From the sequence record PV764601.1: a DNA stretch of 64,000 bases. One strand, written 5' to 3'. A program made the position numbers and the translations under genes. The notes beneath the pieces are model-generated. The model saw only the letters and a program-made list of their open reading frames with translations. It made no database searches and was not told the origin of the DNA. This document shows positions 1 to 64,000 of the stretch, in pieces (the stretch's first letter is position 1; each line of letters opens with the position of its first letter).

Positions 1-3000
1 TTAGCCTAACTTGAAGCCGCGAGAACCGAGCGCGGCGTAGGCCCCAGCTTGCATAATGGACCCTCTAGGGAGTGCCACAGCACCCGAACGGCCTGCCACG
101 GCACCAATGCCGCCAGAGCCTCGGATGGAGGTTCCCTTCATGTGGGCCTTACACCATACTGGGTCAAGGAGGAACTTGCACAGGAGGAACACTGCCCGAA
201 GATTATCGTCAGTGAAACCTGAGCCCTTGGACACTTGGTTACCAGCATCCTGCACCGTCTGCATCTGGAAGAACGTATGGGCTACCGGCTTGTACTTGAA
301 GCAGTGCGGGTAGTCCGTCGCCGTCTCCATCCTGTCGATTTCCTCGAAGGAGATTTCGGGGTGAGGCAGGAGGATGCCGGGACGTTCGTCCATGAGGTGG
401 TCACGGAACTCCACAATGTCCTCGTAGGTCAGGCTATAGTTCTCCGTGTACAGGTTGGGGAACTTCGCCATAGCATCGTGCAGGAATTTCTTGTTCTGCC
501 ATCTATCCGAAACCAGCGCAGCCACGTTGAACTTCTGGATGAGCGGGTACAGGGTACGCTCGGCGATCCTATTGTAGTTGATTGCAGAGACGCGAACCTT
601 TGGTGCCACCTCAATGATGCCCGTGACCTTGACGGTACGCACGAAACCGAGGCGTGGTTCTCGTGTGGTTTCCACGTGCCCGATTGCCATAGAGAACGAG
701 TTGTTCACTTCGCCCGCGTCGAGCGCCATAGCACTGACAGGCACCATACCGACGTTGCGTGTAGTGATGATTTCTGCCCACTTTTGCTTTAGGGCAGCGC
801 GCGGGTCCTTCAACGTCTTGTATTTGTACTCGATCTTGTTGGCGGGTAGCGCAAACGTCGATTGCAGATGCTCGCCAATGTCGAAGAACGGGTTCTCAGA
901 CAGCGGCGGATTGGCGCCGAAATCTCGCTCAAACTTGACAGGTTCGTTCTTGAACTCCCGGCGCAGTGACTTCTCGCTAAGGTCGGGGTTGAACTTCCAC
1001 GACGGCAGGTGCATAACCAGCGCGCGCTTGTTGCTGACGTTTTCCTTGACGCCACGCATGATGAAATCGCGGTGCGACATTGGCGAGGAAATGTAGACAC
1101 CCAACGCGGTCGGGATGTTGCTGTAGCCCTTGCGCAGCTGACGACGTGCGGCTTCTCGGAGGGTCAGGGTCGAGTTCTTTAGCGACGTGTGGGTTTCAAA
1201 GATCGACATACGTTCCTTGTCGTCCACGTTACCGTCAATTGGGAACAGACCGGCCTCGTCCACCACGTAGAAGAATCGCGTATCACCACGCAGCGTTCGC
1301 TTAGACGGACCCGAGGGTGCGAGGTAAAGGTCACGATGGCGATACTGCAACATGATACCGCCGGGCTTCTTGTAGAGTTCGATGCCCTTGCGTGCACTCA
1401 CATCATCCAGCATGGAGTGGTAGTTGTTGAACCACTCGGAGTTCATCAGCATGTTCTGGATTGGATTCCAGAGCAGGTTTTGCGCACGACCGAAGGTTAG
1501 CGCCACGAACGATGCCGTCAGGATTGAGCCCTTGAACAGACCGAACACCGCAGTGGGGTTCTGCAACTTGAGGTACTTGTGCAGGATATAGCTGGACAGC
1601 ATGGACAGCGTGGTAGACTTACCCGCACGCTGACCGACACAGTTATGTACCACGATTCCGTTCGCAGTGAAGCGATGAGACTTGCTGACATTAATGTCGT
1701 ACACCGTTTCCCTACCCACATAATCCACACTGGACACTCGGTCAAAATAGTAACCAGCTTCAGCCAATGCCTTAATCCTACCACTGAGACGCGGCGATAC
1801 CTTGGCAAAGTTAGAAAGCAAAGACGCAGTTACCTTGTGGTAAGGGAGTGTTTTTCGCTGATGGTGAAATCCGTTACTGTTTACTACGCAATTAACGGGT
1901 GTGCCCTCATCATTGAAGTACGCGTGCTTGCTTGGATGAACCCTTCGTGCACCTAGACAAGCCATAATTCCGGAGACTGGAATACCCACAACATCGGTAC
2001 CAGTCGCCCTAGCTTCCACGTAGATTTTCTTTCGCTTAGACACCATGTAGGGGCGTAGGCGGGCGTATAGTGCGTTGCCATAGTTGCCACATACATTTAG
2101 CGCGTTTGTCCCACCTGTTTCCCTAAGCTGCTGTCCAGACAGGATACCCCACGATTGTAGGATCACTTGAATTTGACCAAGCGCTTTCGCCGAGGAGCTA
2201 TAGAAACTTACACGCTCGGTGCGAACACTTCCGTCACCTTCAACAAATGATGCCAAGAATGATGCCTTGGCCTCGCAGTCGGCCTCCAAGATTGCCCAAG
2301 GGATTTCAAGATTCTTAGAACCGAACTTCACTCCTAGATAGTTAAGCCACTGACCCAGCGTGCTGCTATAAAGAGTAGTAGCATACACATCCTTGGTCCG
2401 AGTAAATGCTACTCCATTTACGTGGCTAGTGCTACCCTTCTCTTGGAAAAGCTTTGTGGTAGCGGCTACTCCGAATTCCTTCAGAGTCAAGTCACGCACA
2501 ATCTTGTGCAGCTTGGTATCTGCGTTAACAAACGTGAATCCGTCCACCCCAACGGAACCATCGGACAGTAGCAGGCCCAAAAGGCGAGCCAGTCCCACCG
2601 TCATATGACGGGGCTTGCGCAGCTTCTTGACCTTGGGGTCGATGGATGGATTGTCGGGGAGAGACAGTTTTAGCTTCCGACGCACCTTGGTCTCGTTCAA
2701 GGAAATGCAGAGCAAATCAGTTTTGGTCAACTTGCCCAAGTCCTTCCATTCAAGATCAAGGGTTTTGATGTTCAGTACCTGGACCTTGTGATCGTAGGTA
2801 CCCCGAACGGAGTACCCCTTGGCCGTTGTAGCCTTGTACGTAGACTTGAGTCCCTTCGGGAGGAATTGATAGGCAACATCATGGGCATGGCCGGAATTCA
2901 CCCGCACTCCCAACCTATCTCCCATAGAATCAAGACGCACAAGGCCCTGAGCAGTCTGTACCAAGGTGTCACCCGTGAGGCACGCGTAACCTTCGTTAGG

Positions 3001-3582
3001 TCGGCGTACAATCTTCTTGCGAATCTGCTGTGCTCGCGTCTGCTTACACTTCGGACAGACACCGTTCTGATAGAACGTCACCATTTCCAGCAGGTCGTAG
3101 ATGTTCTTCAACCCGACAGGAATGTTGTTTACATCGAACCACTTTGGGTCCGTACACTTTGGGTTGCCGCAAGCATCGCCTAGGAGATTGGCAATTAGCC
3201 ACAGCTGCCTCGGGAAGGGAGTGCCTGCGGTCAGGCCGTCCTTCGCCATACAGAAGTCGAAGAAGTTACCGAATTCCTTGAAGTCACGGTCGTCCACCAC
3301 AAGATCGGGCGGGACCGGAGACTTGGAGTTCAGCACCTCGTCCCACATCTTTTCTAGGCCGAGTTCAGCAGCAAAAGCCTCCGTCTCGTCAATGGCCGAA
3401 GGCTCAATGAGAGTGGAGGCTATTTGTTTAGACTTGTACTCGTTCGTTGCTTCTAGACTCAGGCCCGACGATGAGAAGTCGATACCTGTCCAAGCGTGGC
3501 AGGAATATTCCCTGCCACGCGCCTGCTTATTCGGGTCCGCGCATTTGAAGTAGTGCGCGCAACTCAGACAGTTTTGAGTCAT
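1..3582 (-). CDS. terL: Terminase large subunit, intein-containing
   Basis: Walker A GQRAGKS directly after the intein, Walker B YVVDEAG, motif III YISSP, C-terminal RNase H-like nuclease (MALDAGEVNN, VSDRWQ, TDDNLRA); stop TAA at 1-3. Confidence 0.9.
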   Translation of the reverse strand: MTQNCLSCAHYFKCADPNKQARGREYSCHAWTGIDFSSSGLSLEATNEYKSKQIASTLIEPSAIDETEAFAAELGLEKMWDEVLNSKSPVPPDLVVDDRDFKEFGNFFDFCMAKDGLTAGTPFPRQLWLIANLLGDACGNPKCTDPKWFDVNNIPVGLKNIYDLLEMVTFYQNGVCPKCKQTRAQQIRKKIVRRPNEGYACLTGDTLVQTAQGLVRLDSMGDRLGVRVNSGHAHDVAYQFLPKGLKSTYKATTAKGYSVRGTYDHKVQVLNIKTLDLEWKDLGKLTKTDLLCISLNETKVRRKLKLSLPDNPSIDPKVKKLRKPRHMTVGLARLLGLLLSDGSVGVDGFTFVNADTKLHKIVRDLTLKEFGVAATTKLFQEKGSTSHVNGVAFTRTKDVYATTLYSSTLGQWLNYLGVKFGSKNLEIPWAILEADCEAKASFLASFVEGDGSVRTERVSFYSSSAKALGQIQVILQSWGILSGQQLRETGGTNALNVCGNYGNALYARLRPYMVSKRKKIYVEARATGTDVVGIPVSGIMACLGARRVHPSKHAYFNDEGTPVNCVVNSNGFHHQRKTLPYHKVTASLLSNFAKVSPRLSGRIKALAEAGYYFDRVSSVDYVGRETVYDINVSKSHRFTANGIVVHNCVGQRAGKSTTLSMLSSYILHKYLKLQNPTAVFGLFKGSILTASFVALTFGRAQNLLWNPIQNMLMNSEWFNNYHSMLDDVSARKGIELYKKPGGIMLQYRHRDLYLAPSGPSKRTLRGDTRFFYVVDEAGLFPIDGNVDDKERMSIFETHTSLKNSTLTLREAARRQLRKGYSNIPTALGVYISSPMSHRDFIMRGVKENVSNKRALVMHLPSWKFNPDLSEKSLRREFKNEPVKFERDFGANPPLSENPFFDIGEHLQSTFALPANKIEYKYKTLKDPRAALKQKWAEIITTRNVGMVPVSAMALDAGEVNNSFSMAIGHVETTREPRLGFVRTVKVTGIIEVAPKVRVSAINYNRIAERTLYPLIQKFNVAALVSDRWQNKKFLHDAMAKFPNLYTENYSLTYEDIVEFRDHLMDERPGILLPHPEISFEEIDRMETATDYPHCFKYKPVAHTFFQMQTVQDAGNQVSKGSGFTDDNLRAVFLLCKFLLDPVWCKAHMKGTSIRGSGGIGAVAGRSGAVALPRGSIMQAGAYAALGSRGFKLG
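1642..2982 (-). mobile_element. Intein with LAGLIDADG homing endonuclease (447 aa) in TerL
   Basis: Starts CLTGDTLV, ends VYDINV...FTANGIVVHN followed by extein Cys; two LAGLIDADG-like helices LLGLLLSDGS and FLASFVEGDGS. Confidence 0.93.
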
Positions 3583-4225
3583 CAGGATTTCTTGGAATGA
3601 ATTGAGCCAAGGCTGCCATGCGTGCGTTCAAAACCCCGTTAACGTCGCCTAGCCTAAGCTGCTTGGCTATAGCTTCCGTGAACTTGAGGTCTACGAGGTC
3701 GCGTAGGGTAGACTTGATCTGTACGTCCTTCAATGTGAAATGCGGATCGTCAAGGAGCAGTTGCATCGTCTGCATGATCTTGTCCGTCGCGGAGTTGTAT
3801 CCGAGTTGGACCGCACACAGTCGCAGTAGCTCCCTGTAGAACGCGTTGGAGCTTTGCTCCAACGTCTTGGTAAATGATTCCTTGTCTTCGTCAGAGACAT
3901 CCAGTTCGTCAATGACTAGCTCGCGCATGAGGGCCTGCTGGCGTTCTTCCTCAGTCTTCCAGACGCGCTGCCCTGTTACATCAAATTGATCGGCGGCTTT
4001 TCCGGAAAGGAAAATCCAACAATCGGTTGGAGCCTGCCAGTAGACGTTGGGAGACCGAACTGGCTTGCTCTGCGTCTTGTATTCATCCTCATCTGCCCGC
4101 ACCATGCTTCCCGAACCCAACCGCTCCATGAGAGCGGCTGCGTCCAGACTTCCTAGTTCCGCTAGGAGGGGCGAATGGTCACGAGGCTGAAACGGTGTAA
4201 CCTCGCCGCCCGCTTCGGTACTCAT
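3527..4225 (-). CDS. Hypothetical protein (possible terminase small subunit)
   Basis: 232-aa helical ORF directly upstream of and overlapping terL; function inferred from position only. Confidence 0.5.
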   Translation of the reverse strand: MSTEAGGEVTPFQPRDHSPLLAELGSLDAAALMERLGSGSMVRADEDEYKTQSKPVRSPNVYWQAPTDCWIFLSGKAADQFDVTGQRVWKTEEERQQALMRELVIDELDVSDEDKESFTKTLEQSSNAFYRELLRLCAVQLGYNSATDKIMQTMQLLLDDPHFTLKDVQIKSTLRDLVDLKFTEAIAKQLRLGDVNGVLNARMAALAQFIPRNPDDSKLSELRALLQMRGPE

Positions 4226-4488
4226 GCGTTAGTGTAGGACCGAACCTGTGCAATGGATTCGTACAGGGAGCGCTCAGTAGCGGTCGCCGGACGGTGTACG
4301 GTGGTAAGACCACTGCCACGGCCCCCAAGGTCATCCCAAGATTCCCACTCCCCATTGTTGTTGATATAGGCGTCAGAGGGAACGTTACTCTCGGTACGCA
4401 GCTTGGACAGGATGTTGGTGAACACGTCGTTGACGTTGATTTCAACATCAACGTTCTCACGGGTAATTACTTCGGCTCGTACTTTCAT
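4222..4488 (-). CDS. Hypothetical protein
   Basis: GGAG SD before ATG; ATGA coupling to next gene. Confidence 0.7.
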   Translation of the reverse strand: MKVRAEVITRENVDVEINVNDVFTNILSKLRTESNVPSDAYINNNGEWESWDDLGGRGSGLTTVHRPATATERSLYESIAQVRSYTNA

Positions 4489-4499
4489 GTTGGCTCCGG

Positions 4500-5885
4500 T
4501 TAGTCATCGTCTCCATCGTCGGGAAGGTTAATCTCTTCCGTCAGACGATCCAGTTCTGCACGTCGCTTGTCGCCCTTCTTGGTAGGCTCAGGCGCACGCT
4601 CATCCCGATTACCATCTGCATCCTCAAGGTCTGTAACCTTCATGATGCTGTAGTCGGTGAGCAGCTGGAAGTTGATTGGGGTAAGGTTTCGAGATTTGGT
4701 AGTTCGGATGTCGATGATGCCTGTCTCACGCGACTCATCGGTGTACACCCACAGCCATGCAACGTCAGCGTTTTCTGCGATGGATCGTGCGTACTTGATC
4801 TTGCCTTCTTCCGAAAGCTGCGCCAGCATGATGAGCACAGTCTCAGTGTTGTTCGCCCAAATCTTGCCCGCACGCGAGATAGCACCCAGCTGCTTGACCG
4901 AGTTCTCATCTGCATCCACGCCCTTCAACAGGGAGATATAGTCGATACAGATAACGTCGAACTTGTGCGGCTTGAGCGTGAACAGAATCTCTTCCAGTGA
5001 CATATCCTCTTCGGGAGAGAAGATACTGTACCGAGCATTGATTTCCTTGAAGTGACCGCGCTTCTTCTTGTACGCCTTTTCGATCTTCTTCTTCTCGCCC
5101 TTCGATAGCTTCTGCTGGGCGATCTTGTTGACTTCGATACCGGTCTCTGCCGCAATCGTTCGCATCATCGTTTGCTCGCTGGTCATTTCCAGCGCGACGA
5201 GGCAGACACGATGACCGCGTTCGGCCATATTCATCAAGGTCTGATTGGCTACGGTCGATTTACCACCACCCGTAGTTGCCGACATAACAAAGAACGAGCC
5301 ACGCAGGATGCCACCGTTTACGTCATCCCATGCACGGTAGCCAGTCGGAATGATGGACGCCTTCTCACCGTACAGGATGTTCTTGATGAGGCGATCCATG
5401 TTGTTACCGACACCAAGGTGATACACCTTGGCCGTGGCACCTGCGCTACTACGCAGCCCGGTGATAACGTCGGCAGACGAGTCGATCATTTCGTCAATGT
5501 CAACCTTGTCACCGTCCAGCTTCTCCAGCACTTCCTTGGCGTTGAAGTACAGGCCGCGCATCTTGCGATACTGATCCAGCGTAGCGATCAAGTTGCGTGC
5601 AGCAGCTTTGTCCTTCGGTATCTTGCTCTTCTTGTTGTTCAGTTCCTTCGTCAGAATCTTGCGTGTGTTCTCCGACAGGGCTGGGTCAGTGCACAGTTCA
5701 CCGAACTCAGGCACTTCACCCTTCTTGCGTACAACGTTCAGCACTCGCTTAAACGCTTCCTTACATGGCCCGCTGTGGAAGTGTTCTTCGCGTAGTGTAC
5801 CGAGCAGCTGACTCGACACCTTCTCATTATCCGAGCAGATGCCTTTCAGTGCCTGCTTCTCTCCGATCAACGTCAAAAGTCTAAT
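4500..5885 (-). CDS. dnaB: Replicative DNA helicase, DnaB family (probable ATT start at 5885)
   Basis: Walker A ATTGGGKS, VALEM, ICIDYISLL, MLAQL, KSRN motifs; SD GAGGA 7 nt before an in-frame ATT; in-frame TAA at 5919-5921 bounds the frame. Confidence 0.9.
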   Translation of the reverse strand: MRLLTLIGEKQALKGICSDNEKVSSQLLGTLREEHFHSGPCKEAFKRVLNVVRKKGEVPEFGELCTDPALSENTRKILTKELNNKKSKIPKDKAAARNLIATLDQYRKMRGLYFNAKEVLEKLDGDKVDIDEMIDSSADVITGLRSSAGATAKVYHLGVGNNMDRLIKNILYGEKASIIPTGYRAWDDVNGGILRGSFFVMSATTGGGKSTVANQTLMNMAERGHRVCLVALEMTSEQTMMRTIAAETGIEVNKIAQQKLSKGEKKKIEKAYKKKRGHFKEINARYSIFSPEEDMSLEEILFTLKPHKFDVICIDYISLLKGVDADENSVKQLGAISRAGKIWANNTETVLIMLAQLSEEGKIKYARSIAENADVAWLWVYTDESRETGIIDIRTTKSRNLTPINFQLLTDYSIMKVTDLEDADGNRDERAPEPTKKGDKRRAELDRLTEEINLPDDGDDD

Positions 5886-5925
5886 TGTCTTATCCTCGTT
5901 TGGTGCGCATAGACGTAGTTACTAC

Positions 5926-6531
5926 TTAGATGGACTCAGTAACACGCCGGCTCTTGTTGGCAACCATGATGCCGCCATTCAAGGGGAAGTGCAATTTGTT
6001 GGTGAAGAATTCAACGGGGTCCATACCCGTTGTAACGACAATGCGAGGCACGTCGTTATACAGTTCCAGAATGTCTCGCAGCTTCTCGATCTTGATCTGG
6101 CTACTATCGGATGGAACGTTGGTCAGGATGAAAGCACTTGGCTTGGATTTGCCATGCCTGCGTTCATCACGGTACTCATCCTTAAAGCTGCCTGTCAGGG
6201 TGTGCCACACCGGCTTGCCAAAGGCGAACGCCTCTTTGGAGGCAAGCTCTTTGTAGGCGGTCAGAAGCTGGGCGTACATCCATGCAGCAACGAACTTGGC
6301 AGTGCTGTCGGTGCCAGTGCCGCTGATGCAGAACGTATAGTTTGAAATTAGTTGCGGAGCGAATTTGGCGAGCGCGTCCAACTGTGCCTTTGGCTTGATG
6401 GTACGAACCTTGCCATTTCCTGACTTGGAGACGATGCGTTCCGCGTCTACGTCGAGGGTGGAGAACTGCGGCAGGGGCACTCGCTCCAGCCGCAGATTCC
6501 GAAGCTCACTTTTCTTTAGGGTTAGCTTCAC
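5926..6531 (-). CDS. Degenerate P-loop protein, DnaC/DnaA-like helicase loader candidate
   Basis: Strand-loop-helix FCISGTGTDSTAK in Walker A position, FILTNV in Walker B position, PRIVVTT; adjacent to dnaB. Confidence 0.45.
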   Translation of the reverse strand: MKLTLKKSELRNLRLERVPLPQFSTLDVDAERIVSKSGNGKVRTIKPKAQLDALAKFAPQLISNYTFCISGTGTDSTAKFVAAWMYAQLLTAYKELASKEAFAFGKPVWHTLTGSFKDEYRDERRHGKSKPSAFILTNVPSDSSQIKIEKLRDILELYNDVPRIVVTTGMDPVEFFTNKLHFPLNGGIMVANKSRRVTESI

Positions 6532-6538
6532 TTGTCAC

Positions 6539-8152
6539 CTAGTAATCGGTACGGTACGGGCGTGGGTTGTCTACCTGATCCCACTGACCCGCTCTCTTCA
6601 ACTTGGCTTGATACCTGTTGCCTTTCAGTGCCCGATGACGTGCGATCACGTCAAGGCCCTGCGGCGTGAAGTCAAGCGGCTTTTGTTTCTTAGCCTTCCG
6701 TTGCTGACTGTAGTTTACAAGAACGTCAAACATGTTGATGACGCAATTCCGAGACGGCGAGAAGTCGTCAATGAGGAATTTGACAACCGGGGCAGGCTTG
6801 CTTGGGTGCGGCGTACAAACTCGATTGAACTCCTGCACGAAGTTCGGAGGATTGTTCATAGGCATGCACTCTAGCAGGCCACTCCAGATGGGAACGTTCA
6901 CACCCGTAAGCAGCTGTCGCATCGCAATGACGCACTTGTACTTACCCTCCCGGGCGTCCAGAATGATCTGACGACGCTGCTTCTTGCCCTGTCGCCCCGT
7001 GAATTCGATTGCGACCTTCTTACCCATCTTACGATTGATCGCATCACGAATCTGGATTGCTTGATTGACAAACGTGACCGGGATCAGGATGCTACGCCCA
7101 CCATCGGATTTCATCATCGCAATCGCCTCGTTCACAATCAAGGCTTGCCGCTTCGCATCCTTTTCCAACGCCTTCATGGCGTAGGTCCAGAGATTGTAGT
7201 TCTTGTTGCTTGAGAAGCCCGAGTCCATCACGTCGATCTTCGGTGCCATCGTCTCCACCTCAGTCTTGTGCGCGACAGGACCGATGATATAACGAGGCAG
7301 CACGTGACGGCCATCCTTTCGCTCAATCGTACCCGACAGTCCATAGCGGCTGCGAGACTCAAACGAGTTGATGACCTTGGCGTAACCTGATGCACCTGCA
7401 CGGTGCACCTCATCCACCATGACAATGCCAAACAGGCGGCGAATCTTGCGCAGCAACTTGCGACCACCCGGCGACAGGAACGTCTGATAGGTAGCTACCG
7501 CAATGTCATACTTTTTGAACTGCTCGTACTTGCGTGCGATGCCCACCAGTTCCCGCTTCTCCATCTTCTCAATGTCAGCGATGTTGGTGAACTTCGGCTT
7601 CTTGCTGCGGAACGTTTCAATGAACTGCTCGGCCAAATCCTCTTGGTGAACGAGGATTAGGGCCTTTCGGCCCTTCTTGAAAATCAGCGCAGTGCCCATG
7701 ACCGTCTTGCCCGAACGCGGCGGACTCTCCAGCTGACCGTGCCCTGTGCTTTTCAGGTCTTTGATAGCACCCTTCTGGAACTTGTGCAGCAGCTTGTAGT
7801 CGAAGCTAAGATCGGGATGTAGCTTGCGCCCCTTGGCACGTCGTTCGTCTAGGATGAGACGGTACCCATCCATCAACTCACTAAGGGCCTTGTGGTGCCC
7901 AACAGGAAGTCCGATGTGCGGCTTCCCATCAATTTCTTTGGTATTCCAGAAAGTGAAGTCGCCAACGAGGTTCTCACAATCAAGGCATTCGTCAGTGAGG
8001 CGTTCCTCGCGGAACTCACACTTGCGACACCCGTTGTCATTGAACACCGTCTTGTGGTACAGCCTCTCTAGCTTCTCAGGATCAACCCGATTCTCCGGCA
8101 CATAGAAGCGGTCGAGCGCCACTACGGTTACCGAGGGAATCTTCTTACCCAT
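6539..8152 (-). CDS. Superfamily 2 DNA helicase (UvsW/XPB-like)
   Basis: SPPRSGKT, MVDEVH, GLSGT, TGVNVP, QEFNRVCT motifs; N-terminal CxxC...CxxC. Confidence 0.85.
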   Translation of the reverse strand: MGKKIPSVTVVALDRFYVPENRVDPEKLERLYHKTVFNDNGCRKCEFREERLTDECLDCENLVGDFTFWNTKEIDGKPHIGLPVGHHKALSELMDGYRLILDERRAKGRKLHPDLSFDYKLLHKFQKGAIKDLKSTGHGQLESPPRSGKTVMGTALIFKKGRKALILVHQEDLAEQFIETFRSKKPKFTNIADIEKMEKRELVGIARKYEQFKKYDIAVATYQTFLSPGGRKLLRKIRRLFGIVMVDEVHRAGASGYAKVINSFESRSRYGLSGTIERKDGRHVLPRYIIGPVAHKTEVETMAPKIDVMDSGFSSNKNYNLWTYAMKALEKDAKRQALIVNEAIAMMKSDGGRSILIPVTFVNQAIQIRDAINRKMGKKVAIEFTGRQGKKQRRQIILDAREGKYKCVIAMRQLLTGVNVPIWSGLLECMPMNNPPNFVQEFNRVCTPHPSKPAPVVKFLIDDFSPSRNCVINMFDVLVNYSQQRKAKKQKPLDFTPQGLDVIARHRALKGNRYQAKLKRAGQWDQVDNPRPYRTDY

Positions 8153-8709
8153 TAGGTGTACTCTCCTCGATTCGTGATGGCCAAAGCCTCGATGGTACGG
8201 TGCAGCGAGAAGCCGGCCTTATCAATGTCTTCGATCACAAAATCAATGGCTTCGATGACTGCCTCCAACTCCTTCAACCTGCGCTCGCCCTTGTGCAGCA
8301 GACGACGCATAGCGCGATTCCGATCATCCACAGTGCGTCCACCGATCAGGTCGGGGTGCTTGTGGGTAATGTGATCCTGAATTGCGCCGTGGCCCATATC
8401 AAGGACCGCAAATTCGTATGCAGCCAGCTGACGCATTTCAACGAGACGGCTACGATGGGCCGTCTCTTGCATGGAGAACTTGGCAGCCTTCTTTGGTCCC
8501 GGCGTAGTAGCAGTACGCATGGGACGCGAGGAATGGATGGTGGTCAACTCGGCGTACAGGGCCGGAATGTCAAGGGTGCAATTCTTAACGACTCGGGTGT
8601 ACTTCTGATACGTTACATCGTCCTTCAAACCCGCTGGGGCTTTCGCCACGGGCTGCGGCTTGAACTTGATGCCTTTCGTGCTCTTGCGCTTACCGGCCAT
8701 GTTGGTCAC
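8152..8709 (-). CDS. Hypothetical protein
   Basis: Coupled overlaps on both sides; phage-like codon usage; start may be ATG at 8700. Confidence 0.7.
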   Translation of the reverse strand: MTNMAGKRKSTKGIKFKPQPVAKAPAGLKDDVTYQKYTRVVKNCTLDIPALYAELTTIHSSRPMRTATTPGPKKAAKFSMQETAHRSRLVEMRQLAAYEFAVLDMGHGAIQDHITHKHPDLIGGRTVDDRNRAMRRLLHKGERRLKELEAVIEAIDFVIEDIDKAGFSLHRTIEALAITNRGEYT

Positions 8710-9386
8710 CGCAGATTGGTGGTCTTGATACCTTGCACCGAGTTCTGGAACTTCTGTTCCATTTCAGGCTCCCAATAGTCGCCGCGCAGTGCAGTGACCG
8801 AAGTGAGCGCATTCTCTTCAACGCCACGGCAGGCCATGCAGGTGTGCATACCGACCAGCGACACGGCAGCGCCTGCGCTTGCGAGGGAGGGGAATGCGCC
8901 TTCGCCGTTAGGCAGAGACAGCACATCCGCAATGTCTTCGGCAAGCTGTTCTTGCAGGACGGGGCGGCGACCCAGCAGCTTGCAGATGCGAGCAAGCTTG
9001 GACAGCCCAAGCACGCCGCCATTGTCACCCGGAATGTACGCCACGTGTGCATGGTATCGAACCGGCATCAGGTGGTGCGGGCAGCAGGAGTTGACAGTGA
9101 TCGGGCCCTGAGTAACGGAACCGGCGGGGACACGCTGACCACGTGCCTTGGGCTTATGACGGCTGACCGGGAATTCCACAGCCACGATCGGAGCGAGCAG
9201 CTTGGAGATTTCATCATCGCTCAGACAGGTTTCAATCAGAGCGCGTACAGCGCGATCTTCGGTGCCAACAAAATTCGCCAGCAGTTCCGGATTCTTGGTG
9301 TTACTGCGCAGGTGATTGACGATCACCGTGTACGCATCCTTCAACTGTTCCTTCGTAGCTGGAATTCCAGCAAGAGTCTTGCTCAT
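8706..9386 (-). CDS. folE: GTP cyclohydrolase I
   Basis: SCCPHHLMP, GLSKLARI, LQEQL, HTCMACRGV motifs. Confidence 0.92.
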   Translation of the reverse strand: MSKTLAGIPATKEQLKDAYTVIVNHLRSNTKNPELLANFVGTEDRAVRALIETCLSDDEISKLLAPIVAVEFPVSRHKPKARGQRVPAGSVTQGPITVNSCCPHHLMPVRYHAHVAYIPGDNGGVLGLSKLARICKLLGRRPVLQEQLAEDIADVLSLPNGEGAFPSLASAGAAVSLVGMHTCMACRGVEENALTSVTALRGDYWEPEMEQKFQNSVQGIKTTNLR

Positions 9387-9784
9387 GGGTTGTCCAAATG
9401 TTCCGTAATGTCTAAAGGTTTTGTGCTCAGGAAAAGCACTGTATGGGGTGTGGTCAGAATCTTGATGCCGGGTAGCTTGTAACGTAGCTCCGGGTATCCT
9501 TTCTGCTTCTCTAGTTCCTTGATCGGAACCTTAGCTACTGACTTTCTAGCCGCCAAAAGGAAATAGGTGTCTCGCTTTACCTTACCCGTAGCCTCGATGG
9601 CATACCCTACCTGCATCCCGCCTTCACCGAGGTGCAGCGTATTCACACGAACCCAACCCAGCTGCAAATGCGGGCTGGGTTGGACGTGGACAGGTAGCGC
9701 GCAAGGTACGTTAAGGAGGACGTAGTAAGCACCGATCCTATAGAAGCAGTCAGTTTGGAATGTAGCAACTGACAGGTCTATCAT
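9383..9784 (-). CDS. Hypothetical protein
   Basis: ATG (MIDL) just after the clamp stop; ATGA overlap with folE. Confidence 0.6.
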   Translation of the reverse strand: MIDLSVATFQTDCFYRIGAYYVLLNVPCALPVHVQPSPHLQLGWVRVNTLHLGEGGMQVGYAIEATGKVKRDTYFLLAARKSVAKVPIKELEKQKGYPELRYKLPGIKILTTPHTVLFLSTKPLDITEHLDNP

Positions 9785-9785
9785 C

Positions 9786-10853
9786 TTAGATAAGGGAGCC
9801 CGCGTACACGACGGTAGCAGCACCAAGCTCTTGACGAATGAACAGCGACTTGTCGGTGACGATTTCCACCTTCACTTCCTTGGCTTCCACATGCTCCATA
9901 ATGTCCAGCATCAGGGACGGGTCCAGCTGTAGCGGCTTCTTGATCTTGTGCTTGTTCGGCAGCACTTCCCGCATGTTGACGTAGTTGCCCTTGATCGCCA
10001 GTTCCAGCTTCTTCTTGGCGTTGGACGAAATGGTCAGCGGGGTATTGTTGCCTTCATACGCACTAGCGGCGTTCTCCAGAATGGTCTGGAAGGTATCGCG
10101 CTCAACCTCGAAGTAACCATCGGTCTTGAGATTCGACAGCAGCTGCTTCACCTGATCCGGGGTCAGCGACGATTCACTCTGCGTCAGCGGCATGTTGGCC
10201 TTGAACGCATCGTTGTATGCCGTCAGCGTACCATCGTTCAATTCCAGCTTGTAGCTCTTGCCGTTGCTCAGGGTGTTGAGCGTCTTGAACGTGGCGAGAG
10301 ACAGCTGGAACTCCACTTGACCCAGCGACATACTCGGGTTGTGGTAGTGCGCCATGTGGAAGTCATCGAAGCAAGTAACCGTAGTCGCCTTCTTCGTGCT
10401 GATGACCCACACATACATCGGATCATCAGTGTAGATGTTGGTCAGGCCGACCAGTTCCACCGCCTGATTCAGGGTAGCCTGTGCGTCCGAACTGATCTTG
10501 ATCGGCTTGCTCGACGCGTCGTTGACCATCACGTCTTCAAACGGCAGCACAACGATGTTGCCGCTGTACTTCCGACCATCCACTTCCTTGAAGCTCAGGT
10601 CGCTGGACTTCAAGGTCATTTCGACCTTCTTGCGTCCCTTGATGACACCCGACAGCAGCAGGTGATCCAGAGTGACCTTGCCATTGTTACGCACTTCGGC
10701 TTCAAGCGTCAGTGACACGTTGACACCATTACCAGCCGCGCACACATGCAGACCAGCGGGGTCCGCGATCATGCTGATGTGTTCCGCGCCAGTCAGGTTC
10801 TTTACTTGCGAGATTGCTTTGGTGAGTTCTTTTACACCGACGGTAGCCTGCAT
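9786..10853 (-). CDS. dnaN: DNA polymerase sliding clamp, beta-subunit-like
   Basis: 355 aa, three-domain alpha/beta periodicity (ELTKAISQV..., LNQAVELV..., FQTILENAAS...), position in the replication block. Confidence 0.7.
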   Translation of the reverse strand: MQATVGVKELTKAISQVKNLTGAEHISMIADPAGLHVCAAGNGVNVSLTLEAEVRNNGKVTLDHLLLSGVIKGRKKVEMTLKSSDLSFKEVDGRKYSGNIVVLPFEDVMVNDASSKPIKISSDAQATLNQAVELVGLTNIYTDDPMYVWVISTKKATTVTCFDDFHMAHYHNPSMSLGQVEFQLSLATFKTLNTLSNGKSYKLELNDGTLTAYNDAFKANMPLTQSESSLTPDQVKQLLSNLKTDGYFEVERDTFQTILENAASAYEGNNTPLTISSNAKKKLELAIKGNYVNMREVLPNKHKIKKPLQLDPSLMLDIMEHVEAKEVKVEIVTDKSLFIRQELGAATVVYAGSLI

Positions 10854-10880
10854 GACTTCTCCAGTTGTTGCATGTATCTA

Positions 10881-10889
10881 TATTTACAG
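10881..10889 (-). promoter_or_regulatory. Putative phage promoter CTGTAAATA upstream of the clamp gene
   Basis: Motif recurs at 15938-15946 and 46159-46167, each upstream of a non-structural operon. Confidence 0.5.
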
Positions 10890-10900
10890 GACAGGGAACG

Positions 10901-11389
10901 TCACACCTTGCGGTAGATCGTCCGAGTATATGGGAATTCGTCACGCGTGTCTCGGACGAGTTCCTCAGAGATAGCCTTCCACTTGAAATCACGGAAGGTG
11001 TCAGGGAAGAAAGCATCCGGTGCGGACGGACGAACGTGGTGGACCCAACTGATGCACACTTCTGACACTACAGGCATCGCGGTGGCGTATACGTGATGGC
11101 CACCGATAATCACTGCGTCTTGACCAGCAGGGACGGCATCTAAGGCTGCAAGGAAATTACGGACCGTAGTGAATCCTTCGCGTTCGTATCCCGAAGAGAT
11201 AACGACGTTGGTTCGCTTGGGCAATGCACGGCGCAGGCTTTGAGCCGTGCGCCTACCCATGATTACGGCCTTACCTTGCGTGTACTCCTTGAAGAACTCA
11301 AGGTCCGAGGGGATGTGCCAAGGTAACTGACCATCCTGCCCGATAACCCAATCGTTCTTTGACACGGCGGCGATCATTGACAGCTTCAT
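10901..11389 (-). CDS. folA: Dihydrofolate reductase
   Basis: IAAVSKNDWVIG, LPWHIPSDL, IMGRRT, LPKRTNVV, IIGG, DAFFP motifs. Confidence 0.95.
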   Translation of the reverse strand: MKLSMIAAVSKNDWVIGQDGQLPWHIPSDLEFFKEYTQGKAVIMGRRTAQSLRRALPKRTNVVISSGYEREGFTTVRNFLAALDAVPAGQDAVIIGGHHVYATAMPVVSEVCISWVHHVRPSAPDAFFPDTFRDFKWKAISEELVRDTRDEFPYTRTIYRKV

Positions 11390-11390
11390 A

Positions 11391-12290
11391 CTAAGTCCCA
11401 ATTAGCTCTGAAAATAGTTCAAGATGAGCGCGTGGGGTGAAGTTGTACCCGTGCTGCATGCACATTTGCACAACCTTGCCTTGCACCTCCCTGCATTGTT
11501 CCTTGTAGACCCCTTCCGGCATCACGTACACGGGCAGTATCCTGCGGTCGTGCATGTGCGTGTGGAAGTCATCATACATTTCGTGTTCTTCGCCAATGCC
11601 CGCAATGTCCATCTGCGCATGCACGTCAGTCTTGACCTGATCCAGCCAACGATTGATTTCCTCGAAGGATTCCTCGCTGCCATTGCTGACGAACTTGAGG
11701 TAAATATCGTTAGGCGGAATGTGCTCAACGTAACTCATCAACGCCTTGTACTTGTACCGACGTTCCCACGTCTCTCCGCTATTGGTCAACTTGGGGCTGA
11801 TGCTGAGTTGGACAGTGGGATAGCCCGACCAGTTGTTGTGATCCATCGACCACAGCAGTGTACCGTTGGTTTCAAACAGCACCCTATCCACAGGCGGCAT
11901 ATCTGGATGCGTCATCACTGCTTGAATGAAGGGCTGCCACATGAGGGGCTCGCCACCAGTCCAGCACAGAACGATCGGAGTGCCACTTGGGTAGAAGAAC
12001 TTGCCTCCCGGCAGTGCAGCGATGATCTGCTGCACCATGTCCTCGACAGTGATGGGCTGCCGAAGATTCTTGAAGGAAGGATGCCATGCATACGCACTAT
12101 CACACCCGGTAGCGGCAGGCACCACGTCATTCAGTGAAGCAACGCTTTCATACTGCTGCTTACCTGTATGTCCACCGAATCCCGGACACGTCAGATTACA
12201 ACTCCAAGTTCGGATGAACAACATGGGGCATCCAAGCAAAGGGCCTTCACCCTCAACACTCAGGAAGATTTCAGACAGCTGTGCTTTCAT
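11391..12290 (-). CDS. queE: 7-carboxy-7-deazaguanine synthase, radical SAM
   Basis: SEIFLSVEGEG, FIRTWSCNLTCPGF...GCDS, TGGEPL, ETNGT, ISPKL, PRAHLELF. Confidence 0.88.
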   Translation of the reverse strand: MKAQLSEIFLSVEGEGPLLGCPMLFIRTWSCNLTCPGFGGHTGKQQYESVASLNDVVPAATGCDSAYAWHPSFKNLRQPITVEDMVQQIIAALPGGKFFYPSGTPIVLCWTGGEPLMWQPFIQAVMTHPDMPPVDRVLFETNGTLLWSMDHNNWSGYPTVQLSISPKLTNSGETWERRYKYKALMSYVEHIPPNDIYLKFVSNGSEESFEEINRWLDQVKTDVHAQMDIAGIGEEHEMYDDFHTHMHDRRILPVYVMPEGVYKEQCREVQGKVVQMCMQHGYNFTPRAHLELFSELIGT

Positions 12291-12825
12291 CTAGGCCGTA
12301 CCTCGAATGACGATTCGGATTGTAGGTTCCCTCCATGCGCCAACTCTTGACGCACGCATGGCAGTGGAAGTCTGTCCAGTACCGGTCACCGTTGGTAGAC
12401 CATCCGCCCGTATTCGCGCCGTGCGTGTAGGTGACGAATGGATCAGGGTGCGGGCACGGAACGTTGGAGTAGTTCACCCCACCGAGCGCATTGATGGCAT
12501 CGTTTAGGTAAGCCCTCCGGGCGGCTTCCATCCACAGGGATTTGTCCGCGTCAGCCCAGCCAGTAGCAGCCACTTTCATGAATTCTTCTGGACCGAAAGC
12601 AGGGTACACTCGCTTTTCGTAGCTGAGGTTCTGCGATTTGGAGAATCGGTGCTGCAAGCGTTGATTGAACAGAGTCTCTGCTCGACGCAGCAGGTCGAAT
12701 TCCGTGACCTGCAACGCTGAGGTAACTGCATCAATCTGCTGCTGAAACACCGACTGTTCACTGGCAAACAGGTCGCGCATCGGGAATTCCTCATCCCCTA
12801 CGCGCACAGTCATTGGAGCAATCAT
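12271..12825 (-). CDS. Hypothetical protein with C-terminal Cys/His cluster
   Basis: Coupled between polymerase and queE; CPHP...CHAC. Confidence 0.65.
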   Translation of the reverse strand: MIAPMTVRVGDEEFPMRDLFASEQSVFQQQIDAVTSALQVTEFDLLRRAETLFNQRLQHRFSKSQNLSYEKRVYPAFGPEEFMKVAATGWADADKSLWMEAARRAYLNDAINALGGVNYSNVPCPHPDPFVTYTHGANTGGWSTNGDRYWTDFHCHACVKSWRMEGTYNPNRHSRYGLDESTAV

Positions 12826-15800
12826 GCTTTCTCCTTCTTCTTTTTGTCCTTCTTGCCCTTCTTTACCTTGTCCAGCAGCTTGTCGGTAGCCTTCTTGGCT
12901 TCCTTACGCTTGGCAGGATAATCGAAGTCCGGTTCTACAGGCAGTGGGAAGCGCTTGCGCAGTTCCGGCGCATACTTGGCACCCCACTTGTAGATGTTGA
13001 GAATCTCGGTGTCAGGATCGACCTTGAACTTGAGTTCGTTTTTCTGATCCTGCAATGCCTTATAGATAATGTCGTATAGACACTCCTGGGTCCAGTCCCA
13101 CTTGCGCATTTCGCTACCGAGTGCGCCAACGGCGAATTCGATTGCGAAGTCCACATGCGTTTCAAGGTCGAACACGTCCTTGAGGAACTTGCGGACACCG
13201 TGGATGGCGAAGTATTCCATCATCCAAATCAGGGCCATCACGTGACGATACTGGGCTTCGGCTTCCGTGGCGTCATGCACCATTGCGCACACACCCATCG
13301 GCGGACGGCTGCACTCTTCCGGCAGTTCATCCATATCAAGCAGGAAATCGTAGATCGCTTCTTCCATCAATCGGGCTGCGTCAATTGCAATGTCAGACGA
13401 CATACCCTGAATCGGGCTGTTCTGACCACGACGCTTCAACGCATTGTGCAGACGCTCGTAGCCGAGGATGCCTGCCCACATGTTACGGCGACGGCCCAGC
13501 GGACTCGTAACGTAACCACGCTTGACCGCCTGTTCACCGACTCGATCCAGCCACTTCTTCGCCATGCTGAACTTCTTGAAGAACCGATCAGTCAGTTCCT
13601 GCGCTTCCTTGACAGTCTTCTTCAACGTCTCGGCAAGAGCCTTCACCGACTGGCCGTAAATCGAACCGAAGGTAATACCCTTCGCGCCCTGACGTTCTTC
13701 CTTCGTTACCTTCTCCACCGGCACGCCAGTAAACGCCGAGTAGTTCAGCTTGTGCATGTCGCCCTTGACTTCCACCTCGGTCTTGTCTGCCTCAGTGGGG
13801 TTCTTCTTTTTACGGAAGCGCAGCACAAGATCGTTGATGTTGTTGAAGGTGCTCAGGAGGACGTTATCGTTAGCCACGATACCCCAGCCACGAACTTCGT
13901 GCACCGAGAAGTCGAACTTGATTCGCAGCGTGCCCTCGGGTGCGTAGAACAGGCGCTTGATGATTGGCGCCAGCTTGCCGTGCTCAGGAATCTGCTGTAG
14001 GTTAGGACCGGTACAGTTGGTACGGCCAGTCACCAGCAGGAAGCCGTACTCGGGGCGAATACGTCCGTCCTTCTTCACGTCAGGGTCTGCCTTGACCTGA
14101 TTCCAGATGCCCTTACCGTAACTGTCATCCAGCTTCTTGATCTTCGAGCGTTCAGTCAGCACTGCAACTTCGGGCACGTCAGCGTAGGCGCCTTGGAACA
14201 CCTTGTCAATCGCAGGCGTCGTGCCATCCTTGCCATAGTTGACGGGCTTGAGCTTGAGCAAGTCGATGAAGAGAAGAATCTTGTGAGCAGACTTGCCGAG
14301 GTCGAACATCCAGCTAGTGACTGCACCAAACAGGCCCTTGGAGGGTGCGCCTCGTTCCGAAAGCAACATGGAGTTGGCCTTCTTTACGTTCGGCATTTCC
14401 TTGAGCTTCTTCTCCACCTCAACAATCATCTTGCGGAGCGGACTGGCCTTGCTACGCAGCAGCATGAGGTAGTTCATATCCAGCGGCATACCGCGCTGCT
14501 TCATGGATGACAGCTGGTGCACCATGTTGCTCATCTGGACAAGCATCATGCGGCGGTAGTCCGCCAGATAGTTTCCGCCTTCGTGTTCCATTGCCTGTGC
14601 GATCTTCTGCTGGGCCAGATGGATAGCGAACGGCATCTGCACGTCCATTGCGCAGTAGTCAAGTTCCGCTTGGTTCAGCGATACTTCCTTGATGGTGACG
14701 CGATCTGCCTTACCGAATTCAGCAGTCTGATACCACGTGTTGTTGTATCGGGCCGACATAACTTCCAAGCCCCACGCACCCTTGAGGTCAGTGTGGATTC
14801 GGAGGTCAATGAGGTTCTCATCCAACACGAACTCGCCAGCGAGCACGTCCCATACCGGCATCTGGATGCAGGGAACCTTGAGGTCTTCTCGGAGCACGCG
14901 CAAGTCAAACTTGCCGTTCTGCATGATGAGATACGGCTGCTTCTTCCACTTCTTATGCGGCAGTCGCTTCTGCGAGAAGAACTTGCGCAGTTCCGCATAG
15001 ATGTATTTCAGTTCCTTGGCGTTGAACGGACAGTCCTTGTGTTTGAGCGCGAGGACGTAACCCTTCTCGGAGCTAGTGGCAAACTGAATGGTCAGAATGT
15101 CGTTGTCCAGCACCTTCAAGCCGATGGTTTCAGTATCGACAGAGACGGCAGAGGCTGCGTACACCTCGGTCATCATCTTCTTGAAGCGCTTCATCGTATT
15201 GACGAATACCGCGTTGGGCTTCACGCCCTTCAAGCTTACGCACGGCTTACCAAGGTAGATGCTGGAGATCGTCCGAACCGCGTACATGAAGAGATTGGTT
15301 TTGGCAATCTCGTACTTCTCACCATTCTCCATATACGGATCCATAGTGAGCGTAGACAGTTCAATCGTAGGGATTGCCTTGTAGTCAGTATCCCCGACAG
15401 AGATTTTGTGGACAAGGCCGTGGTTGATGTGACCGGTCTTCGTCTTGAGCAGATGACGCGATGCAGAGTCGCCCATTACCAAGATGATGTCCGGCTTCAC
15501 CTCTTCGATGTACTCCTTCACGCGCTTGACCGACAGGCGGACAGACTCGGCGTGGTGCTCGGAGGACAGGTGATAGTTCTTGTGGTAGTTGAAGTTGATA
15601 GTGGAGAACGAGTAGTTCTCTACCGACTGCCCATCCTTGGCAAAGTGCTTGGCCCACTTGCGGGCCATTTCGAGAGTTACCGACAGCGCGTGCTTGTCCT
15701 CAGCGCTGGAAAGCAAGCGATTCGCTTCAAGGTCGTGCCTTGAAACGTGACCCGTTACAATCAGACACCGCTTGCCTTTGGTCGAGGGCTCATACGGAAC

Positions 15801-15890
15801 ACTCAGGTCAAACGGTGAACAATGCAGTTCCCGCAAATGCGAAGGAACCTTGTTCTTGAACTTGGTGGTTTTCACCCGTTGAAAGGGCAT
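12822..15890 (-). CDS. polA: Family A DNA polymerase with 3'-5' exonuclease and N-terminal UDG-like domain
   Basis: Exo I VDTET, Exo II NGKFD, Exo III YCAMD; TGR, PNLQQIP, DFSVHEVR, AKGITFGSIYG, NSPIQG, VHD; N-terminal KPDIILVMGDSA. Confidence 0.93.
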   Translation of the reverse strand: MPFQRVKTTKFKNKVPSHLRELHCSPFDLSVPYEPSTKGKRCLIVTGHVSRHDLEANRLLSSAEDKHALSVTLEMARKWAKHFAKDGQSVENYSFSTINFNYHKNYHLSSEHHAESVRLSVKRVKEYIEEVKPDIILVMGDSASRHLLKTKTGHINHGLVHKISVGDTDYKAIPTIELSTLTMDPYMENGEKYEIAKTNLFMYAVRTISSIYLGKPCVSLKGVKPNAVFVNTMKRFKKMMTEVYAASAVSVDTETIGLKVLDNDILTIQFATSSEKGYVLALKHKDCPFNAKELKYIYAELRKFFSQKRLPHKKWKKQPYLIMQNGKFDLRVLREDLKVPCIQMPVWDVLAGEFVLDENLIDLRIHTDLKGAWGLEVMSARYNNTWYQTAEFGKADRVTIKEVSLNQAELDYCAMDVQMPFAIHLAQQKIAQAMEHEGGNYLADYRRMMLVQMSNMVHQLSSMKQRGMPLDMNYLMLLRSKASPLRKMIVEVEKKLKEMPNVKKANSMLLSERGAPSKGLFGAVTSWMFDLGKSAHKILLFIDLLKLKPVNYGKDGTTPAIDKVFQGAYADVPEVAVLTERSKIKKLDDSYGKGIWNQVKADPDVKKDGRIRPEYGFLLVTGRTNCTGPNLQQIPEHGKLAPIIKRLFYAPEGTLRIKFDFSVHEVRGWGIVANDNVLLSTFNNINDLVLRFRKKKNPTEADKTEVEVKGDMHKLNYSAFTGVPVEKVTKEERQGAKGITFGSIYGQSVKALAETLKKTVKEAQELTDRFFKKFSMAKKWLDRVGEQAVKRGYVTSPLGRRRNMWAGILGYERLHNALKRRGQNSPIQGMSSDIAIDAARLMEEAIYDFLLDMDELPEECSRPPMGVCAMVHDATEAEAQYRHVMALIWMMEYFAIHGVRKFLKDVFDLETHVDFAIEFAVGALGSEMRKWDWTQECLYDIIYKALQDQKNELKFKVDPDTEILNIYKWGAKYAPELRKRFPLPVEPDFDYPAKRKEAKKATDKLLDKVKKGKKDKKKKEKA

Positions 15891-15937
15891 TCAAAACTCC
15901 TGTTAGGATGGTACGCTTGCATACACACTACAGTTAT

Positions 15938-15946
15938 CGTTTACAG
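15938..15946 (-). promoter_or_regulatory. Putative phage promoter CTGTAAACG upstream of polA
   Basis: Variant of the same motif, just downstream of a terminator. Confidence 0.45.
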
Positions 15947-15960
15947 GATTCCAGCAACGA

Positions 15961-15988
15961 GAAAGGGGCGCCCTAAGACGCCCCTTTC
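15961..15988. terminator. Intrinsic terminator hairpin
   Basis: GAAAGGGGCG / CGCCCCTTTC 10-bp perfect stem after the 16007 ORF. Confidence 0.8.
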
Positions 15989-16006
15989 AATGCTTAACCC
16001 GAAGGG

Positions 16007-16648
16007 TTAGCGCTTCTTCTTTTTCTTCTTCTTAGCACCAGTCGGCGGAGCAACCGGCTCGGTCACCTCATCCTTGGTGCTGTCTTCATCTTCCGAATCG
16101 TCTTCGTCCTCTTCCTCTTCATCATCCGATTCATCGTCGTACTCTTCTTCCTCTGCCTCTTCCTGCTGGGTGCCAGCGTTCTGTGCAGCAGCGTTCACCG
16201 ACGGCTGGGCAGCATCCGGCTCCGCGCTCGACGGGGCTTCGTTGATGAGGCCAGTCTGCGATGCGGTCAGCTGATCGTCAGCCGGAGGCAGGTCAGTGGC
16301 TTCCGGCACAGCGGCGTTCAGGGCTGCGAAGACGGCAGGATCGAGAGCCGGGGTGTCATCCAGTTCTTCATCCAGTTCCTCATCCGAGACGGGAGCGACG
16401 AAATTCTCATCGTAGAACGCCTCGGCACCGCCTACCGCTTCCACGACACCCGGATGCAGCAGGTACACGTCACCCGGCACAAAGCCGATAGCGTTGGCTG
16501 CCACGAAAGGCGGGGTGTTGGTGGCGTAACGCCAGTACAGGGTGTTGGTCATAGCGTCCCATTCACCCTCCGGCAGGTAGCCTTCGACCACAAGGCCGAG
16601 GTTGACCAGCGCCTGCTGCACCTTGGTAACTTGGAATTTGGACAGCAT
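16007..16648 (-). CDS. Acidic low-complexity protein with poly-Lys tail
   Basis: GGAG SD before ATG 16648 (MLSKFQ); D/E runs then KKKKKKR. Confidence 0.7.
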   Translation of the reverse strand: MLSKFQVTKVQQALVNLGLVVEGYLPEGEWDAMTNTLYWRYATNTPPFVAANAIGFVPGDVYLLHPGVVEAVGGAEAFYDENFVAPVSDEELDEELDDTPALDPAVFAALNAAVPEATDLPPADDQLTASQTGLINEAPSSAEPDAAQPSVNAAAQNAGTQQEEAEEEEYDDESDDEEEEDEDDSEDEDSTKDEVTEPVAPPTGAKKKKKKKR

Positions 16649-16653
16649 TGGTA

Positions 16654-19600
16654 TTACTCCTCTTCTTTCTTGGCTGGGGTGTGGAGCTTGAGCTCCGAGA
16701 GTACCTTCTTCACGTCCTTGAGGTTGGCAACAGTGATGCCTGCCTTGGACAGTTCGGAAAGGGTGGAAGTTACAGCGCCCTTGTTGGGCAGGAATTTGAT
16801 GTAATCGCCATCCGAGGAATCCCACTTGACGCCCGGTACACGCACTTGACGTGCCACCTTGCGATTTGCGGGCTGGTTGGAAGACAACGCGAAGGCAATG
16901 TGCAGTTCGTGGTTGAGCACGACAGCATACGGCCTGACTTCGTTGGCACCCGCCTTGTTGCGCTTCATGCGCCAGAAGTTACGCACGTCCATTGCCTTGA
17001 GCGCACTGCGAGCGTTGAATGCGTTCTTCGGTCCCTTGTTGAAGAAGGCTTGCAGGTCTTCCAGTCGTTCAAGGAAGTCCGGCTTCACCACGAACTTACT
17101 TTGCAGCACTTCGAGGAAGTTAACCAAGTGCTTCCGAGTCTTGATGATAGCGAAGGAGTACGCACCCGTATCCTTGAAACCAAGCGACTCCATCACGCCA
17201 ACTGCGGCTTCATCCTCGTCCGCTTCATCCTTGTACGTACCGAGGGTGACTTGATCGTAGGCCACCTCAACAAAGAACTCCAGTTCAGCATCGACCTCTG
17301 GCTTCTTCTTGACCTTCGGGGCAGGCGGCGCCTTCTTAGGCTTGAGCGTGCGCAGCTTAGGAGCTTCCTCTTCCTGCTTCTTGGCCTTCTTGGGCTTCTC
17401 TTCGACAGGTTCTTCAACCGTCTTGAGTCGCTTGACCTTCTGCACAGGCTTCGGAGCTTCCTCGGCAGGCACTTCCTTTTTCTTCTTCGCCTTCTTCATA
17501 GGCACACCGATCAAGTGAGCCATGCGGTCACGGATGGTGTCTCCGTCAGCGTCATAGGTCTTCTTGTCGGGGATGATGAACGTCTTGAGCTTGTTGATGC
17601 TCTTGATGATAGTTCCATCTTTCAGCTTGACCTTTAGGGTCGAGCCGCTCATGCCGATGATCTTGCCGTCACCGAATTCCGTATGGACGTACTTGCCTAC
17701 GGTGTCAAAGTCAACGATGCCCTGATTCTCGCCTGCGTGGGAATCCACATAGTCGGAGTAGCGCACGATGCCAAGTTGCTTGGTATCCGGCAGGTGCATT
17801 TCAGGGACATAGGTAATGTGACGCATCATTGCGCCGCCCGGTAGCGGTTCGCCGCTGTTCTCAATGGGCTTGAACTTGAAGGTATCCTTGTGCTTCTCCC
17901 GGAACTCCTTCATTTCCTTGTTGTAGATGTTCTTGTACGTCGTGTATTCTTGGTGATATGCGGCCAGATGCTTCGTGATCGAGTTGAGCGACCGGATCGT
18001 GTCAAGGTTCATCTTGATGATCGGCAGCGCTTCCAGATCGTCGTACTTCGGATTGTCTGCTTCGTCAAACTTGACCTTGGAAATGACCTTGGAAATCAGA
18101 CGAGCAAACTTGCACACGTCGATGGTGCGATCAACCACCACCCAATCAATAAACACAGTGCGTGCTTCACTGCCGATGTTCTTCGGATCAGGGCGCCAGA
18201 TACGCGCGTTGGCCTGTTCCAGATCACCGGGGTTCCACTTGGTTTCGATACGCACGATGCGCGAGCAGAACTGGAAGTTGTGGCCCGTACCGAGGCTGTC
18301 TTCCACACCGATCATGCCGATGATGTCTGGGTCACGCTTGAACTTACTGATATCCCGATCCTTGTTCTCCGCGTGGTAGCGGATAAACTTGGACTTGAGG
18401 TGTGCAGGCAGGTTGTTGTAGAGCGCATCTGCGGACGCATGGTAGTTCGTGATGATGAGGATTTTGCCGTCCTTAGCCTCCGGGTCAGTCACGTGCTCAT
18501 CAACAATCTGAGCCACCACCTTGACCTTGGGACCGATAGCAGCGTCACCCTTTAGCACCTTCGCGCCCAGCGGGTCAGACCCGGGAGCGGTCATGAACAT
18601 TTCGAGGCGTGCGAGGTATGGATTCAGCGCACCTGCCAAGTCCAATTCGTCTACGTTGTCATCTTGCAGCTGCTTTACCAACGACTTGTTGGCCTTGATG
18701 GCCTCAATCGTTTCTTCCAGAATGGCTTGATACGCAGCGACCCAATCGGGGTTCAGTTCATCCTGATAGATAGGGATGATGCTCTCGCGCAGATGCGGAA
18801 GCATTGCGCCCCATTCCTTACGACGTGCGCTGATGAGACACGACTGCACACCAATGCGCTTACGAATCTCGGCCTCAGCGTTGTCCTTCCACTTGACCAC
18901 CTTGCCACCGACGACCACTTCTGCAAATTCGTCAATGAAGTCCTGCTTGTTGCCGAAGACCGAGGGGTCAAACAGTGCGAACTGACCAGCGGTGTCGCTG
19001 ATTTGGTTGTTGATGAACGTACCCGTAGCGATGGCCTTCTTGTCCATCGTCAGGGCGAGCTTACGGGCTGCTTGACTCTTGTTGCTTTCCTCGTTGCGCA
19101 GGCCGTGCGATTCGTCTACGATCATGTAGTCGATGCCCAGCGTGGTCAGGAATTCCGCGTTGAGGTTGATGGTCACCTCGCCGCTGCCGTAGAACACGAC
19201 ACGGTTGCGGTGATGATTGGACAGGAAACCGAAGTCAGTCAGCAGGATGGTGTTCGGTGGCGAGTTCTCGATCATCGTGCGCAGGCCATCCTCACCGTAG
19301 GTGTTGAGGGTGTCCGTGCTGATGACGATCATGTTGATCCGGCCATCGTAGAAGTACACGTTTTCTTCGATGTAGTTCTTCACCAAGAAGCTGGGGCAGG
19401 TGATACACGCCCGCTTCACGTCCTTACCTTCCAGCAGGGTGATGATGTAACGCAGGCCAATACCCGTCTTACCACCACCAGCGTCAACGTCAAGGATCGT
19501 CCAGTCCGGCTTGTTCAGCGTCAGGATGCCGTCGATGCGTGCCTGATGCGGCATCAAGGCTCGGTTCTCAGCGACGTAGGGAAGCGGCTTGGGCTGCCAG

Positions 19601-21525
19601 TCATAGCCCGGAATCACAGGCTCAAGGTACTGGCGGCGACGTGCCAGATCGTAGGAAACGATCTTCGGGTAGTTCGTGCCGTACTTGACTAGGGCGATGA
19701 GGGTGCCTAGTTCTTCCATGCCCGACAGCGGGTAGCGCGACTCGATAAAGTTGACGATGGCTTCCTGATCGTGCTCGCTGGCGTGTTCGGCCAGAACAAG
19801 CGACGGAGAAACTGCTTGGAAGGCACCTTGCAGAGCGTTACCGATCCACTTGATAGGCGCAAAGTCGAACAGGTTGTGGAACTTCACGTCCTGTAGTTCG
19901 TGACCGTAGGTGTCAGCGTAGTCACGGAACAAAGCAGGAACGCTGTTAGGTGCCTGTGCATACATTTCGCCAAGCACCTTGACCGACTTGTCCAAGGTGG
20001 CCATGAACGGACCGACTTCGCCATTCACGTAGGCACCACCGACTTGGTGGGAGCTAACGTTCAGGGCGACCAACCCACGGCGAGTCTCCTCCGACATATC
20101 CGTGATCTGACGCTCAGGCACACGGTTGCGCAGGGTGTAGGTAAGTACCGAAGCCAGATGCTTGACGCGAGTGCGCTGCTGCACCTTCATGATCGGCAGG
20201 TCGAGGAAGTTGCGGGCCTGCGTAGAAGTCACAGGCTGATAGCCGTCCAGATTCAGGATGTTGACCAAACCATCCGAGTTGGAGTAGGCGATCTTGTTGT
20301 TCTCCCAATCGGTGTAGATCAGCTTGTTGGCAGGCAGCTTCTTGGTCGGCTTGACCGTGCTACGCATGTCCGCAAGAGTGAACACGCCACCGTCGCGTTC
20401 CACAAATTCGTGGAATGCCTGCTCGTATAGGTCTACGTTATCCACGGTCGGGATGTAGTAGATGTACCCATCCGGAGAAATCATCAAGCCGTCTTTGTTG
20501 ACTTTGGGCTTGTTCGGACGATGCAGGTTCTCATCACGAATGGACGACATGGGCCGGACGGCCTCAACGTGAGCATTCGCGCTGTCGCCAACCCAATAAC
20601 GCATCCACGCCATGAACCACACAAAGATCATGGACGGCGACGGGTTGTGGCTCTGGCCAACAAACTTGGCGAAGTCTTCCGGCAGGTGCAGATCGGCGTA
20701 GACAAAGACTTCACGATTCATCGCAACCCAAGTTGCGTAGTCACCCTTGTTAACCACGTCCTTGATGGACGTCGGGGTGTAGCGAGTCTCTTCGTCGTCG
20801 TGCGTAACCGACAGTTCGCCAAGGTACTGATGACGGGAAGGAATCGGTGGGCCGATCAGACGATAGCCCTTGATGTACTTCTCAGCAGCCCGTAGAGTTT
20901 CAGCGCTAACGAACTGCGCCTCCAGCTTCGGGGTGTAACCAATGTGTTCCTTGGTCACGTCAACCGGGATGAAAATGTCGATGGGTTCAGCAGGGTTGAA
21001 GAACTGAGCCTGCGAAGCCTTCGGGATCACCTTGGTCAGCAGTTCGTAGAAATGCTGATAGCTCTCCGGCGAGCTATGAGACACCATCGCGGAACCCGTG
21101 TCTCCCGTAGCGGGAAAGGTCTTGGCAAGGTTGCTCAGGGAGGTCGGGGAGAGCGTGTTGTTCTTGTAGTCTTCCTTGTGCATAGCAAGGATCGGGAAGG
21201 AAAGCGTGAAGCCCTTACCCTCACGACGCACCTGCACGCGCGCAGAGTTTTCGATGCTACCGATGTTCTCGCCCAAGTCTGCCAGATAGTCTTCATCAGG
21301 CATGAACAGGCTGCGATCGGGGTCCTTACGATCTAGAAGGTTGACTGCATACTTACCCGTCTTCTTGGCGCTTTCCGCCAAGTAGCCCTTCCAACCGGCG
21401 ACCAGCAGGCCAAGGACCGACTGCACCGCCTCGCCATCATGCAGCAGCGGATACAGGTAAGTTTCGTCAATGCCTTCCGGACGTTCAATGGGGTTGTTAG
21501 TCAGCGTTGCCGCTATCTCTTTCAT
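16654..21525 (-). CDS. Very large SNF2-family helicase/ATPase
   Basis: DAGGGKT, IVDESH, ATGT, TGHNFQ, EQANARIWR; ATG 21525 overlaps the upstream TGA. Confidence 0.85.
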   Translation of the reverse strand: MKEIAATLTNNPIERPEGIDETYLYPLLHDGEAVQSVLGLLVAGWKGYLAESAKKTGKYAVNLLDRKDPDRSLFMPDEDYLADLGENIGSIENSARVQVRREGKGFTLSFPILAMHKEDYKNNTLSPTSLSNLAKTFPATGDTGSAMVSHSSPESYQHFYELLTKVIPKASQAQFFNPAEPIDIFIPVDVTKEHIGYTPKLEAQFVSAETLRAAEKYIKGYRLIGPPIPSRHQYLGELSVTHDDEETRYTPTSIKDVVNKGDYATWVAMNREVFVYADLHLPEDFAKFVGQSHNPSPSMIFVWFMAWMRYWVGDSANAHVEAVRPMSSIRDENLHRPNKPKVNKDGLMISPDGYIYYIPTVDNVDLYEQAFHEFVERDGGVFTLADMRSTVKPTKKLPANKLIYTDWENNKIAYSNSDGLVNILNLDGYQPVTSTQARNFLDLPIMKVQQRTRVKHLASVLTYTLRNRVPERQITDMSEETRRGLVALNVSSHQVGGAYVNGEVGPFMATLDKSVKVLGEMYAQAPNSVPALFRDYADTYGHELQDVKFHNLFDFAPIKWIGNALQGAFQAVSPSLVLAEHASEHDQEAIVNFIESRYPLSGMEELGTLIALVKYGTNYPKIVSYDLARRRQYLEPVIPGYDWQPKPLPYVAENRALMPHQARIDGILTLNKPDWTILDVDAGGGKTGIGLRYIITLLEGKDVKRACITCPSFLVKNYIEENVYFYDGRINMIVISTDTLNTYGEDGLRTMIENSPPNTILLTDFGFLSNHHRNRVVFYGSGEVTINLNAEFLTTLGIDYMIVDESHGLRNEESNKSQAARKLALTMDKKAIATGTFINNQISDTAGQFALFDPSVFGNKQDFIDEFAEVVVGGKVVKWKDNAEAEIRKRIGVQSCLISARRKEWGAMLPHLRESIIPIYQDELNPDWVAAYQAILEETIEAIKANKSLVKQLQDDNVDELDLAGALNPYLARLEMFMTAPGSDPLGAKVLKGDAAIGPKVKVVAQIVDEHVTDPEAKDGKILIITNYHASADALYNNLPAHLKSKFIRYHAENKDRDISKFKRDPDIIGMIGVEDSLGTGHNFQFCSRIVRIETKWNPGDLEQANARIWRPDPKNIGSEARTVFIDWVVVDRTIDVCKFARLISKVISKVKFDEADNPKYDDLEALPIIKMNLDTIRSLNSITKHLAAYHQEYTTYKNIYNKEMKEFREKHKDTFKFKPIENSGEPLPGGAMMRHITYVPEMHLPDTKQLGIVRYSDYVDSHAGENQGIVDFDTVGKYVHTEFGDGKIIGMSGSTLKVKLKDGTIIKSINKLKTFIIPDKKTYDADGDTIRDRMAHLIGVPMKKAKKKKEVPAEEAPKPVQKVKRLKTVEEPVEEKPKKAKKQEEEAPKLRTLKPKKAPPAPKVKKKPEVDAELEFFVEVAYDQVTLGTYKDEADEDEAAVGVMESLGFKDTGAYSFAIIKTRKHLVNFLEVLQSKFVVKPDFLERLEDLQAFFNKGPKNAFNARSALKAMDVRNFWRMKRNKAGANEVRPYAVVLNHELHIAFALSSNQPANRKVARQVRVPGVKWDSSDGDYIKFLPNKGAVTSTLSELSKAGITVANLKDVKKVLSELKLHTPAKKEEE

Positions 21526-22088
21526 GCCAGCACCGGAGTATGTGAAACGAAGTCCGCCCACGGAGCGTAAACGCGCCCCTGACTGGCGAACATGGCGTAT
21601 AGGTTCTGAGCGAGTCGGATGGCGAAGCTCTTGTCCAGACTCTCAAGGAACGTGGTGTTGTAGAACGTCTGCGCGTAGTTGAATCCGTCATCCAGATTCT
21701 TGGAACTGAGCCAGTCGAGGATACGATCAAGCTGTTCGTCCTCGGAGGGTTCAGACAGGTCACGCAGCTGCTCTTTCAGCAGGCGTATCTCTCTCCGATT
21801 CTCGTTCGCAAGATTGCGCTTCTTGAAGACAGGAACCACGTCACCTTCCGGGATGACCGGCGGCCCATATACAGTAGGCAGCGGGGTAAGGTCAGATGCC
21901 GGAGGCTCGATAACGTCGAAAGCAACTGGAGCCTCTCCGGAGAGAACCTCTAGCCGCTTGGACGAAATTGGGTTTTTCTGCACTTCCCCCTTCTTTACAG
22001 TATTGGTGAGGCGGCGCAAGGAGGCAGTTTCGGGGCTATCCTGAGTAGGAGCCGATCCGGTATGGCGCAGGTTTTGGAGAATTCGCAT
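21522..22088 (-). CDS. Hypothetical virion-associated protein
   Basis: Probable start MRILQN at 22088; contains ETASLRRL. Confidence 0.6.
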   Translation of the reverse strand: MRILQNLRHTGSAPTQDSPETASLRRLTNTVKKGEVQKNPISSKRLEVLSGEAPVAFDVIEPPASDLTPLPTVYGPPVIPEGDVVPVFKKRNLANENRREIRLLKEQLRDLSEPSEDEQLDRILDWLSSKNLDDGFNYAQTFYNTTFLESLDKSFAIRLAQNLYAMFASQGRVYAPWADFVSHTPVLA

Positions 22089-22410
22089 TTGGTTGCCTAC
22101 GTTTTTGCAGGTGTTTATGGCCGGGACGCTTTCCGTGGCAGGTGCTACAAAGCGTCCATAGATTGCTGGGAGAATCAGTGCCGCCCTTGGAAATCGGGAT
22201 GATGTGGTCAACCTCTAGGAAGTCACCTCGGGCGCGCACAGCCAGTTTGTTCCTGCCACATTTGCGGCAGCACCAGCCGTCTCTTTTCTTGATCTTGTCC
22301 GACAGGGAGCGCCACCCTTCCTTAGTGCCCGTGTACTTGCCCCGAACGATTCGGTGGGTTCCTCCAGAGCGGCGGTTGACCTTGACCGTTCCCGTTTTCC
22401 GTATGGGCAT
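22036..22410 (-). CDS. HNH endonuclease
   Basis: CRKCG...EVDHIIPISKGGTDSPSNLWTLCSTCH. Confidence 0.92.
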   Translation of the reverse strand: MPIRKTGTVKVNRRSGGTHRIVRGKYTGTKEGWRSLSDKIKKRDGWCCRKCGRNKLAVRARGDFLEVDHIIPISKGGTDSPSNLWTLCSTCHGKRPGHKHLQKRRQPNANSPKPAPYRIGSYSG

Positions 22411-22412
22411 GC

Positions 22413-23213
22413 TTAACCTTCCTTCAAGCGTTCCATAGTACGCTCGCGCAGGTCAACGAATTTCTCACTGAGGTAGACTCGGATCTCTTGTGCAATGTCG
22501 TTGAACTTTCCGTCAACCACGCGCCGCATGTTGTCCGGCACCACGTTCTGTACCTGCTCACGTAGGTGGAACAGGGCCATAACAAGGTGGTGTGCAATCT
22601 CATGGAAGTTGGGGAGCATCACTTCGTTCATGAGAGCAGACAGGAGTTCCGTACCGTCGTTGGTTTGCTCGATTTCAGCCAGCACGTCTCGACCCGTATT
22701 GATTAGGGCCTGCAAGGCAATGGCGTTACTCTGGCTAGGCCGCGAGTGGTACGCGTCTTCTGCAATCGGGATACTGTCTAGCAGCATCATCAGCATGCCT
22801 CGCTGAATCAGCTGTGCGCTACTACCGATCTGCTCACGTTCAATGAGCATGGCAGCTTCGGGTGAATACTTCTTGAACGTGCCTTCAAGGTTGCGCATAG
22901 ACCGTTTAGCATCGCGCAGCTTTTGCAGTTCAAGATCGTTGGGTTCGTGGTGCTTCAAGGCAGGCAGCTGCTCGGCGCGTTCACGCACCTCAGCCATCGC
23001 ACTCTCTTCGGGAGCAAAATTGGCCTGCGATTTCTTCTTCCGCTTCTTCTTGACAGGCTCTTCCTCGGCAACCTCCTTTTTCTTTTTCTTCTTTACCACC
23101 CCGGGGCGCTTAAGCGCCCCGAGGTCGAAGGCAGAAGCACTCACCTGTGCTTCTCCGGTTCCCAGCAGAAGAGGAATTTTCTTGAGCTTACTCTTCTTCG
23201 GTTTCGTCATCAT
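22413..23213 (-). CDS. Hypothetical protein, Lys-rich N-terminus and helical C-terminus
   Basis: 266-aa ORF in the operon. Confidence 0.7.
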   Translation of the reverse strand: MMTKPKKSKLKKIPLLLGTGEAQVSASAFDLGALKRPGVVKKKKKKEVAEEEPVKKKRKKKSQANFAPEESAMAEVRERAEQLPALKHHEPNDLELQKLRDAKRSMRNLEGTFKKYSPEAAMLIEREQIGSSAQLIQRGMLMMLLDSIPIAEDAYHSRPSQSNAIALQALINTGRDVLAEIEQTNDGTELLSALMNEVMLPNFHEIAHHLVMALFHLREQVQNVVPDNMRRVVDGKFNDIAQEIRVYLSEKFVDLRERTMERLKEG

Positions 23214-23916
23214 CGTTCCTTAGGTCATGGACACGATCCATGATACCGTGTGCGTTGAAGCCAAACTTCTTCATGCTGCGAGCTTCATGGTCACTCAACT
23301 TGGGCCGGTGAACAGGCACTCCCTCAAGCGGGATGGTGCTCTTCTTACCGCCTTTCGTCTTGTGCGAAGTGCTCGACTCTACAGGATGCTCATCGCCGTC
23401 AAGGTCTTCCTCGTCGTCATCGGTCGGGTCCTTGAAGGCGTCAGCACGAATGTATTGCACGTATTCGTGGGTGAATTCAAACTCAAAATCTTGCAGGGCT
23501 TCGTTGAAGATGCGGCACCATTTGGCAACATCCTTTCGCGGAATACCCTTGATTCCGTCGGTGAGACTGAAGTGTGGACGGAAGGTGGGGAAGTCCCACT
23601 CCAACCCGAGGGATCGCCAGTATTCCCAACGTTCGTGCAGTTCAGGGCAGAACAGTGAAGCGACGAGAATGGGATTGCCGTTTCCGGTTTCCCATTGCTC
23701 CACCATCAACACACGTGCAGTGTAGATGCGCAGAGGATCGGACTCTGCGGACAACTCCGGCGGCGTGTGCAAGGTATCCCTATCGTGCGCTAGGGTGACG
23801 TGAATATCGTTCGGAAGCAGGGCGGGAATGCCAGCGGAGGCTGCCTGCGCGAGAAGATAGGAAAGACGGTCCTGCGTCTTCTGTGTAGCGAAGGTCGAAA
23901 TGTAGATGCCGCGCAT
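23188..23916 (-). CDS. 2H phosphoesterase, Acb1/T4 gp57B-like
   Basis: Two HxT/S motifs, DIHVTL and RPHFSL; acidic then basic C-terminal extension. Confidence 0.75.
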   Translation of the reverse strand: MRGIYISTFATQKTQDRLSYLLAQAASAGIPALLPNDIHVTLAHDRDTLHTPPELSAESDPLRIYTARVLMVEQWETGNGNPILVASLFCPELHERWEYWRSLGLEWDFPTFRPHFSLTDGIKGIPRKDVAKWCRIFNEALQDFEFEFTHEYVQYIRADAFKDPTDDDEEDLDGDEHPVESSTSHKTKGGKKSTIPLEGVPVHRPKLSDHEARSMKKFGFNAHGIMDRVHDLRNDDDETEEE

Positions 23917-23928
23917 GAGTCAATGGTC

Positions 23929-25614
23929 CTAGTTCTGGATGTTAATACTTCTCAATCCGGGTTTGTTCAATGGTTCAACGTTGAGTATGTGTCGATCATC
24001 CGTATCTACAACAGGACCGCCCTTATAGGGGCTTGCCGTTCCTCTCTTAAATTGACCTTCGGCCGTCGTCTTGATCTTGGCAGAGACGAAACTTGCATTG
24101 ATTGTACCGAGCAGTACATCGCCTTCGGAGTCAGTTTGAACGCTTCCTTGGAACTCATTGTCGAGAACCAAGGGCGGCATCTGAATCTTGGGGCCACCTG
24201 CACTGGTAGTAATCGAAGCAGGCTCCGGCTTAAGAACTGCCGTAGTCAGGAACACAGGATCGTTAGCAACCGATACCTGCGCAGACGCTTCGTAAGAGAA
24301 CGCCATGCTTCCCATCAAGCCATCGCCCGACGCCGACGTAGCGGACGTTACGTGGTCTTCGATAGTCAGCGTGGTCTGCACCACCTTTTCCAACCCAACC
24401 TTCATAGAGACAGGGGGGATCACACCTACATCAACCACGATGGAGCCAACGTACAGACCGAAGTTTGCGTTAGTCTGGACGGTGACTTGCTGGTCTACAA
24501 TGTAAGGAGCCCACTTGATTTCAGCGGAAGCCGAGGTCTGCATGGAGGCAGCGCCTTCGACAACCACTTCTTGGAACTCCGTACCACGCAGGGCCTTGAG
24601 GTGCATCGTTGCAGGTGCAGGCTCGACGATAGCTGTAGTGAAGAACGTACCGCCCGAGGGGGCAGTGGCGATGGCAGGGGCTTGCTGGGGAGAAAGCTTG
24701 AGCGTAGCCTGATGCACCACCACATTACCCGCCTTCGTAATCACGCTATGCTGACCAGCGGAAGCAGCGATGATTAGAGGCTCAGGGCGCTTGTAGATTT
24801 TGACGGAGGCCTCGGCCTTCGTGATGATATGCGAAGGCTTGAGGCGCGGCCGCACCGTAGACAGTACCGGACTCGCACTGAACGAGGTGGACGTGTGGAT
24901 GCGTGGAGTAAGGTTACGCGGCGTGACCGTACCAAGGATAACACGGGGTTGGTCCTCGATAGTGGTCAGCTTAACGAATGCTGGATCAGGAGAGATTCGG
25001 ATACCGCTATAGAACACGGCGAACACAGGCCCGATACTGGTGACGATGCGACCAGCACCCGTAAACGAGATAATGTTCGTACCAACAGAGGTGTATGTAG
25101 TCTGCGTGATACCATAGCCCTGCATGTAGTCAGACTCGCCACGGTAGCCGAGCTTGACTGTAGAGATTTGCAGCTTACCAACGGCGTAATCGCTGAATCC
25201 AGCTTCCTCGTGGAAGTTGATGCGAACAGTCGCTTCTTGCGTGATGCCTATGCCCGTTTCGCCTTGGCTCTCGAAGTGCTGACCGATGATGTTGCTGGGG
25301 TACTGCAACAGGCCGACGCCAAGGACCGGATCAGCAGTGGGCATCTTCCAGCCGTAGTTGATGGTAGTGCCTTGCAGCAGACCGATACCAACAACAGGAG
25401 ATTCAGTGGTGAAGTGATACGGGATGACCAGCTTGAACGTGGTCGAGGTGCGGATGGCCTGATTATCCTGAATCGGGATAATAGCGGTTGTCAGGTAGCC
25501 AATGCCTGACACCGACATTTGCACCGGCTGGGTATCGTTGATGAAAACTCCCAACGGCGCCAACTCGGGCTGGTTGAATGGAACAAAGTTAAACGGAGTA
25601 CCGTTGAGTAGCAT
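23929..25614 (-). CDS. Putative structural protein, S/T/A/V/P-rich beta repeats
   Basis: 561 aa within the virion block. Confidence 0.6.
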   Translation of the reverse strand: MLLNGTPFNFVPFNQPELAPLGVFINDTQPVQMSVSGIGYLTTAIIPIQDNQAIRTSTTFKLVIPYHFTTESPVVGIGLLQGTTINYGWKMPTADPVLGVGLLQYPSNIIGQHFESQGETGIGITQEATVRINFHEEAGFSDYAVGKLQISTVKLGYRGESDYMQGYGITQTTYTSVGTNIISFTGAGRIVTSIGPVFAVFYSGIRISPDPAFVKLTTIEDQPRVILGTVTPRNLTPRIHTSTSFSASPVLSTVRPRLKPSHIITKAEASVKIYKRPEPLIIAASAGQHSVITKAGNVVVHQATLKLSPQQAPAIATAPSGGTFFTTAIVEPAPATMHLKALRGTEFQEVVVEGAASMQTSASAEIKWAPYIVDQQVTVQTNANFGLYVGSIVVDVGVIPPVSMKVGLEKVVQTTLTIEDHVTSATSASGDGLMGSMAFSYEASAQVSVANDPVFLTTAVLKPEPASITTSAGGPKIQMPPLVLDNEFQGSVQTDSEGDVLLGTINASFVSAKIKTTAEGQFKRGTASPYKGGPVVDTDDRHILNVEPLNKPGLRSINIQN

Positions 25615-25638
25615 GTCATACTCTCTATAGGGCTACCC

Positions 25639-25646
25639 TAAAATTG
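25639..25646 (-). promoter_or_regulatory. Putative late promoter CAATTTTA
   Basis: 24 nt upstream of ATG 25614. Confidence 0.5.
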
Positions 25647-25667
25647 AGGCCGTCCTTGGCCGTATCC

Positions 25668-28130
25668 TTATCGGGGTTCAAGCTCTTGCAGTCGGGCTTG
25701 CAGCTTTTCGATGCGAGCGTGCAAGGCTTGGATGGACGCAACCAGTGGAGCGTGTAGCATGGTGTGGGCCACAGTCAGGAGTCCGTCAATGCCATAGGGA
25801 TTTGACTCGCTCACGGTAACCATGTGGGCCCACCGTTCCTGCACGTCCTGCGCGTACACACCAGATTCCAGCTTGTTGTCCTTGAGGTACAGGCGTGGAA
25901 CCAGCGTCACCACCTTGTCCAGTTCTTCCTCGGGGTCCAAATCAGAAATCCACGTCTTGATTCGACGATCCGAGTTGATAGCAAAGTTGGCCGCGTAACC
26001 CCAACTACGAATATACAAGTCACCGGTAGTCCGATAACAAGTGAGGTTGTCGGCACCGGTAACGTTATCCCAAACACGCCACGCACCACCTGTAGCGTAC
26101 ATATGGAACTGCACGTTGGTGCTACTGCGCTCCTCTACAACCATGACAGCGGAGCCACCTCGGGCGGCGAAGCCACCTTCAGTCTGTACCGTCATGTACT
26201 GTTCTTGCGTAAGTCGTAGAATCTTGTTAAGGCCAACCGAGTTGGCAGCGGTTAGGCCAATACCGACCCAGCCGCTTGCAGCATACATACCTCCGTAGTA
26301 GATACCAGCACCTGCGTTATCTTGACACATGAAACCACCACCGTAACTACCGGTAGCGATGAACGACGCCTTGTTGGCATCGTTGGTAGTGAAGCCCCAG
26401 TTAGGCGCAATGATGCCTTGGGTTACATAGATCGAACCTGCCACGCCGATGCCGGGGTTATTGCCCCCGAGCCCGTTGGCGGGGTTAGTCATCGACAACA
26501 CAGAAGTAGGATTACCGCCAGTGGCATTGTAGCAGTACCACACATAAGCACCCGTCGCTTCCATCACCTGCGCCCAACGCTGCACACCATTATTCCACCC
26601 GATCGAGTGGAAAATCATTTGAGTATTAGGAGTGCCGGTGCGTGAACTTATGACGGAGGAGAAGGTGGCCACGCCGTTGAACAGCGCAGTAGAACTGAAA
26701 GTAAGCGGCTTCTGTAGCCAGATGGCAGAGTCGCTAAAAGAAGCCGAAATCGTACCATCAGCACCACAGATACGGAAGGAATTGAGATACCACTCAATCC
26801 ATGCACGATTGACATCACCTAGCTGACTCCGAAGACCCGTAGCGATGGAAGACGCATCCGTACCCGCCTCCGCCCGTCGTGCAAACGAACGCACGTTATT
26901 GCCCGCGGAGTCATAACCTCGCAGTACGAAGGGGCCCCACCGCCAGCTGTTAACTTCTTGGGGTACTGAAGCAGCCCGGAACTCCCAAGTGAAGCTACTG
27001 CTTTCAATGATGGCAGCCTTGGTTGTATCAGCAGGGGACGGAAGATTCCCAGCGAACCAAGCAGCCCCACCATCAATCAACACAGGAGAGGCATTGTCTC
27101 GGGGAATACTGAACCTGTTCTTACGGAAAGCACCCTCGTCAGTAGCCGTATTGATACTAAACGACGTACTATTCATGGTGAAGAAGTACCGCATGCCGGT
27201 CGAAGTAACGTCAGCTGGGTCGCGGAACGTAATAACACCGCCAGCATTATTCGATGCTAAGTGCAGTCGGGATAGCTGTGCTTCGGTTCCCTTGACCACA
27301 AACGTGGTGTAATCAAAGATTCCCGAATGGTAAACAGTGTTACTTCCCCACGTAATAGTGCCTGCCGTTGAGTTCAGGGAGAAGTTTGTGTAGCTACCAC
27401 CCGCAGTTGCATAGCTACGAAGGACCGTAGACATAAGCGTGCGGTCCCAATACAGTGCAGCAACGTTGGCGCTGGTTTCATTCTGGAGCCAAAAGACCAC
27501 GTTGGAGTTAGGTAGTGAGCGGGCGGTGAACTGACTCATGCCTGACGTGTATACCGATTGCGCGGTGGCGTAGATGATGCCTTCTGGCTCCACGGTAACA
27601 ATCGTACCACTGGCTTCGGACAGCGAGCGACCTGCGTAGGACCCTCCCGAAACATTTAGTGGGTAGAACGACATGCCATGGTTGTAAGTACCCCGTCGAA
27701 TCCAAATATTGATGCCACGTTGAGTGCCATCAGCGTTCAGGAAAGGAGTGATACCAACTTGGGCCCAGTTACTTATGCTGTCAACCATGCCCTGCTGCAC
27801 ATGTTCAACCATGTTGTTAACTACTTGCTGGGTAAACACCACGTCACTGGTGTAACCTCGGGGAGAAACGGTCACGTAGTCTCGCGCGTAGCGGCGGCCG
27901 CCGATGCCACCCGAAACCATGTTGAACATGAAGATTCGATTGGCAGTGCTACTGAAGTCCATCTGGCCAATTCGGATCCACTGAATCACAGTGTTGTTGT
28001 CCGGCAAGGTGTCTACCTGCTGGATACCAAGCACGCCACCTCGAAAATTGTTGTAGCCCGTGAATACGTTGTCCGCTGCCTTTTGGACAAGGGTATCCGG
28101 GATTGGGTACAGCGTTTGAAGAATCGTCAT
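25668..28130 (-). CDS. Tail fibre with C-terminal peptidase S74 intramolecular chaperone
   Basis: NSDRRIKTWISDL...SGVYAQDV followed by a terminal coiled coil; SD before ATG 28130. Confidence 0.85.
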   Translation of the reverse strand: MTILQTLYPIPDTLVQKAADNVFTGYNNFRGGVLGIQQVDTLPDNNTVIQWIRIGQMDFSSTANRIFMFNMVSGGIGGRRYARDYVTVSPRGYTSDVVFTQQVVNNMVEHVQQGMVDSISNWAQVGITPFLNADGTQRGINIWIRRGTYNHGMSFYPLNVSGGSYAGRSLSEASGTIVTVEPEGIIYATAQSVYTSGMSQFTARSLPNSNVVFWLQNETSANVAALYWDRTLMSTVLRSYATAGGSYTNFSLNSTAGTITWGSNTVYHSGIFDYTTFVVKGTEAQLSRLHLASNNAGGVITFRDPADVTSTGMRYFFTMNSTSFSINTATDEGAFRKNRFSIPRDNASPVLIDGGAAWFAGNLPSPADTTKAAIIESSSFTWEFRAASVPQEVNSWRWGPFVLRGYDSAGNNVRSFARRAEAGTDASSIATGLRSQLGDVNRAWIEWYLNSFRICGADGTISASFSDSAIWLQKPLTFSSTALFNGVATFSSVISSRTGTPNTQMIFHSIGWNNGVQRWAQVMEATGAYVWYCYNATGGNPTSVLSMTNPANGLGGNNPGIGVAGSIYVTQGIIAPNWGFTTNDANKASFIATGSYGGGFMCQDNAGAGIYYGGMYAASGWVGIGLTAANSVGLNKILRLTQEQYMTVQTEGGFAARGGSAVMVVEERSSTNVQFHMYATGGAWRVWDNVTGADNLTCYRTTGDLYIRSWGYAANFAINSDRRIKTWISDLDPEEELDKVVTLVPRLYLKDNKLESGVYAQDVQERWAHMVTVSESNPYGIDGLLTVAHTMLHAPLVASIQALHARIEKLQARLQELEPR

Positions 28131-28180
28131 TGGATAGTCCACCAAAGGAAAGGCAGGCCCGTGGTGGACCTGCCTGTGAA

Positions 28181-30658
28181 TCAACTAAAGAACGGGACCC
28201 AACCACGTGCAGCGTTGTAGTAAACCAGCGTGACGCCACCGTTATTCTTGTCCAAAACCAAGTCTTCCAGCGCGCCTACGATCCTAGCGTTGTTGCGCGA
28301 GATAGTCAGGTTCTTGGTACCGAACGTACCACCAGCATCGAGAACACGAACAGCTGTGCCCGGAGCAGGATTGGAGGGCAGTACCAGCGTACCAGCAAGG
28401 GAGGTAGTGTCTACCATGTAGCACCCACGCGCGACCGCGTTACGAGTGGTGTTACCCGTAGAGAACGCAACGGCAGTCCACGCATCAAAGTTGGCGTCAG
28501 TGAGAATCTCAGCGTCGTTAACCATTGCGGTTTGGAACCGCAGATTCAACTTGCTGCCGTTAGTGATGTTGACTACATCCGAACCAGCTACAGCAGCGAT
28601 GGCCCAAGAATTGCGATCCTCCTTGATGATGTTCATACCAACCTTGTTGGTATTGCGCTCACCTTCGGTAAGACGCATGAACAGCAGTGGGTACGGACCG
28701 TCCGTTGCAGCTGGATTGCCGTAGTCAATGGACACAACACCAGTGATCGTGCCGCCAGTGCGGAGCATGACCGGGTCGGTAATGCCGTAGCCTGCGAGGG
28801 TGGTGGGCTTGCCACCCAACATAGCGAAGGTGTAATCGTTCGTAGCGGGCATCACAACGCCACTACGGCCATTAAACGAGGTCACGCCCGAGGAGCCTGC
28901 CTCGATGCCAGTGATAATGCCCTTACTGTTCACAGTGACGCGAGCAGTGTTGTAGGTGCCTGCGGTCAGTCCTGACTGCGTTTCGAGACCGATAGAGTCA
29001 TTGACAATATCAATGCCACCACCCGAAGCCTTGTTAATCAGGCCCGTACCCGTTACACGCTGGAAGGTGATCGGGGTAGTACCGATACTGATGGTGCCCT
29101 GAGTGGACAGCATGAATATCTGATTCTTGAACGTGGTACCGTTCTGAACCGGGAACATGACGCCAGCGGCGAGGGACGAAGTGCTGTTAAAGTCCGAAGC
29201 ACGCACCCACGCGTTAGCCGTGGTGACATAAACACCGTTGGCAGTCTGCGTAGTCTGTCCTGCAACGAGAACACGCTCGCCGAGTTTGACCTGATACCCG
29301 TCAATAAAGCCTAGGCCACTTAGGGAAACGTTGGACGTAGCCACCGCAGCAACCGGCTGACGCATGGTGCTGATAGAGACGATGGCATTCTGCACAAAGT
29401 CTACAGTGGTAATGTCGTTGCCGGAAGAAGGAGTCGAAGTGCGAGTGAGGGCTCCCGTAAACACTGCGCCAGTGGTCAGAGCATAAGGTAGGTTGGTAGC
29501 GTTAACTACCCGACCAAACTTATCCACCGTGATGCTGTTGTAGCGCAGGGAGGCACCCGTGGTTCCAGCGGTGGCAGCCCCGGTATTAACCACTAGGTCT
29601 TGCATCACAGACAGGCCAATGCCATCTGCAACCGATACTGTCAGGCCACCAGCAGAAGGAACGTCTGCGCTGATTTGGTCACCAATGATCTTGATGCCGG
29701 GGCCAGAACGAATCTGGCCAGCACCCGACGTCTGAGTCCACTCGATGGGAGTGGTGCCAATGGTGATCGGGTCAGTGGTGATGACGGTCCAACGCGAGTT
29801 CTTGTTGACGGTACCGCCTGTGACGAATACGGTACTACCTGCCTTTAGATCACCCGTCTCATCGCTGTCCGAAGCAGCGGTAAGGGGCTGGCCAACTGCG
29901 TTGAACACGTAGATCAAATTCTGGGTCTTGTTCGTCTGATTCTTGAGCAGAATGCGATTTCCTGCCACAAGAGTCACACCGTCCAGCGTACTCGGGGCGC
30001 TGGTGATATTGACATTACCACCGGCATCGGTACTGGCTGCGACCACTGCTTCCTTATCGTGCAGACCGGCGGCGAGGTTGTCCACATACAGCTTGGTGGC
30101 AGCCTCATTGTCCTGAGTCGGGGACCCATAAAGCAAAAAGGGCCCAACCATAGTTGCGCCCTGAGTCGTCACGAAATTAAATGCGTTGAACTTGGGCAGC
30201 GTCGTGAACGTCCAGAGCCCGGAGATAGTCTGCGCCTTGGTACGATCAGCAGGCGTGACGTTGCCGGAATGCCAAATGTTGTTACCATTGATTAGCGGCG
30301 GCGTACTGAAGTCCCACAGCCCGCTAATTGACGCAGGAGTGTCAGCGCGCAGGAAGAGACCGACCGTAGACGCCGTGAAGGACGCATAAATGCGGTCGCC
30401 AACGTCCCACGCTTGCTTGGTAGTACCTTCCTGCCCTCGCAACACAGTGAGGGTATCGCCCGTGCGCGCAGTTAGATGGCAGATTTCAAATCGGGTATAC
30501 AGGGGATCGGAGAGCGTAATGACCTGATAGTCACCGTTGGTGGGGGCAGCGAAACGCTGCCCCGCACCAGTTGCTACAGTGATAGTCGAGGTAACCTCGT
30601 TCTGACCGACCGCTGCTGCCAACACCGTCAATGCGTTGTTAGAAAACAGGACGCTCAT
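28181..30658 (-). CDS. Tail/head fibre-like structural protein with duplicated domain
   Basis: Repeated AATKxYVD / LDGVxLxxGxRxLxxxQTxxTxNxxYV modules; C-terminal YxVDTT...LP..P..G..V module. Confidence 0.75.
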   Translation of the reverse strand: MSVLFSNNALTVLAAAVGQNEVTSTITVATGAGQRFAAPTNGDYQVITLSDPLYTRFEICHLTARTGDTLTVLRGQEGTTKQAWDVGDRIYASFTASTVGLFLRADTPASISGLWDFSTPPLINGNNIWHSGNVTPADRTKAQTISGLWTFTTLPKFNAFNFVTTQGATMVGPFLLYGSPTQDNEAATKLYVDNLAAGLHDKEAVVAASTDAGGNVNITSAPSTLDGVTLVAGNRILLKNQTNKTQNLIYVFNAVGQPLTAASDSDETGDLKAGSTVFVTGGTVNKNSRWTVITTDPITIGTTPIEWTQTSGAGQIRSGPGIKIIGDQISADVPSAGGLTVSVADGIGLSVMQDLVVNTGAATAGTTGASLRYNSITVDKFGRVVNATNLPYALTTGAVFTGALTRTSTPSSGNDITTVDFVQNAIVSISTMRQPVAAVATSNVSLSGLGFIDGYQVKLGERVLVAGQTTQTANGVYVTTANAWVRASDFNSTSSLAAGVMFPVQNGTTFKNQIFMLSTQGTISIGTTPITFQRVTGTGLINKASGGGIDIVNDSIGLETQSGLTAGTYNTARVTVNSKGIITGIEAGSSGVTSFNGRSGVVMPATNDYTFAMLGGKPTTLAGYGITDPVMLRTGGTITGVVSIDYGNPAATDGPYPLLFMRLTEGERNTNKVGMNIIKEDRNSWAIAAVAGSDVVNITNGSKLNLRFQTAMVNDAEILTDANFDAWTAVAFSTGNTTRNAVARGCYMVDTTSLAGTLVLPSNPAPGTAVRVLDAGGTFGTKNLTISRNNARIVGALEDLVLDKNNGGVTLVYYNAARGWVPFFS

Positions 30659-30670
30659 TATGGGGTACTC

Positions 30671-31024
30671 TTAGTTGGTTCCTTCACGCTTCTGCTGAAG
30701 GCGGATGTAAGCGAACGGGGCGTCCTGCTGGCCTTGTTCCTCACCCTTACCACGCGGCATTGCCGCATTGGCATACTGGGGCGCGGCAGAGAAGACGATG
30801 TTCAGACCCGGACCAAGGAGGTGACGGAGGTCTTCCCCGATAACGTACCGAGCGATGGCAACCCAATACTGGTCACGCACTGCACCGTCAAGCTCGCGGA
30901 GAGTAGCAGGGAATGCCTTCTCGCTATCCACACGAACCTTGGTAAGACCGTCGGAGTCGTTCACGATGGATGCCCACACCGGAAGTTCGGCGTCAGCATC
31001 AAACGTAGTCGTAATCTCGGTCAT
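30671..31024 (-). CDS. Hypothetical protein
   Basis: GGAG SD, in operon. Confidence 0.7.
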   Translation of the reverse strand: MTEITTTFDADAELPVWASIVNDSDGLTKVRVDSEKAFPATLRELDGAVRDQYWVAIARYVIGEDLRHLLGPGLNIVFSAAPQYANAAMPRGKGEEQGQQDAPFAYIRLQQKREGTN

Positions 31025-31036
31025 GCGTTACTCCTA

Positions 31037-31525
31037 TTAGGTTGCGATGTACTGGACGTTCTGGAGGATCAGCTGCTGGGTGTCCGAAACAGTACGTGCA
31101 CCGCCGAGGTCCAGCACGATCAGCACGTTGCGATTCGCAGTGTCGTCCATCAGCACGGCATAGGCTGCACCCGGGCCGCTGGCGGGCAGGTTACCGCCGG
31201 TAGCAGTCCACGAAACGTTCTTGAGGGTAACGAACGCACGGTTGTTGGTCGGGTCCTCAGTCAGCGAGGTCCAGTCGGCGGTGCCACGCTGAATGGCGAT
31301 GCCGCCTGCCACGTAGCCGTTACCGGCCGGGATTTCGTTCTGCGAGCAGTCGGACCAAGTCAGGCAGTTCGACGGAGTGGGGGCAACCTGCTCACCCGGG
31401 TTGGTGCTGACACCAGCCGAAGTGATGAGGGCAATCGAAAAACCGTTCGGCTCCATGACCGTTTCCTTGCGGAAGTAGGTACCGAGCAGGGTTGCCTTGG
31501 AACGGTTGGTGGTAATGGAAGGCAT
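31037..31525 (-). CDS. Putative structural beta-sandwich protein
   Basis: EIPAGNGYVAGG...VSWTATGG pattern typical of virion proteins. Confidence 0.65.
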   Translation of the reverse strand: MPSITTNRSKATLLGTYFRKETVMEPNGFSIALITSAGVSTNPGEQVAPTPSNCLTWSDCSQNEIPAGNGYVAGGIAIQRGTADWTSLTEDPTNNRAFVTLKNVSWTATGGNLPASGPGAAYAVLMDDTANRNVLIVLDLGGARTVSDTQQLILQNVQYIAT

Positions 31526-31571
31526 GTGCAGTCCTCAGTGTTTCTTGGGATCAATGTTGTGGATGGCACAA

Positions 31572-31597
31572 AGCCGCCCCATCTTTCAGGGGCGGCT
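31572..31597 (-). terminator. Hairpin terminator candidate
   Basis: AGCCGCCCC / GGGGCGGCT 9-bp stem. Confidence 0.65.
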
Positions 31598-31604
31598 AGG
31601 CTCG

Positions 31605-32465
31605 TTAGGCGACAGCGTGCTCGTCAATCTCGGCTTCCAGTTCGCGCAGGAACTCAGGGCCGTAGCCGAATTCCTTACGGAAGTAGCTCTTGACCGCATC
31701 AATGTCCGGAATACCGGCGGTTTCCATCAAGCGGTTGCGAGCGGTGGTCAGACGGTTGTTCGGATCGACGTTGTAGGCGGCTTCCACGATCAGGGAGGCA
31801 GACACGTACTCGACTTCCGAAGCGTCACGCGGCAGAATGGTGTGCTTGTAGCCGTTGTAGACGGTAGCATGTTCCACCACGTAACCGAAACGCACCTGAT
31901 GGGTGTCAGCGTCCACGTAAGCAGCGTAGGTGAACGGGCCCGAGGTATCGACGGTGGTGCCAGCGATTTCGGTGAAGTGCTTCGGCACGATGGCGCCCGG
32001 GTTCACCGAAGCGGTAGCGGTCATCAGCTCCGCAAGGTCTTCGTTGTGCTGACGGCGGATGAACTTGCGGCCGTCCGAAGCCTGCGTAACCTGCCACATG
32101 CTGTTGTCGGTGTCGTCCATCAGCACGTTCTTGGCAATCTCCTTCAGCTGACTGGCGCGTTCTTCGCTCAGTTCCTCAGACAGGACGTTGGCGCCAACGA
32201 AACCGACCGACAGCATACGGCGCTGGTGGGCGTTGTCCGTTTCGATTTCGCGGAAGCTGTGCGGGATGACGTTGCCGCGGCCTTCCAGCAGCGAAGCCAG
32301 AGCGGCGCGATTCTCAGCAGTGGTGCCACGGTGAGAGTGGGCGACGACAACCTTAGCCACGGTCGGGCTAACCAGTTCGTAGCTCAGAATGTCAGCGTGC
32401 GGCTTGATGCCGTTAGTGCGCTGGGCCAGACGAGCACCGATGCGGTCATTGAAGCTTGCGTTCAT
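31605..32465 (-). CDS. Hypothetical virion protein
   Basis: GGAG SD before ATG 32465 (MNASF); contains METAG. Confidence 0.7.
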   Translation of the reverse strand: MNASFNDRIGARLAQRTNGIKPHADILSYELVSPTVAKVVVAHSHRGTTAENRAALASLLEGRGNVIPHSFREIETDNAHQRRMLSVGFVGANVLSEELSEERASQLKEIAKNVLMDDTDNSMWQVTQASDGRKFIRRQHNEDLAELMTATASVNPGAIVPKHFTEIAGTTVDTSGPFTYAAYVDADTHQVRFGYVVEHATVYNGYKHTILPRDASEVEYVSASLIVEAAYNVDPNNRLTTARNRLMETAGIPDIDAVKSYFRKEFGYGPEFLRELEAEIDEHAVA

Positions 32466-32481
32466 GTTTATCTCCAGTGAA

Positions 32482-32955
32482 TTACTTGGACCGCGATTCA
32501 GCGGTGGTGGGAACAGAGGGCTGGGAAGGAACAACCTTGTGGTTGAGCACGTAGTTAACAACGAGGGAAACGACAACCGTGGTAATCATGCCCCACAGCA
32601 GATCGGTCTTCTTGATGCGCGCCTTGTCGCGGGCATCCTCGCTGATCTTGAACTCCTGAACAAAGCGAGCAAAATCTGCGCTGATGGTGCCGACAGAATG
32701 GTTTACGTCAATTAGAGTCTTTGACAACTCCGCGTACTGCACCTTGAGCTTTTCAAGCTCTTCTTTTGCTTCCTTGTCACGGGCTACAAGGTGAGTAAGG
32801 TCTTTTTCTACAGACTGCATTCGGTTGATGAGGGCCGCCGTACCGTTGCCATCCCGAACGATCTTGAGAAGGGTATCAAGGTCGCGGCGTACCTGCGCCA
32901 ACTCGACAGCAGTCCGAGTGTTAGCATCTTCGGACATTAGTTGAAGTCTTGGCAT
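32482..32955 (-). CDS. Coiled-coil protein with C-terminal transmembrane helix
   Basis: Heptad region then LLWGMITTVVVSLVVNYVL. Confidence 0.65.
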   Translation of the reverse strand: MPRLQLMSEDANTRTAVELAQVRRDLDTLLKIVRDGNGTAALINRMQSVEKDLTHLVARDKEAKEELEKLKVQYAELSKTLIDVNHSVGTISADFARFVQEFKISEDARDKARIKKTDLLWGMITTVVVSLVVNYVLNHKVVPSQPSVPTTAESRSK

Positions 32956-32963
32956 GTTTGAAA

Positions 32964-33461
32964 TTAGCCACCAGTCTGCTCCGGTGACACGCTATACAAC
33001 TGCTTTGCGTGCCAATCGCAGGCGTGAACAAAGCTTTCATTGGGCACGTCCTCAATCTGTGCGGCATTGGCATGCAAAGACTCCAAGATTTCGGTAGCGA
33101 TCTGTTGTGCCGTTTCCGAACTGGGTTTGCTCATGTCAACCTTGACAGCAGCGATGTCTACCGGATAGGTGGTGCTGCTGTTATTTCCTGTGTCTTCGTA
33201 AATAGACCGTGCTGTGTAAAGCAGGCATTCGCAATCACCCTTTACCGTGTGGTCGAGGATGACTTCATGGTAGGCATAACCTTGGAAGTAACTGCTGCCA
33301 TAGGTCACGCAGGTGTCGGGAGTAGAGGAAAACAATCTGTATCTAGTGGCCCCTCCACCAAGGAAGTTCGTGCTGTACTTGCATTTACCCCACACCTTCG
33401 GAAACCGTTGGATGAGGTACTCAAACACAGCGCGCGCGTAGTCGGCCGTTGTGTTATCCAT
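32964..33461 (-). CDS. Hypothetical protein
   Basis: 165-aa ORF in operon. Confidence 0.6.
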   Translation of the reverse strand: MDNTTADYARAVFEYLIQRFPKVWGKCKYSTNFLGGGATRYRLFSSTPDTCVTYGSSYFQGYAYHEVILDHTVKGDCECLLYTARSIYEDTGNNSSTTYPVDIAAVKVDMSKPSSETAQQIATEILESLHANAAQIEDVPNESFVHACDWHAKQLYSVSPEQTGG

Positions 33462-33475
33462 TATCGTCCCTTCCC

Positions 33476-34822
33476 TTAGAACAGGCCACGGCGTGCGTAC
33501 TGATTACGCCAACCGAAGAACAGGTTGGTGGTCGCGGACAACTGAATGCCCATAGCACCCACGTTCCTCGAAATGATACCGCCGTTGCCGTAGTCACCGT
33601 CGCCGGTCAGCAGACCCTTGCGTGTGATATTCTGCTTGAACTCCGGCAAGTATTGGTCAACGAATGCTTGGGCATCCGATGCCGCAGTTTCGTAGTACGC
33701 AGTAATGTCAATGTCCAGTGTAACGCTCTGGCCCTGCATCACCATACTACGTTCGGCCTCCAGAAGGTACTGACTACGGAGGAGACGCACTGCACTGCAC
33801 ATGACCCAGAATTGACGGAAGGGTCCATTAGCACAGGTGAAGTCAAAGAAGGTTGGCATACCGACACTGTTGAAGTAGTCGCCGCCTTGCTTCAGGAAGT
33901 GAATGATTACGTTCAGGTCGATGGTCAGTTCCTGCAACCGGCCTTCGTTGTTGGCGCGGTTCACAAACTGTTGTAGCTCCCGTCCTGCCTGTAGGATCAT
34001 TGGAGTCACATGATACAGATAGCTATCCTCGACAACTACTTCACCCGAATCCTCATCCTTGTATTGCCACCACAAGTTATAGGGCTCAAGCGAAGGAGTC
34101 AGCGATTCATTGCTGGCTGTAATGTCGGCGGGGTTCAAGCCGCGCGCTGCTGCCATCGCTTGTATGAGAGCAGGGGACGGCTGGTTGATCCCCAACGCAG
34201 AATTCGGGGGAGGGGACGCTCCGGGGTTACGCAGGGTAGCATGGTTGAAACTACCCAGATACTGCGTACCGTTGAATACCTTGTCACCCGGTTGCAGGAT
34301 GACAGGGCTGCCGTTGTTAAGGCAGGCGTTGCCCTTGAACACCAGCACTTCCACTTGATCGTTGGAAGGCAGTACCGCTTTGAGAATCGTTTTGTCTGTT
34401 GCTGCTTCTACGATGTCCGGTACGCCGAACACGCCACCCTGCATGACAGGCTTGACGTTGAACGACTCGATATAACTGGAAACGAATGTACCATCTTGAG
34501 TTTCAAGGGTCCACGCCAGTTGATACTTGGTACCGTAGAACTCGACAGGTAGCGTGTAGGGAATATCGACCGAAGCCGAGGCATTCACCTTGGAGCGCGA
34601 ACCTAGAGGCGACACCACAATGTTTGTGGCGATGCCGGAAGTCCACTCCGCATCGTCTGCGTCTACGATACTGTACCGGGCAATCAATCCGGTCGTATCC
34701 GTGTTAGGAGCAATGAAGAAGCTCGCGTTGGCTACGACTTGTTGTCCGACAACAGCGTCATTGATTACATTAGGAAAGGCTGACATTGAGTTGAGGCCAT
34801 AGGAAGTGGTGAATCCCTGCAC
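33476..34822 (-). CDS. Putative head-tail adaptor/neck protein
   Basis: Ig-like N-part plus helical C-part (AVRLLRSQYLLEAE...QSVTLDID); position in the virion block. Confidence 0.5.
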   Translation of the reverse strand: MQGFTTSYGLNSMSAFPNVINDAVVGQQVVANASFFIAPNTDTTGLIARYSIVDADDAEWTSGIATNIVVSPLGSRSKVNASASVDIPYTLPVEFYGTKYQLAWTLETQDGTFVSSYIESFNVKPVMQGGVFGVPDIVEAATDKTILKAVLPSNDQVEVLVFKGNACLNNGSPVILQPGDKVFNGTQYLGSFNHATLRNPGASPPPNSALGINQPSPALIQAMAAARGLNPADITASNESLTPSLEPYNLWWQYKDEDSGEVVVEDSYLYHVTPMILQAGRELQQFVNRANNEGRLQELTIDLNVIIHFLKQGGDYFNSVGMPTFFDFTCANGPFRQFWVMCSAVRLLRSQYLLEAERSMVMQGQSVTLDIDITAYYETAASDAQAFVDQYLPEFKQNITRKGLLTGDGDYGNGGIISRNVGAMGIQLSATTNLFFGWRNQYARRGLF

Positions 34823-34858
34823 CTGAAAAGCACGGAGGAATAGCCCTCGCCTTCACAG

Positions 34859-34866
34859 TAAAATTA
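34859..34866 (-). promoter_or_regulatory. Putative late promoter TAATTTTA
   Basis: 36 nt upstream of GTG 34822. Confidence 0.5.
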
Positions 34867-34953
34867 GCTGCCAAGTACCGTATTTGAGGCACCCTTACCC
34901 GGCTAATTTGAAAGGTTTACCCGACTAGTGGGCCGTCCTTGGCCCGGTTGTTG

Positions 34954-35751
34954 TCAGGAAGCGATTACCGAGGCTGCACGCAGGGCTGCCAGCAGGGCGT
35001 TGAAATCCTGCTGGGTAGGAGCGGCGGTCAAGTCAGCAATGGCGGCCTGCTGGAGGACACCGCCACGGAGAGCACTTGTCGGAGTAGCCAGCGTAACGTT
35101 GAGGGTGGCGTTAGCAGAGCCATCGAACGGAGAGGCGGTGGTACCGGAAGCCCCGCCACTCAGAGTGAAGGTACGGCCCGTAGCCAGAGCGGTTGCCTTA
35201 GTAGCAGTCGGAGGTACGCCAAAAGCGCCCGAACCCAAAAGCACGTTAGCAGCACTTGGAGTGCCAGTACCCAAACGCGCAACCGCCAGAGTGCCGGAGG
35301 CGATCTTGGCGGCGTCCAAATCTGGAATGTCTCCGGCAACAAGGGCGCTGCGACTCAGGGTGCCATCGGCGGTAGCACTAAGGCCCGCACCGATCTTGAC
35401 GCCACCAAGGACCGAGCCCGTAGCGACAGGCAACGTATAGCCACTACCTTGACCTTCCCCGAGCAGTTCCTTAGCAGCATCTGCATCAGCAGCCTGCATC
35501 AGTTTGTTACCGAACGGAGTAGAAATGGCAGGAGCGGCGGATACAGGACCGATGGTGACCGGCGGAACCGAAGCCTGATACTCGACCTTCAGGATCAGCG
35601 GATTGCCGTTGGCAAAATCGTTGAGCGCTTTCAGGTTGTGGGTGCTCAGGGCAGCCACCCGATCGTCAGGGAATTCAGTGGTGGCGTTCGGGGCCAGCGT
35701 CAGGTCGCCGAACGTCATCTGATTAGCTGAGGTGTTGGTAAACACATACAT
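34954..35751 (-). CDS. Head fibre/decoration protein (phi29 gp8.5-like C-terminus)
   Basis: YTLPVATGSVLGGVKIG and QQAAIADLTAAPTQQDFNALLAALRAASVIA. Confidence 0.7.
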   Translation of the reverse strand: MYVFTNTSANQMTFGDLTLAPNATTEFPDDRVAALSTHNLKALNDFANGNPLILKVEYQASVPPVTIGPVSAAPAISTPFGNKLMQAADADAAKELLGEGQGSGYTLPVATGSVLGGVKIGAGLSATADGTLSRSALVAGDIPDLDAAKIASGTLAVARLGTGTPSAANVLLGSGAFGVPPTATKATALATGRTFTLSGGASGTTASPFDGSANATLNVTLATPTSALRGGVLQQAAIADLTAAPTQQDFNALLAALRAASVIAS

Positions 35752-35774
35752 ACTGGAGAACCTCTAAGTGTGGA

Positions 35775-36029
35775 TCAGCCCTGCGGATTTTCCGCAGCAA
35801 CGATGGGACCGAGGCCAGCCGAGAGGGGAGCCGGAGAGAAGACCAGCTGCTTTTCAGCGGTGTGCACCACGGAGAAGGTGCCCTCGGCAACCTTGGCGTT
35901 AATCAGGGACTTTTCCTCTACCGACAGGCGGGCGAAGTCCAGATCACTGATCGGGTGGGCAACCTGCGGCTCGAAACCCAGGCTGCCAACAACGAGACGT
36001 TCAAAGCCGAGATTGGTGATGCTATACAT
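35775..36029 (-). CDS. Small hypothetical virion protein
   Basis: GGAG SD; N-terminus resembles that of the 34954 ORF (Y-F/I-TN...). Confidence 0.6.
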   Translation of the reverse strand: MYSITNLGFERLVVGSLGFEPQVAHPISDLDFARLSVEEKSLINAKVAEGTFSVVHTAEKQLVFSPAPLSAGLGPIVAAENPQG

Positions 36030-36094
36030 GGCGAATCTCCATTAGTAGTAGGTGGAACATCCATGTTGTTGCTACTCCTACCTTCCAAGTAGGA

Positions 36095-36469
36095 TTACTT
36101 CTCCTTCGGAACAGGGGTGGCACTCAGCTTGGGCTCAAGGTAAGGGAAGAAGTGGTAGAGAACCACCGTCGCCTTTTGATACGCCTTGGGGGACCACGTG
36201 CCTACAACAATGCTACCCAGTACCTTGACCGTACCCATACCCGGCCACAGCAGGAATGTAGGAATGAATGCCAGCAGGAAAGCGATTGCTTGCACAACCG
36301 TCCGGCCCATTTCGGGCGGCAGATGATTCAGCAGCTTCCGAACCAGCGGATTGAACTTGACGAGTTGCGTACCACCCCAAGAGATAAGCATACCGAAGGC
36401 GATTGCGCGCGCAGCGGTCGGCGTCTCAAGGAAGTTGTTCAGCGTTTCGATCATGGACAGGTCGAACAT
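36095..36469 (-). CDS. Membrane protein, holin candidate
   Basis: Two to three hydrophobic helices, basic C-terminus; SD GAGGAG before ATG 36469. Confidence 0.5.
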   Translation of the reverse strand: MFDLSMIETLNNFLETPTAARAIAFGMLISWGGTQLVKFNPLVRKLLNHLPPEMGRTVVQAIAFLLAFIPTFLLWPGMGTVKVLGSIVVGTWSPKAYQKATVVLYHFFPYLEPKLSATPVPKEK

Positions 36470-36526
36470 CGGTCTCCTCATTAAAAAGTTAGGTTGGCCA
36501 CTCCCTACTATGAGGATTCATCCGTA

Positions 36527-37486
36527 TCAGCTGGAGGCAATCAGATCGTCATCCACGCCAGCATGAACTCGGTTGTGGTACTCAAAGGAGCGGCTTACTT
36601 CGGCCATAGCAATGCTGCTATGGCCGTGCATGTGACACATGAACTCAGCGGTGACAGAACCGTTGCTCATGATCGGGCCATTGAAGTTGGTTGCCGATGC
36701 GTAAGCTTGCAGCAGGTTCCGACGACGGCGCTGTGCGTTAGGGGTTGCGTGGTGAACCATGTAGTGATGCAGGGTGCTCGCCTTGACAACCGCACTGGTG
36801 TGGGGATCAGTCCACACAGGATCAGTGTCGGGATCAGATTGCAGGAACACGAAGTCCACCGAACTGACTTGCTCTTCATCGTAGCCAACAATCTTGCCGT
36901 CGCTATCCAGCTTGGGGAAGTAGATGGTGCGGAAGAACTTGTCCGTAATACGCAGGCCCTTGTCGATTTGCTCAGGCGTCTTATACTGTGGGGTGTAGTC
37001 GTGCGCCTTGGCCGTTTCCTTGCCAGTAGCATTGGAGATAATCTTCTTGGCACGCTCAAGACGATTACGATCTTCCGGACTCAGCGACTTGCCAGCCCGG
37101 TTGATGTAGAAGGTGAGGCGGCTCATGGCCTTTCCCTTACCCTTACTAAGCAGATACTTGGCGATCTTCTCCGAGCTCTGCTTGAAGATGCCTTCCTTCG
37201 GATGGAACTTTTCCTTGTCTGCTACTTCCTGACTCCAATCCTTCTTTGCGGTTTCTTCCACGTCAGCTTCCTCGTTAGTAGAGTCTGGGGAGTCGAACAT
37301 CGCCTTCTCACCTTTCGACAAGCCTAGGCGACGTTTGACGATCCCTGTCAGGTATGGATAGTAGCTCGGGTCATCTTCCGAGAACTTCTTGTCAACGATT
37401 TTCTTGCTATCGTCCCAAATCTTCTCTGCGTGGTCGTGCGTGGTACCCGCTTTCTTGGCGATACCTTGCAGCATACGAACAGGCAT
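36527..37486 (-). CDS. Modular protein with a DUF3175-like domain
   Basis: KEGIF...KAMSRLTFYINRAGKSLS...LERAK resembles DUF3175; modules separated by ETA motifs. Confidence 0.6.
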   Translation of the reverse strand: MPVRMLQGIAKKAGTTHDHAEKIWDDSKKIVDKKFSEDDPSYYPYLTGIVKRRLGLSKGEKAMFDSPDSTNEEADVEETAKKDWSQEVADKEKFHPKEGIFKQSSEKIAKYLLSKGKGKAMSRLTFYINRAGKSLSPEDRNRLERAKKIISNATGKETAKAHDYTPQYKTPEQIDKGLRITDKFFRTIYFPKLDSDGKIVGYDEEQVSSVDFVFLQSDPDTDPVWTDPHTSAVVKASTLHHYMVHHATPNAQRRRRNLLQAYASATNFNGPIMSNGSVTAEFMCHMHGHSSIAMAEVSRSFEYHNRVHAGVDDDLIASS

Positions 37487-37516
37487 TGTTGATTCTCCTA
37501 CAAAGCAAAGACAGAA

Positions 37517-37539
37517 CCCACCGAGGGTTAGTCGGTGGG
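37517..37539 (-). terminator. Intrinsic terminator candidate
   Basis: CCCACCGA / TCGGTGGG stem followed on minus by TTCTGTCTTT. Confidence 0.65.
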
Positions 37540-37546
37540 ATATTAC

Positions 37547-39553
37547 TTACTTCGAGCCCGGCAGCTTAGTGGGCTTCAACTTGGTGTGTGGGTTTTCCTT
37601 GATGTACGTCCGCTGTGCGTTACCGCTCAACTTCTGGAACCAAGCTGGCGTCTTCACAGGCTGTGCAGACAGGGGACCCAGCTCAATGTGCTTGACCGTG
37701 CGTGTGGGCTTGCGTTCCTTGGGTTCAGGCTTCTCCACCTTCTTGACTTGACGCAGCGGCTTCGGTGCAGGCTTCTCCACCTTTTTCACTACACGCGGCT
37801 TCGGTGCTTCCTTTTCTTCCTTTGCTACACGCTTAACCGCCCGAGGTACCTTAGGCTTTTCCGCCACGTCGCCGTGATGCGGCAAGTCCTGCAACTTAGT
37901 AGTCGGTTCACCATTGTCCTTCTTGGCTTGGTCAATAACCTTCTGAATGCGTGCGGGCGGACGAATGTTGTAGCTGTCATAATACTTCTCAACGATTGAC
38001 GGAGAGACGTAGGATTGCAGGGCAGTGGCGAAGGTGACCTCGCCCTTGTTGAAGTGACCCAGCTGCTCACCAACCTTGGCCAGAGCCGCAGTCAGGAAGG
38101 CCGTGATCTTCTTGTCGTCGTCAGTCTTCGGCTTCTTCTTCAGTTCTTCCTTCATGATCGCGTTGCCGCGAACGTGGCGCATCTTGTGCACCGTGGTGGG
38201 GGAACCGAGGGAGGTGAAGTAATCGTTGACCTGACGGCTACCGACGCGGCGATTCTTGTTGCGGAAAAGCAGGTCGTCAGGCTTCGCGTTTTCCTTGAGG
38301 GCCTTGATGATTTCCACAGCCTTCTTGGAAATGGGATCGTCGCCCTTCATGACGTGCTTCTGCTGCTGGTCCGATTTGCCAGTGTAGCTGAAGGTGACCG
38401 TATCCCCGTTGACCTTGACATTCCTACCCTTCAAGGTCGTCATGCCATCATTCTTGTTGCTCAGATTACCGATACGTGCAGACGTGTGGTAGCAGGCTTC
38501 GAGAATGGCAGCAGCAATGCGAGTGCTCGGATCCTTACTGTTCAGGTCAGCGCCCCACTTCTTACGCAGGTCACCAATCTTGTCGGACAGTTCGTCAACC
38601 TTCTGACTCTTCTTCTGGATGGCGTTAGCCTTGGCACCTGCGGTGAACAGGTACTGCGGCGTCTTCGCACCCGGAGGATAGTAGGTCAGGACATTGACGC
38701 TAGAACCCTTCTCGTACTTCGGATTCATCTTGACGGTGCCGGAGATACCACCGGCGATGGGTTCACCATGCTCAGTGTGGATACGTCCGTTTTCATCAAG
38801 CTTGCCCTTGAAGCCTTCAGGGATGGAGTGACGGAAGCCCTTAGACTCAAGGTGTTTCTTGGCCGTCTCCACGTCCATCAGGTGACTGCCGGAAGCACGT
38901 ACATGAGCCATGTGGGCCTTCTTGCTGGCCTTGGTGTACTCGCTGCGTGCCTTGGTGAATTCCTTAGCAGCAGCCGGCTTCTTGCCCATGATCTTCTTGA
39001 CTGCTTCCCGATACTCATCAGTATCAAGATCAGCCAGTTCTTCTAGGTCACGGAAGTCAGTACCATCTTTGCCCGTCAGTTTCTTGAACGCTGCCTTGAG
39101 GTCTTTGACGTACTTGCTGGAGGATTCCACAGCAGGAGCGATGATGCGGTTGAGGTCTTCGTCACGCAGTCGGCCAATGTCCTTCTCGACACGTGCCCAT
39201 GCAGAGTCCGATTCAGTGCGCAGGATCAGACTCACGTCTTTCAGAGTCTTGATGTCTGCGATCGGAATAGAAGTGTCCTTGGTCAGCTTGGGCAGACGCT
39301 CCTTCACTGCATTCTGTACTTCCTGCAAATGCGGATCAACGTCTTCCTCAAAGTCCTTACCTGCAAGGACGTTCTTCATGGCAGTATCGTATGCCTTGAT
39401 GACCGATTTAGGGAACTTGCGTTCCTCTAGGAACTTCCGACCGTCGGCGATACCACCACTCTTGAGCCACTTCTTGCCACCCGCATCCAGCGTTTCTTGG
39501 AAATGGGCAGCAGCCAGCAGCTGGGTCTTGATGAAATCGTGAATGTTGCTCAT
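37547..39553 (-). CDS. DNA topoisomerase IB with long N- and C-terminal extensions
   Basis: Catalytic pentad R (SARIG), K (YTGK), R (HKMRH), H (QLGH), Y (QSYVSP). Confidence 0.85.
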   Translation of the reverse strand: MSNIHDFIKTQLLAAAHFQETLDAGGKKWLKSGGIADGRKFLEERKFPKSVIKAYDTAMKNVLAGKDFEEDVDPHLQEVQNAVKERLPKLTKDTSIPIADIKTLKDVSLILRTESDSAWARVEKDIGRLRDEDLNRIIAPAVESSSKYVKDLKAAFKKLTGKDGTDFRDLEELADLDTDEYREAVKKIMGKKPAAAKEFTKARSEYTKASKKAHMAHVRASGSHLMDVETAKKHLESKGFRHSIPEGFKGKLDENGRIHTEHGEPIAGGISGTVKMNPKYEKGSSVNVLTYYPPGAKTPQYLFTAGAKANAIQKKSQKVDELSDKIGDLRKKWGADLNSKDPSTRIAAAILEACYHTSARIGNLSNKNDGMTTLKGRNVKVNGDTVTFSYTGKSDQQQKHVMKGDDPISKKAVEIIKALKENAKPDDLLFRNKNRRVGSRQVNDYFTSLGSPTTVHKMRHVRGNAIMKEELKKKPKTDDDKKITAFLTAALAKVGEQLGHFNKGEVTFATALQSYVSPSIVEKYYDSYNIRPPARIQKVIDQAKKDNGEPTTKLQDLPHHGDVAEKPKVPRAVKRVAKEEKEAPKPRVVKKVEKPAPKPLRQVKKVEKPEPKERKPTRTVKHIELGPLSAQPVKTPAWFQKLSGNAQRTYIKENPHTKLKPTKLPGSK

Positions 39554-40389
39554 GGGTAAATGCGTGTGCCTCTGTGTGCGATGACCTTTAGCACGTCCGG
39601 GCGAACTCGGGTAAATCGTTTCAGGTCAGTTTCAGGACGGAGCCAGTCAATCAAGCTAATGTCGTGGCTCTTGTAGACTTGGAGGTCTGCATCAATAGCG
39701 TCAGGAGCAGTGATTATTTCCGTCACTTCACTATGACTATCCGTGTACGATACCCGCCCATCAGCGATGATGTAGTAAATGGGGTACTTGCTAGGCAGGG
39801 GATCGCTAACAGCGAATGACCTGTCCCCAACAAAATCGACACTACGATGGATCGCAATGCCAGTCCGGGAGGTAATCTCCCTACAAATCTTGTCGAACAG
39901 TTCGCCGTGGGACTCTTCCGAAGAGTTGAACACGGTGCGTTGAATTTGGTGCGCAGTTTCGTGGGCGATAATCGACGCCAGCGCCGCGTAAGTGTAGATG
40001 CGCGACTTGGCTACCTGTATGCGAGGCCGACCGTGGACAATGTTGAAGTTGCCAAGGTTATGCGCAGGTAGATCATCCGTGATTTCGATCAACGGCGTCT
40101 GTGCAGCTTTGAAGTTGCTCAGGTGAGCGATGGTCGCCCACATGCCGTACAGAAGTTGCGTACCAAAAGCAGGACACCGAAGCTTGGCCGTGAGCAGATT
40201 GCGCCAATCAGCAGGGATCAATTGATCCTCGGGGATTGGATGCGGGCAGTTGATAGGATTGGCAACTACCTGCGGCTTATGATCCAGAGGAACAGTGCGC
40301 CCGTCATCTGACCACATGGTACGTTCACTTGTGCGAATACCCAACTGGAAGCCATATCCAGTTGGGTACGCGAGACGTTCACCGATCAT
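39550..40389 (-). CDS. SprT-like zinc metalloprotease
   Basis: IAHETAH followed by SHGELF. Confidence 0.75.
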   Translation of the reverse strand: MIGERLAYPTGYGFQLGIRTSERTMWSDDGRTVPLDHKPQVVANPINCPHPIPEDQLIPADWRNLLTAKLRCPAFGTQLLYGMWATIAHLSNFKAAQTPLIEITDDLPAHNLGNFNIVHGRPRIQVAKSRIYTYAALASIIAHETAHQIQRTVFNSSEESHGELFDKICREITSRTGIAIHRSVDFVGDRSFAVSDPLPSKYPIYYIIADGRVSYTDSHSEVTEIITAPDAIDADLQVYKSHDISLIDWLRPETDLKRFTRVRPDVLKVIAHRGTRIYP

Positions 40390-42332
40390 TACGTGGTGGG
40401 CTTAGTAGCAGTCAGGCCCTTGGCATGGTGTTCGTATCCATTAGGTGCATGGTGTACGATAGCGCCAACACTGTGATGCGCCTTGCCGCCGTCGTGCGTA
40501 GAACGCTTATACAGGGACACCGTGAACTTGTGCTCCGGGTGGTGGTACTCATGATGTTCCAGTTCCTTGTCATCATGATTTACCTTGCCCTTGTGCTCGT
40601 AGCCTAGGTCCGTCAACTTGTTATGGACAGAGTGCAGGCTGATGTGCGAAGCAGAGGAGCCCTTGATGTGACGATGGGTACCTACCTTGTGTTCTCCCGG
40701 ACTACTATCAATGGTGCCGGGGGCGTGCACACCAACATGATTCAGCAAGGCAGTACCGTAGTCCTTGGAAGCACTACGGTGAGCGTGGGCGTGATCACCC
40801 GGAAGACCAAGCTTGGAGTGAGCGTCGTTGGCGCGGCGGTGATACCCGTGGAACTTTTCCATCCTACGTGCGTCAGCGCGTGCGTCTGCTGCCTTTTGAG
40901 AACCAGTGGCTGCTTCAACAGTCAGGGAAGCAATTTCCGCCTCAAATGCGGCCATCGACTTGTGGTAGATTTTGCGAGCGCGTGCGAGGTGGTTGCGATT
41001 CCACCCGAGGTGGCGCTGAGCACGCTCTGCCAACTTGTTAGCCTCGTCGCCCCGACCAGCGGCGCGTGCTTCGTTCACCTTGGCAGCGTACTTGTTGTAC
41101 TCCGCAAGATGCTTACCTGCATGGCGCATGTGATGGTTGTGATCGTCCACGCTCTCATGATCCTTCCAGTTCTTGCCGAACTTCGGACCCTTGCTGAACA
41201 GGGCGACTTCTTCTTCCATACCCGCCGTAGCCTTTCGCTTACTCAGGCTGTGGGTGATGCTCATATTGGTATGATTATCGAAGTGATCCAGATAACTATC
41301 ACCCGTCTTGCCTACATGAGGGGTATGGATATGAACCTTTGCGCCCGTCTCAGGATGATGATATGTACCGCCAGAGGTATGCTGGAAGCCATGCTTCTGA
41401 ACAAGCTTGTGGAGTTCTTGCGTGGCAGCCATGTGCTCGGCGTGCTGTTCGGGGCGGGGCAGTTTAGTTGCGGTACTGCCAACTTGATGTTGAACACGCA
41501 TGCCCCTAACCCCGGAGAGAGCACCTAGGCGGTCAGAGCTATGACTAGCGTGGTGGCCTCGGGATTCCAACAGATGGCGCGCTTCGTCATGTAGGGCGCG
41601 ATGCGGGTGATAACCCCGATAGGTGCCATACGCCACGAGTTCGGCAGGAGATTCCGTGGTTGCAGTAGTCTTCTTAGGACGGGGCTTGTTCTCCATGCCG
41701 TAGGGCTCATGATCTTCATGATCCTCACGGGCAGTTTCATTCATAGACTTGAGGTTGGCGAGTGCCTGCGCAGATAGTGCCATGTTGGAGTTCTCAGAAG
41801 AATCAACACTTGCGTGCTGAACGTTGACGATGTGAGTTTCGTGCCTGCCTTCAGGATGACTGATGAGAACATGCGTCCGTCCGTTTACCAAGTGATGCTT
41901 GGCTCTCGGGGCATGGTTGGTAGCAGTCTTGAAACCAGCGGTCTTGAGTTCGTGCATAGCGTTCTCAAGGTCACCAGCGCGGAGCTGATAACGAGTGAAG
42001 CGACGCTTAGAAACGTCGCTGTGCGAATCACCACCGTGGATATCCGAAGCATGGTCATTAACGATGCGATGAGCATGCTGTAGGGTTGAAGTCTTCGCAG
42101 ATGCGGTGTGCATCTTGGAATTATGTGCCATTTTAGCGAGCTCGGAGGCAATGGAAGGTGGAATGGTGGGTGGCTTGTGCTTGCGCGCTTCGCCTATGTG
42201 ATGCAGGACTTTCAGATGCCACTTGTGCGCTTCGTTGTGCTGCCCTTGGGCCGTAGCTTCGTGCGCCTTCTTGGCAGCAAGATTCGTCATCCGAAGATGA
42301 TAGTCGAATGGGTGCTCTTTTTCCCTGTCCAT
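40389..42332 (-). CDS. His-rich modular protein, probable internal head protein
   Basis: Visibly His/Lys/Ala-rich modules separated by acidic ExA linkers. Confidence 0.7.
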   Translation of the reverse strand: MDREKEHPFDYHLRMTNLAAKKAHEATAQGQHNEAHKWHLKVLHHIGEARKHKPPTIPPSIASELAKMAHNSKMHTASAKTSTLQHAHRIVNDHASDIHGGDSHSDVSKRRFTRYQLRAGDLENAMHELKTAGFKTATNHAPRAKHHLVNGRTHVLISHPEGRHETHIVNVQHASVDSSENSNMALSAQALANLKSMNETAREDHEDHEPYGMENKPRPKKTTATTESPAELVAYGTYRGYHPHRALHDEARHLLESRGHHASHSSDRLGALSGVRGMRVQHQVGSTATKLPRPEQHAEHMAATQELHKLVQKHGFQHTSGGTYHHPETGAKVHIHTPHVGKTGDSYLDHFDNHTNMSITHSLSKRKATAGMEEEVALFSKGPKFGKNWKDHESVDDHNHHMRHAGKHLAEYNKYAAKVNEARAAGRGDEANKLAERAQRHLGWNRNHLARARKIYHKSMAAFEAEIASLTVEAATGSQKAADARADARRMEKFHGYHRRANDAHSKLGLPGDHAHAHRSASKDYGTALLNHVGVHAPGTIDSSPGEHKVGTHRHIKGSSASHISLHSVHNKLTDLGYEHKGKVNHDDKELEHHEYHHPEHKFTVSLYKRSTHDGGKAHHSVGAIVHHAPNGYEHHAKGLTATKPTT

Positions 42333-42342
42333 ATAAGTTCCG

Positions 42343-43581
42343 TTACAGGAGGTCGAACACCAAAGTGCTCTTGGCGTAGTCCAATGCCATCACAAGCCGA
42401 CGCCCGTTATCCAACTCCACCATAGCGCGCCACGTGGGAGCGGTGTAGTTGTACGCAGGCCACTGGAACGGCAACGGCTGGAAGTTCCAGCTGATTGCGT
42501 TCAGTGCATTCTCGATTTCCTGAATGCTCTTGGTCCGAGAGGTGGTGAGGTTGAACAGAACGTGGTTATCCAGCTTGGCGTTGTAGAACGCGTAGTGTAC
42601 GCTGTAGTAGCTACGTACAAAATTGAAGCCGGCCGCCGTCATCTGAGTGAGCAGCATGTCGATCTGTTCGTTCGCCAGTACCGAAGTTTCATCGTCCCAC
42701 AGGCGGCGATCCTGAGTGACCTGCATCGTGCCACCCGTCAGGTCCACCTGAGTCTTGGGCTGGATCGTGGTGTCCACGGACTTGACCAGCTCCGACGGAT
42801 TGATTTCGATCTTGAGTGCCTTGTAGTCAGGCGTACGACGGTCGGGCGGCAGCTGCTTGTCGAGGAAAGCACGCAGCTTGCGCACGTGGAATTTGCCGTT
42901 GGTAGACAGAACCTTCCAGTTACCGTAGGCCACCGTGCGATCAGGGATCACCAGTGTGGAGGAACCTCGGAAGTGCGTGTTGTTGCGCGGCTGATACCAC
43001 ACGGGCACTTCGTTGAACTCGTAGTCAAGCAAGGTACCAACAAACTGGCGACCGTCCATAATCTCGCCAAGGTTGTCACCCATCGTGTGCGTTGCTTCAC
43101 CGTTCCACAGTGCAGCGTTTTCAGTCTTCTCAGTCATGGAATGCTCCGCGTTTAGATCGTGGAAGTCATCCGTGTGCGGATCAGGTCCGGCGTCTACTAC
43201 TGCGGTAGTAAAGCCATGATGATAGCCAAGGCGATGCTTCACACCAAGCTGGTTCTTGTGATGGAATTGAATGACCCGGTGGGCGATGGCAGGGTCATTC
43301 ACTTTCTTGATGTGCGCGATGTATCGTTTGGTGAACTTGCCACCGCGCATGATGTGTCCGTTGAAGCCGGTAGAGCGTGCGTGATTTTTCAGGTGCTCGA
43401 CTTCGGAGTCTTGGTGCTTGTAGAAAGCAGTGCGCTTGCGTTCATGCGCTGCCTTCTTGCCGAATCCGAAGATTGCCAGTTCGTGATTGTCCAGCGCCGT
43501 GCTGTCCTGAGTAATGTTGGGGTCATCTACGTTGTTGCCCTTGTCCGCCTGCACTACCAGCACCTGCCGAAGCTTACTCAT
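42343..43581 (-). CDS. Hypothetical modular virion protein
   Basis: Probable ATG 43581 overlapping the upstream stop. Confidence 0.65.
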   Translation of the reverse strand: MSKLRQVLVVQADKGNNVDDPNITQDSTALDNHELAIFGFGKKAAHERKRTAFYKHQDSEVEHLKNHARSTGFNGHIMRGGKFTKRYIAHIKKVNDPAIAHRVIQFHHKNQLGVKHRLGYHHGFTTAVVDAGPDPHTDDFHDLNAEHSMTEKTENAALWNGEATHTMGDNLGEIMDGRQFVGTLLDYEFNEVPVWYQPRNNTHFRGSSTLVIPDRTVAYGNWKVLSTNGKFHVRKLRAFLDKQLPPDRRTPDYKALKIEINPSELVKSVDTTIQPKTQVDLTGGTMQVTQDRRLWDDETSVLANEQIDMLLTQMTAAGFNFVRSYYSVHYAFYNAKLDNHVLFNLTTSRTKSIQEIENALNAISWNFQPLPFQWPAYNYTAPTWRAMVELDNGRRLVMALDYAKSTLVFDLL

Positions 43582-44881
43582 GATCCGGAATACGAATCTG
43601 CGAGCGGCCACGCAGCATGCGGCGAATCTGATTGACCTGAGTTTCATCCAGACCCAGATCGTGCTGCAACACGTCGAGACGATGGCTGTCTGCCTGATAC
43701 TCCTTACCGATGCGAGCAGTCGGAGTACCAACCCACACCACCACCTTGTAACCGCCGGTGCTCAGCTTGGTTACCTTGTGCTTCATCTTCTCATGCAGGT
43801 TCTTGCTCAGGAACAGACCAGCAAGATCGGCGAGAATGTCCTTTACCACCTTGTCCACCAGCTTAGGACCAACATCCTTATCCGTGGTAAACGTGATCGT
43901 GTGATCGTCAGCGTTGACCTTGACCGTGCGGATGTTGTCGTTACGGAACTTGGTGCCCTCAATCTCTTCCTTACTGCGCGGCAGTTCAGTTGGGATACTC
44001 AGGTCGATGCTTTCGTCCACCAGCAGGTGCGATTGCAGCAGGCGGCGACCGTCATCAGCCTTGGTGAAGGAGAAGCCACGGCTTTCGTGCTCGATAGGAG
44101 TCACATTGGGAACCGGCTTGGCCGTCGAAGTGTCCACGTAGTAGTGGTAATGATTCCGATTGTCGATGATACAGGTGACAATCATGTAGAAGTGCGGGTA
44201 AACAAAGCCCTTGTCATTCTTGAGCTTCTCCAGCGAGACGATCAGCTGGAACTGCACCACATTCTGATCCGACGGCAGCAGAGTCACGGTGTAGCGACGG
44301 GTCAGCGACTTGTACTTGCCTGCCAGATTCTTGACGATGGGGTTGACCGTCTTGTTGAACGTGACACGGGCGTCCTCGGGGATCGCATTCTCTGCGATTT
44401 CGTGCAGGCGACCGTGTGCGTCCAGTTCGTGTTCCAGCAGTTCGCGCTCGCGCTTGTCGAACAGGCCAAGAGCGCGTTCCATCTGAGATTCAAACTTGGA
44501 ACCCTTGAACGAATTTAGGGCGTTGACCTTGAGAGAGTTGATCTTCTCGCCCTGATCCGCCAAGTCGTGGTGCAGGTTGGTCAGGGCCCGAATCTCGCGC
44601 GATTCACGCTGATTGAACTTGACCGGCTCACCCGGAACACCAGTATGCTTGAACTTGTTGGTGGACAGGCGCTGGCCCGGCGTCCAACCTTCTGGCTTGT
44701 TGTCCTCAACGGGGACTTCTTCCTTCGAGTCGGAGATGGGGAGACGACGTAGGGACGTGGCAGTTTCCATCGTAGGCAGCGGCATGCTTGCCAGAACCTT
44801 TTCCACTTCACCCACAGTGCGGAACTGATAATCAGTGAGAGCAGTCACCGTAGACTGACCGAGACGCTTTAGCTTGTTCAT
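43574..44881 (-). CDS. Hypothetical virion protein
   Basis: 435 aa; contains METATSLRRL. Confidence 0.7.
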   Translation of the reverse strand: MNKLKRLGQSTVTALTDYQFRTVGEVEKVLASMPLPTMETATSLRRLPISDSKEEVPVEDNKPEGWTPGQRLSTNKFKHTGVPGEPVKFNQRESREIRALTNLHHDLADQGEKINSLKVNALNSFKGSKFESQMERALGLFDKRERELLEHELDAHGRLHEIAENAIPEDARVTFNKTVNPIVKNLAGKYKSLTRRYTVTLLPSDQNVVQFQLIVSLEKLKNDKGFVYPHFYMIVTCIIDNRNHYHYYVDTSTAKPVPNVTPIEHESRGFSFTKADDGRRLLQSHLLVDESIDLSIPTELPRSKEEIEGTKFRNDNIRTVKVNADDHTITFTTDKDVGPKLVDKVVKDILADLAGLFLSKNLHEKMKHKVTKLSTGGYKVVVWVGTPTARIGKEYQADSHRLDVLQHDLGLDETQVNQIRRMLRGRSQIRIPDHE

Positions 44882-44889
44882 AAGTTGTT

Positions 44890-46122
44890 TTAGTCTAGTG
44901 GGGCCGTTTCATAACGGACAGGACGTAGGAGTTGGGTGATTTCGTACAGATCAACCAATCGACTCGATAGAGTCTCTTCGTAAATCCAGTTGAGGTTATC
45001 CCGACGGGCTTGAATGTCGTTGACTCGCCAGTGCCTACTCATTCCCGGCAAGTGGTCAATCACCACAGCGCGCTTGGAGATATTGTAGGTGCCACCGAGA
45101 ATCCACGTAACAGGCGTCTTGGCGTCCATTCGGTTCACGTCAGTGATCGTCTGGATTTCAGGACTGTCTGCTTTGAGCGGCTGATTCTGAGGCCGACCGC
45201 TGAGAAGAATCTCCAGATGGGTGAACACTAGCTTACCTACGTGTACCTCAATGAAGATCGGTTTACCAATGCACAATTCCTTGATACGTGCAGGGTCCAT
45301 CCGAATGCCCTCGTTATCCAACAGCTTCCATTCCTTGTAGGGGATGGGGATCGTGTTGTTGAACAGTCGGGGGAATAGGGCGTAGTCAGTGCCTCGCGGC
45401 AGCGTGACTTGGAAACGAACCCAACCTTCCGTCATGCTGTCAAACGTGTTAGGACTGGCGTTGCGATCAAGTACAATCGTGTCCGAGCGCTCATGTGGAT
45501 GCAGAGGCGTCAGGATGAGTCGAGTGCCATGCAGCAGTTCGTACCCACCCACGTAACCCGTACCGAAGCACACGGCGCAGGCGCGTCCCTGATTAGCCAT
45601 GAAGCGTTCAGGGGTCAGCACTGCGTCAAACTCCGTATCCATTTCGAGCGTATCCCAATCGTCCACCATCCGATCCATCTGTGCAGTGGATGTGTCGATG
45701 TGGTCAAATTGAGTGCGTTCGGCGCGCTCGTATGGATTCAGGATCGGACGCGAAGTATCGTTGAGCGCGATTCGCTCCACCGGAAGAACCGATTGCAGGT
45801 TCTCAGAGGGTAGCGTGTCTTGTCCGTAATCAAGTAGGCCAGAGCTAGGCTCAAGAAGCGCGTTCATATTGCTTTCCGAAAGCTTCCCCTCTTGATCTAG
45901 GAGTTGGTTCGGAGGTTGCTGTACGAACATGCAGCTACATTTGATGCCCGTCCTCAGAGTGTTGTAGAGGGTGATGGGGTACCCGGTAGCGCTGATGGCG
46001 TTGATTACGTTCTGTCGATTGTTGTGATGCAGGGCTTGTAGATTACGCTGCCCTACACTCACCAACCGATTATTCTTGGGAGGTAGATATGGCCTTTTCG
46101 GCCGTGAAACTCTAGTGGCCAT
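44890..46122 (-). CDS. Putative neck/head-closure protein with Cys motifs
   Basis: KCSC and CAVCFGTGYVGGY; first gene of the late operon. Confidence 0.55.
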   Translation of the reverse strand: MATRVSRPKRPYLPPKNNRLVSVGQRNLQALHHNNRQNVINAISATGYPITLYNTLRTGIKCSCMFVQQPPNQLLDQEGKLSESNMNALLEPSSGLLDYGQDTLPSENLQSVLPVERIALNDTSRPILNPYERAERTQFDHIDTSTAQMDRMVDDWDTLEMDTEFDAVLTPERFMANQGRACAVCFGTGYVGGYELLHGTRLILTPLHPHERSDTIVLDRNASPNTFDSMTEGWVRFQVTLPRGTDYALFPRLFNNTIPIPYKEWKLLDNEGIRMDPARIKELCIGKPIFIEVHVGKLVFTHLEILLSGRPQNQPLKADSPEIQTITDVNRMDAKTPVTWILGGTYNISKRAVVIDHLPGMSRHWRVNDIQARRDNLNWIYEETLSSRLVDLYEITQLLRPVRYETAPLD

Positions 46123-46158
46123 GAGCAACTCTTATGAGGAAATCGGTTCAGGGCAATA

Positions 46159-46167
46159 CTGTAAATA
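46159..46167 (+). promoter_or_regulatory. Putative phage promoter CTGTAAATA for the plus-strand operon
   Basis: Identical to 10881-10889 in reverse orientation. Confidence 0.5.
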
Positions 46168-46217
46168 ATAGGCGTAGGAAGCGTCCCGCTACGTTCAAGG
46201 GGAGCTTGCCTGTCATC

Positions 46218-46225
46218 TAAAATTA
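46218..46225 (-). promoter_or_regulatory. Putative late promoter TAATTTTA
   Basis: YAATTTTA also at 25639-25646, 34859-34866 and 55098-55105, each upstream of structural genes. Confidence 0.55.
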
Positions 46226-46288
46226 ACTGCTGGGGCTATCTAGACAATCCCAGCTATAGCACGTTTAACCGCCAATTTCGGAGGATTT

Positions 46289-47527
46289 GTGGCAAAAGGG
46301 GCTAAGGCAGCGGCCTACACTGCGGCGCTGACTAAGCGATTTGGTTCCAACTTGATGCTGGGTAAGTATCGAGGCAGGGACATAGCCATAGCCCACAAGT
46401 GCGTGGGGTGTGGCAAGACGTTCAATCGTAGCCCTCGGGTTATGTTGTCGAGTGCAGGCAAGTGTCAGGCTTGCATGTATGCAGGAGGCCAGCAGCAAGC
46501 CGAATGGATAGCTCGGGTCATCAAGAAATTCGACCGTGTGCTACCCATTCGGATTGAGGCTAAAGGACGGCGTTACCTGTGCAAGGTGTGCAACAAGCAG
46601 TTCGTGGCGGCACATAATTGGGCTGCGGCTACCAAGTTCGACAGCTGCCCCAAATGCAAGGCCCCACCTGCCAAATATCGCTCAGGACGCCTTCCGACTA
46701 ATTGTATACGTGGCAAGATCACGGCGGCTAGGGATGGGGATTCCATCGCCTTTACCACTGACAAGATCGTCCGCCACTATGTTCCGTCTGCTATGGCCAA
46801 CGGCGCCCCCATCTGTGCAGTGAGCGTAAACAAGCTGTACTCGGAATGGGACAAGTTCGTCAGTTTGGCTAAAGCTGGAAAGAAGAAAAAGCTGCGCGTC
46901 TTTGTGGTCAAGGGACGCAATGCCTATGAGCTTCCCGAAGGGTGGTTCAGATCAGGGTTCGATTGGGTTGCGGGAATCATTCGCCGTGTTGAGCGGCCAA
47001 TGATGACCATTCTCAGTCTCGACCCAGGTACGTCCAACTGTGCATGGGCATGCCTCAACGTGGAGTATGGAAAACTTCCAGTAGTACGTGGATCAGGGAA
47101 GATCAACAGCACAGTTAAGTCGATGGTCGGAAGCGAACATCGAATGCAAGTATTGAGCTTCTTGAATGAGATTGAGTCACTAGGTCAGGAGTTCGGTGCT
47201 TCTGCGTGGGCGGCGGAAAGGTTCATGTATCGCATGGGCTTGAACGGCACCACGATGGAAGCAGTGAACGCAATGATCGGGGCATTCATGGTACGAACGA
47301 AAGAACCGACTGTGGTATTCCCTGCGTCGCAGTGGAAAAACGCATTCAACGCCAAGTTCAACCTTGAGGACGTATACAAGCAAACGGATCAAGAGCCTCA
47401 CGTTATTGATGCGATGCTTATTGGTGTGTATGCGTCCGAGCTATATTACAGCCTGCCCCACTACCAATTCACCAAGGCAACTTTGAACAAGCTACTCAAA
47501 GCTATTAGTCGGAAAGGGAGAAAGTGA
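46289..47527 (+). CDS. ruvC: RuvC-like Holliday junction resolvase with N-terminal Zn-ribbon repeats
   Basis: C-terminal ILSLDPGTSN, AAERF, HVIDA; N-terminal CxxC pairs (CVGC/CQAC, CKVC/CPKC). Confidence 0.78.
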   Translation: MAKGAKAAAYTAALTKRFGSNLMLGKYRGRDIAIAHKCVGCGKTFNRSPRVMLSSAGKCQACMYAGGQQQAEWIARVIKKFDRVLPIRIEAKGRRYLCKVCNKQFVAAHNWAAATKFDSCPKCKAPPAKYRSGRLPTNCIRGKITAARDGDSIAFTTDKIVRHYVPSAMANGAPICAVSVNKLYSEWDKFVSLAKAGKKKKLRVFVVKGRNAYELPEGWFRSGFDWVAGIIRRVERPMMTILSLDPGTSNCAWACLNVEYGKLPVVRGSGKINSTVKSMVGSEHRMQVLSFLNEIESLGQEFGASAWAAERFMYRMGLNGTTMEAVNAMIGAFMVRTKEPTVVFPASQWKNAFNAKFNLEDVYKQTDQEPHVIDAMLIGVYASELYYSLPHYQFTKATLNKLLKAISRKGRK

Positions 47528-48027
47528 CAAAGCTTCGCTGTCCACTTATCGGTACTTCTTATACAGGATCATGTGGGAACTTCTCCTGCATGTATTGGGC
47601 TCAGGGAATGTGCATCAAAGGTGTTACTACCCCGAAGCTCATTGCAACCACCAAGGGCATCACGTTAGCTGCCCTGCGTACCTCTCGGGAGAGAGGTAAG
47701 TTAAGAATAGCCCGCATCCTGATTCTCGATGAGTATGCAACATTCCTAGAGCGCGTGCCGTATGCCACGACAGTGCTACCGGATGACATTGAGCAGCTGT
47801 GCAGAGACAAACTAGCTTCGCCTTGGTTTAGCCAATCGAAATGGTCCGTCAGCAAGTTCATAGCTGCCTTGTCTAGAAAGAACTGGAAGGCATTCCTGTC
47901 GGGAATCAAAAAGTTAGAGGAAGGCGACTTGGCTTTCCTCAATGCCCACAATCACCGCCTGCGCAGGGTATTGAACCTGACAAAGGCGGAGTATCAAATC
48001 CTTAAACCCATCGGAGATTTCTCATGA
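47524..48027 (+). CDS. Hypothetical protein with N-terminal Cys cluster
   Basis: GTGA overlap with ruvC; C-P...C...C...C. Confidence 0.65.
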   Translation: MTKLRCPLIGTSYTGSCGNFSCMYWAQGMCIKGVTTPKLIATTKGITLAALRTSRERGKLRIARILILDEYATFLERVPYATTVLPDDIEQLCRDKLASPWFSQSKWSVSKFIAALSRKNWKAFLSGIKKLEEGDLAFLNAHNHRLRRVLNLTKAEYQILKPIGDFS

Positions 48028-48725
48028 GTCTTGAAAACCACGCCATCACCATCATGGACGCCATTCGTTCGGAGCACGACGAACTGTGGGTGCTGAACGT
48101 AAACCGCATGGCGGTGAATGCACACTCGGATAGCTCGCGCGTGTCCCTGCACATCGACGACAACAACCGACTGATGATTGAAGCTTCCTTCATTCCTCAG
48201 AACCTTGTTGAAATCGGCGACCGTGACGTGATCGTCAATTCGGCTCCGTTCAAGCGTGCGGTCAACAGCGGTCTGCTGCTCATCATCGACCCGGAAGCGG
48301 CCAACAAGTTCATGGAGCGCAGCGATGCACGTGCGGAGCATGCACGTATTCAGAACATCCGTAACGAGGTCATCAATGCGTCGATGGGCATTGAGAACGG
48401 TGGCAGTGGCAAGACCCCGGCAGCGCTGGGTGATCGCAACCGCAAGCCGATTCGCAACCCGGATGCAGAGAACGACGTGGTGATCGCCAATCAGATCAAT
48501 CCGGTCATCTTGAACATCATGGTTCAGGCCAAGGATATGAACATGGATGCAGTGCACGCGTCCATCAAGAACTGTGGCGATGAACGTCTGTCTGCGGCCG
48601 ACTACCGTTATGTCTTCGAGGAAGCCAGCAAGATCAAGAACTTCGATAAGCTGGCCCGCTGGGCTGAACGCCAGATGCTGCGTAAGCAGTCGTCTCCGGT
48701 TGACGCTGACGAGTACGAGGGCTGA
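48024..48725 (+). CDS. Hypothetical protein
   Basis: GGAG SD, ATGA overlap, strong phage codon bias. Confidence 0.8.
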   Translation: MSLENHAITIMDAIRSEHDELWVLNVNRMAVNAHSDSSRVSLHIDDNNRLMIEASFIPQNLVEIGDRDVIVNSAPFKRAVNSGLLLIIDPEAANKFMERSDARAEHARIQNIRNEVINASMGIENGGSGKTPAALGDRNRKPIRNPDAENDVVIANQINPVILNIMVQAKDMNMDAVHASIKNCGDERLSAADYRYVFEEASKIKNFDKLARWAERQMLRKQSSPVDADEYEG

Positions 48726-48726
48726 T

Positions 48727-48756
48727 AAAAAAGAAGGGGAGCATCGTGCTCCCCTT
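48727..48756 (-). terminator. Intrinsic terminator (minus strand)
   Basis: AAGGGGAGCA / TGCTCCCCTT stem with an A-run on its left. Confidence 0.75.
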
Positions 48757-48799
48757 AACTCCTGGACACTAGCATCCTTGCAGTCCAACCCAACAACAT

Positions 48800-48834
48800 A
48801 AGGGCCGCTCCGAAAGGGGTGGCCCTTTTCTTTT
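48800..48834 (+). terminator. Intrinsic terminator (plus strand)
   Basis: AAGGGCCGCTCC-GAAA-GGGGTGGCCCTT followed by TTCTTTT. Confidence 0.75.
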
Positions 48835-48837
48835 GGC

Positions 48838-49056
48838 TTATCGGAGGCGCTGCAACTCGCGGTTGCGCTGTACCGTAAGCAAAGCGATCTGATTACTCAT
48901 GGCCAGAATCTTGTTACCGATGACCTTGCGCTGTGCCGTATTGGCGTTCTTCAAGGACTTGCGCAGTTGCGCTTTCTGCTTCCGAATCCTAGTGATTCTA
49001 GGATTGTATTTGGCAGCGATCTTTTGCCGTGGTGTGTTGGTTGGAACCAGCGACAT
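48838..49056 (-). CDS. Small highly basic protein
   Basis: 72 aa, K/R-rich helical; GGAG SD. Confidence 0.7.
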   Translation of the reverse strand: MSLVPTNTPRQKIAAKYNPRITRIRKQKAQLRKSLKNANTAQRKVIGNKILAMSNQIALLTVQRNRELQRLR

Positions 49057-49059
49057 ACC

Positions 49060-49482
49060 TTACTCCTTGACCAGCCTCCACGGCCGAGTCTCGCTAAATT
49101 GGGGATTCCAAGGCGACACGCTGTAGAACTTGTAGCCAGTCAATCCCAGTTTGGTAACGATGTTGGTCTTGCGGTTGTCTAAGAAGAACGATCCCGTTTC
49201 TTCCTCATCCGCCACCTCACAGATGCAGTGGCCTTCGCCACCTTCAGTAAGGCATGCAACGAGCCGTGCTTTGTAACCGGCCTTGATGCTTTCCTGCATG
49301 CACACTCTAGCGAATTCTTCGCAATCTCCCGTAAACCTAGCACCTACGGGGAACAGTACGTCCTCGGGTTCCCAATACTCTACCAGTCCCCATTTGGTTT
49401 TGTCCGACACATACTTGAAGGCAGACATTGCCTTGGAGTGGATGCGTCGCAGTGCCGTGTAATCTTGTACCGACAGGGCCAT
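49060..49482 (-). CDS. Transglutaminase-like cysteine peptidase (BTLCP/LapG-like)
   Basis: Triad GDCEEFA, GEGHC, FLDNR. Confidence 0.85.
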   Translation of the reverse strand: MALSVQDYTALRRIHSKAMSAFKYVSDKTKWGLVEYWEPEDVLFPVGARFTGDCEEFARVCMQESIKAGYKARLVACLTEGGEGHCICEVADEEETGSFFLDNRKTNIVTKLGLTGYKFYSVSPWNPQFSETRPWRLVKE

Positions 49483-49625
49483 TAGCACTTGCCTCCTTGC
49501 TTACGTAGTTCCACACAACCCGGAGGAGGTTGCGTTTCGTCCCCAGTGTTCAGCGGCTTGGACGGCGTAGGCATCGAGTTGCAGCCTGCCAGAGCTAGCA
49601 CTCCGATCAATACCAATAGCTTCAT
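49482..49625 (-). CDS. 47-aa lipoprotein (not in the ORF track)
   Basis: GAGG SD; MKLLVLIGVLALAG-C lipobox; TAATG overlap with the peptidase. Confidence 0.8.
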   Translation of the reverse strand: MKLLVLIGVLALAGCNSMPTPSKPLNTGDETQPPPGCVELRKQGGKC

Positions 49626-49666
49626 TGTGCACCTCAAGAAAGGGTCACGTCCATGTGACCACCACG

Positions 49667-52051
49667 TTAGGACATGAGAACCGCAACGAGCTGATTCTGT
49701 CCGGTTCGGTTTTCCACAAAGAACTTGTTTTCCGCAGCACTGATGCTGATGGTGCTTTCAGGGCCGGTCGTTCCTTCCAGCGGACCCTGGGCAACGTTGA
49801 TATTCTTGGTCAGCGACGTGGGAATATCGAGAGCGTTGGCGCCTGCCCAACCCGAAGCGTAAGTAGACGCGGAGGTGAGGCAGATTAGGTCAAACTTGAA
49901 CGTCAGTGCCGCAGTGTTTAGATCCGTGAAGATCGCAGAGTTCTGCTGCACCACGTCCACCATGCCGAAGCGTCCGTCAAACTGAGTACGCAGGGCCTGA
50001 CTACGAACAGCGGTGTAGTGTGTACCGGTCAGAGAAATACCCTCGCAGTCGCGGAAGATACGGACAAGCACTTCCTGACTAGAGGTGGGGCGTCCTGCGT
50101 TGATACGTCCGATGGTGCAGTTCTTCGAGTATTCCATGATGACCGGAACGATGTTCTGCTGATACGCCTGATAGATGTGCTCTACCGAGAACGTGATCTT
50201 GCCATTCGCAGGGTCAGCAGCGGAAGTGCTGTCGAACGCACGGATGATGGGCAGCTGGGTGCTGGTCGCCTGAATGTGACCAATCTCCAAACCGGAGCGA
50301 CCAATCGTGCCGTACTGAGTGTTAGTCAGCGAGAACATGGAATCGCTCCAGTCGAACAGCAGGCTACCCGACGGACGATCTTCAAGGACGTTGGTGATGG
50401 TCAGGCCATCCACGTTACCCGCGATCTTGACGAAGTTCGTGCAGCCGCTACGACCGCCTCGCGTTTGCAGCGAATTGATCGAACACGAAGTGATCGGAGG
50501 CGATTGGTTCGGATAGCTCGGGCCACCCTGCGGCTGGATAGTTACGCCTGCCACACCAAAGCCGTCGATACGCACGCGGTCGAAGCTAATGCGATGACTC
50601 GGGCCGTTATAGTTGTCCCACAGGATGCCGGAGTTGGTTGCACTGTCCAGAACCAGTAGTTCTTCAAAACTGATGCTGCTACCGCCGCGAACGCGCAGAC
50701 CATAAGTTGCACTACCGTTACACAGGACGCGCAAGCCGTTCGGGAAGTTGATGCTGGAGGGGGCAGTCAGCTCGCCAAGGATGAAAGCACCTGCCGACAG
50801 CGAGGCGGACTGGTCCACAAGGAATTCGCCCAGCGCATTGACGATCAGGTTAGATTCCGTATTGTTGAAGACCACAGAGTCCGTAAGCTTCCAACGTGCC
50901 TGACCGTCCGAAGCTGCGGTAGTTGCCGCAGGATCGGTGCGGTGCGGCATCGGCAGCGTGACGTACTTGACTACCTGCTGGGTGAAACCACGCTTCATGG
51001 CGAGCCACTTGGCGTTAAAGCTATCACCTGCGAACCAGCCAACGCTGTAGACGCTAGTGCTGCTGACGGCGTTGCCCTCACCCGTAAACACAACCGTAGC
51101 ATCGTCCACGATCAGGCCATCAAAAGTCAGGGTAGCGCCCGGACCGATGGAAATCTTGGAGCCATTAGGCATGATGCTGCCTACAGTGGCGTTGGAGGTG
51201 ATACGGTAGGTCTTGTTGGGGGACAGCACAATCAGGCGCCCGTTCGCAGCGGCGGCGATGAAGGCGGGACCGTCATCAGTAGTGCCGTCACCCTTGGCCC
51301 CCACGTCTTCAGGAGTAACCAGTGATTCTAGCTTGCTCTGATAGGTACGGTAGATAGCGCCCGTGAGTGGGGCCAGATAGCCACGCGGACTACCTAGGGC
51401 GGTCAGCAGCCGATCATACTGAGGAGTCCATGCAGTACCGTTGTACTGGTAGATGGTGTTGTTGGTGGGAACCGGATCAGCGATCACGTAGGCGATACTA
51501 TTGCGTTGCATCGTCGTAACAGTATCGAGAACCGAACGCGTCTGATAGGTGGGTGGTGTGCCGTTCGCCAAAGCCACGTTGGCGTTGAGCTCGGAGTTGG
51601 TAACACGGTTCAGCGCTTCGGTGGCCTTACCCAGCGCGTTGAGCGCGTTGGTGTTGGCGATAGAAGCCACGTCCGACGTAGCGTTAACCTTGTCGTTCAT
51701 GGTCTGATAGCCGATCACCTGAGTGTCGTTACCAAGACCGTCACTAATGATTACCGTCGGGTTGTTGCTAGTGAACACGTCGTAGATTTGGCGCTGAAAC
51801 TGCTGCACCAATTCCGTAGAGGCGTTCGAGGTGGCTGCCAGAGTATGATACGTGGGCAACTCAACCTGAGTACCATACGCAGTGGTGACGTGTGCCACCT
51901 GACCCGTAGACGTGAGCAATTCAATCTGCTCGTTCAAGAACATGAAGCCCCGGTCCTGTAGCAGAGACATGGACTGATAGACTTCAACACATGCTTTGAG
52001 AATGTCCGGAGTATTCTCAATGATGGGTTGGATGGAAGTGGGCAGCGGCAT
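49667..52051 (-). CDS. Tailspike with pectate-lyase-like beta-helix (depolymerase candidate)
   Basis: VTPEDVGAKGDGTTDDGPAF motif followed by beta-helix repeats. Confidence 0.85.
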   Translation of the reverse strand: MPLPTSIQPIIENTPDILKACVEVYQSMSLLQDRGFMFLNEQIELLTSTGQVAHVTTAYGTQVELPTYHTLAATSNASTELVQQFQRQIYDVFTSNNPTVIISDGLGNDTQVIGYQTMNDKVNATSDVASIANTNALNALGKATEALNRVTNSELNANVALANGTPPTYQTRSVLDTVTTMQRNSIAYVIADPVPTNNTIYQYNGTAWTPQYDRLLTALGSPRGYLAPLTGAIYRTYQSKLESLVTPEDVGAKGDGTTDDGPAFIAAAANGRLIVLSPNKTYRITSNATVGSIMPNGSKISIGPGATLTFDGLIVDDATVVFTGEGNAVSSTSVYSVGWFAGDSFNAKWLAMKRGFTQQVVKYVTLPMPHRTDPAATTAASDGQARWKLTDSVVFNNTESNLIVNALGEFLVDQSASLSAGAFILGELTAPSSINFPNGLRVLCNGSATYGLRVRGGSSISFEELLVLDSATNSGILWDNYNGPSHRISFDRVRIDGFGVAGVTIQPQGGPSYPNQSPPITSCSINSLQTRGGRSGCTNFVKIAGNVDGLTITNVLEDRPSGSLLFDWSDSMFSLTNTQYGTIGRSGLEIGHIQATSTQLPIIRAFDSTSAADPANGKITFSVEHIYQAYQQNIVPVIMEYSKNCTIGRINAGRPTSSQEVLVRIFRDCEGISLTGTHYTAVRSQALRTQFDGRFGMVDVVQQNSAIFTDLNTAALTFKFDLICLTSASTYASGWAGANALDIPTSLTKNINVAQGPLEGTTGPESTISISAAENKFFVENRTGQNQLVAVLMS

Positions 52052-52060
52052 TGTTACCTC

Positions 52061-52288
52061 TTAGCGTTCACAAATTTGGGGATCATTCCTCGGATAGGCC
52101 CAGCACTTCAAGGCTGCGCCTTGACAATTGTGCGCTAGAATCTGCTTGGCAGTTCCATCCGTGAATTCGTCGTTTTCGTTGACCTTGATGGCCTTCCAGC
52201 CAGCGCAAATGTCGGTTTGAGCCACCACTTGTGGAGTAGTTGCGCAGCCTGCAAGTAAGGCGATGGCGATAATCAGGAGAGTTTTCAT
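52061..52288 (-). CDS. Outer-membrane spanin (o-spanin) lipoprotein
   Basis: MKTLLIIAIALLAG-C lipobox; overlaps the i-spanin stop. Confidence 0.8.
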   Translation of the reverse strand: MKTLLIIAIALLAGCATTPQVVAQTDICAGWKAIKVNENDEFTDGTAKQILAHNCQGAALKCWAYPRNDPQICER

Positions 52289-52629
52289 TACCAGCCCCTC
52301 AATTTGCCTGCGGCCGAATCTTTAGGTGCATCCCCCACCCTAACTGTCTCGTTAGGATCCGTAGTTGGAGCAGGGATTTTCTCGATTTTTTCCTCGACCT
52401 GCTCACGGGTAGATTCGTGAGCTTGGTCGATCTTCTCAACGATCTTGGTTTCAGCCTCAATTCGTTTCGCATCCTGCTCCGCATGCTTTGCATCGGCGGC
52501 GGACTTACCCTTGAAGCGACCGTACAGGAAGATACCAGCAATTGCCGCCAATATGGAGCCAGCGGCAATGACATACTGCGAGCACTTGGCCCACATTTTC
52601 GCAAACCATGCAGTCAACCACAAGGGCAT
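52288..52629 (-). CDS. Inner-membrane spanin (i-spanin)
   Basis: N-terminal TM helix followed by a periplasmic coiled coil. Confidence 0.75.
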   Translation of the reverse strand: MPLWLTAWFAKMWAKCSQYVIAAGSILAAIAGIFLYGRFKGKSAADAKHAEQDAKRIEAETKIVEKIDQAHESTREQVEEKIEKIPAPTTDPNETVRVGDAPKDSAAGKLRGW

Positions 52630-52649
52630 GACGTTACCTCATTGAAGTG

Positions 52650-53015
52650 TTAGTTACCGGTCTTCTCTACGGCGAATTCCACGTGATGGTTGGGATCGCC
52701 TGCGAGCTTTGTACGCTTCATCTTGACAACGGCGCGGTGACCCGATGGGTGCCTGTACTCAATGGTAACCGTGTTGCCCGAACTGGAGCGTTTGTGTGGA
52801 GACAGGCCATGAGACGCAAGATGCTCATGGATGGCCTTCCCGACTGCTTGATGGTGCATGCTAGTGCTAGGTGCAGTAAAATCGTAGGACAGGTGATGAT
52901 TCTTTCGGCCCTGCCATGCGTCATGCGTGTGCACCTTGACTTGCTTTGCTTTTGGGATACGAAGCTTGGAGAAATCCCCTTCGCGTACCTTGGTGCTATT
53001 GGCTAAAATTCTCAT
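52650..53015 (-). CDS. Small His-rich basic protein
   Basis: Module similar to those in 40389..42332 (LASHGL...YRHPSG). Confidence 0.65.
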   Translation of the reverse strand: MRILANSTKVREGDFSKLRIPKAKQVKVHTHDAWQGRKNHHLSYDFTAPSTSMHHQAVGKAIHEHLASHGLSPHKRSSSGNTVTIEYRHPSGHRAVVKMKRTKLAGDPNHHVEFAVEKTGN

Positions 53016-53037
53016 AGTCAGGGGCCTATACGAAGAA

Positions 53038-53061
53038 TGCTGGGAACTAATGTTCCCAGCA
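53038..53061. terminator. Hairpin after the endolysin gene
   Basis: TGCTGGGAAC / GTTCCCAGCA perfect stem. Confidence 0.7.
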
Positions 53062-53067
53062 CGTTAG

Positions 53068-53793
53068 TCACAGTACGAGTTGATTGAAGCCTTGCAGGGC
53101 CTTTTTCGTCCACATGATGCGATCCTCCAAACCCTTGTCACCGCCGTTGACCTTCTTGGTAACTACCGTAACAGTAGAACGCAGGATGGAATCGTACTCC
53201 GGAGATTTGGGATCATCAGGGAGCACATATTGCGAAGCAATGTCACCCAGCTTGTTGCGTTGCCAGAACCAACCAGCAGTGTAGCTCTTGTCGGGATAGA
53301 GTTCGATCAGAGTAGGATTCTCCAGCACACGCAAGTCACCATAGGTGTCCATGCTGTAGTTGGTCCAATTAGCGCGGCCAGTCAATTGCTTGTCACCGCC
53401 GCCCCTGAAATTCCATCCGTCGTTCAACTCGGTATTACCCAAATTCTTGCGTCCCCACTCACCGCCGTACAGGATGTTGGCGATGGCTACTTGGTTAGCT
53501 GCTCGGATAACAGTTTTCTTGCCGTTCACGACCTTATCAATACGCCCGTATTTCTGAGCGTCCGCCACACTGATACGGTGACGGCCAAAACCATTGATAA
53601 GACCTTCAACGCTGTAATTCATGCTTTCGCGGGTGGCACGGAAGCCACCTGTTTCTACAGCGATCTGTCCGATGAAAATGGACTTGTGCCACGTAGTCTC
53701 GATGCCGTACCGAATGCACGCCCCCTCAAGGGCTTGAGCGTTATCAGGTAGACAGCCAAGACCGATCAGAACGGTTTCCGTGCTCATGGTCAT
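53068..53793 (-). CDS. Endolysin, glycoside hydrolase family 19
   Basis: GQIAVETGGF, FRGGGDKQLTGRANW, AGWFW, VNGGDKGLEDR. Confidence 0.9.
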   Translation of the reverse strand: MTMSTETVLIGLGCLPDNAQALEGACIRYGIETTWHKSIFIGQIAVETGGFRATRESMNYSVEGLINGFGRHRISVADAQKYGRIDKVVNGKKTVIRAANQVAIANILYGGEWGRKNLGNTELNDGWNFRGGGDKQLTGRANWTNYSMDTYGDLRVLENPTLIELYPDKSYTAGWFWQRNKLGDIASQYVLPDDPKSPEYDSILRSTVTVVTKKVNGGDKGLEDRIMWTKKALQGFNQLVL

Positions 53794-53803
53794 GCCATCC
53801 TCT

Positions 53804-54349
53804 TCAGCGATAGGAGTTGTGAAGCCACACGCGAATGTAACGATTCACGGGGACCACTACAGGCAGCTTGTACTTGACCCTCAGTTCATACTCCGCGTTA
53901 AGCGTCCTGTAGTAGGAAGCCATTTCACTACGCATGGCAGAGCTTAGGGCCGAACACTCAACGGCGTTAGCTGCGCTTATTACATCCTCTGTAAGCTTTC
54001 CATCCTCATGCACGTAAGCGCCCGATGCCCACAAGGCCCTCTGCAAACAGCGAGTGGCCAAGTTGAAATTGTTGGGTGCGCACGTTGTCACAGCGAGGGT
54101 AAACAGCTTGTTTGCCGCCTGCTGACATTTGAGTTCGGTCCAAAGTGGATGCCAGAAATACTGACGATACAATTCCTTGGCGGTTGCCGCCGTCATACTC
54201 TTGACGAATTCGTAGTCGGCCTCGACTCCCACCAAGCGGAGGGAGCCAAGGTTCCAACCATAGTTTGTCACAGCCCCAGGGTCAGTAGGATCATCAATCA
54301 AATCCGACTCGATGTTCTGCTGCCTATAGGCAATGTCAAACTCAGCCAT
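53804..54349 (-). CDS. GH108-like muramidase with PG-binding domain, degenerate motifs
   Basis: IESDLIDDPTDPGAVTNYGW, AKELYRQYFW, CLQRAL. Confidence 0.7.
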   Translation of the reverse strand: MAEFDIAYRQQNIESDLIDDPTDPGAVTNYGWNLGSLRLVGVEADYEFVKSMTAATAKELYRQYFWHPLWTELKCQQAANKLFTLAVTTCAPNNFNLATRCLQRALWASGAYVHEDGKLTEDVISAANAVECSALSSAMRSEMASYYRTLNAEYELRVKYKLPVVVPVNRYIRVWLHNSYR

Positions 54350-54352
54350 GAA

Positions 54353-55030
54353 TCATTCCTCAGTGATGAGCCACGCGGCATCTACGAGAAGTGCCGGAGC
54401 CACTTCAACATCACCAAACGCATTGATGTTGATGGGATAGAAGTTGACCTCCACTTCCTCGGAACGATATTCCTCCAGAGCCTTCGCATCGCCCTGCTTA
54501 GTCAGTTCACCGTCGCGTTCCGAGAACGAATTCAGTAGGTCTCGGACCGTCATCAGGTTGAACAGCAAATTTTCGCCAACGGCCTTCGGCAGTTCCTGCT
54601 GACCCAGCTGTTGCAGGGACATGTAGGCACCAATCAGCTTACCCCGACTAATCTTAGTGACACCAGTAGCTTCGGGCTTGGTAACGTCAACAAAGTGCTC
54701 AGACAGGATGGCCATGTTCAGGGGGATGAAACTTTCCTCCTTGAAGTCTGCCGGGTAGCTCAGGAGCTTGACAGTATCGACTTCGACGTCCGAAGCAAGC
54801 ACTTCGTCAGTGGCTGCCTTGAACTGTACGGCGTCTTCGGGAGACAGCGGCTGCTGGTCTTCGCCGTAGTGGCGCTGGGCCAGAGTCCGGCCAGTTGCCT
54901 GCCATGCGTCAATATGGACCTGAGCACGTTGCAGGTATGAACTGACCTTGAACGCCTTGACAGCAGGCAGCCGCAGGCCGGCAACGTACTTGAGAGCTTC
55001 GACAGAGGAGAGAAGAACCTGGAGTTGCAT
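54353..55030 (-). CDS. Tail fibre assembly chaperone-like protein with internal duplication
   Basis: Two similar helical halves (DUF1617-like pattern); downstream of fibre genes. Confidence 0.5.
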   Translation of the reverse strand: MQLQVLLSSVEALKYVAGLRLPAVKAFKVSSYLQRAQVHIDAWQATGRTLAQRHYGEDQQPLSPEDAVQFKAATDEVLASDVEVDTVKLLSYPADFKEESFIPLNMAILSEHFVDVTKPEATGVTKISRGKLIGAYMSLQQLGQQELPKAVGENLLFNLMTVRDLLNSFSERDGELTKQGDAKALEEYRSEEVEVNFYPININAFGDVEVAPALLVDAAWLITEE

Positions 55031-55097
55031 GATCGTTCCTTATTTGTTGGGAAGTGTCTTTATGTGAGGCTGCTATCCGTAGCCTTATGTCCTTACG

Positions 55098-55105
55098 TAA
55101 AATTG
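55098..55105 (-). promoter_or_regulatory. Putative late promoter CAATTTTA
   Basis: 67 nt upstream of ATG 55030. Confidence 0.5.
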
Positions 55106-55109
55106 ACTG

Positions 55110-55532
55110 TCACGGCAGCGATCCAGACACCAAGATTAGCCCGGTTTTAGGATCGTTACCGGCTACTATGTAGCCTTCACACTTGAGGTCCACTACGGCC
55201 TCAGTACCAGCCTCGATGGTGGCAACCCGCTCCCACCGAAAAGCGCCATTAGGGGCCATCACAGCAATCATGTTGGCACCAACATTCTTAGCCAGCGCTG
55301 TCTGTCCGCTATAGACAGGGAGGCGACTTTGGGCAGCCACCACAACGGAAGCGCCGGAGGCAGTTGTGATGGTTACTACTTCTGCACTGCGCAGGACCCG
55401 ATTTGAGACGGTTCCTTTCAGGCGGATGACCGAGTGTAGATCGTCCACCGCATATACGTCGAGAGTCCTCCCAATGGAGAGCTCTCCGACAGGTACACCT
55501 ACTTCTGAGAGTTGGTCAGAACCAATCATCAC
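55110..55532 (-). CDS. Free-standing degenerate Hint (intein-like) domain protein
   Basis: VGELSIG, VVTITTASGASVVV, WERVATIE...VVDL..EGYIVAG; no N-terminal Cys and no terminal HN. Confidence 0.6.
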   Translation of the reverse strand: MMIGSDQLSEVGVPVGELSIGRTLDVYAVDDLHSVIRLKGTVSNRVLRSAEVVTITTASGASVVVAAQSRLPVYSGQTALAKNVGANMIAVMAPNGAFRWERVATIEAGTEAVVDLKCEGYIVAGNDPKTGLILVSGSLP

Positions 55533-56920
55533 ATCTTCTGCTGGTTGTTGTTGTGGGTGTAGATATAGCGGCCCGGCAACTCACCGGCAGCATAGCTCTG
55601 TCCACCGCAGTTGATGAGCATCACTTCCCGGTTGCCAACCTCCTCGATCTTGACGATGGTTTCCCACTCAGGATCAGCCGCGAAGAATCGTACCGGAAGC
55701 TTGATACCTGCTCGTGCTTCGCCTGCCAGCACGCAATCTCCGTTCTGTAGGGTCAGCGGCGTGGACTTTGAGCACACAAGGGTGACGCCACTCTTTGAGT
55801 AGAGTCGGACACACGGTTGCACTTGACGACGCACACTCAGGACGTGTAGCTCCATAAATTGCAGATCATCCGTCATACCCATGAGGTAGTCGCCTGCCTC
55901 AACAGTGCCTGCGGTCTTTTGGAAGTCAACATAGCTGGTAGCAGCAACGCAACCACCGCCACCACCGCCACCACCGCCGCCGACGCTACCACCCGTCCAA
56001 TTCCATGCGTTCCATCGAATCTCATTGGCCATCAAGCACGTGGCACCTACACGCTGACCACCACCGGGTGTCTGAATGTACACCGAAAAGTTGGCTCGGT
56101 TGTACCATGACAGAGCGCCGTTGTCGTCGTAGTTCCAACGAACGTTGTTGCGTCCCTGTGCAGTCAAGCCAAGGGTGAACCGAATGTCGCGGTCGATGCG
56201 GTATACCCGACCGTCAGGAATGTCTTCGTTGGGGTTCTGTGTAGTGTTCTGCACCACGTATGGATCACTAGCACTACCGAACTGTCCTTGGCCCTTAAAG
56301 TTGTGCCAGATATAGTTGATGAGTGCAGCATCATACCGATTATAGTGATCGGCAGTACCCCAATCTAGATCAGGTGGGTTCTTGCTTTCGTATGGAGCCC
56401 AAGGAGCGTGGCAGAAAGTCTCGTAGTTGTTACCCACACCAGCGAACGGAATCTGTGCCCAGTTACCGGCGGCGTTCATGCGTCCGTTGCTGAAGTTGGT
56501 TTCGGTTCGAGGGATGCCACGATTAGGAGGTGCATATGCACCCGGGCTATCCGTCTTGTAGTTGGTGGAATAGAACCACTGCTGCCACGTACCGTCGTTC
56601 TTGATGATGATGGTGCATCGAGCAGCGAGAAGATCGTTGATGGTAACGCCAGAGCAGCCCACGTAGCAATTTGGGATAGAGATACCTTGCAGGTAGCCTG
56701 CTGTACCTCGGGCTGCGTAAATCTGATTCAGGTCTACCTGATTCTGCGCAAGGATCGCCGTGGATGGAGCTTGCCTGCCATACTGCAAAGGAGCGTACCG
56801 ATCGTAGGTGTCTTGCGTGTTGTTGATGAGGATGCCGGTGTAACCATACCACCGAGTTGTACCCGGAAAGTATGGATCGAACGTGTCATCAAGAGTTTGA
56901 TTCTGAGGGGTGATCCACAT
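55529..56920 (-). CDS. Tail-associated protein with poly-Gly linker and C-terminal Hint domain
   Basis: GGGGGGGGGG-CVAATSYV...WETIVKIEEVG...YAAG...IYTHN; N-terminal DLNQIYAARGTA motif. Confidence 0.8.
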   Translation of the reverse strand: MWITPQNQTLDDTFDPYFPGTTRWYGYTGILINNTQDTYDRYAPLQYGRQAPSTAILAQNQVDLNQIYAARGTAGYLQGISIPNCYVGCSGVTINDLLAARCTIIIKNDGTWQQWFYSTNYKTDSPGAYAPPNRGIPRTETNFSNGRMNAAGNWAQIPFAGVGNNYETFCHAPWAPYESKNPPDLDWGTADHYNRYDAALINYIWHNFKGQGQFGSASDPYVVQNTTQNPNEDIPDGRVYRIDRDIRFTLGLTAQGRNNVRWNYDDNGALSWYNRANFSVYIQTPGGGQRVGATCLMANEIRWNAWNWTGGSVGGGGGGGGGGCVAATSYVDFQKTAGTVEAGDYLMGMTDDLQFMELHVLSVRRQVQPCVRLYSKSGVTLVCSKSTPLTLQNGDCVLAGEARAGIKLPVRFFAADPEWETIVKIEEVGNREVMLINCGGQSYAAGELPGRYIYTHNNNQQKM

Positions 56921-56962
56921 AGCCTCTACCTAAAAAGGAGCACGTCCCTGTGCCCAATGTCC

Positions 56963-59248
56963 TTAGAGAGAATCCAACCGTTCGCGCAGCTGCTTCACTT
57001 CCTCTTCCAGATTTTCGTTCTTGCGAATCAGAATCTGAATGTCGGCTTCGTGATTGTTCTGCACTTCAAGGATATGGAAGAGAGCTTCGTGATGGTACAG
57101 AGCTACCTTCGGGTAGTACAGCTGCCAGAAGTCAGCACCCTTGTCGTAGTGGGCTAGGAATCTAGTGGTCTTGAAGATGCTCTGCGCACCAAACGCAATA
57201 TCCTCCTCGCCGGTGTGCTTCCACTTGACGTGCTTGACTCGCTGCTCACGGATGAACCGAAGAGCGTCAGACAGGTCGAGTACCTTACCGAATTCCTTCA
57301 TGCGTTCGTCCGACGCCGAACCGATGGTACCGTTCGGGTTGATGAAGGCAAGGAAGACCTGACCACCGCCATCACTGTTCATCTGACGGAACTTGAAGCC
57401 GCCCGTACCACCGCCGCGTGCGTTAGTCAGGACCGTTGCGCCATCACCGTAGTCGTTCCAACTAGGGAGGAAACCCTGGCCATAGGCAATACAGTTTGCA
57501 TAGATGTGCAGGCGAGCGCCACGGAAAGCACCCGGGGCAAACACGTCATTGGAGAAGTTGCCGTTAGCGCCAACAACGTTACCCGAAGTGATGATGCCGC
57601 TACCGCTCGCCACGTTCAGACCACCATTGATGGTAGTCTGACCGTTGATGGTACCCGCACCATTGAACGTGAACGCCTTGCTGTTCTTGTCCAGTGAGAA
57701 AGCACTACCCTTACTGATACTGTACCAGCCAAGTCCCGTAGGACTGGAATACAAATACCAGTCGTCGAAGGTATTGCTAATACGCGATTCCCCATACGTG
57801 CCGTTACCCAGCAGTATGGAGCCAGTAGTGATGGTCAGTGGGCCCGCCATCGAAGCAGCGCCCGAAACGTTCATCGTACCGTTGACGTTCAGTGCAGGCA
57901 GCGCGATGGACTGCGCGTTGATAGTCATTGCACCACGACCCGTGGTCGCTGCGCCGCCCGTAACAGAAATGGTAGCAGCAGGACCGTTGGGACTGGCCGA
58001 GGTACCGAAGTTCAGGGTGGACGTTGCATCCGCAGTCGTGCCAACGGACAAGGCAGTACGTACAGTGATCGGGGACTGGATGGTATCACCGCCTGCGATC
58101 TTGACGTAATCGCCAAGCGAGAAATCTGCTTGGGTATACAGCTTAGTCCATGCAGACCAACCCGAAGCACCTACGTTGCGTCGCACATACAGGGCAGGTG
58201 CGGTGCCATTGGTGACATAAGCCGTCTGCACCAGCGAAGCACCAGCCACAGGGTTAAAGTTGTTGCCACCCGCACTGTGCATGGTTTGCACAACACCCGT
58301 CGAACCTGCAACAGGAGCCTGTGCGGCGCCCGATGCCCACTGGTTGAAATACCCCTGAGCGTTGTTAAGGTTGTTGATCGCAGTGTAAGCCGAATCCATC
58401 CAAGAACCATTCTGACCCTTGGTAACACGGGTGTCAGGATCGAAGTTGAGGCTATGCCAGATCGAGCCTGCTTGCGAGGAACCGCCGGGATTGTTCTCGA
58501 CCACAACGTCAGTAGCACGCAGTCGAATACGACGGAATACCTGAGCATCGTTGGTAGGACCAACGGTGAACTCGCCGCCATTAGGGCCGGAGATATACAG
58601 ACGATTGCTGCCGGTCGAAGAACCCGTAGCCGAATAGGTCAGTGCGTATTGACCAATCGTCAGAAGGTCGGTCAGCGAAGTCAGGGCGCCCGTATACGTC
58701 GCGCCAAAGGTCAGGGGCGAGAACAACGTCACCTTGGTGATGGCAGTCGAAGTGGCGTCGATGCGCATGGCATCGAGACCAATCGCATCACGTCCCACCT
58801 TGAACGAGATACCGTCAGAGCCCGGCTGGAAAGTGAACGTGTTGACTTTGCCTGCGCCAACGCCCTCCACGAACAAGGTGAACTTCGGACTCGCATTCGA
58901 GATCGTTAGACCGTTCGCACCGAACACGCTGATTTCTTTGAAGCGTCGGCCGAGGGGCATGTTGTTGGCGCCAAACGGCGACGCACGAACATTGATCTTC
59001 TGACCCGAGGCGAACAGGCCGTCGCTGACTGTCACCGTAGTGACGTTGGATGCGAATGTGACTGCACTGACGTAGCTGTACTGCATGGTAGCTACGGCGG
59101 ACGTGAGAATCTGAACCTGGGTACCTACCTCATACGAAGTTCGCTTGTCACCTTGGATGGTGAACCGATTTGCGGCTTGGTAGGTAGCTGCACTCCAATT
59201 ATTTCCGTATAGGATGTTGGAGAACAGTGTATCCTGATGGGTAATCAT
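56963..59248 (-). CDS. Long tail fibre with C-terminal peptidase S74 chaperone
   Basis: SASDERMK...FGAQSI followed by a terminal coiled coil; IWHSLNFDP fibre motif. Confidence 0.85.
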   Translation of the reverse strand: MITHQDTLFSNILYGNNWSAATYQAANRFTIQGDKRTSYEVGTQVQILTSAVATMQYSYVSAVTFASNVTTVTVSDGLFASGQKINVRASPFGANNMPLGRRFKEISVFGANGLTISNASPKFTLFVEGVGAGKVNTFTFQPGSDGISFKVGRDAIGLDAMRIDATSTAITKVTLFSPLTFGATYTGALTSLTDLLTIGQYALTYSATGSSTGSNRLYISGPNGGEFTVGPTNDAQVFRRIRLRATDVVVENNPGGSSQAGSIWHSLNFDPDTRVTKGQNGSWMDSAYTAINNLNNAQGYFNQWASGAAQAPVAGSTGVVQTMHSAGGNNFNPVAGASLVQTAYVTNGTAPALYVRRNVGASGWSAWTKLYTQADFSLGDYVKIAGGDTIQSPITVRTALSVGTTADATSTLNFGTSASPNGPAATISVTGGAATTGRGAMTINAQSIALPALNVNGTMNVSGAASMAGPLTITTGSILLGNGTYGESRISNTFDDWYLYSSPTGLGWYSISKGSAFSLDKNSKAFTFNGAGTINGQTTINGGLNVASGSGIITSGNVVGANGNFSNDVFAPGAFRGARLHIYANCIAYGQGFLPSWNDYGDGATVLTNARGGGTGGFKFRQMNSDGGGQVFLAFINPNGTIGSASDERMKEFGKVLDLSDALRFIREQRVKHVKWKHTGEEDIAFGAQSIFKTTRFLAHYDKGADFWQLYYPKVALYHHEALFHILEVQNNHEADIQILIRKNENLEEEVKQLRERLDSL

Positions 59249-59258
59249 CGGTCACCTC

Positions 59259-59606
59259 TTAGAACGCAACGACGTTGGAAGGCGCCGTGTACCCGATTGC
59301 GCTGAAATCTACAGTACCACTGAAGCTAGTGACTGCTACCGACTGGCCCGGCCCAAGAATCAGAGCACGAATGTCGATTGAGTGTCCCTGTTCACCTGCG
59401 GGTGCCAACTGAGCACCGCTCACAAGAGCAGTGGACGTGGAACCTGACCTCACCTTGACCGTTACAGTGGTAGAGCCGCTATCCGTGTTGCAGCAGGTAA
59501 TGCTGACAGAGGCACGTGCATCAGCAGGGCAAGTGTAGAGAACAGTCTCAGTTGCGCCTGAGGGCCTGATCTGACCGAGGACGCCGGAGGAAGGAGTGAA
59601 AGCCAT
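59259..59606 (-). CDS. Small structural beta-sandwich protein
   Basis: TVLYTCP...ITCCNTD...LILGPGQSV pattern of tail-associated proteins. Confidence 0.65.
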   Translation of the reverse strand: MAFTPSSGVLGQIRPSGATETVLYTCPADARASVSITCCNTDSGSTTVTVKVRSGSTSTALVSGAQLAPAGEQGHSIDIRALILGPGQSVAVTSFSGTVDFSAIGYTAPSNVVAF

Positions 59607-59618
59607 GTTGGGAAATCC

Positions 59619-60767
59619 TCAGTGGTGTTGGTTGTAATAGTTGATGGGCATTGCGTCTAGCATGTATTCGCCGATGTACTGACGAATGCCACTGAAAGAT
59701 GCGGCACGGTACACAGCGTAGGTAACGCCGTTCAGCGCATTGGAAGAGGTAGAGCCCGCCCACGAAAGCGTGGTATTCGGAGAATCCCTGTTGGGCGTAT
59801 ACGTCCACACCGCCGTGCCATCCGTAGTGGTGGCACCCGAAGTGCCAGTGTTCCACGTTGGCTGTGCAGTACCCGAAGTGCCAGCGGTAGTACACCTAAG
59901 TAGGACGTTGGGATTGTTGGTAGGCTGAATAACGTCACCCACGCGACGAACCACACTTGCAGCCCACACAGGGAAGGCTGTGATTTGGCGAACCTGACCT
60001 TTCAACGCACCACTGGTGAATTGCAGAATGTAGCGGCCCGGTGCAACGTAGATAGGCGACGTAGCCAGAGTCGCATCACTCAGAGTCTTGTCGCCCGATA
60101 CCTGCACAACACCTTCATGTACAATCCAGTCATACTGCTGGGACTGCCACAGGTCGGTGTCACGCTTCGTCATCAAGTTGCTGCGGTTGTATTCATCAAC
60201 CTGCAAAGAAATGGCGTTGTTGGTAGGGCTGGCCGAAGGGGGACTCATCACGTCAACGGTACCGACCGTGCGAATATCAGCCAGTGCGGTCGTGACATTC
60301 TGCACAGTGATGTTGGGCTTGACACCGTTCAGCTGGAAGCTGACCGTCATGTTGATGATGTTGCCCGTCTGACTCTGTGTGGTAGTCAGTTTGGTTTGCA
60401 GTTGAGGAAGAACTGCAATACCGAACATGACGTTGCCGGGCATGTAGAGTGCGACTTCACCAAACGAGAAGTCGCCCACGTCCAGACCTACCACTAGCGT
60501 GAACACGCCTGTGATACCATCAGCGGCGAGGTGGTAGTTACTGGGTACGGCACGCTGAGTACCAACTGGATAGCGTACCGTGCCGCGTAGCGCACTCTGC
60601 GAAGTAACGACGCTGTTGGCGCCCGGGTACACGGAGGACGGTGGAGGGGTGTATCCGTAATCGCTGCCTAGGGCGAACGACACGATTTGGATCATAGGTC
60701 CGTTAGGACTGGACGAGTTGGCAGCAGCGATGCCTGCCTCAGTGATGTAAAGTTGGGTCATGGTCAA
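59619..60767 (-). CDS. Baseplate/tail-collar fibre protein with a carbohydrate-binding-like module
   Basis: LYITEAGIAAA N-terminus; WAAS...VGD...LRCTTAGTSG.AQPTW...DGTAVW module. Confidence 0.7.
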   Translation of the reverse strand: MTMTQLYITEAGIAAANSSSPNGPMIQIVSFALGSDYGYTPPPSSVYPGANSVVTSQSALRGTVRYPVGTQRAVPSNYHLAADGITGVFTLVVGLDVGDFSFGEVALYMPGNVMFGIAVLPQLQTKLTTTQSQTGNIINMTVSFQLNGVKPNITVQNVTTALADIRTVGTVDVMSPPSASPTNNAISLQVDEYNRSNLMTKRDTDLWQSQQYDWIVHEGVVQVSGDKTLSDATLATSPIYVAPGRYILQFTSGALKGQVRQITAFPVWAASVVRRVGDVIQPTNNPNVLLRCTTAGTSGTAQPTWNTGTSGATTTDGTAVWTYTPNRDSPNTTLSWAGSTSSNALNGVTYAVYRAASFSGIRQYIGEYMLDAMPINYYNQHH

Positions 60768-62380
60768 GCCCTAGTGTTCATCGGAGTAATAGCTTCCACT
60801 TCCATCGGCGTATATACGCTAATCTGCACGTCACCTGCCAACTGTAGAACCGTAGGATCAAAGTTGACGTTGAGCACGAAGGACTGGATTACCAGTTCAA
60901 TTGGAGCGATGGTGTAGAAAAATGCAGCCAAGCTGTCTTGACCATTGAAATTATTCGAGACTGAGCCTCGGAACTTATCAACGTCGTAGACGATGTATAC
61001 GTGACTTGTTGGATACCAAGTGCCTGCCTGATTGTACGTTCCGCTCCAGCTGAGGCTCGCGCCAACGGGGAGCGGCGAAGACAGGGTGATACTCCGATTA
61101 TTGTTGGTAAAGGCGAAATCCGTGGTGGTTACTTCAACGCCGTAGGTCTTGATGAGGCGAGTCGCAGAGCTACCCTGCTCCAACTGAGCGCCCCACACCG
61201 TAACAGGATTGGTGTGGGTTAGGCCGGGCTGGATAGAGAGTCGAGCACCAACGCCAGTCGTACCCGTGTACTCAATGCGATACCAACCATCACCCAAGGA
61301 TTGCAGGACACTGGAGGCAAGACCACTGTATGCGGCCACGCGCATCTGAGTGCCCGTCCATTCCAAATCCGTTTGGCCCACTAGACTGATAACGTTGCTT
61401 GAGTCCACACTCCACAGAGCGTACCGAACCTTCTGTCCTGCGGTCAATCCCTCGGAGGATTGATAAACGCTACAGGTCACAGGGCCGGGCGTCACTGCGC
61501 TACCATCAAGAAGCGAGCCTGCGTTAGCGCCGGTAGTCATAGGTTTGAGCACGCTGGCAGTCGCGCTACCGTCAGGTGCCGACGCCGAAGTGGTCTGCAC
61601 AATCAGGTTGGTGGGATTATCGTTGTACCAAGCAGAACTACCGATTTCAACACTACGCCTAATGCGGTTGGTGCGTGGCGTGTTGTATAGGCGCGTTTGC
61701 CCTGCCCAGTCAACGCGGTAGATCGTAGGGGTTCCCGAAACGCTGTCGATGGTGGAGTTCATCACCATCAGGGGGAACACAGTCTGAGCACCATCGCCTG
61801 TACCGAATGGGACCACGTTGGCAGTGGCATTTACTGCGGACTCCCATACAGGGCGACCAATCAGCGGACTACCCTCGGGGACGAACACCTTGTAGTCCTG
61901 CGTCCACAGGTATTGCATTTGAAGCTGGGCGTTAACGACATAGCTCATGTACTGAATGAAGAAGCGGTTGCCCTTCTCACCCCAAAATTGCGGAGTATGA
62001 CGAACGAACCGCTTCAAATCATCAATGTCAAACACGTCGTTTTGCTTGTACTTGAATCCGATTGCACCAATGAGGTACAGGAGGGTACGGCGGTCAATAG
62101 CAGGATTCACCGAAGACGCATACGGGTCGTTCGTGCTCATCAGGCTTTCGATCTGCGTTGCAATCTCGCTGTTCATCACCTCATCGACGCTATCAGCGAA
62201 GTCTCGCCACACGTCAAGATCACGGAAACCTTCTGGCAGCATGATGCCCATCGTATCCACAACAACGCCATTCCCGTCCATCTTGCCATAGACTTGATGG
62301 AAGCCGTAGGTGATTAGTGGGTTGATGGATGAAGCATTAGGCAACAAGGTATTCGGATCATCGCCGTTATAGATAGTCAT
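60764..62380 (-). CDS. Baseplate wedge protein (P2 gpI-like) with inserted beta-sandwich
   Basis: FWGEKG...MQYLWT N-part and YPTSHV...FFYTIAPI C-part flank a TNRIRRS...VWGAQLE insert. Confidence 0.6.
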   Translation of the reverse strand: MTIYNGDDPNTLLPNASSINPLITYGFHQVYGKMDGNGVVVDTMGIMLPEGFRDLDVWRDFADSVDEVMNSEIATQIESLMSTNDPYASSVNPAIDRRTLLYLIGAIGFKYKQNDVFDIDDLKRFVRHTPQFWGEKGNRFFIQYMSYVVNAQLQMQYLWTQDYKVFVPEGSPLIGRPVWESAVNATANVVPFGTGDGAQTVFPLMVMNSTIDSVSGTPTIYRVDWAGQTRLYNTPRTNRIRRSVEIGSSAWYNDNPTNLIVQTTSASAPDGSATASVLKPMTTGANAGSLLDGSAVTPGPVTCSVYQSSEGLTAGQKVRYALWSVDSSNVISLVGQTDLEWTGTQMRVAAYSGLASSVLQSLGDGWYRIEYTGTTGVGARLSIQPGLTHTNPVTVWGAQLEQGSSATRLIKTYGVEVTTTDFAFTNNNRSITLSSPLPVGASLSWSGTYNQAGTWYPTSHVYIVYDVDKFRGSVSNNFNGQDSLAAFFYTIAPIELVIQSFVLNVNFDPTVLQLAGDVQISVYTPMEVEAITPMNTRA

Positions 62381-63999
62381 CAGACACCTACGCGATCAGT
62401 GAACGCCACCTGCAAGTTCGTATTGTTGAGGGTAACGTAAGAGATACCCGCAGTGTTGATCTTGTTGACAGCAGCGCCAGTAGTAACAGAACCCGTGTCC
62501 AAGAATTCAAGCGCAGAAGATGCGCTGACCGTGGCAAGCAGGAACATTTCTTGGGAAGCAGTGCGCCCGTACACCTTGTATTGCACAGCACCTGCCACTG
62601 CATTCCACTTGATACGTGCGGCGTTGTTCGTTCCCGTCAGCGTCACCGCACCATTCACCGAAGCGAACGTTTCTTGCACAGGGCTGAGATTGGAGACAGC
62701 AGACACCGAATAGATGTACGTACCGTTGGGGAGCGTACCGCCAGTAGCCGGAGTAACAGTAGGGGCCTGCGGTGCGTTGATCTTACAGATAACGTCAGCG
62801 GTGGGTGAAGTCAGGGTAACGTGGTCAACGTAAGGGTCCGAAGTACGGATGGAGTCAATAAGGTCGTCCACGTACAGATCGCGACCCAAGTAACCTTGGC
62901 GTGCAGTGAACAGTTTGGCAACTGCTGCGCGCGCCTTGGCCAAGATGGAATCCGGATCGCCCTGACCAGTGATGTAGATGGTGCCCGCAACGTCTACTGC
63001 AATTTGCTTGGCGGTTTGGCGGACGTACTCAAGGGGCATCGAGCGAGGCTGCCACCACTTGAGGAAGTCCGTGTACTGCGTAGCAGAAATCTGAGAACCC
63101 GTATCCATCAGAACGTAGGTGTAGACAACGTTCATGAATTCCTTGAGATTCGGAGCAATGTCCTTCTGACCAAGGAAGATGGCATCGACAACGCCGGGAT
63201 ACTTCGTAGCAATAGCAGGCATGTCTGGAATAGCAACCGCGCGCTCGTAGGACGCGTAGATCAACGGACTATCGCGGTACTGCTCTGCGTCAAGTTCGTC
63301 AGTACCTCCGGTGAGTGGAGTAAGCGCGCTGCCAGTGAACTCAACACCGTTGGCCGAGTACGTGATGCGCTGATTCTCAAACTGTACGTTGTTGCCGGAG
63401 GTACCATTGGTCACAGCATAGGACACAAGAATCTGCGCACCACGCTGAGGGATCATGCCGAACTGAGTGTTACCGAACTCAAGCAGAAGCTCGCCCGTAG
63501 GCAGCGTGTTGTCCGATACCACGTAGTTAGGATCGCCACTGTTCGTGATGGGGTAGTGCCAGATGCCATCAGTCACCACTTGCAGCGGACGGCCACTGAC
63601 AGTGACCCGCACGTCCATGTTGCTGATGGTGAAGCCGGGGACAGATACAACGATCATCTGACTGTCAGCACCTTGACCCGTGTACGAAACCTGAGTGATA
63701 AAGCCTTCGTACAAGTCGAATTCAGCGGAGAGGGTACCGACGGGGAACAGTATGGCAGAGCGGTTGAACAGAGACACACCCGGCGCTTGGAAGGCCGAGA
63801 ACTCAGGGATCAGGACGGACGTGGCTGCGGTGGCTCGCGTGAGCCGTACCCGAGTCTGTGCAGGGGACTTGCGCGTCAGACGGACACCGAGCCGACGCGC
63901 AGACGCCCGCAGGCTCGAAGGCATACGGGCGGTCTGAGGGAACGTTTCTTCAAAGCTGTTCTGCACACCGGTTTGCAGGAACGCAGTGGCGGCGGCCAC
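62380..63999 (-). CDS. Baseplate wedge/J-like protein (T4 gp6-like), 5' end outside the window
   Basis: ARRLGV..RK.PA, LEFGN..FG.IP, GGTDE...YR, RAVAIPD, YPGVVDA. Confidence 0.85.
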   Translation of the reverse strand: MAAATAFLQTGVQNSFEETFPQTARMPSSLRASARRLGVRLTRKSPAQTRVRLTRATAATSVLIPEFSAFQAPGVSLFNRSAILFPVGTLSAEFDLYEGFITQVSYTGQGADSQMIVVSVPGFTISNMDVRVTVSGRPLQVVTDGIWHYPITNSGDPNYVVSDNTLPTGELLLEFGNTQFGMIPQRGAQILVSYAVTNGTSGNNVQFENQRITYSANGVEFTGSALTPLTGGTDELDAEQYRDSPLIYASYERAVAIPDMPAIATKYPGVVDAIFLGQKDIAPNLKEFMNVVYTYVLMDTGSQISATQYTDFLKWWQPRSMPLEYVRQTAKQIAVDVAGTIYITGQGDPDSILAKARAAVAKLFTARQGYLGRDLYVDDLIDSIRTSDPYVDHVTLTSPTADVICKINAPQAPTVTPATGGTLPNGTYIYSVSAVSNLSPVQETFASVNGAVTLTGTNNAARIKWNAVAGAVQYKVYGRTASQEMFLLATVSASSALEFLDTGSVTTGAAVNKINTAGISYVTLNNTNLQVAFTDRVGV

Positions 64000-64000
64000 G

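Follow-up and report, generated by a model that had tools for sequence, protein, structure and literature searches.

A putatively self-removing Hint module at the end of a jumbo phage tail protein, and its apparently dead paralogue

The locus

The window analysed here is a stretch of 64,000 nt from the jumbo phage Xanthomonas phage PhiXhv-12 (record PV764601.1), and at issue in it are two genes that are both annotated in that record as 'hypothetical protein'. The longer, ORF A (55529..56920, minus strand), specifies a 463-amino acid putative precursor that consists of an N-terminal tail-module body, a glycine linker, a Hint module and a lysine-containing tail, and it has full-length homologues in L002, L003, RTH11 and LucasX. 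Its N-terminal region, residues 10-120 (56561..56893, minus strand), matches phrog_11610. The label of that family in PHROGs is 'unknown', and in Rb1 and RTH11 its members directly follow a tail fibre gene that bears an S74 domain. Upstream of ORF A, and of relevance for context only, is the gene for a 761-amino acid tail-fibre-like protein (56963..59248, minus strand), the residue 646 region of which lines up with the point where the Pfam S74 match of the RTH11 fibre begins; Pfam makes no S74 call in the 761-amino acid protein itself. As originally proposed, ORF A belongs to a tail-fibre/baseplate gene block.

Where does the tail protein stop and the module begin? A run of ten glycines, residues 314-323 (55952..55981, minus strand), ends at the predicted scissile bond, Gly323-Cys324. 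Across the family the residue at -1 is glycine in 31 of 54 members, and Gly-rich linkers are frequent. The Hint module itself extends from Cys324 to Asn457, 134 amino acids (55550..55951, minus strand), and is delineated by AlphaFold2 (AF2), Foldseek, column shares and profile matches to the PDB. Its key residues are the nucleophile Cys324, the block-B equivalents Ser384 and Thr387, an invariant Trp419, Ala445 and the pair His456-Asn457. The module closes with Thr455-His456-Asn457, and beyond this there is a tail of six residues (55532..55549, minus strand), with asparagine at +1 and Lys462 (55535-55537) in the penultimate position, after which come two stop codons. Both ORFs are where they had been placed, and the ten glycines, Cys324 and the terminal THN followed by asparagine in ORF A are as first described.

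ORF B (55110..55529, minus strand) encodes a free-standing Hint homologue of 139 amino acids that lacks the catalytic residues, and its start overlaps the ORF A stop. Counted from the ATG at 55529 it has the 139 codons just mentioned, and from a GTG at 55532 it has 140. The junction reads ATG-TGA-TGA-T, with two consecutive stops for ORF A, and the overlap with the ORF A stop is 1 nt for the ATG and 4 nt for the GTG start. The original prediction had an ATGA coupling to a 140-amino acid ORF; the overlap of stop and start stands, and it is the motif, the length from ATG and the 1-nt extent of the overlap that need correcting. Since ORF B is in the -1 frame in four lineages, could the two ORFs be joined by programmed frameshifting? 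That was considered, yet no slippery heptamer was seen at the junctions, and coupling by termination-reinitiation is the simpler reading.

Downstream of ORF B is the gene for a 225-amino acid protein (54353..55030, minus strand) that is co-conserved with it, both being confined to the same four lineages, and it is possibly a third member of the unit formed by ORF A and ORF B. It has no family match in Pfam or PHROGs. The idea that it is a known tail assembly chaperone was set aside, as it matches no family, is unrelated to the phrog_1158 chaperone of RTH11, and has a narrow distribution like that of ORF B.

A Hint fold that domain databases pass over

AF2, given 58 sequences, models the ORF A module as a Hint domain with a pLDDT of 94.3, which is the outcome that the original prediction had anticipated for it. 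The model was compared by Foldseek with PDB and viral libraries. There were 56 PDB matches at E<=1e-3. The 50 listed comprise inteins, Hedgehog HhC and BIL domains and nothing else, and the best TM scores are 0.7-0.81. On the evidence of this model the module is, with high confidence, a Hint fold. At the sequence level the best PDB match is the gp41-1 intein (profile E 0.004). A single-sequence search of the PDB with ORF A gave a marginal intein match amid artefacts due to the Gly linker, and a wide profile of the module gave weaker PDB matches than a narrow one because of N-terminal junk columns. Searches of the PDB with sequence profiles of the module did not retrieve the type A BIL structure 2lwy, to which the similarity is structural only.

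Scans with Pfam, PHROGs and NCBIfam yield no Hint call in either ORF A or ORF B. Six modules compared with Pfam gave nothing, even at E<=10, and the NCBIfam intein models touch only one of 58 module members. Nor does Pfam match an S74 domain in ORF A or ORF B, the fold of the ORF A module being that of Hint instead.

What of the catalytic positions? Alignment to the gp41-1 and CDC21 inteins puts Ser384 at the Thr/Ser position of block B and Thr387 at its His position, and the Thr-x-x-His of block B is therefore not found in the module. These alignments bear out the earlier view that ORF A keeps the nucleophile and the His-Asn, has asparagine at +1 and is missing the block-B histidine. The top Foldseek matches raised the possibility of a class 3 intein, which was rejected, as Cys1 is present and the block-F cysteine is unconserved.

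A large family of phage tail proteins with a terminal Hint module

An exhaustive profile search with the module gave 944 representative clusters. Among the matches listed, the module is almost always at the extreme C-terminus, in proteins of 130-3,400 amino acids, the long ones having domains that include Phage-tail_3, FNIII-A_GpJ, Phage_Tail_Tip, Rcc01698_C, PKD and CBM. The module thus belongs to a large and uncatalogued family of C-terminal domains in phage tail proteins. In the literature other than subscription journals, neither a Hint module on a phage tail protein nor, as had been surmised, an active-plus-dead Hint pair was found to have been described.

In 58 aligned rows, position 1 is Cys in 44, Ser in 10 and a gap in 4; His-Asn is in all 58, Ser61, Thr64 and Pro65 are each in 56, and in 56 also Thr is in place of the block-B histidine. 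Type A BILs are defined as Hint domains having an N-terminal nucleophile and a C-terminal His-Asn with no +1 nucleophile (PMC4031507), and by these same features the sequences of the module fit the description type-A-BIL-like.

The company that the module keeps is variable. A search for related loci with the narrow module profile gave four viral loci, and the neighbouring genes differ among XacN1, RTH11, DLP_6 and PhiXhv-12. Fused tandem modules also occur, with the lysine tail as the spacer between copies and frequently with a degenerate second copy; in some of these tandem proteins the final copy ends without the asparagine or a tail.

The lysine of the short tail

The residues after His-Asn number 3-20 in 147 of 155 members. 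Every one of these 147 short tails has lysine, against a background lysine frequency of 2.5%, with exactly one in 142 of them, and arginine never substitutes for it. The +1 residue is mostly A, P, V, L, I or M, with T or S in 11 of the 147 and Cys in none. Might the profile have chosen for the lysine? For about 120 of the 150 matches listed (the best 150 of the 944 clusters) the alignment stops short of the lysine column, so that the profile was not selecting for it. AF2 models the tail as flexible (pLDDT <50 at positions 138-140). The role of the lysine could be catalytic or structural, rather than that of a nucleophile. Neither this invariant residue nor the extent of the family featured in the original prediction.

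ORF B, a dead copy

The relationship of ORF B to the ORF A module is seen by BLASTP at E 0.002. With hhalign against the 152-member module profile it is at 98.6% (E 6.5e-16, 122 columns), controls with reversed or column-shuffled input reach <=0.5%, and reciprocal HMM matches are in register; by these profile comparisons ORF B is a true homologue of the Hint module over its full length. It retains the structural residues G20, G55, W96, A122 and G123. In all four ORF B sequences, on the other hand, the Cys1 column and the His-Asn columns are empty, with Ser61 replaced by A or T and Thr64 by S or A, and the proposal that it is a dead free-standing copy, with neither Cys1 nor His-Asn, is upheld, the block-B residues being lost as well. 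The AF2 model of ORF B, for which there were just three sequences, is all-beta with a pLDDT of 42.5 and unusable, so that its fold is assigned by profile homology; against the PDB ORF B has no meaningful match. The original assertion that both proteins are Hint-type thus holds, for ORF A through AF2 and Foldseek and for ORF B through profile homology.

The distribution of ORF B is confined to 4-5 protein clusters. An ORF A/ORF B pair with overlapping stop and start is known from four lineages only, the arrangement in PhiXhv-12 being repeated in L002, L003/L004 and L019/L020. In the four lineages the ORF B frame is intact at 137-139 amino acids and its identity is 30-55%. By contrast the module is without ORF B in hundreds of tail proteins, including those of XacN1, RTH11, LucasX and DLP_6, and as most module-bearing phages do without ORF B, it is not needed for the module to work. 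The coupling of an active and a dead Hint is therefore real in the sense that the pair is kept in four lineages, but it is not general: the synteny survey of homologues finds the module elsewhere either alone or as a fused tandem. ORF B is best seen as the split counterpart of tandem modules that are fused elsewhere, and the best reading of it is as a lineage-specific dead paralogue.

What might the module do?

The reading that we prefer, at a probability of roughly 55%, is that ORF A is a precursor with a type-A-BIL-like Hint domain that removes itself, possibly with resolution by lysine, and that ORF B is its dead, non-catalytic paralogue. That the module would self-cleave or ligate is suggested by the family-wide conservation of its catalytic positions. 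Cys324 would attack the Gly323 carbonyl, where the flexible glycine run ends, to give a thioester, and cyclisation of Asn457, aided by His456, would free the six-residue tail. For type A BILs the mechanism described is likewise a thioester and Asn cyclisation, followed by attack by an amine of the C-terminal flank (PMC4031507). In ORF A a tail amine would then resolve the thioester. The likeliest one is the epsilon-amine of Lys462, as in the Tetrahymena BIL2, where splicing through a lysine of the C-terminal flank forms an isopeptide bond (PMC8616854), though the new alpha-amine of the tail, or water, could also serve. Mature ORF A would end at the glycine run, with or without a small lysine peptide, and the Hint domain would be discarded, an outcome akin to that in tail fibres with self-cleaving S74 chaperone domains. 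Any such activity depends on compensation, because threonine stands in for the block-B histidine, a residue that is ordinarily important to the first acyl shift. ORF B would have originated as a tandem copy of the module and would be translated by stop/start coupling with ORF A; its role, not being catalytic, is probably that of a binding partner in the folding or assembly of ORF A.

A bolder extension of the preferred reading, which we advance tentatively, takes the tail lysine to be the resolving nucleophile, and the family to be a widespread phage Hint variant that performs ATP-free 'isopeptide splicing' of tail-tip proteins. The tiny lysine peptide or, in trans, a lysine of another protein would be joined to the C-terminus of the glycine run, and ORF B might bind the same linker or tail as a regulator or placeholder. 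If so, it would be chemistry documented before only in the eukaryotic BUBL BIL2.

Does the reaction perhaps stop at its N-terminal junction? Water would then hydrolyse the Gly323-Cys324 thioester to leave a free glycine end, and the tail lysine would be a catalytic helper that replaces the block-B histidine. That type A BILs yield mainly cleavage products (PMC4031507) is in keeping with this; with His replaced by Thr family-wide some compensating residue is needed, and in those tandem proteins whose last copy has no asparagine or tail, hydrolysis alone must suffice. We nevertheless find it doubtful, for the His-Asn that is invariant in 58 of 58 would be superfluous if the N-terminal junction alone reacted, and a lysine in a tail that is modelled as flexible, and is variable in length and sequence, is unlike a fixed active-site residue. 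A flexible glycine C-terminus is reminiscent of ubiquitin-like conjugation, and the module is carried by tail-tip and host-recognition proteins. The thioester might thus be passed to an amine elsewhere, e.g. to a lysine of a neighbouring tail protein, as a BUBL-like cross-link within the virion, or to the host envelope at adsorption, and BIL2 does attach its N-terminal flank to lysines of other proteins without ATP (PMC8616854). An invariant lysine that is in cis, within a few residues of the active site, favours an intramolecular reaction, however, and no acceptor is co-conserved family-wide, with the neighbours differing in the four phages compared above; conjugation in trans is accordingly improbable. 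More improbable still is that nothing is cleaved, the Hint-like domain being kept as a structural or receptor-binding end, and ORF B being a functionless decaying remnant. The missing block-B histidine and the very narrow distribution of ORF B are in keeping with that, but a position 1 that is only Cys or Ser, and a His-Asn and tail lysine that are invariant at 30-55% identity, speak for chemistry rather than binding. An intact 137-139-amino acid frame with a coupled start and a structural core kept in four lineages, down to 30% identity, similarly speaks for selection on ORF B.

Significance

If the preferred reading holds, a domain that is probably self-processing, and that goes unflagged by Pfam and NCBIfam, terminates hundreds of tail-tip and host-recognition proteins of phages and prophages, among them GpJ-like, PKD-bearing and CBM-bearing ones of up to 3,400 amino acids, and the mature C-termini of these proteins, often their business end, are probably mis-stated. 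The family is also a natural experiment, one in which Hint catalysis would do without the block-B histidine while an invariant lysine is present in the C-terminal flank, and lysine-directed resolution of Hint thioesters may prove to be common in viruses. Set beside the fused tandems, ORF A and ORF B look like the outcome of duplication of a catalytic domain, after which one copy separated and became a non-catalytic partner. For tail proteins, the module would be a second solution, unrelated to the first, to the problem that tail fibres meet with S74 domains.

Relationship to known systems

Class 1 mini-inteins, such as gp41-1 (PDB 6qaz/6riz), share with the module the same fold, Cys1 and His-Asn. 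It is nevertheless not an intein, because it has no +1 Cys, Ser or Thr, no real C-extein, no block-B histidine and no conserved host protein into which it is inserted.

The type A BIL of Clostridium thermocellum (PDB 2lwy) has, like the module, the Hint fold (TM 0.74), Cys or Ser at position 1, His-Asn and no +1 nucleophile, and for both the hosts are variable, often secreted or surface proteins, and not conserved enzymes. Identity to 2lwy is 15%, however, and the module differs in having Thr for the block-B His, an invariant lysine in a very short C-terminal flank, a preceding Gly-rich linker and a position at the very end of phage tail proteins.

The BIL2 of Tetrahymena BUBL (PDB 6y75/6tmm) is likewise of Hint fold (TM 0.74-0.75) and follows a flank that ends in glycine; its N-terminal thioester is resolved by the epsilon-amine of a lysine in the C-terminal flank (PMC8616854). 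Tandem Hint domains around a small cargo are found in BUBL, and also in the phage module family. Unlike the module, BIL2 is eukaryotic, has ubiquitin-like flanks and a block-B histidine (H69), and involves zinc, whereas the 'cargo' of the module is a peptide of 3-20 residues and the part played by its lysine is a proposed one.

Hedgehog HhC (PDB 1at0; TM 0.79-0.81) is, as the module is proposed to be, a C-terminal Hint domain that, via a thioester, cleaves itself at Gly-Cys from a functional N-terminal protein. It differs in that its Hint core is followed by a sterol-recognition region, that cholesterol receives the thioester, and that it has no C-terminal cleavage driven by His-Asn; in ORF A such a region is absent, as only six residues follow the core.

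Peptidase_S74 invites comparison for another reason. It too is found at the C-terminus, in this case of phage fibre proteins, from which it is expected to release itself once its job is done, and in Rb1 and RTH11 it is present in the neighbouring fibre genes. Its chemistry is that of a Ser-Lys dyad (PMC7824862) and, with fold and chemistry both unrelated to those of the module, the likeness between the two is one of function.

A Hint module at the end of a tail protein

The window matches Xanthomonas phage PhiXhv-12 (PV764601.1; PMC13340338) at 100% identity and shares its coordinates; this jumbo myovirus, 227.6 kb long and virulent, infects X. hortorum pv. vitians. The minus strand carries every gene from about 64161 down to 52061. 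Baseplate and tail proteins come first, then a fibre-like protein of 761 aa (56963-59248), ORF A (463 aa, 55529-56920), ORF B (55110-55529), a 225-aa protein without a family match (54353-55030), two differing cell-wall glycoside hydrolases (GH108 with PG_binding_3-like, and a phrog_181 endolysin; 53068-54349) and spanins. Both ORFs were deposited as 'hypothetical protein'. The two hydrolase genes adjoin each other, with tail genes on one side and spanins on the other; in L002, a metagenomic relative, an extra 279-aa gene just past the endolysin genes (L002:9881-10720), not present in the window, weakly matches PF03496 (ADP-ribosyltransferase exotoxin-like).

The N-terminal ~110 residues of ORF A belong to the phrog_11610 family, which in Rb1 and RTH11 directly follows a fibre gene bearing Peptidase_S74. 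Pfam does not call Peptidase_S74 in the window's 761-aa fibre-like protein; at residue ~646 of the latter, Ser-Asp-Glu-Arg-Met-Lys aligns with the start of the RTH11 fibre's Pfam match (BLASTP E 0.29), and by that resemblance it may carry a divergent self-cleaving chaperone domain. An S74 identity for the C-terminal module of ORF A was rejected.

What, then, is that module? Ten consecutive Gly (residues 314-323) directly precede Cys324, from which a 134-aa segment runs to the terminal Thr455-His456-Asn457, and six residues follow, Asn at +1 and Lys462 penultimate; of these features the original prediction had described the Gly run, Cys1, THN and Asn at +1 accurately, and what needs correcting is the form of the junction with ORF B. 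Pfam, PHROGs and NCBIfam scans are silent on the segment, and the curated Hint models of Pfam and NCBIfam do not match it. A six-sequence profile searched against the PDB had only inteins as its top matches (gp41-1, E 0.004; DnaB inteins). AlphaFold2, given a 58-sequence alignment, modelled the module with pLDDT 94.3 and pTM 0.88, the short tail being the sole low-confidence part. Foldseek returned 56 PDB matches to this model at E<=1e-3; each of the 50 listed is an intein, Hedgehog HhC (1at0/6tyy, TM 0.79-0.81), the C. thermocellum BIL (2lwy, 0.74) or Tetrahymena BIL2 (6y75, 0.74-0.75); in a viral library its own family came first (XacN1-type, TM 0.97) and viral inteins next. The Hint fold originally proposed, with AlphaFold modelling as its check, can be taken as settled.

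A large family with an invariant tail lysine

HMMER, run exhaustively over 1.84 billion representatives, gave 944 clusters at E<=1e-3 (484 at E<=1e-10). Examined through the best 150 of the 944 matches, the family has the module as the last ~140 residues in nearly all those listed, on proteins of 130 to 3,394 aa. Among 33 long members, nine carry Phage-tail_3, six FNIII-A_GpJ, three Rcc01698_C and one Phage_Tail_Tip, and further ones PKD, CBM or fn3 domains. In cultured phages the module is present on XacN1 ORF231, on 'VlrC' (1,824 aa) of the Stenotrophomonas phage DLP_6, whose gene adjoins the baseplate wedge, and on full-length homologues of ORF A in RTH11 and LucasX, which follow a tail fibre gene. 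Because of these tail domains, and of the fibre and baseplate neighbours of module-bearing genes, assignment of ORF A as a tail protein by gene context is well supported. 'VlrC' (AAY80_267, L011:973-6447) has DUF4815 and PKD domains and the same Gly run and Hint module at its end, and tblastn finds a second matching place in the DLP_6 genome. The RTH11 homologue (WJJ55140, L012:4890-6224) has more than 20 Gly ahead of Cys1 and is followed, in place of ORF B, by a DUF1353/phrog_1158 'tail assembly chaperone'.

Over 58 members, with positions counted from Cys324, position 1 is Cys in 44, Ser in 10 and a gap in the other four; His133, Asn134, Trp96 and Ala122 are present in all, Ser61, Thr64 and Pro65 each in 56, and Thr67 in 46. 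Gly stands at -1 in 31/54, and a Gly-rich linker is present in most members. Of 155 members retrieved for a survey of the tail, 147 end 3-20 residues past His-Asn (mode 6), the +1 residue being chiefly A, P, V, L, I or M, T/S in 11 and Cys in none. Every one of these 147 short tails has Lys (background frequency 2.5%), exactly one in 142 and penultimate in 105, and Arg never substitutes; the eight members that extend further retain it 2-5 residues beyond His-Asn. Could the profile have selected for it? It did not, as some 120 of the 150 HMMER matches listed stop short of the Lys column. The family is large, unannotated and found on host-recognition proteins, and its sharply conserved tail Lys points to testable chemistry. 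Literature searches, incomplete in coverage, found no description of Hint modules on phage tail proteins, nor of an active/dead Hint gene pair.

The adjoining gene, ORF B

ORF B matches the module in register by BLASTP (E 0.002). With hhalign, three ORF B sequences against six modules gave 79% (E 1.6e-5), and ORF B against a 152-member module alignment gave 98.6% (E 6.5e-16, 122 columns), Met1 falling at the place of Cys1; reversing the alignment or shuffling its columns (20 times) gave <=0.5%. Gly20, Gly55, Trp96, Ala122 and Gly123 of the module are retained, there is no residue in the Cys1 or His-Asn columns, and those of Ser61, Thr64 and Pro65 hold A/T, S/A and R/A/W. At the sequence level, then, the claim of a Hint relative without Cys1 and HN is borne out; an AlphaFold2 model from three sequences was too poor for use.

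The ORF B family comprises 4-5 clusters among 5.8 billion proteins, each member directly following an ORF A-type module with overlapping stop and start. A synteny survey, which the prediction had proposed, finds the pair kept in four lineages (the window group, L002, L003/L004 and L019/L020; ORF B identities 30-55%), but elsewhere among the loci compared no ORF B-like ORF is near the module. The downstream 225-aa gene has exactly the same distribution and occurs nowhere else in the phage collection; its product may be part of the same functional unit.

The first base of the ORF B ATG is the last of the ORF A stop, and a GTG one codon upstream would give a 140-aa reading. ORF A's frame has two consecutive TGA stops with that ATG between them in the -1 frame (55526-55534, minus strand), so of the ATGA coupling predicted the stop/start overlap stands, but its form is TGATG/GTGA. 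The -1 frame and overlap are found in 4/4 lineages, at whose junctions no slippery heptamer is visible.

Six members have two modules per chain (P0019, P0046, P0049, P0117, P0121 and P0133), with His-Asn of copy 1, a 5-7-residue Lys-containing spacer, and then Cys/Ser1 of copy 2. Copy 2 often has no terminal Asn (P0049, P0121, P0133) or is degenerate (P0117); in P0046 the degenerate copy is the first. The ORF A tail and the ORF B that follows it are colinear with these chains, so ORF B would most simply have arisen from a tandem copy whose chemistry was lost and which became a gene of its own, coupled in translation. Being under selection and catalytically dead, it would have to act by binding, which is the weakest part of the interpretation; linker, tail, released module or N-terminal body may be the target.

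Mechanism and relation to known systems

Type A BILs are Hint domains with an N-terminal nucleophile, a C-terminal His-Asn and no +1 nucleophile; a thioester forms, Asn cleavage occurs, resolution is by a C-flank amine or water, and cleavage products dominate (PMC4031507). In Tetrahymena BIL2 the epsilon-amine of a C-flank Lys resolves the thioester to give an isopeptide bond (PMC8616854). Since the phage family has the type A pattern and an invariant C-flank Lys, we favour, at a probability of roughly 0.55 for the whole, that the Hint domain would remove itself from ORF A with Lys-assisted resolution of the thioester. That Lys is itself the nucleophile, by analogy with BIL2, is considered less likely than not.

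The main rival, somewhat doubtful, is plain hydrolysis, with Lys a helper compensating for the missing block-B His. When the module is aligned by HMMER with gp41-1 and the CDC21 intein, Ser61 falls in the block-B Thr/Ser column and Thr64 in that of the block-B His, and so the departure from TxxH noted originally is real; the module does not have the His that serves as a criterion, and, with Thr64 there family-wide, neither does the family throughout. Transfer of the thioester elsewhere, be it another protein or the host envelope, is improbable given a Lys in the tail itself, and a retained, non-catalytic Hint domain, in a family with His133 and Asn134 in all members, is more improbable still.

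How does self-removal with Lys assistance compare with what is known? An intein is ruled out, as the module differs from inteins in having neither a +1 nucleophile nor a C-extein. The type A BIL pattern is matched, to which the phage family adds its invariant Lys, in a flexible and otherwise variable C-flank beside the active site, and by analogy the ORF A module would act as type A BILs, BIL2 and HhC do.
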